Shown one piece after another: positions 1 through 32,719 of a stretch of 32,719 nt of DNA. This stretch comes from a virus, in the IMG/VR virus record IMGVR_UViG_3300025127_000007, positions 1-32,719 of that record. The stretch is one strand, 5' to 3'. The position numbers and the translations under genes are program-made. Numbering within the stretch: position 1 is the stretch's first letter; each line of letters begins with the position of its first letter. Below the pieces are notes generated by a model. The model was given only the letters and a program-made list of their open reading frames with translations. It had not been told where the DNA came from and made no database searches.

Positions 1-127
1 ACTCCGATTTGGTCTATGAAGGCATTTTTACCAACAACATTCTCAATTCGCACCGCATCACGCAGACGAGAACCCATCTGCTGTGATAGCATCTGCACGT
101 TTGCAGAATACTGTTGCACAAATGCCG
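1..127. repeat. Terminal direct repeat, copy 1 (exact duplicate of 32593..32719); assembly-type overlap of a circular or circularly permuted genome
   Basis: Direct comparison: actccgatttggtctatgaagg...ctgttgcacaaatgccg is present at both window ends, 127 of 127 nt identical. Confidence 0.97.
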
Positions 128-146
128 TAGTTACTTGAGTAGACAT
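1..146 (-). CDS. Major capsid protein, 5' part (first 146 nt); continues into 31860..32592 across the circular junction
   Basis: Reverse-strand ATG at 146..144 preceded by caggaggtaggcta (GGAGG). It translates MSTQVTTAFVQQYSANVQMLSQQMGSRLRDAVRIENVVGKNAFIDQIGV and runs in frame into the 31860..32711 ORF once the 127-nt overlap is collapsed (879 nt, 292 aa in total). Confidence 0.85.
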   Translation of the reverse strand, partial: MSTQVTTAFVQQYSANVQMLSQQMGSRLRDAVRIENVVGKNAFIDQIG

Positions 147-174
147 TAGCCTACCTCCTGTTCTACGTTGACAT

Positions 175-405
175 TTACACTAATCGCGGCGTGCTACCCT
201 TTCGGACACTCCTAGCTTTTTTGCCAGCATCGGGCTTTCGTCTTTCCGAATTGTCAGCAGGACGGTCCTCACCGCTACCCTGCACGACCCACTTGTAATA
301 CTTTTCTGCAAGTTGGTCAGGTTCCATCATATCACGTTGTGTACCAAACTCAATGGCAATACGCAAACACTCTAAACGCAAGTCTATTTCCTCTTGTTCA
401 GTCAT
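175..405 (-). CDS. Hypothetical small protein between scaffold and capsid genes (acidic N-terminus, basic C-terminus)
   Basis: 76-aa ORF; its start overlaps the scaffold stop by 8 nt (atgactga); no recognisable domain. Confidence 0.6.
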   Translation of the reverse strand: MTEQEEIDLRLECLRIAIEFGTQRDMMEPDQLAEKYYKWVVQGSGEDRPADNSERRKPDAGKKARSVRKGSTPRLV

Positions 406-1234
406 GTATCATGCTCATCAGTTCTGATACACGTGCAATGGCACGCTCACGCGCCACAACATTCTTTCTGTCTGTGTATTCTGGTGAACGCATGATTGCA
501 TCCACTTCTGCTTGTGCTTGTTGCCTTGTCATTACATTTGCCATAGCTGGCTCTGCAATAGAGTCCTCACTTGTCACTGTCTTTTTGAAATCGGCTATAG
601 CAGCAAACACTTTGACAAACGCAGGATGATTGCCAACCTTTGTGCCATCAGCTAGGTCCATCCCAAGCACGCCATCACCATCGAACTCTTTGATAGCTGA
701 CTGTGCAGCCTGTAACTTGGTATCATATGCTTGACCCCACTCTTGACGTAGTGATGCCTCTGTCTGCTCTGCCTGTTCTTTCATGGCAACCTGCATACCT
801 TCAGCAGAGTTTGATGCTTCCGACAGATAGTAATTTAAAATACCAGTTGCTTGGTCTGGCGTAAGACGCAGAGCGTGTGCAGCTTCCTTAAATCTTGTTG
901 TGTCATCTTCTGTAAGAATGTTGCCATCAGCTTGTATGGCATATCCGTCTGGCTGTTCTGGCCTACCCAAACGTCCAAAGATATTGTCCAAGTCCTCATC
1001 TGTGGGGTTTGCTGGCAATGGCAGTTTATCGGTGCCGATCAAACGCTGTGCGTTAATGTATGAACGTGCCAGGTTTGGCACATCTTTGATTGGTGATAGG
1101 CTTGGGTGATCCCTCAGTTCTTCTGGAACCAAACTCAAGAAGTCGTTACCAGACCCGCCTTGCGCTACCTCTGCTGGTGTTTCCAGCGTTGGCAACTCAG
1201 GCTGGGCTACCTGTTCAGCTACTTGTTCTGACAT
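398..1234 (-). CDS. Putative head scaffolding protein
   Basis: 278 aa, acidic and Ala/Glu/Gln-rich with helical character; located between portal and capsid genes as in T7-type modules. Confidence 0.6.
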   Translation of the reverse strand: MSEQVAEQVAQPELPTLETPAEVAQGGSGNDFLSLVPEELRDHPSLSPIKDVPNLARSYINAQRLIGTDKLPLPANPTDEDLDNIFGRLGRPEQPDGYAIQADGNILTEDDTTRFKEAAHALRLTPDQATGILNYYLSEASNSAEGMQVAMKEQAEQTEASLRQEWGQAYDTKLQAAQSAIKEFDGDGVLGMDLADGTKVGNHPAFVKVFAAIADFKKTVTSEDSIAEPAMANVMTRQQAQAEVDAIMRSPEYTDRKNVVARERAIARVSELMSMIHD

Positions 1235-1438
1235 TTATTCCTCTTTCATCATGTTGTGAATGTAAAGGACAACAGCACGTTTGCCCTCTTCGTAGGATGT
1301 GGCGTTTGTATCTCCAGCCACAAAACTTGAGACATTGTAATTACAACGCACCTCAAGATCGTGTAAAAGTTTCTTGCCAGTCTCTGTGCTAAATGTATCA
1401 GAGTACATCTGGCGCAACTTTTTCATCTCTTCGTTCAT
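1235..1438 (-). CDS. Small head-morphogenesis-associated protein (possibly Bbp19-like)
   Basis: 67-aa ORF abutting the scaffold start and overlapping the portal stop by 4 nt. The pattern TF.T.TGKKLL.DLE..C...S.F..GD...T.Y.EGKR.VV recalls small proteins found after portal genes in BPP-1-like podoviruses (recollection only). Confidence 0.55.
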   Translation of the reverse strand: MNEEMKKLRQMYSDTFSTETGKKLLHDLEVRCNYNVSSFVAGDTNATSYEEGKRAVVLYIHNMMKEE

Positions 1439-3021
1439 TTATTTACCATCCGTACAGCCTGTGCTGCTTGCGCTACATTAGATACATCCTCTGCGTCTTG
1501 CTGACGTTGCATCTGTTCTGCTTCCATAGCTGCACGTTGCTGTCTTGTTTGCTCAATCTGTGCCTGCGGGAACAGCACTTCTTTTGGCACGCCAAGTGTA
1601 TCAACAACATGATTGACCAAGCCATCTGGGTTGAGGTGGTCTCCAACAGGCAGGCTCTGTGAAAGCGGCAACAATATCTCCAAAGCCTTCATGGTGCTGT
1701 TGAGGCTGCTTGATTTTTGTGCGCGTGCTAGAGGCGATACATACTCAATATCAATATCTCTGCCCTGCAATGACTCTGGTGGTATCGCAAGCATCTCTTC
1801 GCGTAGCATCAAAGCAAATGTTCTGTCGATTAAAGGGCGCAACATCTCATTCATAAGTCTGCCAAGCACAGGACCAATGACTCGCATACGCTCTTCTTGC
1901 CTTTGCACAACCTCTGTTGCTGTCATGTTTGGCGTTGCTGCTGACAATATCTGGTCAACATAAAACGCAGAACGCACTGCGGCGCGTCTTTGCTCTTCCA
2001 TCGACAAGCCAATAGGTATGTTTGCACCTGTATTGAGTGGCGTAATGGTATCCCTTGTGCCACTTCTAAAGAAGTTCAAACCGCCAGGTTGTGTGCGTAC
2101 AGGCAGCATGAACCCATCATCTGGTACTAACAGAGGTGGATCAATCATCTTCTGTGCAGCCTGTATGATTGTCTTTGACATCAGGTTCAGCATCTTTACA
2201 TCAGGCAGCGCAATCATGGCTGGTGATCTTCCCATCACCTCACCTGTGGCTTTCAAGAAACGTGGCACGATATACGGAAACTCCTCAAAGCCACTGATGC
2301 TTACAGGCATCTTTGTCTGCATACAGATGTAAACAGAAGCAAATGGCATGTTGAGATTGTCTACCTTTTGCGGATCTCTTTCTGTGCGCGGTAGCACAGC
2401 GTGCAACATAGTGACATCTTCATCAGGATTCTTTTGAAACTTCTTGGCAATAAACTCGCCAACATTCTCCAGCCCAAACCGTTGCACTGCTTGCCGTGCT
2501 GGTATCTTGTACTTACGGAAAACAGTATCGACCAGACCAAACTGGTTCTCTGCAATGTAAAACTCTGATATGTGGCGTGTGCTAAATCGTAGCTCACTGC
2601 CATCCATCTCGACAAACATACAGCCTGTGCCAAACACAACTAAGTCTACATATAACTCATGCACCTCAGTCTCAAAGTTTGACTGGTTGAAAGCGCGTAT
2701 CATGCGCTTGCTGCTATCCTCTAGCCACCGCTGTACATCATCGTTGCGCCCAATGTCTGGGTCTTTCATCGCAAGGTGAAACCAAGGTGTTGCACCACTT
2801 GTAAGCATGCCATGCAGGGATGCAGACAAAAGGTCTACAGCTTGTAGTGCGGTGCCATCAAAGATAAGCTCCATGCGCTTTTCACCGCGACTACGTTTGC
2901 GCACAATGTCTGCCTTTCTTGGCAGCATGTAATCAGCAAGCTCCTGGTAGTGTGTATCCCAGTTGCCTCTGCGCATTTCCATATAGTCATAGCGTGAGAC
3001 TATTTCTTTGATGGCATCCAT
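1435..3021 (-). CDS. Portal (head-tail connector) protein, T7 gp8-type
   Basis: 528 aa, the largest ORF between terminase and scaffold. The overall pattern and the GRSPAMIALPDVKMLNLMSKTIIQAAQKMIDPPLLV segment parallel the T7 gp8 core; Gln/Ala-rich C-terminal tail. Confidence 0.8.
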   Translation of the reverse strand: MDAIKEIVSRYDYMEMRRGNWDTHYQELADYMLPRKADIVRKRSRGEKRMELIFDGTALQAVDLLSASLHGMLTSGATPWFHLAMKDPDIGRNDDVQRWLEDSSKRMIRAFNQSNFETEVHELYVDLVVFGTGCMFVEMDGSELRFSTRHISEFYIAENQFGLVDTVFRKYKIPARQAVQRFGLENVGEFIAKKFQKNPDEDVTMLHAVLPRTERDPQKVDNLNMPFASVYICMQTKMPVSISGFEEFPYIVPRFLKATGEVMGRSPAMIALPDVKMLNLMSKTIIQAAQKMIDPPLLVPDDGFMLPVRTQPGGLNFFRSGTRDTITPLNTGANIPIGLSMEEQRRAAVRSAFYVDQILSAATPNMTATEVVQRQEERMRVIGPVLGRLMNEMLRPLIDRTFALMLREEMLAIPPESLQGRDIDIEYVSPLARAQKSSSLNSTMKALEILLPLSQSLPVGDHLNPDGLVNHVVDTLGVPKEVLFPQAQIEQTRQQRAAMEAEQMQRQQDAEDVSNVAQAAQAVRMVNK

Positions 3022-3025
3022 GATT

Positions 3026-3235
3026 TTATCCTAACAAGGTTGGTGTTTGTCCTGTAGCTGTGTCACCAAGTGCGCCAGCAACAATAGTTGAACCCCTGCC
3101 CTTACGTCTGCGTACTCTTGCGCCCATAGCCTCCTCTGCTCTTGCAGATGCACGCGCCATATCTGTTTGATCTGGCATAGCTGGTGGCTCTGGTGGTGGC
3201 GGTGGTGCAGGTATCCTTGGTGTTAAAAATGACAT
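3026..3235 (-). CDS. Proline-rich small protein, unknown function
   Basis: 69-aa ORF with RIPAPPPPPEPPAMP at the N-terminus and a basic RVRRRKGRG stretch; sits between the 255-aa Gly/Arg-rich ORF and the portal gene. Confidence 0.55.
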   Translation of the reverse strand: MSFLTPRIPAPPPPPEPPAMPDQTDMARASARAEEAMGARVRRRKGRGSTIVAGALGDTATGQTPTLLG

Positions 3236-3237
3236 AT

Positions 3238-4005
3238 CTATCCTCCGTATGAACTAGATGGGCCGCGTAGCAAAATACCTTCTTCACCAAGACCAGCCTG
3301 ACCAAATCTTGCGCCCCTTGTTCTGCGCCTATCTCTTGTGAAAGCTGTTCTGCCTCTCGTGGCAAGAGGTACGTCATCTCTCTCTGGAGTTACCTCTGGT
3401 GTAACTTCTGGTGTAATATCTGGCCTTTGTGGTTGACCCTCTGCTGTTGCCGCTGCCGTAGGTGACGCAACGCTAAAAGTTCCTGACTCTCCTCTTGCGC
3501 CAACAACTCTGCTGCTTGAATCGGTGATTGGATCGCCACCCTCTATAAGTCTATCAAGAATTGTTTTTGCAGATCTTTGACCTATAACATTTAAAACATT
3601 GAGTGCTGCGCTACCAACACCTGGCACTGACACTCTGCCTGCTGGTAACTGTCCAATGTTTGTGCGTTTTGCCAAATCCCCAAGTTGCTCTTTTGATATA
3701 TCTGTTCTGCCAGCTAGTCTTGCCGATGCCACTTGCCCAAAGCCACTTGAACCAATCGTTGCCAAAACATCTCCTGGTGCAAGACCACGTTCAGGCGCAC
3801 GCCGCATGCTTCTTTCTTCAGCAGTAAGGTTCATTCCCCCAACTGGATTTCTGCCACGTTGCTGCTGTTGTCTTACCATTGCCTGTGCGGCATCATCTCG
3901 AAAGCGTTGCCCTTGTGTGCGCCTTGGTGCGCCAGTAGCCCTTATAGGTTGTGTACCGCCTATGTTCGTAGCACCACCGCTTGTGCCTGATCCTCCACTA
4001 CCCAT
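3238..4005 (-). CDS. Gly/Arg/Pro-rich low-complexity protein, unknown function (possible virion or ejected protein)
   Basis: 255-aa ORF. N-terminus MGSGGSGTSGGATNIGG; internal ITPEVTPEVTPE repeat (about 3384..3422); C-terminal RDRRRTRGARFG; start overlaps the upstream gene by 8 nt. Confidence 0.6.
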   Translation of the reverse strand: MGSGGSGTSGGATNIGGTQPIRATGAPRRTQGQRFRDDAAQAMVRQQQQRGRNPVGGMNLTAEERSMRRAPERGLAPGDVLATIGSSGFGQVASARLAGRTDISKEQLGDLAKRTNIGQLPAGRVSVPGVGSAALNVLNVIGQRSAKTILDRLIEGGDPITDSSSRVVGARGESGTFSVASPTAAATAEGQPQRPDITPEVTPEVTPERDDVPLATRGRTAFTRDRRRTRGARFGQAGLGEEGILLRGPSSSYGG

Positions 4006-4396
4006 TATGGCTCTCCTTCAGTTTGTACCAGCCTATCTTGCCAGTTTCAGTGCGCAACCATAACGCTTTGTCATGACCGCTTTGCACCAGATGATCTCGT
4101 ATATGTCGCATCATACGCGCTATGCTACTCTTTCCTTGCAAACAAATAAAGTCTACTATCCAAACTGTGCCTCCCCCGCCATCAAACCCATCCACAGGAA
4201 ACTTATTTTCTAGCAGGTAATCTTGCACTTGCCACTCGTTTGGGAATCCCCAAGTTGCAAAGCCTTCATCCATCAGCACATACTGATCTAGGCGCATCGG
4301 TTGCTCTACAAAGTTCTCAAACTCTTCCTCCCCCCACCACTGGTGGTACTCGCTACTTTCTACCAACTCTAGTATATGCTCTCTTTCGTCCATCAT
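3998..4396 (-). CDS. HlyC/TAAT-like (RTX-toxin-activating lysine acyltransferase family) protein
   Basis: 132 aa. The segments EYHQWWG, QYVLMDEGFATWGF and GGGTVWIVDFICLQG line up with HlyC GHVSWLW, QYVLL...CSWA and GDRKWFIDWIAPFG, which contain the catalytic His/Asp dyad. ATGA overlap with the terL stop. Confidence 0.5.
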   Translation of the reverse strand: MMDEREHILELVESSEYHQWWGEEEFENFVEQPMRLDQYVLMDEGFATWGFPNEWQVQDYLLENKFPVDGFDGGGGTVWIVDFICLQGKSSIARMMRHIRDHLVQSGHDKALWLRTETGKIGWYKLKESHNG

Positions 4397-5679
4397 AGTG
4401 TAAATGGATTGTACTCATTCATCGCCATTTTCTGCGGAGGGCGAAGCACAGCTTGTCTATTCTCCAACCCAACAGCCAGATACCTAAACGCATCCGCAGA
4501 GTGACTCGTGTAATCATGCCTTGGATGATCTCTGAAAACTTTTTTGCGTTCGTCCCACTCTTGCCTGTACTGTCGTAACATCTCCAAGCCATCGTATGTT
4601 TTTTCCCTGTCAAAGAAACATTTGGGCAGCATCATGCGTGCAGCGTTGATACCATCTGCAATCTTCATCTTTGGAATAACACGAAAGCGTATGCCAAGAC
4701 TGAACGCAGTCTCTAGCCTAGACTTGCCAGAACCAAGCTCTCTTACTTCAATGTCGTGCGGAGCAAGGTGATCGCCGTAGTGGTAATCTTTCTGACGTAA
4801 TACCTCAGCGTAGTGATCCAACCCGACACCGCTGTTTTCATAGTAGTCAATAACATTAATCGAACCGCCTCTAAATACTTGCGCAAACCAAATGGCTGTT
4901 GAGTCGTTTATACCCAGATCCCATGCGGTATGCACAGGATAAGCAGGGTCATATGGAACCCTAGTAACCCTTCCGTTATCATCGGCATCAGAAAGCAGCT
5001 TTCCATAATAGGCACCTATTATAGCAGCGGTAAACGAACATTCATACTCTTGCTCGTATTGCTCTGGCGTCATCTGCGCCCTAGCCGCCTCTAGCTCTTC
5101 TTTCTTTACAAGCTCACTCTCAGATGCCTTGACTACCTTCCAGTACCATTGCTCAGAGCCTTCTTGCTCTTCAGACTTGGCCTGTTCCAATAGATCAAAA
5201 AAATGATTATGTCCCGCTGGGGTGCCTAGAAATACAGCCGCACCTTCCCTATCAGACAGGGCAGGACGTACAACCTCCCCCCACACCCTGGGATTTTGCA
5301 TGCCAAACTCATCGAATACACATAGATCAAGATAGATACCTCTCAGACTGTCTGGGTTCTCCGCTGACAATAACATCAGCCTGCCACCATTTGGAAAGTC
5401 TACACGCAACTCAGTCTCATTGAAACTAACGCCAGGTATAACAGCCGCATAATACTTTACATAATCCCAAGCTATGCGCTTGGCCTGCGTAAAAGTAGGT
5501 GCAACAAAAGCAACCCTTGGCCTTGGTAACTCACAAGTCAAAGCATGTCTGATAAGGTGATTGACTGCCCAGACCGTCTTACCAAAGCGTCTGTGCATCA
5601 CCAGTACATTCCAACGCTTCACACTCTTGTGCATTTCTGCTTGTAAGGATCTAGGCTTGTAAGGGATCTTTACCTGCAT
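4393..5679 (-). CDS. terL: Terminase large subunit
   Basis: 428 aa from the first ATG (5679; the track ORF starts at an upstream GTG), with GGGAAGG just upstream. Walker A-like HRRFGKT, Walker B-like LCVFDEFG, and C-terminal nuclease-type AWDLGINDSTAIW. TGATG overlap with terS. Confidence 0.88.
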   Translation of the reverse strand: MQVKIPYKPRSLQAEMHKSVKRWNVLVMHRRFGKTVWAVNHLIRHALTCELPRPRVAFVAPTFTQAKRIAWDYVKYYAAVIPGVSFNETELRVDFPNGGRLMLLSAENPDSLRGIYLDLCVFDEFGMQNPRVWGEVVRPALSDREGAAVFLGTPAGHNHFFDLLEQAKSEEQEGSEQWYWKVVKASESELVKKEELEAARAQMTPEQYEQEYECSFTAAIIGAYYGKLLSDADDNGRVTRVPYDPAYPVHTAWDLGINDSTAIWFAQVFRGGSINVIDYYENSGVGLDHYAEVLRQKDYHYGDHLAPHDIEVRELGSGKSRLETAFSLGIRFRVIPKMKIADGINAARMMLPKCFFDREKTYDGLEMLRQYRQEWDERKKVFRDHPRHDYTSHSADAFRYLAVGLENRQAVLRPPQKMAMNEYNPFTL

Positions 5680-6056
5680 CACCCTTCCCACATAATCTTC
5701 ACACCACCATCAGTAACCTCTACACCAGCACGATTCTTACTATCACCATACTGGTCTGGCATAACCTTGCCCGCCTTCCAACGTATATGTAAAGCATAAT
5801 CCCTTAGAACATTAGGATCATAGTTCCTCTCACCACTCAACTGATGCTGATACATAGCCTCAACATCCTCTAGTGCCTTCTCAGCACTCTGCTGTTGAGC
5901 AGTCTTGATAGCATTACTAATCTCAGGATCACTGCCCATCCTCGTATACAAAGCAGACCTAGATACACGGTTACGCTCACATGCCTTCACAAGCGTGTAA
6001 CCCTGCATCACATCAGATGCTACCCTGTCAATCTTAGCTCTGGGTATCTTAGCCAT
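5679..6056 (-). CDS. terS: Terminase small subunit (HTH-containing)
   Basis: 125 aa from ATG 6056 (acggagagaacATG). N-terminal HTH-like GYTLVKACERNRVSRSALYTRM; immediately upstream of and coupled to terL; first gene of the leftward block. Confidence 0.65.
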   Translation of the reverse strand: MAKIPRAKIDRVASDVMQGYTLVKACERNRVSRSALYTRMGSDPEISNAIKTAQQQSAEKALEDVEAMYQHQLSGERNYDPNVLRDYALHIRWKAGKVMPDQYGDSKNRAGVEVTDGGVKIMWEG

Positions 6057-6277
6057 GTTCTCTCCGTGTGTGTGAAAGTAGTAATTAACACACATACAAC
6101 GCGCGTGCGCACACAGGGGCTCGTGCCTTTGTTCTATGCCCCCCGTGGGGTCACGTTGCAGCGCTGCGCATTGCTACATTGCCGCGCGAAAGTGTCCGCG
6201 TTGTGCGTGAAATAAAATATACAACACACAATTCTACAACCACCAATCAACGCTGAATCATTGCCTGACTCACTGCC

Positions 6278-6306
6278 ACAATGTGCAACAATGTTTGACA
6301 CAATGT
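6278..6306. promoter_or_regulatory. Three ACAATGT motifs (6278, 6288, 6300) overlapping the -35 of a rightward promoter; candidate operator set
   Basis: ccACAATGTgcaACAATGTttgacACAATGTtat. The 12-mer acacaatgttat recurs at 8566..8577. Confidence 0.5.
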
Positions 6307-6323
6307 TATTAATATCACATATG
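6295..6323 (+). promoter_or_regulatory. Possible sigma70-type early promoter (weak -10)
   Basis: TTGACA at 6295..6300, a 17-nt spacer, then catatg at 6318..6323. Confidence 0.3.
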
Positions 6324-6326
6324 GGA

Positions 6327-6354
6327 TTGACAGTATAGTAACCAATGGTTATAT
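6327..6354 (+). promoter_or_regulatory. Probable sigma70-type early promoter
   Basis: TTGACA at 6327..6332, a 16-nt spacer ending in tgg (extended -10 TGn), then TTATAT at 6349..6354; about 30 nt upstream of the first rightward gene. Confidence 0.5.
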
Positions 6355-6386
6355 GTAGGTTATCAACTAAAGAAAGGATCAAACAA

Positions 6387-6560
6387 ATGATACGTTACGA
6401 AGTAAGAACACCACACAAGTCCTTCGTAGGTTGCGAGGGAACAATGGCCGAAGCAGTCGAGTATATCCAGTCATTGATTGACGCGGGCGTTGATATTCTT
6501 TCTGTTGAGTATTTTGACAGAGACGAACGGGTGGCAGCAATCAGAAACGGCGAAGTTTAA
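6387..6560 (+). CDS. Hypothetical early protein (57 aa)
   Basis: Start moved to ATG 6387 behind gaaaggatcaaacaa; MIRYEVRTPHKSFVG...; no domain recognised. Confidence 0.6.
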   Translation: MIRYEVRTPHKSFVGCEGTMAEAVEYIQSLIDAGVDILSVEYFDRDERVAAIRNGEV

Positions 6561-6568
6561 TCTTTAAC

Positions 6569-7198
6569 ATGGGGGCATCCATGGAACATTTTACACTACC
6601 ATCAGACGCAAAGCGTGGTCCTAATTGTGGGGTTACTGCTATTGCCGCAGCTACAGGCGAGAGCTTCCAGCGTGTTTGGGCATTGTGCGCAGCGCGTAGC
6701 ATCCGCAAGCGTTTTAGAGGCGGCACCGTACACAATCAGCGTGTAGAGGTCTTAGAGCATCTACAGGCAGACTTTCAACCAATACAGATGCCACGCATGA
6801 CTCTCGACAAGTTTTGCAACTGGTACGCTGAGAATGACACAACCTACATGGTCACAACGACTGGCCATGTTCAGCTTGTGCGCATTATCGACAGTGAGCC
6901 ATATGTGCTGGATCAAACAGGCTGCAAGCCACTGTCTGAGTACTGGGGCAGGCGCAAGTATATCAGCCGCGATGTACTGAAAATGGGTGAGCCAAAGCGC
7001 AAGCCAGTAGCAGCGCCACAACCAACACCACAACAACCAGCAAAGTTTTGCAAGTGTGGCGCGTCATTGCGTACAGGCTCAAATCTTTGCGCTTGTGACA
7101 AACAACCAACCCCAGGCTTTACACATACAAGCCTGTTTCCCGCTCTATTCATAGAGCAACAACCCGCGCAATCAGCGCAACAACTAAATCTATTCTAG
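6569..7198 (+). CDS. Papain-like (C39-type) cysteine peptidase-like domain + CxC..CxC zinc ribbon + Pro/Gln linker + C-terminal QLNLF
   Basis: 209 aa. Candidate nucleophile in GPNCGVTAIAAATG, His in TTTGHVQLV, then YVLDQTG; FCKCGASLRTGSNLCAC; ends ...QSAQQLNLF-stop (caa cta aat cta ttc tag). Confidence 0.5.
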   Translation: MGASMEHFTLPSDAKRGPNCGVTAIAAATGESFQRVWALCAARSIRKRFRGGTVHNQRVEVLEHLQADFQPIQMPRMTLDKFCNWYAENDTTYMVTTTGHVQLVRIIDSEPYVLDQTGCKPLSEYWGRRKYISRDVLKMGEPKRKPVAAPQPTPQQPAKFCKCGASLRTGSNLCACDKQPTPGFTHTSLFPALFIEQQPAQSAQQLNLF

Positions 7199-7212
7199 GA
7201 AGGATCAAACAA

Positions 7213-7491
7213 ATGGCTAAAGTAAGAAACATTGTTGGACGCACTGGGCGCCCTGTCGTCAATCAGTTTATCATCACAACCGCAGATGGTGAATATTTCC
7301 AATCATATGAAACGGTGATAGCGTTTAGGGAGATATCAGGCAAGGTCTGGCTGGATTGTGAGCGTTGGAACTACAGCCACACAACAGCCAAATATCGCAA
7401 TGGGTTTTTGGGAATGAACAAGGCCCAGATTGAAAAAGCTATTGATGCTGGCGAAATCAAATTGACTAACCTTAACCGTGAGAGGCAATGA
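7213..7491 (+). CDS. Hypothetical early protein (92 aa)
   Basis: ORF behind ggaaggatcaaacaa. The NQFIITTADGEYFQSYETVIAF...WNYSHTTAKYRN pattern looks like a conserved phage family of unknown function (recollection only). Confidence 0.65.
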   Translation: MAKVRNIVGRTGRPVVNQFIITTADGEYFQSYETVIAFREISGKVWLDCERWNYSHTTAKYRNGFLGMNKAQIEKAIDAGEIKLTNLNRERQ

Positions 7492-7619
7492 TGGACAGAA
7501 TAGAAATATTCAACAACGCGCTATTCCTGCTGATTATGGGCCTAGTTATCTGGGGACTTATGGGCAGCGAGGCTTGGCTTTGGCAAGTGTTCAAGTGGGC
7601 AATTAACACCTTTGCCTAA
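7488..7619 (+). CDS. Small hydrophobic (single-TM) protein, about 43 aa, not in the ORF track
   Basis: ATGATG at 7488/7491 overlaps the upstream TGA. Translates M(M)DRIEIFNNALFLLIMGLVIWGLMGSEAWLWQVFKWAINTFA, stop at 7617..7619. Confidence 0.45.
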   Translation: MMDRIEIFNNALFLLIMGLVIWGLMGSEAWLWQVFKWAINTFA

Positions 7620-7696
7620 CATAACCCTACCCATTGACGGCTAGGTGCCGCCAGTGGGCTTCAAACCGCCAGCAATGGCATAAGAAAGGATCTACA

Positions 7697-7915
7697 ATGT
7701 ACGTTGTATTTTATACAGAGAGATTACCGCATGGCGAACCGGATCAGCTTTGGGCGAATGACTTGGTCACTGGACCTGTTTACCTGCATGACCGCTGGGA
7801 AGTCTGCGAGGAAAAAGAGGAAGCGGTTAAGGTATACCGCCAGCTCATTGACAGGGACAGCACCCACAATGCAGGGATCGCACCCATCAGTGAGGAATAT
7901 TCAACAGACTGGTAA
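7697..7915 (+). CDS. Hypothetical early protein (72 aa)
   Basis: Start moved to ATG 7697 behind gaaaggatctaca; MYVVFYTERLPHGEPDQLW... Confidence 0.6.
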   Translation: MYVVFYTERLPHGEPDQLWANDLVTGPVYLHDRWEVCEEKEEAVKVYRQLIDRDSTHNAGIAPISEEYSTDW

Positions 7916-8000
7916 AAGAGAAAGGGCCAAGTCGGGGGCATCCGGCTTGACCCATGACTGGTGAAGGATCAACAAAACCAGCCATAACAGAGAGGGTAGC

Positions 8001-8195
8001 ATGACAGCAGAAGAATTTAAACAGGAAAGAAAGCGTCTAGGTTTGACTATGGTGGCTATGGCTAATCACATTGGAGTTAGCCAGCAAGCTATTTGGTACT
8101 ACGAAACTGGCAGAAGATCGGTGCCAAAACCTATTGAGCTGCTACTAGAGTCTAGGCGTGTGTATGAAAAGCAAACAGATAAAGGATCAGAGTAA
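8001..8195 (+). CDS. Cro/C1 (XRE)-type helix-turn-helix transcriptional regulator
   Basis: 64 aa; FKQERKRLGLTMVAMANHIGVSQQAIWYYETGRRSVP is a canonical XRE HTH; GAGGG upstream of the ATG. Confidence 0.8.
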   Translation: MTAEEFKQERKRLGLTMVAMANHIGVSQQAIWYYETGRRSVPKPIELLLESRRVYEKQTDKGSE

Positions 8196-8530
8196 TGCCA
8201 GCAAAGAAAAGTGAAATGCTTACTATTAAGCTAACGAAGCAAGAGTTTAGTTTGATTACAGAATGGTGCATGTACCACTTCTGGGACAAAACAAATGGCT
8301 TTCAGGACGACATAAACGTTGATGAACTTATGGGGTGGGCAACGTCTTGTCTGCTAATGGCAAGACTTAAAACCATTGCAGATGAAAACAATATCTTTTT
8401 TGGCTTAGAAAAGGATGAGATTTACAAAGAGGATGACACTGACAGGCAGAAAGTAAACTCAGTGACGCGAGCATTTGTAGATCAATATGCTGCAAACGTA
8501 GAAATGATTGCAAAAAAGAGAGAGGCGTGA
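8195..8530 (+). CDS. Hypothetical early protein (111 aa)
   Basis: TAATG overlap with the HTH gene; aaaggatcagagta upstream; no domain recognised. Confidence 0.6.
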   Translation: MPAKKSEMLTIKLTKQEFSLITEWCMYHFWDKTNGFQDDINVDELMGWATSCLLMARLKTIADENNIFFGLEKDEIYKEDDTDRQKVNSVTRAFVDQYAANVEMIAKKREA

Positions 8531-8550
8531 GCCTCTCTTAGTTTTCTCTT
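8519..8550 (+). terminator. Rho-independent terminator with GNRA loop, overlapping the stop codon of 8195..8530
   Basis: agagaggc (8519..8526) / gtga loop / gcctctct (8531..8538), followed by tagttttctctt. Confidence 0.6.
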
Positions 8551-8565
8551 GGGAGGAATATGAAA

Positions 8566-8758
8566 ACACAATGTTATAACACAATGTCTACACTTACAAT
8601 GTAGACACTTTTTTTATTTAAAAATAATAAAATGCTACGTTGTCATCACTACACTCTGCTAGCAAGTGTCTACACTTTGTGTCTGTAAACAATGTTTCAA
8701 ATATCATAGATTTTGTTGACAGTCTAGCCTGTTGCATCAATTTTTTCTCTAACAATGT
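8566..8758. promoter_or_regulatory. Second cluster of ACAATGT motifs (8568, 8581, 8596, 8689, 8752) plus GTCTACAC(T)TT repeats
   Basis: aaACACAATGTtataACACAATGTctacacttACAATGTagacac ... gtgtctacacttt ... aaACAATGTttc ... taACAATGTag. Confidence 0.45.
8585..8616 (+). terminator. Rho-independent terminator
   Basis: tgtctaca (8585..8592) / cttacaa loop / tgtagaca (8600..8607), followed by cttttttta and an AT-rich tract. Confidence 0.65.
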
Positions 8759-9116
8759 AGAACCATGTTTGAAGAGAAACAATCACAGTAGCATCTGTGG
8801 CAGTAAATTCTGGGTTTACATGAGAGAGAAACAGGCGGCACCACACATCTTGTCTGTCATACTTGTAGATCAGCACTGGCATCAGATCACCTGCTGAGTC
8901 TACCGCTTGCTGCCACCACGCGTCAGCACCGCCCACAGGACCACTAGCGTAGCGTTTACACTCTACTGACCATTGTGGAATGTAGATATCACAACCACCC
9001 TTGGTTTGATATTGAGAAAGATTGCGGCGCACGTTTGCATAGCCAAGATGGTCTTTGATCTCGTTGACACACCACCGTTCAAAAGCAGAACCCTTGTCTC
9101 TACTTTTCTTGCTCAT
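8724..9116 (-). CDS. PD-(D/E)XK nuclease, Holliday-junction-resolvase-like
   Basis: 130 aa from ATG 9116. KGSAFERWCVNEIKDHLGY...GGCDIYIPQWSVECKRY matches the Hjc-type KG..FE...D-x(n)-E-x-K arrangement. The N-terminal extension in the track overlaps the upstream gene. Confidence 0.6.
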   Translation of the reverse strand: MSKKSRDKGSAFERWCVNEIKDHLGYANVRRNLSQYQTKGGCDIYIPQWSVECKRYASGPVGGADAWWQQAVDSAGDLMPVLIYKYDRQDVWCRLFLSHVNPEFTATDATVIVSLQTWFYIVREKIDATG

Positions 9117-9402
9117 GAATACCGTAGACCATTTTGCACGTTGGACATTGTATCCTGCCATCAAGAAAGGTTTTGCAAGCAACACACATATCTGCGGCCT
9201 GGAGCCGTGCAAACCTACCGTCACCAGCCTGGATGTTGTATGACTTTACCTTTCCCAAGCCATTACATTCATCACAGTGGTCTTGTACAACCTCACCAGC
9301 CTCAAACCAGCTACGCCTGCGCACCCAGCCAGAGCCGTCACAAGTCTTGCATTTGCTCTCTGAAAAAATCATTTGGCGCAACCTCTCCATCTGTAGCCAC
9401 AA
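9100..9402 (-). CDS. DnaJ-type zinc-finger protein (four CxxC pairs)
   Basis: CKTCDGSGWV and CDECNGLGKV (CxxCxGxG twice), plus CVACK and CPTCK. Start is ambiguous (ATG at 9402, 9390 or 9372); overlaps both neighbouring genes. Confidence 0.6.
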   Translation of the reverse strand: MWLQMERLRQMIFSESKCKTCDGSGWVRRRSWFEAGEVVQDHCDECNGLGKVKSYNIQAGDGRFARLQAADMCVACKTFLDGRIQCPTCKMVYGIHEQEK

Positions 9403-9541
9403 ATATCTTGCCCATAGTTTGTGGGCTTGGACGCCTACTGCCTGACAATAATCTATTTATAGCTGCCCGACTCATGCCAGCACGCCGCGCCAGCTTGGCT
9501 TGGCTCATCTTATTTTTTTCTAAATATTCTTCCAAAGTCAT
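9338..9541 (-). CDS. Small HTH (XRE-like) DNA-binding regulator
   Basis: 67 aa from ATG 9541: MTLEEYLEKNKMSQAKLARRAGMSRAAINRLLSGSRRPSPQTMGKI. First gene of the leftward cassette, divergent from 9622..10476. Confidence 0.65.
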   Translation of the reverse strand: MTLEEYLEKNKMSQAKLARRAGMSRAAINRLLSGSRRPSPQTMGKIFVATDGEVAPNDFFREQMQDL

Positions 9542-9621
9542 ATTTTCTTGTATCACAGAGTTGACAGCCTGACAACAATTATGGTTAAAGTATGTTGACG
9601 ATACACAGAGAGTAACAGGAT
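9542..9621. promoter_or_regulatory. Divergent intergenic control region between the leftward cassette and the rightward middle genes
   Basis: TTGACA at 9561 and TTGACG at 9595; CACAGAG at 9554 and 9604; no convincing -10 elements by eye. Confidence 0.35.
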
Positions 9622-10476
9622 ATGCCACAGATACCAGAGTATAGAAAGTTTTTTGGCGCAAAGCATGACAGTGCATCAGGCGGGACACAGGAAAAGTGGG
9701 AATACGTATTGAAGATGTACGCTAGACATCTTGGCGTGTCCTTTCCAATGGCAGCTAGGCCTTGGTGTGGAATATGCGTTGAACATGGTGCATCAAGAGT
9801 TATCCTCGATGGTCAAGAGCTTCTAGCGGCTACACAAGAGGCCATGACCAAGTACAGGGATTACAGGCCGCGTGATTGGGATGACGGAAAAGACAGGGAA
9901 GAGTTTGAAGCCTTCCAAGAATACATGCCAGACATGATATTGTTTGCAGTAAACGCGCTGCAAAAGTTTTTCCAACAGGCAAACAGAGTCGAGGGCAACA
10001 AGCAAGAATGGCACAAAGAGCCTCAGATTGACGTACCAATTTTGTTGTATCGTGATTTTTTTGGCGCTGGCCTTCAAGTAGATTTGAAGTGTAAGCCACC
10101 GCTACGCAACCCAATCAAAAAAGATGGCACAAGAACCTGGCGCGTACCAAAGCCAGAGATCACCCCAACATGGCTACAGACTCAACAACAGTCTGTGTAT
10201 TGGAAAGCCAGTGGTGAGCCGCCAGCCTTGCTGTATGTGTCAGCGGCAGGCTATCACATAGCCACAGCAGAAAACTGTGAGCAACTTTCAGAGCAAAACT
10301 TAGAGCGTGCGTATCAAGAAGTTGTGCGCAGTTGGCTCATATCACAGAACTTACTCAAGGCGGCAAACGGTAACTGGCACGATTTAGCTGGTTTGGTCCA
10401 GCCAGATTTTAATGAAATAGCAAGGCGTCATGGGCCATCTATCGTAGACGTAGCTAAACAACTTTGGAGTTTCTAA
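9622..10476 (+). CDS. Possible YqaJ/lambda-Exo-like recombination exonuclease (PD-(D/E)XK)
   Basis: 284 aa, the largest rightward ORF. GAGLQVDLKCKPP resembles the YqaJ LEIKCP signature, with RDFFG upstream. Weak motif-level call. Confidence 0.35.
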   Translation: MPQIPEYRKFFGAKHDSASGGTQEKWEYVLKMYARHLGVSFPMAARPWCGICVEHGASRVILDGQELLAATQEAMTKYRDYRPRDWDDGKDREEFEAFQEYMPDMILFAVNALQKFFQQANRVEGNKQEWHKEPQIDVPILLYRDFFGAGLQVDLKCKPPLRNPIKKDGTRTWRVPKPEITPTWLQTQQQSVYWKASGEPPALLYVSAAGYHIATAENCEQLSEQNLERAYQEVVRSWLISQNLLKAANGNWHDLAGLVQPDFNEIARRHGPSIVDVAKQLWSF

Positions 10477-10727
10477 TGTTTGAAAACATTACCAAACGTT
10501 TTGAAAGAAACAAAAACACAGACGATCTTTATGGCTACACAGAGAAATATCAGGTCGAGGTTGTTGCCACTTTTCGTAAAACTTACACCATCCGCGCTTT
10601 AGATGCAGATGATGCGCAAAAAAAGGTGGTCAAAAAATTACAAAAACAAAACAAAACCTACAATCGTGTAGGGTTGCACTTTATCAAGGCAATGGCAGAA
10701 AAAGCAGAAAGGATCAAAGATGACTGA
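10476..10727 (+). CDS. Hypothetical protein (83 aa)
   Basis: Start placed at ATG 10476 (TAATG overlap with the upstream stop); Lys-rich KKVVKKLQKQNK. Confidence 0.55.
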   Translation: MFENITKRFERNKNTDDLYGYTEKYQVEVVATFRKTYTIRALDADDAQKKVVKKLQKQNKTYNRVGLHFIKAMAEKAERIKDD

Positions 10728-11028
10728 AGCATATAAATTAGTGCGCAGGGATGACCCAAGCACCAGCCACGACGCAGCACAGCAGATGGACGCAACGGCT
10801 ATGGAATCTATTGTAGCTGATGCAATATGGGCGTTTCGTGCAGAAGGTGCAATAGCAGATCAGGTCTGCGATGCCCTTCCGCAGCACCGCTATAACTCAA
10901 TTACCCCACGTTTCAAAGCCTTAAAAGAAAAGGGCATCATCATTGTAGATGGCACAAAACGTAAGGGCGCATCAGGACGCGGGCAGATGGTTATGTGGCA
11001 CAAGGAGTTTTACAATGGACAAGAATGA
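10720..11028 (+). CDS. Winged-helix (MarR-like) DNA-binding protein
   Basis: 102 aa. DDPSTSHDAA...IVADAIWAFRAEGAIADQVCDAL......ITPRFKALKEKGIIIVDG...VMW fits the common phage wHTH pattern; aaaggatcaaag upstream. Confidence 0.55.
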   Translation: MTEAYKLVRRDDPSTSHDAAQQMDATAMESIVADAIWAFRAEGAIADQVCDALPQHRYNSITPRFKALKEKGIIIVDGTKRKGASGRGQMVMWHKEFYNGQE

Positions 11029-11191
11029 GATTAGCAAAATCGTAGATGAGCTTTTGAACGAAAGGGATCTGCGTATGGATGACTTGTTCAACCGTTTGCA
11101 GCAAGTGACAAGAGATCTAGAACTTGTGACTTACAAATGTAACGATTTGGAAAAGCGTTTACTGGAGAAAGACAATGAGGATGACAAATAA
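11015..11191 (+). CDS. Small coiled-coil protein (58 aa)
   Basis: Start moved to ATG 11015 (MDKNEISKIVDELLNERDL...LEKRLLEKDNEDDK). Confidence 0.5.
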   Translation: MDKNEISKIVDELLNERDLRMDDLFNRLQQVTRDLELVTYKCNDLEKRLLEKDNEDDK

Positions 11192-11828
11192 CAGGCAAGG
11201 CAAGGCTTTACCAGACAACCTATGCGAGCTGCTTGCGGAGGTGGGTATGTCTGACAAGATGGATGAAGGTGCAGTGTGGAACTGCCACGGCACGCCCGTG
11301 ATCTTACACAAAGCCTTAGAACGCATAGCAGATCACACAAACATTTTGTTTAGCGAGCCAACAATAGTGGAAGCCAACTCCCAAGCAAAGGTCGCTGTTA
11401 TCTGTGTGACTGGCAAGTTAGGTGATAAAACAGCTTGGTCAATAGGCGAGTCTGCGCCATCCAACACAACTAACAGCTACCCATACGCTATGGCAGAGAA
11501 GCGTGCCAAAGATCGTGTGATACTCAAGCTGATAGGTGCGTCTGGGTTTGTTTATTCAGAAGAAGAGGCTGATGATTTTAAAAACTCAAAGCCAGATGTT
11601 ATCCAAACTCAAAAGAAGAAGCTGAGTAAAGAAGAAGCAGAGTGGCTTGCACACAACGAGGCAACCTTAGATCAGTACACCTTGAAAGATCTTGAGGTCT
11701 TTATGAACAAGCCTTTTACAAAAGCAACGATGCAAAGCATCAAAGAAAAAGACATTGATGCTTACAACGATTTCAAGACACTGTTTGTCGAAACAAGAGA
11801 AAAGTTAAAGGAGAAAGCAAATGGCTAG
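11175..11828 (+). CDS. Putative single-strand annealing / recombination-associated protein
   Basis: 217 aa. SYPYAMAEKRAKDRVILKLIG resembles conserved segments of phage annealing-protein families; acidic/Lys-rich C-terminal half; located upstream of the SSB-like gene. Low-confidence product call. Confidence 0.35.
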   Translation: MRMTNNRQGKALPDNLCELLAEVGMSDKMDEGAVWNCHGTPVILHKALERIADHTNILFSEPTIVEANSQAKVAVICVTGKLGDKTAWSIGESAPSNTTNSYPYAMAEKRAKDRVILKLIGASGFVYSEEEADDFKNSKPDVIQTQKKKLSKEEAEWLAHNEATLDQYTLKDLEVFMNKPFTKATMQSIKEKDIDAYNDFKTLFVETREKLKEKANG

Positions 11829-12153
11829 AAGATGGCTACCAGTTATGACAGTGAAACTGTTTACCTACAACGGCAATGGTTCAGCTACACATAGCAACTC
11901 TAAATTTAGGCCGCACATCGGCAAACCAGCACAACCTGGCACCGTAACATTTTTTCCAGACAAGCTGTATGACGTGCAACTGTTTGAAAATGACGATGGT
12001 ACGAGAGCCGTGCGCTTTCAAGAAGTCATAGAGTACCAAGCAGATGACAACATTGCTGATGATATTTCACAGTCAGCACTAAAACCTGTTGGGCAAGTCG
12101 TGCAGATGAAGCACGCAGACAAGGGAGACATTGACGATGACATCCCCTTCTAA
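11821..12153 (+). CDS. Small SSB-like protein carrying the canonical SSB C-terminal tip (DDDIPF)
   Basis: 110 aa ending ...KGDIDDDIPF-stop (gac gat gac atc ccc ttc taa). The N-terminal 70 aa are beta-rich, but a classical OB/SSB signature is not recognisable by eye. Confidence 0.5.
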   Translation: MARRWLPVMTVKLFTYNGNGSATHSNSKFRPHIGKPAQPGTVTFFPDKLYDVQLFENDDGTRAVRFQEVIEYQADDNIADDISQSALKPVGQVVQMKHADKGDIDDDIPF

Positions 12154-12331
12154 TCGCCTTTTAAGCCCCAGAGAGGTGGCTTTAGAAATTTTTGGTAGTG
12201 ATACCCGCCCAAAGGTACAAAGGGTGCGTATGCTTATCCAAAGGGGCGATATAGAAGCAAAGAAGCTGGGCGGTATGTATTATGTACCCAAAACAGAGAT
12301 AGATAGGCTGCTCAGTGCCGAAAAAAACTAA
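12131..12331 (+). CDS. Excisionase/MerR-like (HTH_17-type) DNA-binding protein
   Basis: 66 aa; LLSPREVALEIFG...VRMLIQRGDIEAKKLGGMYYVPKTEIDRLL fits the Xis/AlpA-type HTH pattern. Confidence 0.55.
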   Translation: MTMTSPSNRLLSPREVALEIFGSDTRPKVQRVRMLIQRGDIEAKKLGGMYYVPKTEIDRLLSAEKN

Positions 12332-12518
12332 AACAAAAAGACTGCACGCACCTTCTGGTCAGACAGTCACATGTGATCTTTGCGGAGAAACACATGGGCT
12401 GATGACTGGAACGTGGGTGATAAACGGAGAGGGAGATCTTTTGTGTTATGGCTACGGAAAAAATTGTGTCGCTACAAGAGTCGCGCAGTCTGAAAGATGC
12501 GCGGATAGTAGCACCTGA
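12315..12518 (+). CDS. Hypothetical Cys-containing small protein (possible zinc ribbon)
   Basis: 67 aa with CDLCG...C..YGKNC. Its last 71 nt overlap the next ORF in another frame, so its 3' extent is uncertain. Confidence 0.4.
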   Translation: MPKKTKTKRLHAPSGQTVTCDLCGETHGLMTGTWVINGEGDLLCYGYGKNCVATRVAQSERCADSST

Positions 12519-12711
12519 TTACTACGCTGCTTTGATATTGAATGGCTGGGGACCATACAGAATACTAGAAGAACACGGCTTCAAACCGCACAAAGCAAAG
12601 CACATCATCCCACTTAATGATGAAATAAGCGGCGGTTATCTTACAGAGCCATACGTTATTGAATGTCTGGCTCAGTATTTAGCTGCTGGTGGTAAAACTC
12701 TATACAGATAA
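12448..12711 (+). CDS. Hypothetical protein (87 aa)
   Basis: ORF with a single ATG; overlaps the preceding ORF by 71 nt. Confidence 0.5.
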   Translation: MATEKIVSLQESRSLKDARIVAPDYYAALILNGWGPYRILEEHGFKPHKAKHIIPLNDEISGGYLTEPYVIECLAQYLAAGGKTLYR

Positions 12712-12729
12712 AACAAAGGAAGGATCGAA

Positions 12730-13155
12730 ATGGAACCGACAAAAAATATAAATATCAGCGTAAAGTTGCAACAAGCAATGGATCAAAAGAACAAAGAGCT
12801 TGGCACAAGCTATATGCTTTCACAGGCAAATTTTATAAAGAGGGATCATTTAAACATACCCAATAACTGGCCTAACCCTTGGAAAGAGATTGATGATGGT
12901 ATTGTCAGTTTGTTTGGCAAGGAAGTGTTTCGTTATAAAAAATATCTGCGACCAGCGGGGTTTAAGATATACGGACTTTCTATGTGCAAAAAGTATTGCA
13001 GAATCTGGCGCGGCAAAAAGGTTTTGCACATATCATTTGCAGCGTGGCGTCCAAACACATACAACACTGTCATGAGGTATTATATAGAAGGCATGCCAAC
13101 CGACACTGGGTACTCCCGCAAAGAGATGCGTCAGTTGATTGAAGATTTGCAATAA
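12730..13155 (+). CDS. Hypothetical protein (141 aa), last gene of the rightward block
   Basis: ggaaggatcgaa upstream of the ATG; visibly AT-richer than its neighbours; no domain recognised. Confidence 0.6.
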   Translation: MEPTKNINISVKLQQAMDQKNKELGTSYMLSQANFIKRDHLNIPNNWPNPWKEIDDGIVSLFGKEVFRYKKYLRPAGFKIYGLSMCKKYCRIWRGKKVLHISFAAWRPNTYNTVMRYYIEGMPTDTGYSRKEMRQLIEDLQ

Positions 13156-13187
13156 AGACCTAATTACTTGCGCTTCTTAGGTTTTTT
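13154..13187. terminator. Possible bidirectional hairpin at the convergent junction of the two gene blocks
   Basis: aaagacctaa (13154..13163) pairs with ttaggttttt (13177..13186), including one G-U pair. The loop is 13 nt, with a T-run on the + strand. It lies inside the 13164..13292 ORF. Confidence 0.3.
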
Positions 13188-13292
13188 CCCCGCCTTCTTC
13201 ATAGCAATAGCTGTCGCTGCTTGCCTCTTCATCTTGGCAGACTTCTTCTTCATTCCCATGCCGCCTTTGGCTTTTCCGTAATGTCCAGGCAT
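13164..13292 (-). CDS. Polycationic micro-protein (42 aa), not in the ORF track
   Basis: ATG at 13292 shares one nt with the upstream TAA. MPGHYGKAKGGMGMKKKSAKMKRQAATAIAMKKAGKKPKKRK: 16 of 42 residues are K/R and none are D/E. Confidence 0.55.
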   Translation of the reverse strand: MPGHYGKAKGGMGMKKKSAKMKRQAATAIAMKKAGKKPKKRK

Positions 13293-13588
13293 TATGCTTT
13301 CCCTTTCTTGGCTTTGTTTCGTTTGGAGATTGCTGCCGCCTTCTTCCTTGCGTCAGCCTTGCTGCTTGCACCCCATGCGCGGAGTGACAGTAGTAAGCGC
13401 GTTGGTTTGCCATTCTTTCTCTCTGGTCCCCTCATGTTACCCATGCGTGCTAGAAAGCTAGCCCTGCGTGGATTGTCACCAGACTTTATCGGGCGTTTCA
13501 AGTTTGCGCCCGTGGTTCTCTTGAAAAAGTCTCTGCCCTTCTGATTCAAGCCACCTTTTGGATTTTGAAATCTTTTAGCTACCATCAA
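13292..13588 (-). CDS. Basic small protein (98 aa), unknown function
   Basis: MMVAKRFQNPKGGLNQKGRDFFKRTTGANLKRPI...NPRRASFLARMG...GKPTRLLLSLRAWG; overlaps the endolysin stop by 14 nt. It resembles a conserved viral DUF family from memory (unverified). Confidence 0.65.
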   Translation of the reverse strand: MMVAKRFQNPKGGLNQKGRDFFKRTTGANLKRPIKSGDNPRRASFLARMGNMRGPERKNGKPTRLLLSLRAWGASSKADARKKAAAISKRNKAKKGKA

Positions 13589-14024
13589 TCAAACCGTGTC
13601 TGTATCCGTTCTCTCTGTCGTAAGTAAGAACTTCTTTGCGTGGATCAGGAGCGTAGCTGCAATGAATCCATCCCGTGTTACCGCCAGTATAACATTCAAG
13701 TATAAGTTGATCGAACTCTAAGTTGTCTGCAATCCATTTGGCAACAACCATGTTTGACACACCAGCTACCTCAAAGTCAGCAGCCTCACCTTTTGTATGC
13801 TGAGACTTCATTGAGCTACCAATCACAACACACAACTCTGGGCAACGGTATCCAGACGTAACTGTTACAGGGCCAAACTCATCACGCACTGGTTGCAAAA
13901 TCTTGTCACACAGATCAATAATATTATCTATCGTGTCTTGATCTGGCTCATTAGGGATACCCTTACGCTCTGCTGTTTGACTTTTGGTAAGCTCACGCAG
14001 TGTAAAGTTTTGTGACAGTCTCAT
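13575..14024 (-). CDS. Endolysin, zinc peptidase M15 family (D-Ala-D-Ala carboxypeptidase/VanY-like fold)
   Basis: 149 aa. FTLRELTKS...VTSGYRCPELCVVIGSSMKSQHTKGEAADFEV fits the Peptidase_M15_3 H/D/H zinc-site pattern. Confidence 0.85.
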   Translation of the reverse strand: MRLSQNFTLRELTKSQTAERKGIPNEPDQDTIDNIIDLCDKILQPVRDEFGPVTVTSGYRCPELCVVIGSSMKSQHTKGEAADFEVAGVSNMVVAKWIADNLEFDQLILECYTGGNTGWIHCSYAPDPRKEVLTYDRENGYRHGLIDGS

Positions 14025-14149
14025 GCACGCGCTTTCTTTTTACGCTTGCCCTTGCGTAGCTTTGCAAAGTCAGCAGCAGTAATCTTGTCTCGTGGTGCGG
14101 CTACCCTTGCAAGTTTCTTTTGCTTTGGAGAGTATTTTGTACCTGGCAT
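14021..14149 (-). CDS. Polycationic micro-protein (42 aa), not in the ORF track
   Basis: ATG at 14149, TGA at 14023..14021 (ATGA overlap with the endolysin start). MPGTKYSPKQKKLARVAAPRDKITAADFAKLRKGKRKKKARA: 16 of 42 residues are K/R. Confidence 0.55.
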   Translation of the reverse strand: MPGTKYSPKQKKLARVAAPRDKITAADFAKLRKGKRKKKARA

Positions 14150-14280
14150 CACCTTCTCCTTTTGCCGTTTTTCTTAAACAAACTCTCAAGCATCTTTGCT
14201 TGCCCTGCGTGTGCTTTAGATGCACCGCGTAGCTTCTTGGCAACCTTTTTTACCTTTGCCTTTGCACTTTTCTTCATCAT
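14149..14280 (-). CDS. Polycationic micro-protein (43 aa)
   Basis: Track ORF 14149..14376 trimmed to ATG 14280 (ATGA overlap with the upstream stop). MMKKSAKAKVKKVAKKLRGASKAHAGQAKMLESLFKKNGKRRR: 17 of 43 residues are K/R. Confidence 0.5.
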   Translation of the reverse strand: MMKKSAKAKVKKVAKKLRGASKAHAGQAKMLESLFKKNGKRRR

Positions 14281-14510
14281 GTCTTTTTCGCCTTCTTCTT
14301 GCGCAGTAAATCTGCATCTGCCGTGCGTGCGCCACCCTTGCCCGTGGCAAACGAACGAACGCGCCCAGCCGCCCACTGATGCGCAGAAACACGCGGTCTA
14401 CTGCCCTGAGAATAGTAAGCTCCTAACCCTCTGGAATACACTTTACTGAGCGTTGACTTTGATATGCCTGATGACTTGGAGTATTTGGCTATGACTGCTG
14501 CTTTGCTCAT
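14277..14510 (-). CDS. Basic small protein (77 aa), unknown function
   Basis: SRGLGAYYSQGSRPRVSAHQWAAGRVRSFATGKGG resembles a DUF family seen in marine and giant viruses (recollection, unverified); ATGA overlaps at both ends. Confidence 0.65.
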   Translation of the reverse strand: MSKAAVIAKYSKSSGISKSTLSKVYSRGLGAYYSQGSRPRVSAHQWAAGRVRSFATGKGGARTADADLLRKKKAKKT

Positions 14511-14689
14511 CCGCGACTCCTCTGTTTGCTAATCCTATCCATCATAGCTTTGGTGAGCTTACCTTGTTTGTAAAGTTTTTTTGTGCGTTTGATCTCTGCT
14601 TCTCTTGCCGATGGATTTTTAGCACCGCGCACATACTTTCTTGGCACACCGCCCTTTGTCTTTGGCACCTTTGGAAACTTTCTAGCCAT
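14507..14689 (-). CDS. Basic small protein (60 aa), unknown function
   Basis: MARKFPKVPKTKGGVPRKYVRGAKNPSAREAEIKRTKKLYKQGK...: 21 of 60 residues are K/R; TAATG overlap with the upstream gene. Confidence 0.6.
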   Translation of the reverse strand: MARKFPKVPKTKGGVPRKYVRGAKNPSAREAEIKRTKKLYKQGKLTKAMMDRISKQRSRG

Positions 14690-15078
14690 TACTTTTTGCC
14701 TCCAAAAAACTTTGTCGCTGCTCTCGTACCAAAGCTGGCACTGACAATTATGCCAAGAGTGTATCTGTAATAGTCTGGCATAGCGTTCAAAGCAGTAAAC
14801 CCCTCAGATACAATGTTGCGTCCCCACTCTCCACAAAAGGCTAACACAAGAGGCACAGAGAACAAAATCGTAAGCCACTCGTCTTTCCAGCTATGCTTGC
14901 TGCCCTCAGCCATAGTCAGATCCCAATCAATCTCACCCGTGGCCTTCTTTTCCATAATAGTCGCTTCAGCCTTTGCCTTTGCGACTTTCGATGCAGCTTC
15001 AGCTTTCTTTGTTTCAACCTTGCCTTCAAGCCAAGTACCTGCAAGTGAAGATATTGGGCCCAATAAAGCCTGTAACAT
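14689..15078 (-). CDS. Holin-like membrane protein (resembles 3-TM holins of alphaproteobacterial phages and GTAs)
   Basis: 129 aa. Hydrophobic segments LLGPISSLAGTW, WLTILFSVPLVLAF and YTLGIIVSASF, with a Lys/Ala-rich helix between them; lies upstream of the endolysin region. Confidence 0.45.
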   Translation of the reverse strand: MLQALLGPISSLAGTWLEGKVETKKAEAASKVAKAKAEATIMEKKATGEIDWDLTMAEGSKHSWKDEWLTILFSVPLVLAFCGEWGRNIVSEGFTALNAMPDYYRYTLGIIVSASFGTRAATKFFGGKK

Positions 15079-15287
15079 TAGTGCCTCTCCGAGTTTAACC
15101 AGACTGCTAGGCTGCCTGTCATTGCACCAGTCACGACACTTATAAGACTAGCTTGTTGTGTGGTAAGATCAGGCTGTGACAATGCCCATTCTATGCAGCG
15201 GATGTAAACACCTGTCATTACTAAGATACAAAAACGCGGCAGTATCTTTAGCTCAAGCATCTTCCTTGCAACATCTTCTACTGTCAT
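15078..15287 (-). CDS. Small two-TM membrane protein (holin/antiholin candidate)
   Basis: 69 aa; hydrophobic stretches FCILVMTGVYI and LISVVTGAMTGSLAVWL. Confidence 0.5.
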   Translation of the reverse strand: MTVEDVARKMLELKILPRFCILVMTGVYIRCIEWALSQPDLTTQQASLISVVTGAMTGSLAVWLNSERH

Positions 15288-15976
15288 TTCTGGCTCTCCC
15301 TAATCGCTTTCATGGTTTCACGCATTGATGGTGGGCGCGGCGCACCCCTCACAAAATCACACAAAAATTCACGCGGGAACCATTCATCTAGCCGAAAGTT
15401 AATGGTTTCTTGAATATTGTACGCGCCACGGTACACACACCACCTCTGATCTTCAATCTTTTCACAACCTACCAAGCGACAAACAACATGCTCTGGCTCT
15501 GCCCTAGCGGTGTGCGCCTTTAGCAGCATCACAAACGTAACCAATACAGCGCAGCCAATCAGTCCCATTACAATCCAAGCAACAATTTCTACAAACTTAC
15601 GTCTGCGTTGCCTCTGAATATACAGAGTTTCTTGCCGTTGTTTTCTAATCTTGCCCTCCATAGCAATAAGCTCATCCCATTTGGACTTGCCGTACATCAT
15701 GCCTATGAAGTTTTTGAGGTCGGTTCGTTGCTGTTCTGCGTTTCGCTTGGCGGCGAACGTCTCCATAGCCTCTTGCTCAACAGACTTGCCAGCAAACAGT
15801 TTCTTAAATATTGGGGGATTCTTGGCTTCTTTTTCCAACATGTCCAGGTCGCTGAGTGCGCCCATCCATCTGCCAAGATCAGATGCCATGCTTTCTATGT
15901 CACGCCCTATCTGCACACCTTTTTTTACAGCATTAAAAGCAGCAGTGGCAGTAGCCATAACGGTAACGGGGTCCAT
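15284..15976 (-). CDS. Membrane-anchored protein with a Cys-containing C-terminal domain, unknown function
   Basis: 230 aa; central TM FVEIVAWIVMGLIGCAVLVTFVMLL preceded by RQRRRK; the C-terminal 70 aa contain 4 Cys. Confidence 0.6.
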   Translation of the reverse strand: MDPVTVMATATAAFNAVKKGVQIGRDIESMASDLGRWMGALSDLDMLEKEAKNPPIFKKLFAGKSVEQEAMETFAAKRNAEQQRTDLKNFIGMMYGKSKWDELIAMEGKIRKQRQETLYIQRQRRRKFVEIVAWIVMGLIGCAVLVTFVMLLKAHTARAEPEHVVCRLVGCEKIEDQRWCVYRGAYNIQETINFRLDEWFPREFLCDFVRGAPRPPSMRETMKAIRESQK

Positions 15977-16164
15977 TAGTACACCTTTGTCTCCTTAGTT
16001 ACCACGACTGGCAAACAATAGGCCGTGATTGTGTTTCCCTGCTTATGCAGTTGTTGTGCAAAGTACACGCAGTCATCGACAGAGCGAAAATACATATCAT
16101 TACTTTTAAGGCGTTTGTCCTCACCAATGCCCACAAATACAAACAACAAAAAGGCATGAATCAT
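15976..16164 (-). CDS. Small protein with an N-terminal hydrophobic (signal/anchor) segment
   Basis: 62 aa; MIHAFLLFVFVGIG...; overlapping start and stop with both neighbours. Confidence 0.5.
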   Translation of the reverse strand: MIHAFLLFVFVGIGEDKRLKSNDMYFRSVDDCVYFAQQLHKQGNTITAYCLPVVVTKETKVY

Positions 16165-16331
16165 CCATTTACTATTATTCCTAAAAGTAAAATGATAGTC
16201 GTTCCAGCGGTGCCAATCATAATGTGTTCAATGCGTTTGATACGCAGAATGGTTTCCTTCCAGCGTTCTGCACAAACAGCTTCATGGGTGTCTATCTGGG
16301 CCTGTACAGATGCGGCTGTAGGCTTGCTCAT
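16161..16331 (-). CDS. Small C-terminally membrane-anchored protein (56 aa), not in the ORF track
   Basis: ATG 16331 (TAATG overlap), TGA 16163..16161 (ATGA overlap). MSKPTAASVQAQIDTHEAVCAERWKETILRIKRIEHIMIGTAGTTIILLLGIIVNG. Confidence 0.5.
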   Translation of the reverse strand: MSKPTAASVQAQIDTHEAVCAERWKETILRIKRIEHIMIGTAGTTIILLLGIIVNG

Positions 16332-16702
16332 TAGGCGTATGGGCTAGTGCCAAGCACACTTGTATCCCAAGCTGCCTTGAGCTTTGCAATCGTGTCTGCA
16401 CTGCTGATTGCAGAGGCAGCAGGTGCATCTCGCAGTGCCTTTTTCTTAGCTACAGAGGCGGTCTTGGCAGACGCATCGTCAGCCTCAAGTGCCTTCATAT
16501 ACACTACGTCCTCCGCCTCAAGAAGCGGCTTGCGTACTTCACGGATCTTGTCTTGAAAGATTTTTTTAGCGGCGGTCATATCCTCAGAAATAACGTTGCC
16601 AGATAGCGTCCATGCGTTGCGGAAGTGACGATCTGATGGAACGGTAGCGGCTGAGGCATCAATCGAGTTGCCGTCCTTATCTACAATAATAGTTGTTGCC
16701 AT
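16331..16702 (-). CDS. Possible tail-fibre assembly/chaperone-like protein
   Basis: 123 aa. Shares the P..R.FRNAW...ISED motif with the upstream gene; KKIFQDKIREVRKPLLEAEDVVYMKALE resembles fibre-assembly-type helices (weak). Confidence 0.4.
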   Translation of the reverse strand: MATTIIVDKDGNSIDASAATVPSDRHFRNAWTLSGNVISEDMTAAKKIFQDKIREVRKPLLEAEDVVYMKALEADDASAKTASVAKKKALRDAPAASAISSADTIAKLKAAWDTSVLGTSPYA

Positions 16703-16712
16703 GATAATCTCC

Positions 16713-17189
16713 TTATGCGGCTACTTCATCAGTGGCTAGGTCTTCGCTAATCTTCCAAGCATTGCGCCACTCACGAGTTGCTGGAAGCTGTTCCTTACGG
16801 CATATTACCATCTTTGGCTTGTTGCCTTCATTCCAAGTGCGCCACACAGACTGTGGCACATCCTTCATAATCAAATATTCAATAGCTTGTTCTTCTGTCA
16901 TGGCTTCTATAGGCTTAGTGTTGTGCAAGAGGTAGCCACGAGTGTGTTTTGTAAAGCCCTCTTTAGCTTCATCCTTTGCTAACTCCCAGTATACTTCCAC
17001 TGGAGGCAGGATGCCGCCCTGCAAGGCACACGCCATCCAGTTAGGGTCAGGCACAAGTATCTTGGCGCATTCATCTACGCTGTCCTCGTACACCACACGG
17101 TAGTCAGACTGATATGGATCAAGGTTTTCCTTTGCCCAGCACAGCCTATCCCACAGATGCACACCTTGAAACTCTGGTGTATCTGTCAT
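16713..17189 (-). CDS. Hypothetical protein sharing the RNAW motif with 16331..16702
   Basis: 158 aa; C-terminal LPATREWRNAWKISED; ATGA overlap with the upstream fibre-like gene. Confidence 0.55.
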   Translation of the reverse strand: MTDTPEFQGVHLWDRLCWAKENLDPYQSDYRVVYEDSVDECAKILVPDPNWMACALQGGILPPVEVYWELAKDEAKEGFTKHTRGYLLHNTKPIEAMTEEQAIEYLIMKDVPQSVWRTWNEGNKPKMVICRKEQLPATREWRNAWKISEDLATDEVAA

Positions 17190-17560
17190 GCTAGGTCTCC
17201 TGCGATATGAACAAAGTTATGCTCAACATCAACGGCTGCAACTGATGAATTGTAAACGCCTGTCCTGAACGCCGATGTTGTTAACGTGCCAGTATTAGCA
17301 TAACCACTGTATGTGGCATATTGTGTATTGTGCATAATTGTGTAAGTAGCATTGCCCATAGCAGTTGATAAATTGTGATTTGTATCACCCGTTCCATTGT
17401 CTGTTATGCTACTAAAATTAAATGAATCGGTGTTTGCTGTCGTTGTTACACAAGTGTATTTACGCCACGCTTTCAAAGAACCGTTGGACACAACCGACGT
17501 AGCCACGCTGTTGTTCCCGCTGGCATCCTTTAGTGTGTTTACTCTAAGTTCACTAGCCAT
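17186..17560 (-). CDS. Small fibre-like protein, paralogue 3 of 3
   Basis: 124 aa; MASELRVNTL..., SLKAW, DSFNFSSITDNGTGD, ends IAGDLA. Confidence 0.7.
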   Translation of the reverse strand: MASELRVNTLKDASGNNSVATSVVSNGSLKAWRKYTCVTTTANTDSFNFSSITDNGTGDTNHNLSTAMGNATYTIMHNTQYATYSGYANTGTLTTSAFRTGVYNSSVAAVDVEHNFVHIAGDLA

Positions 17561-17967
17561 TATGCAAGTTCCCCATGATTCATTTTATGCACTCTTGCAC
17601 AGTCTTTAACAGCGCAATCACTAGCCAAGCTGCATATAACTTTTCCGCTTGATGCTGCTTGAGCCTGTAGTGTACCTATTCTACAAAAGTTAGAACTGTT
17701 ATTTTCATCAGCAGACATAAACGAAACATATTTATCTGCACTACTAAACGCGTTTGTATAATTTACAGCATACTCACCAGTGCCATTGTCTGTAAGGCTT
17801 GCAGAGTTGATGCTATCTAAAATTGCGTTGCTAGTGCCGTTGAATATGCACCACATTTTTGCAAGACCCTCTTGAAGAACTCCTGTTTCACTACCCTCAA
17901 GAGTGACGTTGATTGCGCCAGCCGTGGTTACTCCTGTGATTGTATCTACTTTTAATTGACTAGCCAT
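17560..17967 (-). CDS. Small fibre-like protein, paralogue 2 of 3
   Basis: 135 aa; MASQLKVDTI..., GLAKMW, DSINSASLTDNGTGEY, ends HGELA. Confidence 0.7.
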   Translation of the reverse strand: MASQLKVDTITGVTTAGAINVTLEGSETGVLQEGLAKMWCIFNGTSNAILDSINSASLTDNGTGEYAVNYTNAFSSADKYVSFMSADENNSSNFCRIGTLQAQAASSGKVICSLASDCAVKDCARVHKMNHGELA

Positions 17968-18392
17968 TATGCAAGGTCTCCTATGACAGCGTAACCAACA
18001 GGGTCACGGTCAGTAGCACTGGTATCAAAAACTTTATAGCGAACCAGTGCGGCTGTGCTGCCAGACCAGTCTGTGCCATTAGTGTTTACTGAATTAATAA
18101 ACTGTCCTTCAATAACGTAATAAGTATCAACAGAGGACATATTGTTAGTTCTAGTTACTGAATAATCTCCGGTGCCGTTATCGGTTATCCCCGCACAATT
18201 GAATGAGTCATCAATAGATGCGCCACTTGCATCACCGTCTATTCTAACCCACCCTTTTAGCAGCCCCTGAACGGTATTCTGCGTAGCACTGCCACCATCT
18301 GACACATAAGTAGATGTATTAGCCATCTTGACATTAGAACCGCCAGAGCCAGCCTTATCTACAATGGTATCTACATTTAGTTGGCTACTCAT
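17967..18392 (-). CDS. Small fibre-like protein, paralogue 1 of 3
   Basis: 141 aa from ATG 18392 (MSSQLNVDTI..., aligned with its paralogues; ATGA overlap upstream); GLLKGW, DSFNCAGITDNGTGDY, ends IGDLA. Confidence 0.7.
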   Translation of the reverse strand: MSSQLNVDTIVDKAGSGGSNVKMANTSTYVSDGGSATQNTVQGLLKGWVRIDGDASGASIDDSFNCAGITDNGTGDYSVTRTNNMSSVDTYYVIEGQFINSVNTNGTDWSGSTAALVRYKVFDTSATDRDPVGYAVIGDLA

Positions 18393-18577
18393 ACGATGCT
18401 CCAATATCCGTTAACAGTGACGGTTGCAGTGGTTTCAACTGTTATTGGTCCAGCAGACATTCCGCTGTTTGTTGCGTCGATAGTAAGGCTTTGCACTACG
18501 CTTTGCTCATTCTGCCTTATGACAGACTCATAACTTGTTTGCCGCCCATCCTTACCTATAAAAGAATCCTTGCTCAT
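18389..18577 (-). CDS. Small virion-associated protein (62 aa)
   Basis: Start moved to ATG 18577 (ggagataacctgATG; TGATG overlap). MSKDSFIGKDGRQTSYESVIRQNEQ...TVNGYWSIV. Confidence 0.5.
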   Translation of the reverse strand: MSKDSFIGKDGRQTSYESVIRQNEQSVVQSLTIDATNSGMSAGPITVETTATVTVNGYWSIV

Positions 18578-18936
18578 CAGGTTATCTCCATAATGCTCAA
18601 AGTTACTGAAACCTTGTCTGCCACAGAGCAATCTATTTGTAACTTATCAGTTGTTTCAAGCACCACCTTGCCACTTATCGGCACTTCCATTGCCGCGCCA
18701 ACTGGGATTGGCATAGACTTAATCAAAAACGTGGTTGTGTTTGTTGCAGCCCTGCCACCACCAGAGGTGTCTGAAACCAACTTCACCGAGGCGGTAACCT
18801 GCGCTGTATGAATGTTTGCCAAAATCAACCCTATGACCACCGTGGTCGTCGAACTTGGCGTGGTGTATAAATCTTCTGGCGTCCCAGAGGATGCTGGCAT
18901 CACGTCATGCGATACTACTTTGAATGTATTTGCCAT
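18577..18936 (-). CDS. Small structural protein next to the tail fibre (119 aa)
   Basis: Beta-rich, Thr/Val-rich sequence directly downstream of the fibre gene; no domain named. Confidence 0.55.
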   Translation of the reverse strand: MANTFKVVSHDVMPASSGTPEDLYTTPSSTTTVVIGLILANIHTAQVTASVKLVSDTSGGGRAATNTTTFLIKSMPIPVGAAMEVPISGKVVLETTDKLQIDCSVADKVSVTLSIMEIT

Positions 18937-18945
18937 TTGTTACCC

Positions 18946-20058
18946 CTATCCTAACGCAATCGCAAGTGCTGTGGCGTCAGCTTGCGCGATTGCTTGTGTG
19001 GTAGCACCAATGTCAGACAACAACTCAGATGCCGATCTGCCCTCTATCTTAGTACCATTTACCCTCAAAAAGTCATCATCCGCAACCCCTGCCGCTGCTT
19101 GCAAGATGTTGTCCTCTGAGATTCCTGTTGTAAGTGATGCCGCTGAACTAGCCGCAGATGTGGCAGAATTAGCCGCCGCTGTCGCTGATGACGCCGCTGC
19201 TGTGGCTGACGATGAAGCATTAGACGCTTGTGTTGAGGCTGTAGAGGCAGAAGATGAGGCATTTGATGCCTGTGTACTTGCCGTTGACGCGCTTGAACTC
19301 GCATTTGACGCCTGAGTCGAGGCAGTAGATGCGCTTGATGCCGCTGCCGTAGCAGATGAAGCCGCTGCTGACGCGCTTGTCGTAGCAGATGCAGCATCTA
19401 CAATCAAATCATACTTAGCACTATTGGCATTGGTTGTTAGCGGCTCTGAGCCAGAGCTTGTGTGTGCCTCGTTGACGATGAAGATATTGTTTGTGCTAGT
19501 ATCCTTAATTAGATCACGCACGTTGTATGCTGTGCTTGCAGCAAAATTACCCGTGAATGTGCCAATCTCTTGCGTTACAGCCAACTCTCCGCTGCTGTCA
19601 AAAGCAAATATCTTGTTGGCGCGGTTTGCTGCCGTGACTGTAAACTCAGTCGATGTCATGGTGTTTGTGCGAGACAGCTTAATCGCTCTATCAAGCTCGT
19701 CCTGCTGGTCTTGTGTCATAAGCGTTAGCTTATCAAGAGCGTCCTCATGTGAGGCGGCAGGGAACGGATCATTTGGAGTGTAGTCTGTGGCCTGTGTCTG
19801 CGCAGTCTGGCGTAGCAGCACCACTGTTTGCGCTGATGATGGCGCACTGCCAAACACCACATTGCCACCACTTGCACTGCCAACACCCGTTACGCTGTAG
19901 TGCGTTGTTTTGCTTTGCACAGACTCTGTGCCAGTCGCTGTAGTGCGCAGGATGACAGTAATATCGTCGTCATCAAATATCTTAAAGGAGTAAGCAAAGG
20001 TGGTAGTTGAGCCATCCCCTGTATAGCTATTCCTTTTGGTTGTGCTGCTAACTGTCAT
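18946..20058 (-). CDS. Tail fibre protein
   Basis: 370 aa. The N-terminal NSYTGDGSTTTFAYSFKIFDDDDITV motif is typical of podovirus fibre and adaptor-binding domains. Long Ala/Ser/Thr heptad-like tract with a 14-aa x3 repeat; aaggagttagac upstream of the ATG. Confidence 0.75.
   Translation of the reverse strand: MTVSSTTKRNSYTGDGSTTTFAYSFKIFDDDDITVILRTTATGTESVQSKTTHYSVTGVGSASGGNVVFGSAPSSAQTVVLLRQTAQTQATDYTPNDPFPAASHEDALDKLTLMTQDQQDELDRAIKLSRTNTMTSTEFTVTAANRANKIFAFDSSGELAVTQEIGTFTGNFAASTAYNVRDLIKDTSTNNIFIVNEAHTSSGSEPLTTNANSAKYDLIVDAASATTSASAAASSATAAASSASTASTQASNASSSASTASTQASNASSSASTASTQASNASSSATAAASSATAAANSATSAASSAASLTTGISEDNILQAAAGVADDDFLRVNGTKIEGRSASELLSDIGATTQAIAQADATALAIALG
19207..19332 (-). 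repeat. Three tandem 42-nt units encoding the identical peptide ASTASTQASNASSS
   Basis: Units at 19332..19291, 19290..19249 and 19248..19207 translate identically but differ at most third codon positions and by Ser AGY/TCN switches. Confidence 0.9.
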
Positions 20059-20094
20059 GTCTAACTCCTTGCACCTTTATACGCGATTTTATCC

Positions 20095-22593
20095 CTATCG
20101 TACATACTGTGATGGTGGAAAGTAAAACTCTTGCCCTGTGTCCTTCTTCATGCGCCTCTCCATACGTTTGAAATAGCCAGGATTTGCAAACTCTGTTAGC
20201 TCATACATAAACAAGTAGTCTAACGCCAACTTTGCATAGAACAAGTTTGCGCCAGGAATGTTGCGCATAGCTAATCTTACTGTTTCTGCTGCCGCATCGT
20301 CACCGCTGCGAAACTTGCCGTAAATCTGTAACACATCTGCCGCCGTGCCAAAGGTAGGGCCAGCAAGAGTTTCAAGCGGCCCCTGACCATACCTGTTAAA
20401 CTCACCAAATATGAAGTCTCCGTAGATTCCTGCACCGCCACCTTGTGTAAAGGCACGGAACAACAGCTCTTTATTTAAGGTATAATCATCACCAAAAACC
20501 TCCGCAGGTTCTTTTCCTTTTAAAATGTCTTTAAGTGTAACCGACATATATCCCATCATTGTTGAGCCAACCATCATCTTTGCAACGCCATAATATCCAG
20601 ATGAGGCTTTTTGCCTGCTCAAGCCTTTTGTAACATAGGTGATTGGAAAGCCTTTAAGCTGCATAATCATTCGTATTGCTTCACCCATAACTGTACCGCG
20701 TGGCAACCCTTGGTTCATAATAGCACGCTCTCTTGCGCCTGGGGTTGGGATAGCCGTGTCTGCACTATCAGCGTAGTAAGCTGATATTTTACTGCGTAGG
20801 TCATCACGAAACTGTTGGCGCATCTTGTCTGTTATATCAAGCTGTCCTGTGCGTTGCGCGATCAACGGGTCTATCTTTTCAACAGCTATTTCATCAGCGA
20901 TATCAGGCACCAGATACTTGCGCCCATCAGCCGCCTTCATGTCCATGCCACGGAACAAAGACCACTCTGCCTCATTTATATCGTAAAGACTAAGCAACCT
21001 GCGTGTTTCTGGTGGTATCGCGTTGTAGGATCTGTTGCTGTAGTTAGCAAGGTCAGCAGACAACATACGCGCAATGCCAACCTTTTGTGTGCTGTTCCAC
21101 CATTGCATACCGTTCAGCTTAAAATACAACTGATGTGCCTTTGATATCATTCCAGGACCGCTATCATTTGCACCAAATCTAGCGTGAACGTCTGCTAACT
21201 CGTTTTCAACACCAACACTTAGCAGGTATGCCAACTCTTTTTGCTCTTTGCTGTTGAACAAACGAAATGTATCACGCAAAGCAGAGGCATAAGCACCAAA
21301 AATGTTCCGTTCTGTGTTTGCGTTTATAAACGCTGCCTTGGTTGCAATGTCTGAAAACGATGAAATGGTAGCAAATCCTAGCTTTGCCATTGATTGCAAC
21401 ATACGAAAGCCAGCAGCTATGCCAGCGTAAGTAACCGTTGTATTCAGTATGGGCTGGGTTGCGCCTAGTGCGCGAGTTGTGCCATCCAGCTCTGCAAACT
21501 GGTTTCTCAAGCGTCCTTCTTTTATGGGCTTTGCAACGCCCTTTGGCTTTATTTCTGTAATTATTCTGTCGAACATGGCTTTTGGGTTTGTGCCAAAAGT
21601 TTCAAGCAAACCTATGGCTTGCGCATCATGAGAGATGCCTTGGTACACGGCCTCAGACAGTTTCATGCGGCTAAACCTGTTTGCGTATGCCAGCGCAGAT
21701 TTACCATTTTTGAAGTGGATTATGCGCTGCGCACTAAGGCGTTTGGCAAGATTTACTGGCCCCTTAAACTCTGGCTGCGCACCGCCTACACCACCCACGC
21801 CGTCAACCTTCATATGGTTTCCGCTAACAAGGTTGTCATACATAGAGCCAAGAAACTCAACCTCAGTCATGTCGTCTGGCTTGTTAGCCATAGTTTTTTC
21901 TATGTCCATGTTTTCAGACACAAAAGTAATCCACGCTTGTTTATCTTCTTCTGTGCCTTTGCCGCGTATCAACAATGGGTCATGGTGCTGGCGCACAACA
22001 TAGTTCTCAAGCTCACCAATGTTTGCACCGTTTCTGTTCTTGCGGTCTAACAGACGCTTCTGTACCTTTTTAATGGTCTCTGCAATTTGACGCGCCTCTT
22101 TGCTGCCACTGCTTCCAAGGCCATCAAACATTTCTTGATAAATTTTTTCATCTAGCTCATTGGAGCGGAAAATATCTAGCAAATCATTTCGTTTTAACTC
22201 GCCTACCAACGCGCCCGTGTTGTCTAAAAATATACTACGCTGCTTAGCGTCAATGCTGTACAGGCTACGCCTTGCATCGCCAACAAGGATAGCAGACAAC
22301 GCTTTGCCAGGATCATTAGGCTCCTGACGCAATGCAGTCATCACCGTTGCGTATGCGCGTGCATTGATAAGACGATTTCGCTTTTGTATGGCAGACTCAA
22401 TCCTTGCTCTTTTGGCTAATTCTTTTGCCTCTGCAATGAGTTCGCCAAGCTCACTGTCACCGTAAACACCGCCACGGCGATCAATCTTGTCTTGCATAAT
22501 TTTGAGGATGGCATCTATCTCATCCTGCGCGACAGCTATATCTTTGTCTTGCGCAATCTTGCGTAGCTCTGCGCTACAAATCTTTATGCTCAT
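20095..22593 (-). CDS. Large internal virion / ejection-type protein (gp16-position, part 2)
   Basis: 832 aa; position between the gp15-like proteins and the fibre; ATGA overlap upstream; no enzymatic motif recognised. Confidence 0.55.
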   Translation of the reverse strand: MSIKICSAELRKIAQDKDIAVAQDEIDAILKIMQDKIDRRGGVYGDSELGELIAEAKELAKRARIESAIQKRNRLINARAYATVMTALRQEPNDPGKALSAILVGDARRSLYSIDAKQRSIFLDNTGALVGELKRNDLLDIFRSNELDEKIYQEMFDGLGSSGSKEARQIAETIKKVQKRLLDRKNRNGANIGELENYVVRQHHDPLLIRGKGTEEDKQAWITFVSENMDIEKTMANKPDDMTEVEFLGSMYDNLVSGNHMKVDGVGGVGGAQPEFKGPVNLAKRLSAQRIIHFKNGKSALAYANRFSRMKLSEAVYQGISHDAQAIGLLETFGTNPKAMFDRIITEIKPKGVAKPIKEGRLRNQFAELDGTTRALGATQPILNTTVTYAGIAAGFRMLQSMAKLGFATISSFSDIATKAAFINANTERNIFGAYASALRDTFRLFNSKEQKELAYLLSVGVENELADVHARFGANDSGPGMISKAHQLYFKLNGMQWWNSTQKVGIARMLSADLANYSNRSYNAIPPETRRLLSLYDINEAEWSLFRGMDMKAADGRKYLVPDIADEIAVEKIDPLIAQRTGQLDITDKMRQQFRDDLRSKISAYYADSADTAIPTPGARERAIMNQGLPRGTVMGEAIRMIMQLKGFPITYVTKGLSRQKASSGYYGVAKMMVGSTMMGYMSVTLKDILKGKEPAEVFGDDYTLNKELLFRAFTQGGGAGIYGDFIFGEFNRYGQGPLETLAGPTFGTAADVLQIYGKFRSGDDAAAETVRLAMRNIPGANLFYAKLALDYLFMYELTEFANPGYFKRMERRMKKDTGQEFYFPPSQYVR

Positions 22594-24371
22594 CCTACGC
22601 TCCTGCCATTTCTGTTTACACAGACTGCGGCTGTTCTAGCGGCTTCATCCATATATTCATCTGCGCGGCGCAAAGCCTCATCTGCTATACGAATGTCCTC
22701 ATCTATGTCAGCAGGTATGGTAACGTCAGCACGCAATATTTCTAAATCCTGTTCAAGCAACGCTATCTCATCAACAGTATCTTGAAACTCTTGGGTTGTT
22801 AGATCCATGCCAGCAGCGTCCATCTCGTCAAGTTTCGACTTCTGGTCTGCATCAACGCCAAGGTTATAATCTTGAATACGCGCCTCATTCTGAGCGTTCA
22901 AAGACTCTTGCTGGGTGAGCGGTGAACCTTCAAGAGACTGCGGCTCCACATCACGTTGCTCTAAGCCAGATACTGCATTTTGGTTGTATTCAAGCAACTC
23001 AGTTTCTGCTATTGTGATATCAAGCTCTGTCTCGCTCAAGCCTGTTGGGTCAATGCCGCGCCTATCCAAAAACTCTTGAAGGTCTTGTGCGGCTTGATAG
23101 GCATCTACAGCGTCTTGCTCTGCTGCTGAATATTGCTTGTTTCCAGCCTTGTCCTCTCGCACAGCGTTGATAAAATCGTTGATATCAATCTCATCAGGCA
23201 CACCCTCAATAGCTGCTGGCAAATACCCATCCTCTCTAGCGGCTGTAAGCATGTCATCAACAGAACGTCCACCCTTTGCTGCGCTTACATAAAACTTACC
23301 AGCCTTTGCCGCTGGGATAGCTTCTTTCAAGTCAGCGGCACCTGTGCTGTTAGGGTCTATCCCACCCTTTGCCCTGATGTATTGTATCAGTGTCTTTGGC
23401 TCTTCAACACGCAACTGTGGTGGACGAGCCCTGCCTTTGCGTCTTGGCTCTGCTGGCCGCTGGCGAGGCTCGTCACCGCGCAAAACCGTTTCTTCTATAA
23501 TATCACCAGTCTCAGGGTCAAACCTACGCTCTACGCCCCTCACAGAGCGATCCTGGGCTAAACGCTCGTTTGCTCTAGCAATAATGTCTGCATCTTTTGC
23601 TGCTTCTTGTTGCTCAACTAACCGACCAGCGGTTATTGGCTGATCCGTGACCGCTTGCGCAACGCTGCGTGCCAAAGCCTCATCGCTTACCCTGCTGGCC
23701 TCTATCCTGTCAGATATTTTGCCGAATCCAACGTGCAAGCCACCGCCAAGAACTGAACCGAATGTGACGTTGAGAAAGCTGTCCATAAGGCCATAGTCAG
23801 CATCTTGCTCTAAATACGCCTGACCGATGACAAGTGGCTCCAGCACAGTTGCGCCAACCGCACCATCTATCGCGCCAGCCATCAATCTGCTGCCAGTCTT
23901 GCCAAAACGTGCTGCCATAGTAGCCATACGCGCCTGACCTATAGCTGGGATGAAGGCTGATGCCACGTTGAGAGGGTCAAGCATAGAGCCAGCCAGCATT
24001 GTGCCAAACTGTGCCGCACCTAGCCCAAAGCCACCGCGTGATCTGTTTAGGGTAAACCTAAAGTTCTCACGCCTGTCGTGACGCTCCGAAAGCAGGTTTG
24101 CCAAACCCTCTGTAATGCCGTTCTCATCTACTTCTATGCCTTCACGAAAGTATTTACTGTCACGAAACTCATCAGAAGATAGCACCCGACCATTTGCACC
24201 TGGACCTAAATACTGGTCAAACGTGCGGTTCAGTGCGCTTAGAGGGTTATAGTACAGGGTTTCATCAAGCGTTGCGCCAAGCACATCAAGAGTGCCAGCC
24301 TTTGACACATCGAAATAGTTGTCAAAAGCGTTTTGATCGTATTTTTGCTCTGGTACGAAAAAATCTACCAT
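22590..24371 (-). CDS. Internal virion / ejection-type protein with a Gly-rich hydrophobic segment and an acidic C-terminus
   Basis: 593 aa. GGFGLGAAQFGTMLAGSMLDP...AGAIDGAVGATVLEP...GSVLGGGLHVGFG glycine-zipper-like stretches; the C-terminal third is very acidic. Confidence 0.55.
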   Translation of the reverse strand: MVDFFVPEQKYDQNAFDNYFDVSKAGTLDVLGATLDETLYYNPLSALNRTFDQYLGPGANGRVLSSDEFRDSKYFREGIEVDENGITEGLANLLSERHDRRENFRFTLNRSRGGFGLGAAQFGTMLAGSMLDPLNVASAFIPAIGQARMATMAARFGKTGSRLMAGAIDGAVGATVLEPLVIGQAYLEQDADYGLMDSFLNVTFGSVLGGGLHVGFGKISDRIEASRVSDEALARSVAQAVTDQPITAGRLVEQQEAAKDADIIARANERLAQDRSVRGVERRFDPETGDIIEETVLRGDEPRQRPAEPRRKGRARPPQLRVEEPKTLIQYIRAKGGIDPNSTGAADLKEAIPAAKAGKFYVSAAKGGRSVDDMLTAAREDGYLPAAIEGVPDEIDINDFINAVREDKAGNKQYSAAEQDAVDAYQAAQDLQEFLDRRGIDPTGLSETELDITIAETELLEYNQNAVSGLEQRDVEPQSLEGSPLTQQESLNAQNEARIQDYNLGVDADQKSKLDEMDAAGMDLTTQEFQDTVDEIALLEQDLEILRADVTIPADIDEDIRIADEALRRADEYMDEAARTAAVCVNRNGRSVG

Positions 24372-27013
24372 TACTGGAGCAGCCTTCTGGCTATCTCTTT
24401 GCGCCGTGTTATTTTTTGTGCTGCTGTCCCTGTTTCAGATGACAACCGCTCCATTTCTGCAATCAAAGGCAGGATGTCAGAAAACCTTATAGTAACAAAT
24501 GCCTGATCTGGTGAAATGGCTGTTGGGCCAGGGTCAATCCTTCTTGTAACCATGTTGCCAGTTTGGTCTACAAGGTATGCGCCCTTATGGTCTGAGGTTG
24601 TTACCCAATAACCCTGCGCTAAATCTTGTTTGTACTTTTGATTTGCGTCAACATTGCCACTCACAGGCGGTATGTTTGCAAAACCAACAATCATCTCTCT
24701 GGACTTTTCGTCACTCACAAGGGAGTTTAACACATTACCAATCTCTGCTGATGAGTTTTCAAGTCCCTTAAGCATACGCAGAGGTTTGCCGTTGACTTCA
24801 GCGAATGAAAACTGACTGTTGACAATATTATTGACTGCTTTTTCCACAGCATTGGTCATGTCTGGCTCTCCAGCGTTCATGTAATATGCCGCCGTGTTCT
24901 GAATTAGATTGTTCATCGCTGTTACATGAAGCGTGCGCGATCCCGTAGCTCCACGCGAAACAACACTGTCAGTTGTGCCGCCAATAATACTGCCAGAATA
25001 TTCAGCGTTTTGCGCCATCACCTCTGCCATAATCTCTTTATAGGTAGTTGTGCCAATGTTTGCTTTTAGCTCTTTAACAACATCAGGACGATTTGCTGCT
25101 TCAATATCAAACCCAGCTACGTTGCCTGGATTTGCAATCACCCAAGCATCAGCAAGGCTCAAAACACCTTGATTCATTAAGTTGCGCATGATACGCGACT
25201 CATTTTCAACGCCAAACTTGGTAATAAAAGCAATCCCAAGGTCAGATTTTTCCCTTGCCGTAAGCTCTGGATCTTTAAACTGAGACTGAAAAGCATCTAT
25301 TTCAGCATCTGCTGCAATCCTTATATCAACATCAGCTATGCCCATCTGCCTCTGCAAAAATATGAGTTGGTCAATGCTAGCAGCATCCTGACCCTTAACT
25401 TGCAAATCGTCTTGAATAAACTTTACAGGGTCATTTGAAAGGCTGCTTGCACGCGCTGCTAACATTTCTTCGAAACGATCACTTTTTATTTCCGCTATTC
25501 TTGCGCTTTCTGTTGTTGTTGCCTCTGCCCTTTCCCTTTGCAATGCACCACGCGCTGCTGCTATTTCAGATGGCGTGCCAAACTTTACACTAGAAAACAA
25601 AACGCCAGCATTGCGCACGCCAGTCATGGCTTCGTCAAAAGACTGTCCCGGAACATCATTGTCGGGAGACAGTTGAGATATTTTAATCGCAACATTGTCT
25701 ATTATTGACTGCGCGTTTGGCGTGGTTTGCCCTTCATTAGCAACAAGGATTGTTTCAATAGCTTTGGTATCTGCTTGGATTGATGCGCCTAGCTCCTTAT
25801 CCAAGACAGCGAGAGCTTGGTTTGCATTGCTTATTAGTGGCTCTGCTACATCACGCCCAAAACCAGAAAACCGACCAGTAAGCGTTTTCGCTTCGTCTAT
25901 AAAAGCATTTAATTCATCACGGTCCATGCTAGCGATTGTAGGGTAAAGCGTATCTATTAAGTTTTTGTTTGCCTTGGCTTGTGATGTCTTGTATCCCTGC
26001 TCAAACTGATTTGCCAATGCAGTGCGAAACTTTGCGCCTGTGCCACGCAAATCAATGCTAATAGTTTCATCCTCTCTTTCGATTGTGACAAAACCAGCGT
26101 CAACATCCCTCATCTGCGCTAAAGCCTGCGCCTCTTCATCTCCCGTAAGATTTGCCCCAAGAAGCACATCTCTGACCTCATCTCTCTTGCCTTCTTCAAG
26201 CTCAGTTATTTTTGTGTCAATAGAACTAAGTATTTGCTGCTTGATTGACTCAGAGGCAAACTCTGAGCTTGCAGCAACTGTTGATTTTAAAACCTCTGCG
26301 TTTGCAAAATTTTGTAACTCATCGACTTTTCCAGAAAAAAATCTTGTCTGCGCCTCTGCTAGAAATGTTTTTCTGCCATAATTCAAACTTAGTTGATTTT
26401 GTCGGCCATCATCTATAAGAGCCAAACTAGTTGCAACGATTGCATTAAAATCTGTGCTATTATCTGTTTTGCTTATTTCAGCTAAAGCATTTTCAAGCGT
26501 TGCGTTTGATGCCGCAGATTTTTCTCCTTGGCTATACTGAAAAGACACTTTCTTTGCGTCTGCGACCTTGAATTTCATAGTTTGCAAAACTGAACCAGTG
26601 ATTGCTTCAGTTTGACTAGGCGTTAAATTTAATCCCTTAATTTCATTTAAAATGGGTGTTTGAACTGTGTTTGTCAGACCAGTTACCATTTTTTCCATAT
26701 TTGGTTCTTTGGTTTCTAAAGTGTAAGTATCTGCTTGCGTATATGCTTGAGCAGCAAATTTTTGTGACAAAGTTTTTGTTTCTTCATCTTTTTGCGCTTT
26801 CTGAAACTTAAACTCTAGGTCTTTGCTGGCGTTATCAAACTCCATCATATTTTTGGCAAACTGCCTGCCAGTCTGCCCTATAGCTTGCCCAGCCCTAGCC
26901 ATCGCCTGTCCTGGTGCTGCAAAGGCCTCTGTTGGCGCACTTGGTCCCAAAGACCCTGTAGCAAGGTCTACTTGTGAACCCATACCTCTTGCATACAAAG
27001 GAATCTTTGGCAT
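24371..27013 (-). CDS. Large internal virion protein (gp15-position)
   Basis: 880 aa, mostly helical composition, located in the T7 gp13-gp16 equivalent block. Confidence 0.55.
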   Translation of the reverse strand: MPKIPLYARGMGSQVDLATGSLGPSAPTEAFAAPGQAMARAGQAIGQTGRQFAKNMMEFDNASKDLEFKFQKAQKDEETKTLSQKFAAQAYTQADTYTLETKEPNMEKMVTGLTNTVQTPILNEIKGLNLTPSQTEAITGSVLQTMKFKVADAKKVSFQYSQGEKSAASNATLENALAEISKTDNSTDFNAIVATSLALIDDGRQNQLSLNYGRKTFLAEAQTRFFSGKVDELQNFANAEVLKSTVAASSEFASESIKQQILSSIDTKITELEEGKRDEVRDVLLGANLTGDEEAQALAQMRDVDAGFVTIEREDETISIDLRGTGAKFRTALANQFEQGYKTSQAKANKNLIDTLYPTIASMDRDELNAFIDEAKTLTGRFSGFGRDVAEPLISNANQALAVLDKELGASIQADTKAIETILVANEGQTTPNAQSIIDNVAIKISQLSPDNDVPGQSFDEAMTGVRNAGVLFSSVKFGTPSEIAAARGALQRERAEATTTESARIAEIKSDRFEEMLAARASSLSNDPVKFIQDDLQVKGQDAASIDQLIFLQRQMGIADVDIRIAADAEIDAFQSQFKDPELTAREKSDLGIAFITKFGVENESRIMRNLMNQGVLSLADAWVIANPGNVAGFDIEAANRPDVVKELKANIGTTTYKEIMAEVMAQNAEYSGSIIGGTTDSVVSRGATGSRTLHVTAMNNLIQNTAAYYMNAGEPDMTNAVEKAVNNIVNSQFSFAEVNGKPLRMLKGLENSSAEIGNVLNSLVSDEKSREMIVGFANIPPVSGNVDANQKYKQDLAQGYWVTTSDHKGAYLVDQTGNMVTRRIDPGPTAISPDQAFVTIRFSDILPLIAEMERLSSETGTAAQKITRRKEIARRLLQ

Positions 27014-27015
27014 CT

Positions 27016-27528
27016 CTATCTATCCAACTCTTGTTGTCTGTATCTGTCTTGAAGATCAAAAAAGTCTTGTTGCTGCCTTATGCTTGCCGCCTGCCCCGCG
27101 CCGTCCAGAAGGGTTGTGTAAGCTGCTGTGCGGAACGCTGATGCCCTTGCGTTTCCAGCCGCACGCGCCATAGCTGCTTGTGCTAACTGCCCTGCTGTTT
27201 CAACATCACTCGCGTACTGTATGCGTAAAGCATCACGTTCCATAGCAAAGTATGAGTCAGCCAAAGCTAAGTAGGGGCTTCCTGATAACTCAACTCCAGA
27301 CGCTGCGGTGGCTACTACTTGCTGACCAGTAAGCCTCTCGTTTGCCCGTCTAAGGTTTGCTTCCTGATCTATTTTAGCTCTTTGCAGAACAACAGCTTCG
27401 TTTTCAGCAACCTGCGCATTGTATTCGGCAGTTTGCCTCGCGGCTCTTGCAGACGCTTGGTTTCCCTTAAATCCAAGTACAGTGCTGGCGGTTGTGGCTA
27501 CTGCGGCAACGGTTACTGGATCTACCAT
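27016..27528 (-). CDS. Internal virion protein (gp14-position)
   Basis: 170 aa, Ala/Gln-rich with an N-terminal hydrophobic stretch VTVAAVATTASTVLGF; by synteny. Confidence 0.5.
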   Translation of the reverse strand: MVDPVTVAAVATTASTVLGFKGNQASARAARQTAEYNAQVAENEAVVLQRAKIDQEANLRRANERLTGQQVVATAASGVELSGSPYLALADSYFAMERDALRIQYASDVETAGQLAQAAMARAAGNARASAFRTAAYTTLLDGAGQAASIRQQQDFFDLQDRYRQQELDR

Positions 27529-27950
27529 TAAATCACCCTTGCGTAACGGTAATAATCTGTGCCATCTGGCCCATACTTCTTCATTACACCCTCATTTTGA
27601 AAGCCAAGCCACTCAGCAAAACGCTTCGCAGTTTTATCAGTTACAGCAATACTTGCCTGTATTCTTTGGTAATCAAACTCTTCTTGCAAATAATCAAACA
27701 TATACGCGGTATGCCTTGCTACAGATGTGGGTTTTGTTACAGCGTCCTTGCCCAACAGCAGCCATGCCTCACCCACATGATCCCATATGTTGTGTATGCC
27801 ACCTATACCTATTACTTCATCTTGATCGAATAGTGAATATCCGTTCATATCTTTGTGTTCTACCAATGCCTTCCTGCCAGCATCCGAAAACTCAAACATC
27901 AGCTTCAGATGATCTATATGCTCTCTTGAAAACTTGCATACTCTAAGCAT
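27528..27950 (-). CDS. GNAT-fold acetyltransferase-like protein at the T7 gp13-equivalent position
   Basis: 140 aa from ATG 27950 (8-nt overlap with the upstream stop). VIGIGGIHNIW..GEAWLLL and AKRFAEWLGFQNEGVMKKY fit the GNAT core and its C-terminal GF..EG motif. Confidence 0.55.
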   Translation of the reverse strand: MLRVCKFSREHIDHLKLMFEFSDAGRKALVEHKDMNGYSLFDQDEVIGIGGIHNIWDHVGEAWLLLGKDAVTKPTSVARHTAYMFDYLQEEFDYQRIQASIAVTDKTAKRFAEWLGFQNEGVMKKYGPDGTDYYRYARVI

Positions 27951-30693
27951 CAAAAGTGTTTGACCTCCGCATAATTGCAAGGATTGTCATAGGCAATGGC
28001 TGGTTCTGGCGCACGACCACATGCGCGTCATTGTCGTATCCAGATGGGAAAGATATTTCTTTATCGCCAGTAAACATAGGCACAGCCTCGTCCATTGCCA
28101 TACTGCTGTCTCTAAATGGTATTCTATCTAGGCTGGTAAGACTTGGCCCAATCTCTGCGCCCACACTATTCAAAAAACGTGCTGTAACACCATGTATTCT
28201 TTTGATCTTGCCCTGTGATATGCCGTCCTCTGCGCCAGCTTCCATGCGCAAAGTTTCAACAAACGACTGATAACCATACCCAATCTGCGCCTTTGTTGTG
28301 CTTACATCCAGGGTTATACTGCCGCCAGACACCTGCTTTACAGCGTGCGCCGCGCCATCTGCAAGTATAGATACAACCTCTCCTTCTAGGTGATTCAGAC
28401 CTGATATGGTTGTTGTAGCTGACCCGCTGTATGTGAGGCCATTGTCCACATAGAACGCGTCACTTACCGCCGTGCCAAAATCAACTGACTTGAGATATAC
28501 AATGTGGCGCACAGTGCTGGTATTAATGATACGTTTTACAGACAGATACACCTGATCTTCTGCACCGCTTGGTATTGCAGTTATGCTCTCTACTATCGGT
28601 GCTGCCTCGTTAGTTGTTGCAAGGCGTGTAGTGTCAGAGCTTACACATGACAACAACCCGCCAGGCGTTGGGCTGCTTTCCTGCACAGTAACAACTGCCG
28701 CACTTGGGTTTGCCACCACAAAATCATCATGCGCATTGATAGCGGTGAAGATATTGTCTGCTGTTACATTGTTTGATGTGTTGGGACGAAAGCCTGTTGA
28801 TGATGCTGGGTCTGAGCTACCAGCAGCCTCTGATGTAAATGTAACCGTTGTGCCGTCACTCTTGGTAAATGTAAGTGTTGTGCCAACAGCTATGTTTGCG
28901 TAATCACTTACAGTTATTGTGCAGTTTGCACTTACACCGCCCAAGACATGCTGATGCCAGCCCACTGCGCCGTTTGCCCTGTCGTATGTAAGGCCAACAA
29001 GCGTGCCATCAGTATGCACAAACCACAGGATAAGTTCTGGCTCTTGCTGCCAAACCATATCTGTAAGACCGCCACGCGCTACATGGTCTGCCAAAACGGT
29101 CAGATCAATTCCCAACAAACCGTCTGTATCAAGATCAAAGGTAATCTCTTTGACTTTTTCAGAACCCTTTTGCACAAGGATAGTGCTGTTTCCTGCACGC
29201 AATGGACGCACATTTGAGGTGCCAAAAGTTGTTTCTCTTAGCACGTTGACGTTGGTAGGTGTCACAGGCTCACTACCAGCACCACCAGACAAGGTAAACT
29301 CAGAGCTTGTAGTCAATATCTGCAAGAAACGCGCAGGTAACAAATGCTTGATGACATTCACCTGATCTGACGCAATCGTTACATTGATAGCTGCGTCATC
29401 TGTGGTGCCAGGAGTATGGTTCTCAAAATCTGCGCTTACAGAGCCAAAGATGGTCTGTGGCTGGGCTGTGGTGCCTGCGTAGTACAAACGCTGCTCATAG
29501 AAAGCCACAGCGCGAGGAAAGCCGTTTCTAATGCTGAACGCACCCCTTGACCATTTGGTTGTGCCATCTGTTGCATTTTTGGGCAGCACAAGGTTGTCTA
29601 TAACACTGTTTGTCCCACTGTTCTGTACTACTGCCGTTGCTGTTGTTGCGTTAGTCACAGCAGTAATTTTTACAAAGCCAGTGCCATTGTGCTGAAACTG
29701 CCATGTATGATTGCCGTAAACTTCTGAACCTGAAAGGTGCACAGGGGCCTGTGCGCCAGTTGACTCACTAGAGCCAGCGTCTGTTTTCTTATAAACATTG
29801 CCGTTGTGATGCACGATATCATTTTGTGAGTATGTGTCACCAGTTGCCCACGCTGGGTGAGACACCTCAATGACATCACGGAATCTAAATATAGAACCAA
29901 CATCTTTTGATGCGTCAAACAAATCGGCAGATGCAGTGAGCGTTACTGTGCCAGTGTTTGCATCTGATGTTATGGTTGTAGTCGTAGAGTTTTCATCCTC
30001 ATACGGTCCATCAATAAAATCAATGTCAGATAACGTAAAGCTGGTTGCCGTTGTTCTGGTCAGCTTTGCTGGCTCATGGTCTTTGTGCGCAAGAAACAAA
30101 ACGTCAGCAGACTGCACATGATTCAACTCAAACACCTGCGCTTCTGTGTAAGTAGTTGTAACTTCTACTATTTTTCCAACTGTGCCAGCGGAACTGTAAG
30201 CTGTAAACGCACTGCTGTTGATGCCGGAAAGCTGAAAAGTATTTGTTGTCGCGCCAGCTACGGTAAACTCTGTGTTGTTGATCTCTGTCATTCCAACAAC
30301 GCCAGTGATGAATACCGTGTCACCGTTGGAAAAGCCGTGAGAGCTTGACGTTACGACTGCTGGATTTGCCTGCGTAACAGCCGTGATGTTTTTGGCAGTC
30401 TCAGTAAGTATGCCCTCGTCTTTGAAAAAGCGTATGTAGTTTTCACCAAACTCCAGCACATATGCTTGCTCATCACTAAACTCAAAGTTTACAAGGCGCA
30501 CCTTGCCGCCAGCCTTTGACGCACCAGCAAAATAAGAACCAGGGCGGCGTGTAATGCCACCCTGTGGAAAACTTATCATGTTGGTAAGTTCTTTTGCCGC
30601 CTCGTTGTACTTTTGAAGATCAATACGGCCTTCAAGCCTTGGCGAAAACTCTCCAGCGCGAAAGTTCGTTATAATCGTTGATACACGCGCCAT
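27943..30693 (-). CDS. Tail tubular protein B-like (nozzle)
   Basis: 916 aa. The N-terminal NFRAGEFSPRLEGRIDLQKYNEAAKELTNMISFPQGGITRRPG pattern is common in podovirus nozzle and stabilisation proteins; follows the tubular A-like gene. Confidence 0.6.
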   Translation of the reverse strand: MARVSTIITNFRAGEFSPRLEGRIDLQKYNEAAKELTNMISFPQGGITRRPGSYFAGASKAGGKVRLVNFEFSDEQAYVLEFGENYIRFFKDEGILTETAKNITAVTQANPAVVTSSSHGFSNGDTVFITGVVGMTEINNTEFTVAGATTNTFQLSGINSSAFTAYSSAGTVGKIVEVTTTYTEAQVFELNHVQSADVLFLAHKDHEPAKLTRTTATSFTLSDIDFIDGPYEDENSTTTTITSDANTGTVTLTASADLFDASKDVGSIFRFRDVIEVSHPAWATGDTYSQNDIVHHNGNVYKKTDAGSSESTGAQAPVHLSGSEVYGNHTWQFQHNGTGFVKITAVTNATTATAVVQNSGTNSVIDNLVLPKNATDGTTKWSRGAFSIRNGFPRAVAFYEQRLYYAGTTAQPQTIFGSVSADFENHTPGTTDDAAINVTIASDQVNVIKHLLPARFLQILTTSSEFTLSGGAGSEPVTPTNVNVLRETTFGTSNVRPLRAGNSTILVQKGSEKVKEITFDLDTDGLLGIDLTVLADHVARGGLTDMVWQQEPELILWFVHTDGTLVGLTYDRANGAVGWHQHVLGGVSANCTITVSDYANIAVGTTLTFTKSDGTTVTFTSEAAGSSDPASSTGFRPNTSNNVTADNIFTAINAHDDFVVANPSAAVVTVQESSPTPGGLLSCVSSDTTRLATTNEAAPIVESITAIPSGAEDQVYLSVKRIINTSTVRHIVYLKSVDFGTAVSDAFYVDNGLTYSGSATTTISGLNHLEGEVVSILADGAAHAVKQVSGGSITLDVSTTKAQIGYGYQSFVETLRMEAGAEDGISQGKIKRIHGVTARFLNSVGAEIGPSLTSLDRIPFRDSSMAMDEAVPMFTGDKEISFPSGYDNDAHVVVRQNQPLPMTILAIMRRSNTFDA

Positions 30694-30694
30694 A

Positions 30695-31291
30695 CTAGAA
30701 CCTTATATTTATAAACTCATCTGCCCGTATTTGGTCTGGGAATCCTTCCATAGCATCCATGCTACGCGCTTCTTTTAGCCGTGCGTCATACAGCGCAACC
30801 ATAGCCTGTGCCACACTGTTACTGCCTGTGATTGCATAGGCTGTCTCAGAGGCCAGACGATGCGCTATCGTAGATGAAAGCAGACTGTCAAACTGTTCTG
30901 GGTCAGTGACCCTAGATATATAGATAATCTTGCATGTGCTTTCGTTGCTTAGAACCCTGCGCCCCTCAATCTTGAACATGATGTTGCTATCATATGCGGA
31001 TAGCTCATTGTCTACGTTTGTATTCCAAAACGACAACACGCGCAGACAAAACGGATCTGAAGGTAAGTTATATTGAAAGTTGAAGCCAAAAGCTGGCGCA
31101 TCACTGTTTTGTGCAAGCGTTGCTCTTGTGATCGCGCAGTTCCAAGGATGCGCACGCAACACTGAGTCTCTTACAGTTTCAAACCTGCGGTTACACAATC
31201 TTGCTTCTTTAGAGTTTTCTGTGAGGGCAGTGATAGTTGCGGCACCCAACAAATCCATTGCCTCGTTACAAATATCCACAACCGATGGCAT
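30695..31291 (-). CDS. Tail tubular protein A-like (adaptor/gatekeeper)
   Basis: 198 aa (T7 gp11 is of similar size). ICNEAMDLLGAATITALTENSKEARLCNRRFETVRDSVLRAHPWNCA matches the conserved N-terminal pattern of this family. Confidence 0.6.
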   Translation of the reverse strand: MPSVVDICNEAMDLLGAATITALTENSKEARLCNRRFETVRDSVLRAHPWNCAITRATLAQNSDAPAFGFNFQYNLPSDPFCLRVLSFWNTNVDNELSAYDSNIMFKIEGRRVLSNESTCKIIYISRVTDPEQFDSLLSSTIAHRLASETAYAITGSNSVAQAMVALYDARLKEARSMDAMEGFPDQIRADEFINIRF

Positions 31292-31299
31292 GTCACCCT

Positions 31300-31328
31300 C
31301 CAGAGAAGAAGGGGCGTTGCCGCCCCCT
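31300..31328 (-). terminator. Intra-operon hairpin (attenuator or partial terminator) between the head and tail genes
   Basis: On the - strand: GGGGCG gcaa CGCCCC (31326..31311), followed by ttcttctct. Confidence 0.45.
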
Positions 31329-31335
31329 CTGTTGT

Positions 31336-31845
31336 TTAGTTGACAACGTACTCAATCACGAATGAAAGATCACCTGCCGTATCACCTGCCGCATCGAACA
31401 AAAGGCCGATGAAAAGGTAGCCACCTGGATCTGATGACTGCCCTGCATCTTCCCATATTCGTTGACCAAGCAGGTTGATGTTACGCGCTTCAAACGTGAC
31501 ATCAGTACCAACACCACCTACAGCACCGCGTAGGTCAGTGATTGCAGATGCGTAGGCATCATCATCAAGCGCGGTAAATGTACCGTCACTCTCTGAATAA
31601 ATGCCAACATCGCAAGTGTTGGTTGTGCCAGAGTCGAGGTCATCATTGAAAAGTTTGATGCTCACGATCCCTGCGTTTGAAGGAATAGGCGCAAGCATCA
31701 CTGTGTCTGTTGCTGAAAGATCTCCAGCAGCCAGTGCGATTGTACCCATTGCAACCCGCTTAGTGCCATGCAGAGTCCTAGATGGTGATGCCACCTGGGG
31801 CAGTGCTAGCAAGTTGGATACGAGAGTCGTATTTACATTAGCCAT
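31336..31845 (-). CDS. Virion structural protein directly after the capsid gene (possible decoration/cement protein)
   Basis: 169 aa, beta-rich, 14 nt downstream of the capsid stop; a positional inference. Confidence 0.5.
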   Translation of the reverse strand: MANVNTTLVSNLLALPQVASPSRTLHGTKRVAMGTIALAAGDLSATDTVMLAPIPSNAGIVSIKLFNDDLDSGTTNTCDVGIYSESDGTFTALDDDAYASAITDLRGAVGGVGTDVTFEARNINLLGQRIWEDAGQSSDPGGYLFIGLLFDAAGDTAGDLSFVIEYVVN

Positions 31846-31859
31846 TTTCTACTCCTCTC

Positions 31860-32719
31860 TTAGTCTGGGGTTTCATCACAGAAGATTTGAACAACCTTTG
31901 ACTCTTCCATGCGCACCGCTCCGATGCTCATGCAATAGTAAACTTGGGTTGCATATCCCTTGTCAGCACGTTCATCAATGCGTGCAGCAATGTCTTTACC
32001 GACACCAAGGGTCAAACCATCCTCAGCCCATGCAAAGCATGTTCTGATGTCGTTGCTGTCTACAGACAACCTATTGGTCATGATGAACTGGAAGCCCATA
32101 AAGGTATCCACATCACCCTGTACCAGAGCTTTGACTGTGTTGAAATCCGAGCTAGTAACCTGTGTTGTGCCAAGCAAATCTTCAATCTGCTTTGGCCCTA
32201 CAGCAATGTAGCGTGGGATTGATGGGTCAACATCATTGAGGTCCATCTTACGCTTTGCTTCTGTGAGCTTGGCGATAGTCAGGCCATCGTTTGATGAGGA
32301 TGAACCAACAGAGTTGGCTGTTGCATCCAGTGTTGCACTGCCAGATCCAGTCTCACCAGTAGAGGCTGTGCCTGTGGCGGCAGTAATAATCACATCGTCC
32401 ATCGCACGACCCATAGCAGCGGCTGCTGCCTGTGCATAAGATGATGTTGGATCAATAAGCATACGCACTTTGTCCTGATCGTCGATCAGATCTGCATACT
32501 CATAATCCGCTAGGGAAAGACGCCGCCTCGCATGAGGTGTGTCCATTTGTGGTGTATCGGCGTGACGGCTGCTACGCAGGGCAGCAGTTGCGACTCCGAT
32601 TTGGTCTATGAAGGCATTTTTACCAACAACATTCTCAATTCGCACCGCATCACGCAGACGAGAACCCATCTGCTGTGATAGCATCTGCACGTTTGCAGAA
32701 TACTGTTGCACAAATGCCG
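31860..32719 (-). CDS. Major capsid protein, body and 3' end (5' end runs off the window; true start is at 146 after circularisation)
   Basis: 283 aa in the track (GTG read as M). The pattern ...GKNAFIDQIG...HARRRLSLADYEYADLIDDQDKVRMLIDP...MGRAMDDVII parallels the layout of T7 gp10-type HK97-fold capsid proteins; follows the scaffold gene. Confidence 0.8.
   Translation of the reverse strand, partial: AFVQQYSANVQMLSQQMGSRLRDAVRIENVVGKNAFIDQIGVATAALRSSRHADTPQMDTPHARRRLSLADYEYADLIDDQDKVRMLIDPTSSYAQAAAAAMGRAMDDVIITAATGTASTGETGSGSATLDATANSVGSSSSNDGLTIAKLTEAKRKMDLNDVDPSIPRYIAVGPKQIEDLLGTTQVTSSDFNTVKALVQGDVDTFMGFQFIMTNRLSVDSNDIRTCFAWAEDGLTLGVGKDIAARIDERADKGYATQVYYCMSIGAVRMEESKVVQIFCDETPD
32593..32719. 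repeat. Terminal direct repeat, copy 2 (exact duplicate of 1..127)
   Basis: Same 127-nt string as 1..127. Confidence 0.97.

What the first reader, a model, noticed from the sequence alone, without database searches (positions are those of the whole stretch)
3998..4396. HlyC/TAAT-like lysine acyltransferase gene wedged between terminase and portal
Seen in sequence:
- The 132-aa product carries EYHQWWG (compare HlyC GHVSWLW with its catalytic His).
- It carries QYVLMDEGFATWGF (compare QYVLL...YCSWA).
- It carries GGGTVWIVDFICLQG (compare GDRKWFIDWIAPFG with its catalytic Asp).
- The motifs occur in the same order and with similar spacing.

Established knowledge: toxin-activating acyltransferases (HlyC, CyaC, ApxC) use acyl-ACP to fatty-acylate internal lysines of a neighbouring RTX protoxin.

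Inference: this gene is translationally coupled to terL and followed by two low-complexity proteins and the portal gene. The phage may therefore lipidate one of its own virion or ejected proteins, or a host protein. Acylation of phage structural proteins by a TAAT is not a described mechanism as far as I know.
Basis: partly seen in the sequence, partly recalled or inferred. Interest (0 to 1): 0.72.

Follow-up and report, generated by a model that had tools for sequence, protein, structure and literature searches.

The report
Phage acyltransferase beside ejected virion proteins
A marine podophage carries, between its terminase and portal genes, a real but shortened relative of the bacterial enzymes that attach fatty acids to RTX toxins, and its fixed position next to a disordered virion-type protein suggests that the phage lipidates one of its own entry proteins, which has not been described for phages.

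Summary
The ORF is real: window 3998-4396, minus strand, 132 aa, start overlapping the terL stop (ATGA).

Homology is established at family level:
- The protein alone is below the Pfam HlyC threshold (20.1 vs 25 bits).
- 71 of 74 relatives hit PF02794, and their profile hits ApxC (4WHN) at E=2.6e-32.
- The AlphaFold model (pLDDT 93.5) has ApxC as its top PDB fold match.
- His18 and Asp82 align with the ApxC catalytic dyad and are invariant in 36 viral homologs. dN/dS is 0.06-0.25.

The order terL–TAAT–p255–p69–portal recurs in about 90 uncultured viral contigs. p255 and p69 sit where T7 encodes its ejected proteins gp7.3 and gp6.7, but homology to them is not shown.

Best explanation (inferred): a late-expressed acyltransferase that lipidates the adjacent disordered protein to help envelope penetration.

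p255 has no conserved lysine; Gly2 and three C-terminal motif residues are its only invariant residues after the initiator Met. An MG start also follows TAAT genes in three other phage lineages, so N-terminal acylation is possible. TAAT-less relatives (HTVC010P, T7) have the same MG start, which weakens this.

HlyC-like genes are already annotated, without study, in seven cultured marine phages, so the hypothesis can be tested there.

The parts
5679..6095 (-). Small terminase subunit (138 aa).
   Evidence: PF20901 Sf6_terminase, E=1.6e-6. phrog_1482 terminase small subunit.
4393..5691 (-). Large terminase subunit (432 aa). Its stop codon overlaps the TAAT start codon (ATGA).
   Evidence: PF03237 Terminase_6N, E=6.9e-10. 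phrog_2 terminase large subunit, E=7.9e-37. Coordinates.
3998..4396 (-). Short TAAT-family (HlyC/ApxC-like) acyltransferase, 132 aa. Putative catalytic His18 and Asp82; conserved Arg115.
   Evidence: Pfam HlyC, full-length but sub-threshold. The family profile hits ApxC 4WHN at E=2.6e-32. AF2 model pLDDT 93.5. Foldseek top PDB hit 4WHN, TM 0.73-0.76. H18 and D82 are 100% conserved and R115 97% conserved in 36 viral homologs. dN/dS 0.06-0.25.
3238..4005 (-). p255: a low-complexity Gly/Arg-rich protein (255 aa) starting MGSGGSGTSGG. It has a (TPEV)n repeat and a C-terminal basic motif RRRTRGARFGQAG. It is the candidate substrate and a positional analogue of T7 gp7.3.
   Evidence: A homolog sits directly downstream of the TAAT in the retrieved viral loci that extend past the TAAT gene. 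Retrieved from the p255 side, 38 of 43 loci have the TAAT directly upstream. In 23 diverse homologs the only invariant columns are M1, G2, R233, G235 and G238, and there is no invariant Lys. It has no Pfam or PHROG hit. An AAGGAG Shine-Dalgarno sequence precedes its ATG.
3026..3235 (-). p69: a small Pro-rich protein (69 aa): MSFLTPRIPAPPPPPEPP...RRRKGRGSTIVAGALG...TLLG. It is a positional analogue of T7 gp6.7.
   Evidence: phrog_831, E=1.2e-9. This is the same PHROG as HTVC010P gp03 and gp04. It is present upstream of the portal in nearly all loci of the window's clade that extend that far.
1435..3021 (-). Portal (head-tail connector), 528 aa.
   Evidence: PF12236, E=8.7e-148. 57-59% identical to the portals of HTVC010P-type pelagiphages.

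Best explanation
The gene encodes a catalytically competent, shortened member of the toxin-activating acyltransferase (TAAT; HlyC/ApxC/CyaC/CdiC) family.

Proposed mechanism:
1. It is made late, together with the packaging and head genes.
2. It uses a host acyl carrier (by family analogy, acyl-ACP) to attach a fatty acyl chain to a phage-encoded virion protein.
3. The most likely substrate is the intrinsically disordered protein encoded immediately downstream (p255). Together with p69, p255 occupies the pre-portal position where T7 encodes its small ejected proteins gp7.3 and gp6.7.
4. The lipid would help this protein, which leaves the particle at the start of infection, to anchor in or insert into the host envelope. 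CdiC-lipidated CdiA and acylated RTX toxins work in a comparable way.

Shown here: family membership, fold, conserved dyad, purifying selection, conserved gene order, and recurrence of TAAT genes in the structural modules of unrelated phages.

Inferred: catalytic activity, acyl donor, substrate identity, modified residue, virion location of p255, and the role in entry.
For: Identity of the enzyme:
- Family profile against ApxC, E=2.6e-32.
- 71 of 74 relatives match PF02794.
- AF2 model pLDDT 93.5, with 4WHN as the top PDB fold match and GNAT-like folds next.
- His18 and Asp82 align with the ApxC dyad. PMC8510554 reports that the dyad is required in CdiC.
- H18 and D82 are invariant in 36 distinct viral homologs down to about 25-35% identity. 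dN/dS is 0.06-0.25.

Linkage to the neighbouring gene:
- ATGA overlap with terL and an 8-nt overlap with p255.
- The order terL-TAAT-p255-p69-portal holds in the loci retrieved with the TAAT that span the whole region, including a relative at 55% identity.
- Retrieved from the p255 side, 38 of 43 loci with enough upstream DNA have the TAAT directly upstream.

Recurrence elsewhere. TAAT genes lie inside structural modules in 8 of 9 independent phage lineages:
- before the J-like central tail fibre in HTVC026P, HTVC111P and HTVC112P;
- in HTVC115P and CRP-235;
- next to the portal or terminase in L008, L010 and L064;
- in a tail/lysis region in L172.
In L008 a fatty-acid desaturase gene (PF00487) follows the pair.

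Nature of the neighbours: the downstream proteins are low-complexity. TAAT substrates act unfolded or disordered; the CdiA receptor-binding domain is largely unstructured (PMC8510554).

Precedent for the role: T7 gp6.7 and gp7.3, encoded just upstream of the portal gene, are ejected, and gp6.7 helps build the outer-membrane channel (PMC11784390).
Against: - There is no biochemical evidence of any kind.
- The window protein alone is below the Pfam gathering score.
- It lacks about 35-40 residues present in ApxC (132 aa against 168-170 resolved residues), so donor or chain-length specificity may differ.
- p255 has no detectable homology to T7 gp7.3 (hhalign probability 0.35%; BLASTP E=1.3). p69 falls in a different PHROG from gp6.7. 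Their virion location is therefore inferred only from position and sequence architecture.
- p255 has no conserved lysine, the only residue type TAATs are known to acylate.
- The association is not obligate. One p255 lineage lacks the TAAT locally (L153-157). The nearest cultured relatives (HTVC010P type) have similar small pre-portal proteins but no TAAT.
- In HTVC103P and HTVC104P the TAAT lies in the early/replication region.
Confidence: 0.5

Rival explanations
1. The enzyme acylates a host target rather than a phage protein. The target could be an envelope protein, a lipoprotein, an LPS-associated protein or a defence protein. The purpose would be host takeover, superinfection exclusion or lysis timing.
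For: In HTVC103P and HTVC104P the TAAT gene lies among early/replication genes, next to an SSB gene, and is followed by a protein that is not MG-initiated. No substrate has been demonstrated for any phage TAAT.
Against: In the window clade the gene is translationally coupled to terL and overlaps p255. Its position is fixed between packaging and portal genes in about 90 contigs. Eight of nine phage lineages carry it in structural modules. Characterised TAATs (HlyC, CdiC) modify the product of an adjacent gene (PMC8510554).
Confidence: 0.15
2. It is an N-terminal or short-chain acyl (for example acetyl) transferase that uses acyl-CoA. It would cap or neutralise the N-terminus of the neighbouring protein, as Rim-type GNATs do, rather than add a membrane-anchoring fatty acid.
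For: The TAAT fold is GNAT-related, and GNAT-like domains and acetyltransferases are the next-best fold matches. The protein lacks about 35-40 residues of ApxC, which might shrink the acyl pocket or the ACP interface. The same genome carries a bona fide GNAT (PF13420) in its internal-virion-protein cluster.
Against: The sequence profile assigns it specifically to PF02794/ApxC, not to acetyltransferase families. The His/Asp dyad typical of TAATs is invariant. A fatty-acid desaturase gene accompanies the TAAT pair in L008, which points to long-chain lipid chemistry.
Confidence: 0.12
3. It is a TAAT-derived, non-catalytic assembly factor. As a chaperone it would bind the disordered N-terminus of p255, or the tail-tip protein in siphophages, and deliver it to the portal or tail during morphogenesis.
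For: Several pelagiphage homologs carry Tyr in place of the catalytic His, and one has Glu for the Asp (also visible in A3). This suggests that catalysis may be dispensable in some lineages. T7 gp7, a 133-aa protein of unknown fold, sits between 6.7 and 7.3. A T7-like 'host range protein' appears as a weak fold match to the TAAT model (E=0.084).
Against: In the window's clade His18, Asp82 and Arg115 are essentially invariant while the rest of the protein diverges to about 25-35% identity. ApxC H24A and CdiC H37A retain partial activity (PMC8510554), so a His-to-Tyr change need not mean loss of catalysis. T7 gp7 shows no profile similarity to TAATs.
Confidence: 0.1

Closest known systems
RTX toxin-activating acyltransferases (HlyC, ApxC [PDB 4WHN], CyaC; Pfam PF02794)
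   Same: Same superfamily by profile and by fold. The His/Asp dyad and a conserved Arg sit at aligned positions. The gene is adjacent to, and co-transcribed with, a candidate substrate gene.
   Different: The phage protein has 132 aa, against 168-170 resolved residues in the ApxC chains of 4WHN. The neighbour is not an RTX protein: it has no Pfam hit and no conserved lysine or Gly-Lys site. The gene is encoded by a virus in its morphogenesis operon. No relative was found in 185,579 bacterial and archaeal species genomes with the clade's motifs.
CdiC, the TAAT that lipidates the receptor-binding domain of class IV CdiA (PMC8510554)
   Same: A TAAT co-opted for a non-RTX substrate encoded next door. 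That substrate is largely unstructured, and the lipid promotes engagement of a target cell's outer membrane. This is the closest functional model for what is proposed here.
   Different: CdiC is cellular, acts on a Lys of a giant secreted filament, and is about 160 aa or longer. Here the candidate substrate is a small or medium-sized, lysine-poor phage protein.
T7 gp7.3 and gp6.7, the small ejected proteins encoded just upstream of the portal gene (PMC11784390)
   Same: The genomic position is the same: two small proteins directly before the portal gene. The architecture is similar. gp7.3 reads MGKKVKKAVKKV..., then an acidic P-E-V-rich stretch, then GRKKARAGGKKS. Short p255 homologs read MGGAPKKIVKAVSKV..., then TPEVTPEV, then RGKRSGQGG. 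gp6.7 starts MCFSPKIKTPK and p69 starts MSFLTPRIPAPP.
   Different: No significant sequence or profile similarity. T7 has no TAAT. The 133-aa T7 gp7 at the equivalent place shows no TAAT signal.
HlyC-like genes annotated in cultured marine phages (pelagiphages HTVC026P, 103P, 104P, 111P, 112P, 115P; Roseobacter phage CRP-235)
   Same: They belong to the same extended family (tblastn with the family consensus, E=2e-10 to 3e-5). Five of the seven sit in structural modules directly upstream of an MG-initiated virion-type protein.
   Different: They are distant from the window protein, which itself finds no match in the phage collection. The downstream proteins are different. Several have Tyr in place of the catalytic His. 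They have only been annotated, never analysed.
N-myristoylated entry peptides of non-enveloped eukaryotic viruses (picornavirus VP4, reovirus mu1N, polyomavirus VP2) - comparison from my own knowledge
   Same: Conceptually the same: an internal or ejected capsid protein with an N-terminal Met-Gly that carries a fatty acid and engages the host membrane during entry.
   Different: Those proteins are modified by the host N-myristoyltransferase using myristoyl-CoA. Here the enzyme would be virus-encoded, of the TAAT family, and N-terminal specificity is only a hypothesis.

Membership tests
TAAT / HlyC family (Pfam PF02794) | Significant match to the family sequence profile | tested here: met
   The window protein alone is full-length but sub-threshold (E=6e-4, 20.1 bits against a gathering score of 25). 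At family level the match is clear: 6 of 6 close homologs (best E=7e-12) and 71 of 74 extended relatives (best E=1.8e-38) match PF02794. The profile of the relatives hits ApxC at E=2.6e-32.
TAAT / HlyC family (Pfam PF02794) | TAAT (GNAT-related) fold as in ApxC 4WHN | tested here: met
   AF2 model with a 74-sequence alignment: pLDDT 93.5, pTM 0.86. The Foldseek PDB top 3 are chains of 4WHN, with query-normalised TM 0.73-0.76 and rmsd 2.8-3.2 A; GNAT-like domains follow.
TAAT / HlyC family (Pfam PF02794) | Catalytic His/Asp dyad (ApxC His24/Asp93; CdiC His37/Asp107) | tested here: met
   His18 and Asp82 align with the ApxC dyad residues and are 100% conserved in 36 viral homologs. Their spatial juxtaposition in the model was not measured because coordinates are not exposed.
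TAAT / HlyC family (Pfam PF02794) | Acyl-ACP as acyl donor | not testable with these tools
   This needs biochemistry. The protein lacks about 35-40 residues of ApxC, with unknown effect on ACP binding.
TAAT / HlyC family (Pfam PF02794) | Acylation of internal lysine(s), typically in Gly-Lys context, of an adjacent RTX protoxin | tested here: not met
   The neighbouring p255 and p69 have no RTX or other Pfam domain. In 23 p255 homologs no lysine column is conserved, and the window copy has 3 Lys in 255 aa. The p69 lysines are replaced by Arg in relatives.
T7 gp7.3 (PF11653) / gp6.7 (PF17570) ejected small proteins | Sequence homology to the T7 proteins | tested here: not met
   p255 homologs have no PF11653 hit. 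hhalign of A4 against gp7.3 gives probability 0.35%. BLASTP gives E=1.3 or no alignment. p69 is in phrog_831, whereas gp6.7 is in phrog_1391 and gp7.3 in phrog_1320.
T7 gp7.3 (PF11653) / gp6.7 (PF17570) ejected small proteins | Two small proteins encoded directly upstream of the portal gene, with a cationic or Pro-rich N-terminus and a basic C-terminal motif | tested here: met
   Gene order. Sequences compared. This is a resemblance of position and architecture only.
T7 gp7.3 (PF11653) / gp6.7 (PF17570) ejected small proteins | Present in the virion and ejected at infection | not testable with these tools
   This needs virion proteomics or cryo-EM of a phage from this clade, and none is cultured.
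HTVC010P-type podophages (genome type) | T7-like structural module with a closely related portal | tested here: met
   The portal is 57-59% identical to those of HTVC010P-type pelagiphages. The capsid, tail tubular A and B, gp14-like protein and internal virion proteins were identified. GC is 46.5% against 34.5% for HTVC010P, so the host probably differs.

The most novel reading that the evidence does not exclude
Phage TAATs may be N-terminal acyltransferases. After removal of the initiator Met, they would fatty-acylate the alpha-amine of the N-terminal Gly (rarely Ser) of the virion protein encoded immediately downstream. That protein is the gp7.3-like ejected protein in this podophage clade, the J-like tail-tip protein in sipho-pelagiphages, and gp45 and gp29 in the HTVC115P and CRP-235 types. 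This would make a virus-encoded, prokaryotic counterpart of the N-myristoylated membrane-penetration peptides of eukaryotic non-enveloped viruses.

Basis:
- In 23 diverse p255 homologs the only invariant residues are Met1, Gly2 and three residues of the C-terminal motif. There is no conserved Lys.
- The window copy has no Lys in its first 100 residues. HTVC112P gp47 has none in its first 40.
- The gene directly downstream of the TAAT starts MG[GSA] in 4 of 9 independent lineages. The background is about 4% MG and about 0.4% MG[GSA] among other Shine-Dalgarno-preceded ORFs of the same loci.

Caveats:
- The same MG start occurs in TAAT-less relatives: HTVC010P gp03 and gp04, T7 gp7.3, and, from memory, lambda J.
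- Four CRP-235-type loci have MSGGGG.
- Five lineages have no MG neighbour.
- No TAAT is known to acylate an alpha-amine.
Probability: 0.22. Interest if true: 0.9.

Novelty: new variant of a known kind. Interest (0 to 1): 0.7.

Why it matters
Short-tailed phages must get proteins and DNA across an outer membrane using small ejected proteins whose chemistry is poorly understood. I found no report of post-translational lipidation of a phage virion or ejection protein.

If this enzyme lipidates the protein next door, three things follow:
- It adds a new principle to phage entry: a virus-encoded lipid anchor on an ejected or tail-tip protein.
- It extends the TAAT family beyond RTX toxins and CdiA to viral substrates.
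- It explains a gene that recurs in abundant marine phage groups and is currently annotated, misleadingly, as 'toxin-activating'.

The hypothesis can be tested directly. Seven cultured phages carry homologs, and co-expression followed by mass spectrometry is a simple assay.

If N-terminal glycine turns out to be the acceptor, it would be a bacterial-virus parallel to eukaryotic viral N-myristoylation and a new specificity for the enzyme family.

Tried and rejected
1. Single-sequence searches. phmmer of the window protein against PDB sequences found nothing. The 6-sequence profile gave ApxC only at E=0.13. The first AF2 run with 6 sequences was poor (pLDDT 61). All three were resolved by the 74-sequence alignment.

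2. Nearest deposited phages. megablast of the region and tblastn of the TAAT, p255 and p69 against 50,697 phage records found no match. tblastn with ApxC residues 20-143 also found none. Only the family consensus found the seven cultured marine phages.

3. T7 gp7 as a hidden TAAT at the equivalent position. It has no Pfam hit, hhalign probability 0.3% and no PDB relative. I rejected this on sequence. One weak fold hint remains (rank 30).

4. Homology of p255 to T7 gp7.3 or to HTVC010P gp04 is not supported. Only the analogy stands.

5. A conserved acceptor lysine in p255 or p69: none found.

6. Prophage or host identification through genome contigs: no relative found.

7. The search for related loci failed with the broad alignment A3 because no stretch was conserved enough, and found nothing with P0024.

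8. Strict co-occurrence of an MG start with the TAAT is rejected. TAAT-less HTVC010P-type phages and T7 have the MG start too.

9. Greene et al. 2015 (ApxC structure; tried as PMC4466738) is not in the held library. Statements about ApxC residues rest on PMC8510554 and on the alignment to the 4WHN sequence.
Full report
**1. The observation**

The ORF exists at window 3998-4396 on the minus strand and encodes 132 aa.
- EYHQWWG, with His18;
- QYVLMDEGFATWGF;
- GGGTVWIVDFICLQG, with Asp82.

Its ATG overlaps the stop codon of the large terminase gene (4393-5691, minus strand) as ATGA. Its last 8 nt overlap the start of the next ORF (3238-4005, 255 aa, here called p255), whose ATG is preceded by AAGGAG.

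Next come a 69-aa ORF (3026-3235, here p69) and the portal gene (1435-3021; PF12236, E=8.7e-148). The small terminase gene (5679-6095) lies upstream. The description of the locus is correct.

**2. Is it a TAAT?**

- On its own, the protein matches Pfam HlyC (PF02794) end to end but below threshold (E=6e-4, 20.1 bits; gathering score 25). It has no PHROG hit and no direct PDB sequence hit.
- Eight close homologs exist in metagenomes, and all six full-length ones hit PF02794 (best E=7e-12).
- A profile search of 1.84 billion representative proteins gave 91 relatives, mostly 125-155 aa long.
- Of 74 aligned relatives (alignment A3), 71 hit PF02794 (best E=1.8e-38).
- The A3 profile hits the ApxC crystal-structure sequence (4WHN) at E=2.6e-32.
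- In that alignment, and in the weaker one, His18 pairs with the ApxC His and Asp82 with the ApxC Asp of the WFIDWIAP motif. These are the catalytic dyad (ApxC His24/Asp93; CdiC His37/Asp107), as summarised in PMC8510554.
- AlphaFold2 with the 6-sequence alignment was poor (pLDDT 61). With A3 it reached pLDDT 93.5 and pTM 0.86.
- Foldseek against the PDB returns the three 4WHN chains first (E=5e-6 to 1.5e-5, TM 0.73-0.76, rmsd about 3 A), then GNAT-like domains.
- Against BFVD the best hits are viral proteins, one of them annotated HlyC.
- In 36 distinct homologs from viral contigs, His18 and Asp82 are 100% conserved and Arg115 is 97% conserved.
- dN/dS against five close relatives plus one more distant is 0.06-0.25.

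Conclusion: this is a genuine, selectively maintained member of the TAAT superfamily. It is a short form: 132 aa against 168-170 resolved residues in the ApxC chains.

**3. Genome and context**

- The window is a complete podophage genome of about 32.6 kb. Its first 127 nt repeat at the end.
- It has a T7-like structural module: major head protein, tail tubular proteins A and B, a gp14-like protein, large internal virion proteins and a tail fibre.
- The portal is 57-59% identical to those of HTVC010P-type pelagiphages.
- GC content is 46.5%, against 34.5% for HTVC010P, so the host is probably not SAR11.
- No relative of the TAAT was found in one genome for each of 185,579 bacterial and archaeal species.

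**4. Conserved module**

- A relative at 55% identity shows the same order: terS-terL-TAAT-290 aa-70 aa-portal-Bbp19-like-scaffold-capsid.
- A scan of IMG/VR with the TAAT alignment gave 57 loci. Every locus that extends far enough has a p255 homolog directly after the TAAT, followed in the window's clade by p69 and the portal.
- In a second arrangement (L006/L033 type) the pair TAAT-p255 sits between terS and terL.
- Retrieval from the p255 side gave 53 loci. Of the 43 with enough upstream DNA, 38 have the TAAT immediately upstream.
- One lineage (L153-157) has terS-p255-terL-129 aa-77 aa-portal without a local TAAT.
- The association is therefore strong but not obligate.

**5. The neighbours**

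p255 homologs vary from 105 to 349 aa and are low-complexity. The alignment of 23 diverse members (A4) has only five invariant columns: Met1, Gly2, and Arg233, Gly235 and Gly238 of a C-terminal basic motif (RRRTRGxRxGQAG). A (TPEV)n repeat is nearly invariant. No lysine column is conserved.

The window copy has 31 Arg but only 3 Lys (K105, K113, K147), and each is substituted in close relatives.

p69 (phrog_831) reads MSF(L/M)xP(K/R)(I/V), then a poly-Pro stretch, then (R/K)4G(R/A)GST(I/Q)VAG, ending in TLLG. Its lysines are replaced by Arg in relatives.

The nearest cultured phages lack the TAAT but have two phrog_831 proteins at the same place:
- HTVC010P gp03: MGSIFKPKMPPLPP...
- HTVC010P gp04: MGGAVARIVRPSRP...
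- Lederberg_23 and Lederberg_22.

In T7, the genes just before the portal gene encode two small proteins:
- gp6.7: MCFSPKIKTPK...
- gp7.3: MGKKVKKAVKKVTKSVKKVVKEG..., then a VEVP...VDVPEKEV stretch, then GRKKARAGGKKSLSV...

Both are ejected at infection. gp6.7 is a core protein that, together with gp14, builds the outer-membrane channel. gp7.3 sits in the tail channel and leaves first (PMC11784390).

Short p255 homologs have the same architecture as gp7.3: MGGAPKKIVKAVSKVGKG..., then TPEVTPEV, then RGKRSGQGG. However, I could not show homology. I therefore treat p255 and p69 as positional and architectural analogues of gp7.3 and gp6.7, not as members of those families.

**6. TAAT genes in other phages**

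tblastn with the A3 consensus found seven cultured marine phages whose records already annotate a 'toxin-activating lysine-acyltransferase': pelagiphages HTVC026P, 103P, 104P, 111P, 112P and 115P, and Roseobacter phage CRP-235. The only mention I found in a paper is a figure legend (bioRxiv 10.1101/2019.12.14.876532).

Contexts in the cultured phages:
- In HTVC026P, 111P and 112P the gene overlaps or directly abuts the start of the J-like central tail fibre gene (phrog_31).
- In HTVC115P and CRP-235 it precedes large structural-module proteins.
- In HTVC103P it lies in the early region, before an SSB gene.

Contexts in uncultured contigs:
- terL-TAAT-Gly-rich 320 aa-fatty-acid desaturase-portal (L008).
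- SU10-type portal-73 aa-TAAT-Gly/Ser-rich 388 aa (L010).
- portal-TAAT-330 aa-363 aa-major head protein (L064).
- A tail/lysis region (L172).

So 8 of 9 independent lineages carry the gene inside a structural module, usually followed by a low-complexity protein.

**7. The MG observation**

The protein directly downstream of the TAAT starts with Met-Gly-[Gly/Ser/Ala] in four lineages whose downstream proteins are otherwise unrelated:
- p255: MGSGG..., MGGAPKK...
- The J-like tail proteins: MGGVVKSVVKAV..., MGGIIKKIIKPI..., MGGIVEAIVNVV...
- HTVC115P gp45 and its relatives: MGAISRVFKG..., MGSIFKKIKR...
- CRP-235 gp29 and its relatives: MGGGGGDTT....

These starts are backed by good Shine-Dalgarno sequences. 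Among roughly 250 other Shine-Dalgarno-preceded ORFs in the same loci, MG starts are about 4% and MG[GSA] about 0.4%. Four of nine lineages is therefore well above expectation, though the test is post hoc.

Several of these N-termini have no nearby lysine. The window p255 has none in its first 100 residues, and HTVC112P gp47 has none in its first 40.

Met-Gly is a good substrate for methionine aminopeptidase (established knowledge), so the mature proteins would start with Gly. This raises the possibility that phage TAATs acylate the N-terminal amine.

Four points cut against this:
- TAAT-less phages have the same MG start in the corresponding proteins: HTVC010P gp03 and gp04, T7 gp7.3, and, from memory, lambda J.
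- Four CRP-235-type loci read MSGGGG.
- Five lineages have no MG neighbour.
- All characterised TAATs acylate lysine.

I therefore keep this as the novel case (probability about 0.2) and not as the main claim.

**8. Best explanation and rivals**

Best explanation (confidence about 0.5): an active, late-expressed TAAT-type acyltransferase lipidates a phage virion protein, most likely the adjacent disordered p255. The lipid would promote its anchoring or insertion in the host envelope when it is expelled at the start of infection. CdiC-lipidated CdiA (PMC8510554) is the closest working model.

Rivals:
- A host target (0.15).
- Short-chain or N-terminal acetyl-type capping with acyl-CoA (0.12).
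- A non-catalytic, chaperone-like role (0.10). The last is suggested by His-to-Tyr and Asp-to-Glu variants in some pelagiphage homologs but contradicted by the invariant dyad in this clade.

Activity, donor, substrate, modification site and virion location are all inferred.

**9. Novelty**

The enzyme family is known, and its presence in phage genomes has been noticed at annotation level. I found no description of any of the following:
- the conserved TAAT-plus-downstream-protein module in a large uncultured HTVC010P-related podophage clade;
- the recurrence of TAAT genes at the head of virion-protein genes in unrelated phages;
- the resulting hypothesis of virus-encoded lipidation of ejected or tail-tip proteins.

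I rate it a new variant of a known kind. It is of fairly high interest because it can be tested directly in cultured phages.

Noticed in passing
window 27528-27980 (-): A 150-aa ORF at the T7 gp13 position, just upstream of the gp14-like gene (27016-27528), is a GNAT acetyltransferase domain: PF13420, E=8.8e-8, 32.8 bits against a gathering score of 24.3. It also matches phrog_308 'internal virion protein' and phrog_4470 'acyl-CoA N-acyltransferase'. The phage therefore carries two acyltransferase-fold genes in its structural operon. The start codon of this ORF (a TTG call) is uncertain.
   Followed up: partly
window 1-127 and 32593-32719: The first 127 nt are identical to the last 127 nt. The contig is therefore a circularly closed, complete genome of about 32.6 kb. 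The major head protein ORF (31860-32711) probably continues across the junction.
   Followed up: partly
L120 (phage T7) 831-1232, gene 7: T7 gp7 ('host range', 133 aa) lies between genes 6.7 and 7.3, the place occupied by the TAAT relative to p69 and p255 here. Sequence tests against the TAAT profile were negative. However, a 128-aa 'Host range protein' of the T7-like phage P694 appears as a weak fold match to the TAAT model (E=0.084, TM 0.46).
   Followed up: partly
L008 9361-10158: In an unrelated phage contig, a fatty-acid desaturase gene (PF00487) directly follows the TAAT and the Gly-rich 320-aa protein, and precedes the portal gene. This suggests that some phages also tailor the acyl chain.
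   Followed up: no
L071, L068, L072, L073 (pelagiphages HTVC111P, HTVC026P, HTVC115P, HTVC112P); several members of A3: Many phage TAAT homologs have Tyr at the position of the catalytic His (an R-Y motif), and HTVC112P has Glu for the catalytic Asp. This is either a variant active site or a loss of catalysis in those lineages.
   Followed up: no
L070 8032-10312 (CRP-235 gp25); L172 5365-6360; L112 3727 onward: Other large structural-module proteins a few genes downstream of the TAAT also start with Met-Gly: MGFWSDTFGGGNSF..., MGYGWDDFMEDLGF..., MGLNFGDVALNL.... They may be additional substrates, or the starts may be coincidence.
   Followed up: no
window 3238-4005 (-), p255: There is an extreme Arg-over-Lys bias (31 Arg, 3 Lys) in the window clade's p255. 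More distant homologs have K roughly equal to R (for example 25 K and 23 R in L001). The most hydrophobic stretch is a Gly/Ala-rich segment, VPGVGSAALNVLNVI (residues 127-141), which is conserved in the long forms.
   Followed up: partly
L155 5147-5536: In the one p255 lineage without a local TAAT, a 129-aa Cys-rich ORF of unknown family sits between terL and the gp6.7-like 77-aa protein (MGFMSPRSPGP...). It was not analysed further.
   Followed up: no

Follow-up and report, generated by a model that had tools for sequence, protein, structure and literature searches.

A phage papain-like domain carrying a disordered tail and a conserved clamp-type C-terminal motif

We describe a phage protein that appears to be built of two modules, a papain-like domain predicted to be an active cysteine hydrolase and a disordered tail ending in QLNLF, a pentapeptide of the type that binds the bacterial beta clamp. 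The reading that we favour, with modest confidence, is that a papain-fold peptidase would be held by its tail on the host clamp (DnaN), with QLNLF as the docking peptide, and would act on a clamp-bound or DNA-proximal protein. From the features described below we infer the docking, the catalysis, what the substrate is and where it lies.

Results

The gene and its setting

The window, that is, the whole stretch of DNA analysed (32,719 nucleotides), holds a complete circular genome of 32,592 bp related to the HTVC010P-type podoviruses (TerL about 51% identity). The gene (Table 1) was first described in a sequence-only reading of this DNA. The ORF given there is present and its extent stands; its start probably does not. 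The second ATG, at 6581, is likelier than the one at 6569 and would give a protein of 205 aa, because it has a Shine-Dalgarno-like run (GGGGG) 5 nt ahead of it and P0001, a homologue with 95% identity, begins at the equivalent Met. All of the sequence elements listed in that reading, namely the blocks GPNCGVTAIAAATG, TTTGHVQLV and YVLDQTG, the CxC-x10-CxC pattern, the Pro/Gln linker and the terminal QLNLF, were located in the ORF.

Table 1. Coordinates of the gene and of its predicted elements in the window.
Feature	Position	Strand	Basis or remark
Whole gene	6569..7198	+	209 aa, then TAG
Predicted papain-like (clan CA, C39-like) cysteine peptidase domain, residues 11-140	6599..6988	+	AF2, Foldseek
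GPNCGVTAIAAATG, residues 17-30	6617..6658	+	Motif located in ORF
Cys20 codon, predicted nucleophile, motif PNCGV	6626..6628	+	Conservation and helix N-terminus
TTTGHVQLV, residues 96-104	6854..6880	+	Motif located in ORF
His100 codon, predicted general base, motif TTGHVQ	6866..6868	+	Conservation and strand start
YVLDQTG, residues 112-118	6902..6922	+	Motif located in ORF
Asp115-Gln116 codons, predicted third triad member and invariant Gln	6911..6916	+	Conservation, strand end
Disordered Pro/Gln-rich linker, residues 141-187	6989..7129	+	Low pLDDT, composition
24-residue insertion QQPAKFCKCGASLRTGSNLCACDK, carrying CxC-x10-CxC	7031..7102	+	Homologue comparison
CKCG-x10-CAC, residues 161-176	7049..7096	+	Cys codons of the insertion
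SLFPALF, upstream conserved motif	7130..7150	+	Family consensus [ST]LFP[SA]LF
QLNLF, C-terminal pentapeptide, residues 205-209	7181..7195	+	TAG directly after

The peptidase gene is the second ORF of a rightward operon, not the first as had been supposed, and is preceded by a 71-aa ORF at 6345-6560. Its location beside the divergent terS junction is conserved across related loci. A promoter and terminator scan of 5900-7600 gave nothing above shuffle expectation, so the label "early" rests on synteny with the HTVC010P-type phages, and the operon is presumed to be early on that basis.

The HTVC010P-type group has been reported to be devoid of DNA and RNA polymerases (PMC8477408). The present genome was likewise said in the sequence-only reading to have no polymerase, primase or helicase of its own, and this was upheld on the complete circle, in which Pfam and PHROGs searches of every sizeable ORF revealed no recognisable member of these three classes.

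A papain-like fold with an invariant catalytic constellation

We assign residues ~11-140, with high confidence in the structural models, to a papain-like domain that is closest in predicted structure to the C39 double-glycine peptidases. The AF2 model of the full-length protein has a pLDDT above 92 across residues 11-140, and the domain modelled on its own reaches a pLDDT of 95.7 and a pTM of 0.90. Nearly all of the top 30 Foldseek matches in the PDB are clan-CA cysteine peptidases. They are led by the C39 peptidases LahT150 (6mpz; TM 0.59/0.59, E 1.3e-3), PCAT1 (TMq 0.60) and the peptidase domain of ComA (0.53/0.60), with TM values of 0.53-0.60; staphopains, UfSP, Josephin and ZUFSP come next. 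The Foldseek E-values reach only about 1e-3. When a viral structure library is searched, uncharacterised phage proteins rank first, followed by the torovirus PLP and herpesvirus DUBs. The N-terminal papain-like fold proposed in the sequence-only reading, for which profile and structure searches had been advised, is thus borne out by the quality of the models, by structural neighbours from clan CA with C39 foremost, and by the placement and conservation of Cys20, His100 and Asp115.

In the AF2 models Cys20 is the first residue of helix 20-29, His100 opens strand 100-107, and Asp115 closes the adjacent strand 110-115. Of 173 relatives, 170 have the Cys at position 20 and every one keeps His100, Asp115 and Gln116; in an alignment of 82 sequences the Cys, the His and the Asp are all invariant. 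Residues ~11-140 would then form an active papain-fold cysteine hydrolase with the triad Cys20-His100-Asp115 and the invariant Gln116, and its predicted chemistry is most likely that of an endopeptidase or isopeptidase. The Gln that canonically contributes to the oxyanion hole, six residues ahead of the nucleophile, is absent: position -6 is Ala14, and position -7 (residue 13) is Asp or Gly. In C39 sequences the Gln at -6 is invariant, and papain also has an oxyanion-hole Gln. Gln116 might substitute for the missing residue.

Relationship to known peptidase families

Over the whole ~140-residue domain, the C39 peptidases LahT150, PCAT1 and ComA are the best structural match (TM ~0.6) and are of the same size. 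The order Cys, His, Asp is the same, the spacing is close (80 residues from Cys to His here against 74 in LahT150, and 15 from His to Asp against 16), and the local motifs xxCGxxA, HhhhV and xD-x are similar. The differences are equally plain. In addition to having no Gln at -6, the phage protein has an invariant Gln after the Asp where C39 has Pro. The protein is cytoplasmic, from an operon presumed to be early, and its domain is neither fused to nor beside an ABC transporter; neither the complete genome nor the related loci contained a transporter, and no double-glycine leader that could mark a substrate was seen among the adjacent small ORFs. Pfam C39 (PF03412) matched only two of 82 relatives, and even the best match (E 0.024) fell short of the cut-off. 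An hhalign comparison with two C39 sequences taken from PDB alignments (LahT150 and PCAT1) gave a probability of 1.1%, and its sole local match, which is not significant, sets PNCGV on the catalytic xECGA of C39. Since these profile links are not significant, assignment to the C39 family was rejected.

Papain-fold deconjugases (UfSP, Josephin, ZUFSP and the herpesvirus tegument DUB) recur among the structural neighbours and, like the C39 peptidases, cut after Gly-Gly. Their TM values are lower (0.35-0.5), they have no sequence similarity to the phage domain, and neither a ubiquitin-like substrate nor a conjugation system has been identified in the phage. Searches of Pfam and of PDB sequences returned no family covering the domain; fucosyltransferases, the sole matches in the profile search of PDB sequences, were judged spurious. 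For the window protein itself, Pfam gave only Peptidase_C36 at a sub-threshold E of 0.15, PHROGs gave only phrog_3754, of unknown function, and PADLOC gave no defence-system match. On the structural models, the domain is best described as part of a large phage-borne family whose nearest structural relatives appear to be the C39 peptidases and the deconjugases of ubiquitin-like proteins.

A disordered tail ending in a clamp-type motif

The tail (residues 141-209) is predicted to be disordered, with ten-residue block averages of pLDDT between 45 and 60 and almost no assigned secondary structure; its 69 residues include 10 Pro and 9 Gln. Both the length and the sequence of the linker differ among homologues. 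QLNLF is the sole QL[SDNAGTP]LF in the six-frame translation of the window (per-position probability ~6e-6), and no other ORF of at least 50 aa in the window and ten related loci carries a terminal motif of the QLxLF kind. It fits the bacterial beta-clamp-binding consensus QL[SD]LF or QLxLF (Dalrymple). It is also identical to the motif of UmuC, as had been pointed out, except that the UmuC motif is internal, at residues 357-361, and not terminal as had been implied; Pol II uses QLGLF (PMC3716654).

Conservation of the pentapeptide among homologues had been named in advance as a point on which the clamp proposal would turn, and it was found. The codons of the motif turn over synonymously (CAA or CAG for Gln, four Leu codons at each Leu, TTT or TTC for Phe), and position 3 is free among homologues (S, N, A, T, M or L) while positions 1, 2, 4 and 5 are constrained. 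At the level of sequence, this pattern of Q, L, free, L, F at the C-terminus reproduces the published degeneracy of the clamp motif exactly, position by position. Moreover, at least five unrelated types of tail on this domain end in Q-L-x-L-F or Q-L-x-[LF]-x-[LF], the ends being ...LFPSLF...QLxLF, ...SSLFCEPHQLTLF, ...NARQLMLF, ...PAQLQLSL, ...KQLPLFQEAA and ...GQLSFNF. A QLxLxL hexapeptide class is described in the clamp literature. Among 93 distinct extensions, 46 have the motif at their end, whereas shuffled sequences gave 0.04 on average and never more than 2. Judged from these comparisons, a clamp-type pentapeptide has been conserved and also acquired convergently.

A second motif, SLFPALF in the window protein, is kept in all type-A tails with variable flanks. 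It resembles FGLPLFD, which type-B tails carry followed by 0-8 residues; that motif has no Gln and is not terminal, and it may therefore bind another partner. We regard SLFPALF as a candidate for a second, degenerate clamp-binding or partner-binding motif. The two type-A motifs are ~4-12 residues apart, which by our own estimate seems too little to span both clefts of one clamp dimer.

Tailed and untailed members of the family

As a stand-alone unit the peptidase domain occurs widely (610 clusters at 50% identity), and most family members have it alone. It is found untailed in phages equipped with a helicase, primase or DNA polymerase of their own as well, which argues that its core job is not clamp-specific and that the tail is an add-on. 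Since many members have no tail and belong to phages with replication genes of their own, the substrate does not have to be part of the replisome.

When flanks of 10 kb were compared, no polymerase, helicase or primase was matched by any of the 96 large ORFs near tailed homologues. The 73 large ORFs around untailed homologues included ResIII and Helicase_C (4 members each), AAA_25 (3), Prim-Pol (3), DNA_pol_A (1) and PriCT_2 (1). Tails are thus associated, in these 10-kb flanks, with replicase-less phages, over few independent data points since the tailed loci come mostly from one phage supergroup.

Megablast of 5600-8600 against 50,697 phage genomes gave no match, and the phage seems to have no close relative among sequenced phages. 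With tblastn, the homologues found were all domain-only, in Roseobacter phage CRP-902 and in the Sphingomonas phages Kharn and Lucius. A scan of a genome collection found only three prophage copies, in Devosia and Aminobacter, all of them untailed, and no tailed form.

Discussion

We propose that this two-module protein is made from the rightward, presumably early, operon of a phage that, having no replicase, would have to replicate through the host replisome. The tail (residues 141-209) would serve as a tether whose terminal QLNLF enters the hydrophobic cleft of the host beta clamp, perhaps with SLFPALF as a second, weaker contact. Such a tail would concentrate the peptidase on DNA-loaded clamps, at replication forks or on freshly replicated DNA, where it could act on a clamp-bound or DNA-proximal protein; the bound protein would also compete with the clamp clients of the host. 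A bolder version, which we put forward only tentatively, is that a C39-like peptidase hooked to DnaN cleaves or deconjugates one specific clamp-bound or fork-associated host protein, and is the first clamp-tethered protease of the bacterial world. One candidate substrate would be a clamp client that holds phage replication back or is in competition with it; another would be a defence factor coupled to replication.

The use of the clamp by mobile elements has precedents. Tn7 TnsE is a mobile-element protein that carries a beta-clamp-binding motif. Phage Mu MuC is a clamp client with two CBMs (PMC12867686), TrfA of RK2 has the clamp motif QLSLF (PMC8034659), and IS transposases are also clamp clients (PMC4549789). 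In MuC/Mor, TrfA and the IS transposases a short QLxLF-type peptide, terminal or flexible, engages DnaN, as is predicted from sequence for the phage protein. These proteins are transcription factors, replication initiators and transposases, and peptidases or other enzymes that modify proteins are not among them; our literature searches brought to light no protease that is a clamp client.

The closest functional analogy comes from cellular genome-maintenance factors. SPRTN and FAM111A each have a protease flexibly joined to a PCNA-binding PIP box and clear protein obstacles at forks (PMC7067828), the same arrangement of protease, flexible region and clamp-binding peptide (with clamp binding predicted here). 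The folds are unrelated, a metalloprotease and a trypsin-like serine protease against a papain-like domain, and the docking partners differ (PCNA and the PIP box as opposed to the bacterial clamp and QLxLF). The analogy does not extend to a DNA-binding domain or to a role in DPC repair.

Other explanations deserve consideration. The tail could primarily be a clamp blocker that saturates the clefts of DnaN and thereby shuts off or rewires host replication, repair or RIDA, while the peptidase domain has a separate job, as in untailed relatives; the fusion would then merely co-express two early functions. We think this unlikely, although the clamp-motif evidence (the uniqueness of the motif, its codon turnover and its presence on 46 of 93 tails) fits it too, and overexpressed MuC kills by binding the clamp and also disturbs RIDA (PMC12867686). 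That the peptidase domain stands alone in most of the family is also consistent with a separate job, and a tail with two LF-containing motifs should occupy the clefts avidly. Against it, clamp-type tails with differing linkers have been gained repeatedly on one catalytic domain, which argues for selection to tether this enzyme and not just any carrier. The catalytic residues are invariant in tailed members too, and an outright block of the clamp would harm a phage that depends on the host replisome.

Alternatively, QLxLF, LFPSLF and FGLPLFD, or some of them, could be short linear motifs for another partner (another host hub protein, a phage protein, a protease adaptor or a degron), the likeness to clamp motifs being coincidental. 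The type-B motif, Gln-less and not terminal, would suit such a partner, SLFPALF has none assigned, and a literature search on the GLPLF motif found nothing relevant. We nevertheless hold this to be unlikely: the pattern of the pentapeptide at the extreme C-terminus fits the published clamp consensus, independent tails use the alternative hexapeptide forms QLQLSL and QLSFNF, no other ORF of the size examined in the window and the ten related loci carries the motif, and the motif is associated with replicase-less phages.

It is very improbable that the domain is a catalytically inert binding module, with the protein serving as an adaptor that links a ligand to the clamp. HlyB, whose C39-like domain is inactive, is among the Foldseek matches, and the missing oxyanion Gln would agree with loss of activity; the near-complete conservation of Cys20 and the complete conservation of His100, Asp115 and Gln116 speak against it. 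Inert derivatives such as the HlyB CLD have been reported to have lost the Cys. Least credible of all, and rejected, is a cell-wall amidase or endopeptidase (NlpC/P60 or CHAP type) or other lysis or entry enzyme, since, for all that CHAP and NlpC/P60 share the papain-like Cys-His fold and one amidase (4h4j) stands low in the Foldseek list, the top neighbours are C39, staphopain, UfSP and Josephin, no N-terminal signal peptide or transmembrane segment is obvious by eye, the gene lies in the rightward regulatory/replication operon outside the lysis/virion module, a separate endolysin is encoded at 13575-14024 (phrog_894, E 1e-44), and a cytoplasmic clamp-type tail would be senseless on a periplasmic enzyme.

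In bacterial replication and repair the beta clamp is the central hub on which proteins dock, and it is also a target for antibiotics. The clients known so far are polymerases, repair factors, regulators, transposases and, as a very recent addition, a transcription factor from a phage. If a clamp-tethered peptidase is indeed what the phage makes, it would add a protease as a new functional class of client and would represent a phage counterpart of PCNA-tethered SPRTN and FAM111A, and with it a novel way of taking over the replisome. It would also reveal how phages of very small size, devoid of replication enzymes, control the host replisome, and would provide a handle on a large family of phage enzymes that is absent from Pfam. 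The convergent tails offer a natural catalogue of putative clamp-binding peptides from uncultured hosts.

SPRTN also carries a UBZ zinc finger, of which the CxC...CxC insertion in the linker of the window protein is a loose echo. The zinc ribbon had been put forward as part of the architecture of the protein. The pattern itself is present, as four Cys in two CxC knuckles (C161-K-C163 and C174-A-C176), and it may be a zinc knuckle; as a family feature it was rejected, since it is a lineage-specific insertion present in only three of 28 close homologues (the window protein, P0001 and P0012) and is modelled at a pLDDT of 54-58. P0002 and P0021, whose tails are otherwise near-identical, do not have it. 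QPTP repeats flank the insertion.

The gene and its phage

The open reading frame described by the sequence-only reading exists (209 residues, ending ...AQSAQQLNLF before a TAG stop), and all of the motifs quoted from it were located where they had been placed. Its true initiation codon is likely the second ATG, at 6581, because a GGGGG run lies 5 nt upstream and P0001, a metagenomic homologue 95% identical to the window protein, begins at the equivalent methionine; residue numbers here follow the 209-residue version (ATG 6569). Since a small open reading frame lies directly ahead, the peptidase gene is the second in a rightward operon. Tailed genes of type A (LFP[SA]LF-like block and terminal QLxLF) and type B (FGLPLFD) alike are first or second in an operon divergent from terS or its neighbours, and their hosts are podoviruses with T7-like capsid and portal genes. 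The gene immediately downstream keeps this place in 13 related loci, forming a conserved pair with the peptidase gene; in the related phage loci L003 and L004, products at the equivalent position match DUF7249 and DUF8033.

Bases 1-127 of the window are identical to bases 32593-32719, which marks the assembly as complete and either circular or circularly permuted, at 32,592 bp. The minus strand encodes TerS, TerL, portal, capsid, tail tube, internal virion proteins, tail fibre and endolysin, and the stretch of plus strand between 6345 and about 13155 holds small open reading frames, two HTH proteins and several proteins without a family. The phage is an HTVC010P-like podovirus (TerL about 51% identical to that of HTVC010P-type pelagiphages) with no close sequenced relative by megablast. 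Early and late genes occupy opposite strands, as in HTVC010P-type pelagiphages, which reportedly lack DNA or RNA polymerase (PMC8477408). Searched against Pfam and PHROGs, the window open reading frames of appreciable size gave no match to polymerases, helicases or primases. Within the sensitivity of such searches, which left early proteins of 199, 217 and 284 residues unassigned, the earlier premise of a phage without a replicase holds.

Coordinates of the peptidase gene and of other features of the window
Feature	Position	Strand	Remarks
132-aa ORF	3998-4396	-	between terL and portal; L003 counterpart 3941-4354
Small-terminase gene	5679-6095	-	divergent from the rightward operon
71-aa ORF	6345-6560	+	directly ahead of the peptidase gene
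Peptidase gene	6569-7198	+	209 residues from ATG 6569
24-residue insertion with CxC-x10-CxC	7031-7102	+	residues 155-178; bracketed by QPTP repeats
92-aa ORF, phrog_21575	7213-7491	+	immediately downstream of the peptidase gene
PDDEXK_15 nuclease	8724-9224	-	inside the plus-strand early region
HTH_3 (Cro/CI-type) protein	9338-9688	-	inside the plus-strand early region
284-aa ORF	9622-10476	+	conserved in 15 related loci

A predicted papain-like domain

Sequence searches gave the N-terminal domain no named family: Pfam returned Peptidase_C36 alone, below threshold, PHROGs a family of unknown function, and a profile search of PDB sequences nothing meaningful. Structure prediction was decisive for assigning a papain-like fold. 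Residues 11-140 were modelled at pLDDT >92 with 28 homologues, and the domain alone at pLDDT 95.7 and pTM 0.90 with 82 diverse domain-only relatives. Foldseek matches in the PDB were almost all clan-CA cysteine peptidases; E-values were modest (about 1e-3) and the list was uniform, led by the C39 double-glycine peptidases LahT150 (6mpz, TM 0.59/0.59), PCAT1 (TMq 0.60) and ComA (0.53/0.60) and followed by staphopains, UfSP, Josephin, ZUFSP and the FMDV leader protease. Among predicted viral structures, the best matches were uncharacterised proteins of Sphingomonas, Acidovorax, Sinorhizobium and Pseudomonas phages, then viral papain-like proteases and deubiquitinases. The type III secretion regulator YopQ of Yersinia (apo, PDB 8brf) also matches the domain at TM about 0.58, on a par with the C39 peptidases.

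The Cys-His-Asp order noted from the sequence fits the models, in which a helix begins at Cys20, a strand begins at His100 and the strand after it ends at Asp115. Cys20 is kept in 170 of 173 relatives, and His100, Asp115, Gln116 and Gly51 are essentially invariant. Spacing is close to that of LahT150 (Cys-His 80 and His-Asp 15, against 74 and 16). The domain is not assigned to C39 itself: sequence and profile similarity to C39 is not significant, and it lacks the Gln that all recovered C39 sequences have six positions ahead of the nucleophile. On the models, the domain is a papain-like clan member of an uncharacterised family, with C39 peptidases as its nearest structural neighbours.

A selected and convergent C-terminus

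Residues 141-209 are predicted to be disordered and have a high content of Pro, Gln and Ala. The linkers of close homologues differ in both length and sequence but retain two constant blocks, [ST]LFP[SA]LF and, at the terminus, QL[SNATP]LF. QLNLF is the sole QLxLF in the six-frame translation of the genome (per-position probability about 6e-6), and no other open reading frame of the window or of ten related loci ends in this way. The last five codons occur in 17 distinct DNA versions, in which Gln is encoded by CAA or CAG, Phe by TTT or TTC and each Leu by four codons, with S, N, A, T, M or L at position 3. This pattern indicates purifying selection on exactly the positions that count in the clamp-binding consensus QL[SD]LF; UmuC and Pol II bind the clamp through QLNLF and QLGLF, respectively (PMC3716654).

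Stronger evidence is that the same domain carries sequence-unrelated tails with equivalent endings: ...SSLFCEPHQL[TS]LF, ...STLFPHLF..NNHQLALF, ...NARQL[ML]LF (without an upstream motif), ...KQLPLFQEAA, ...PAQLQLSL and ...[GT]QL[ST]FNF. The last two resemble the hexapeptide QLxLxL class of clamp-binding motifs. Nearly half of the distinct extensions of at least 12 residues (46/93) end in the motif, whereas composition-preserving shuffles averaged 0.04 and never exceeded 2. Another 27 have a different motif near the terminus, [FI]GLPLFD, similar to the QLPLF of the homologues P0007 and P0070 and to the upstream LFPSLF block. Untailed and tailed proteins interleave in a neighbour-joining tree of the domain, and the homologue P0012 joins the N-terminal domain of one subclade to a window-type tail; gain, loss or swapping of tails has thus happened repeatedly. 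Judged by their sequences, they have converged onto the motif.

The Cys-rich insertion with its CxC-x10-CxC pattern, modelled at low confidence, may bind zinc. It is confined to the window protein, P0001 and P0012, and is missing from P0002 and P0021, whose tails are otherwise near-identical. The sequence-only interpretation is partly supported: the architecture stands and the terminal motif is conserved, the zinc ribbon is an accessory feature, incidental to that architecture, and the function is a prediction. The coming and going of the insertion among near-identical tails, together with the P0012 mosaic, suggests recombination or slippage in the linker and module swapping between phages.

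Tails and replication genes

An exhaustive profile search (E ≤ 1e-3) recovered 610 clusters at 50% identity of this family, which is absent from Pfam. Most are stand-alone domains of 130-150 residues and a minority have a C-terminal extension; the core role of the enzyme evidently does not need the clamp. CRP-902 gp28 and Kharn product 37, in phages annotated with helicase or primase/helicase, are untailed, as are three prophage copies in Devosia and Aminobacter. P0051 has a C-terminal HTH_3 domain in place of the tail; this one example is a further hint that family members are sometimes targeted to DNA. Two further C-terminal modules lack a Pfam match, one of about 75 residues with a GGRxxDLxWD motif (P0039, P0061, P0113, P0129) and one of about 70-90 residues with a W.VPY motif (P0068, P0093, P0118, P0171).

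No polymerase, helicase or primase family was found among 96 proteins of at least 200 residues from 19 tailed-homologue loci plus three window open reading frames; the matches in this set were confined to structural proteins, putative initiators of HTH_36 type and Sak/RecT annealases. By comparison, 73 such proteins from 12 untailed-homologue loci included ResIII (4 members), Helicase_C (4), AAA_25 (3), Prim-Pol (3), DNA_pol_A (1) and PriCT_2 (1). This is in keeping with a tail that benefits phages dependent on the host replisome; the association is supportive rather than conclusive, because tailed loci are phylogenetically clustered and flanks reached 10 kb at most. Three large open reading frames of tailed-homologue phages (loci L013-L081, alignment A3) match the ubiquitin-E1 FCCH domain (PF16190), at E 1e-13 for the best of them. 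Beta-barrel modules with a structural role are the probable explanation, but the match deserves mention because the peptidase has a deubiquitinase-like fold.

A possible clamp-tethered hydrolase

The best-supported reading is that the C-terminal peptide holds a papain-fold hydrolase on DNA-loaded DnaN, the bacterial beta sliding clamp. The analysis shows the fold, the invariance of the catalytic residues, the disorder of the tail, the selection on its motif, the convergence and the genomic setting; binding, activity and substrate are what we infer. On its flexible leash of about 65 residues the enzyme would be able to range over the clamp face and adjacent DNA, with SLFPALF as a possible second, weak contact. 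The enzyme would most likely be an endopeptidase or isopeptidase, since its structural neighbours are C39, UfSP and Josephin, and its target a clamp client or fork-associated protein. Occupancy of DnaN would also compete with host clients, and one main rival is that the tail is chiefly a clamp blocker, the attached peptidase being unrelated. The other is that the tail motifs bind a partner other than the clamp, against which stands the match of the QLxLF terminus to the clamp-binding consensus. A catalytically dead adaptor seems unlikely given the invariant triad, and a cell-wall hydrolase seems likewise unlikely in view of the structural neighbours, the genomic position and the separate endolysin.

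Clamp-binding motifs on mobile-element proteins are already established, in phage Mu MuC/Mor (two motifs, needed for late transcription and the cause of toxicity; PMC12867686), RK2 TrfA (QLSLF; PMC8034659) and IS transposases (PMC4549789). In eukaryotes, PIP boxes bring the proteases SPRTN and FAM111A to forks, where protein obstacles are removed (PMC7067828); these are tethered to the eukaryotic clamp, whereas the candidate here belongs to a phage. Literature searches turned up no peptidase, bacterial or phage, described as a client of the beta clamp. The docking device is thus known, and the catalytic class and biological setting would be new. If true, this would be a new class of clamp client, and the prediction is sharp and cheap to test.

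Other features of the genome

The minus-strand nuclease and HTH_3 genes face the 284-residue open reading frame, an arrangement repeated in L003 and L004 that is possibly a regulatory switch or origin region. The 284-residue protein has no Pfam, PHROG or PADLOC match; because its gene lies where type B relatives encode an HTH_36 protein, it is a candidate for the replication initiator of a phage that lacks a replicase. The 132-residue product weakly matches HlyC, the RTX-toxin lysine acyltransferase family (E 6e-4), and its syntenic L003 gene has a precomputed PF02794 match; an HlyC-type enzyme in a packaging/head module is unusual.
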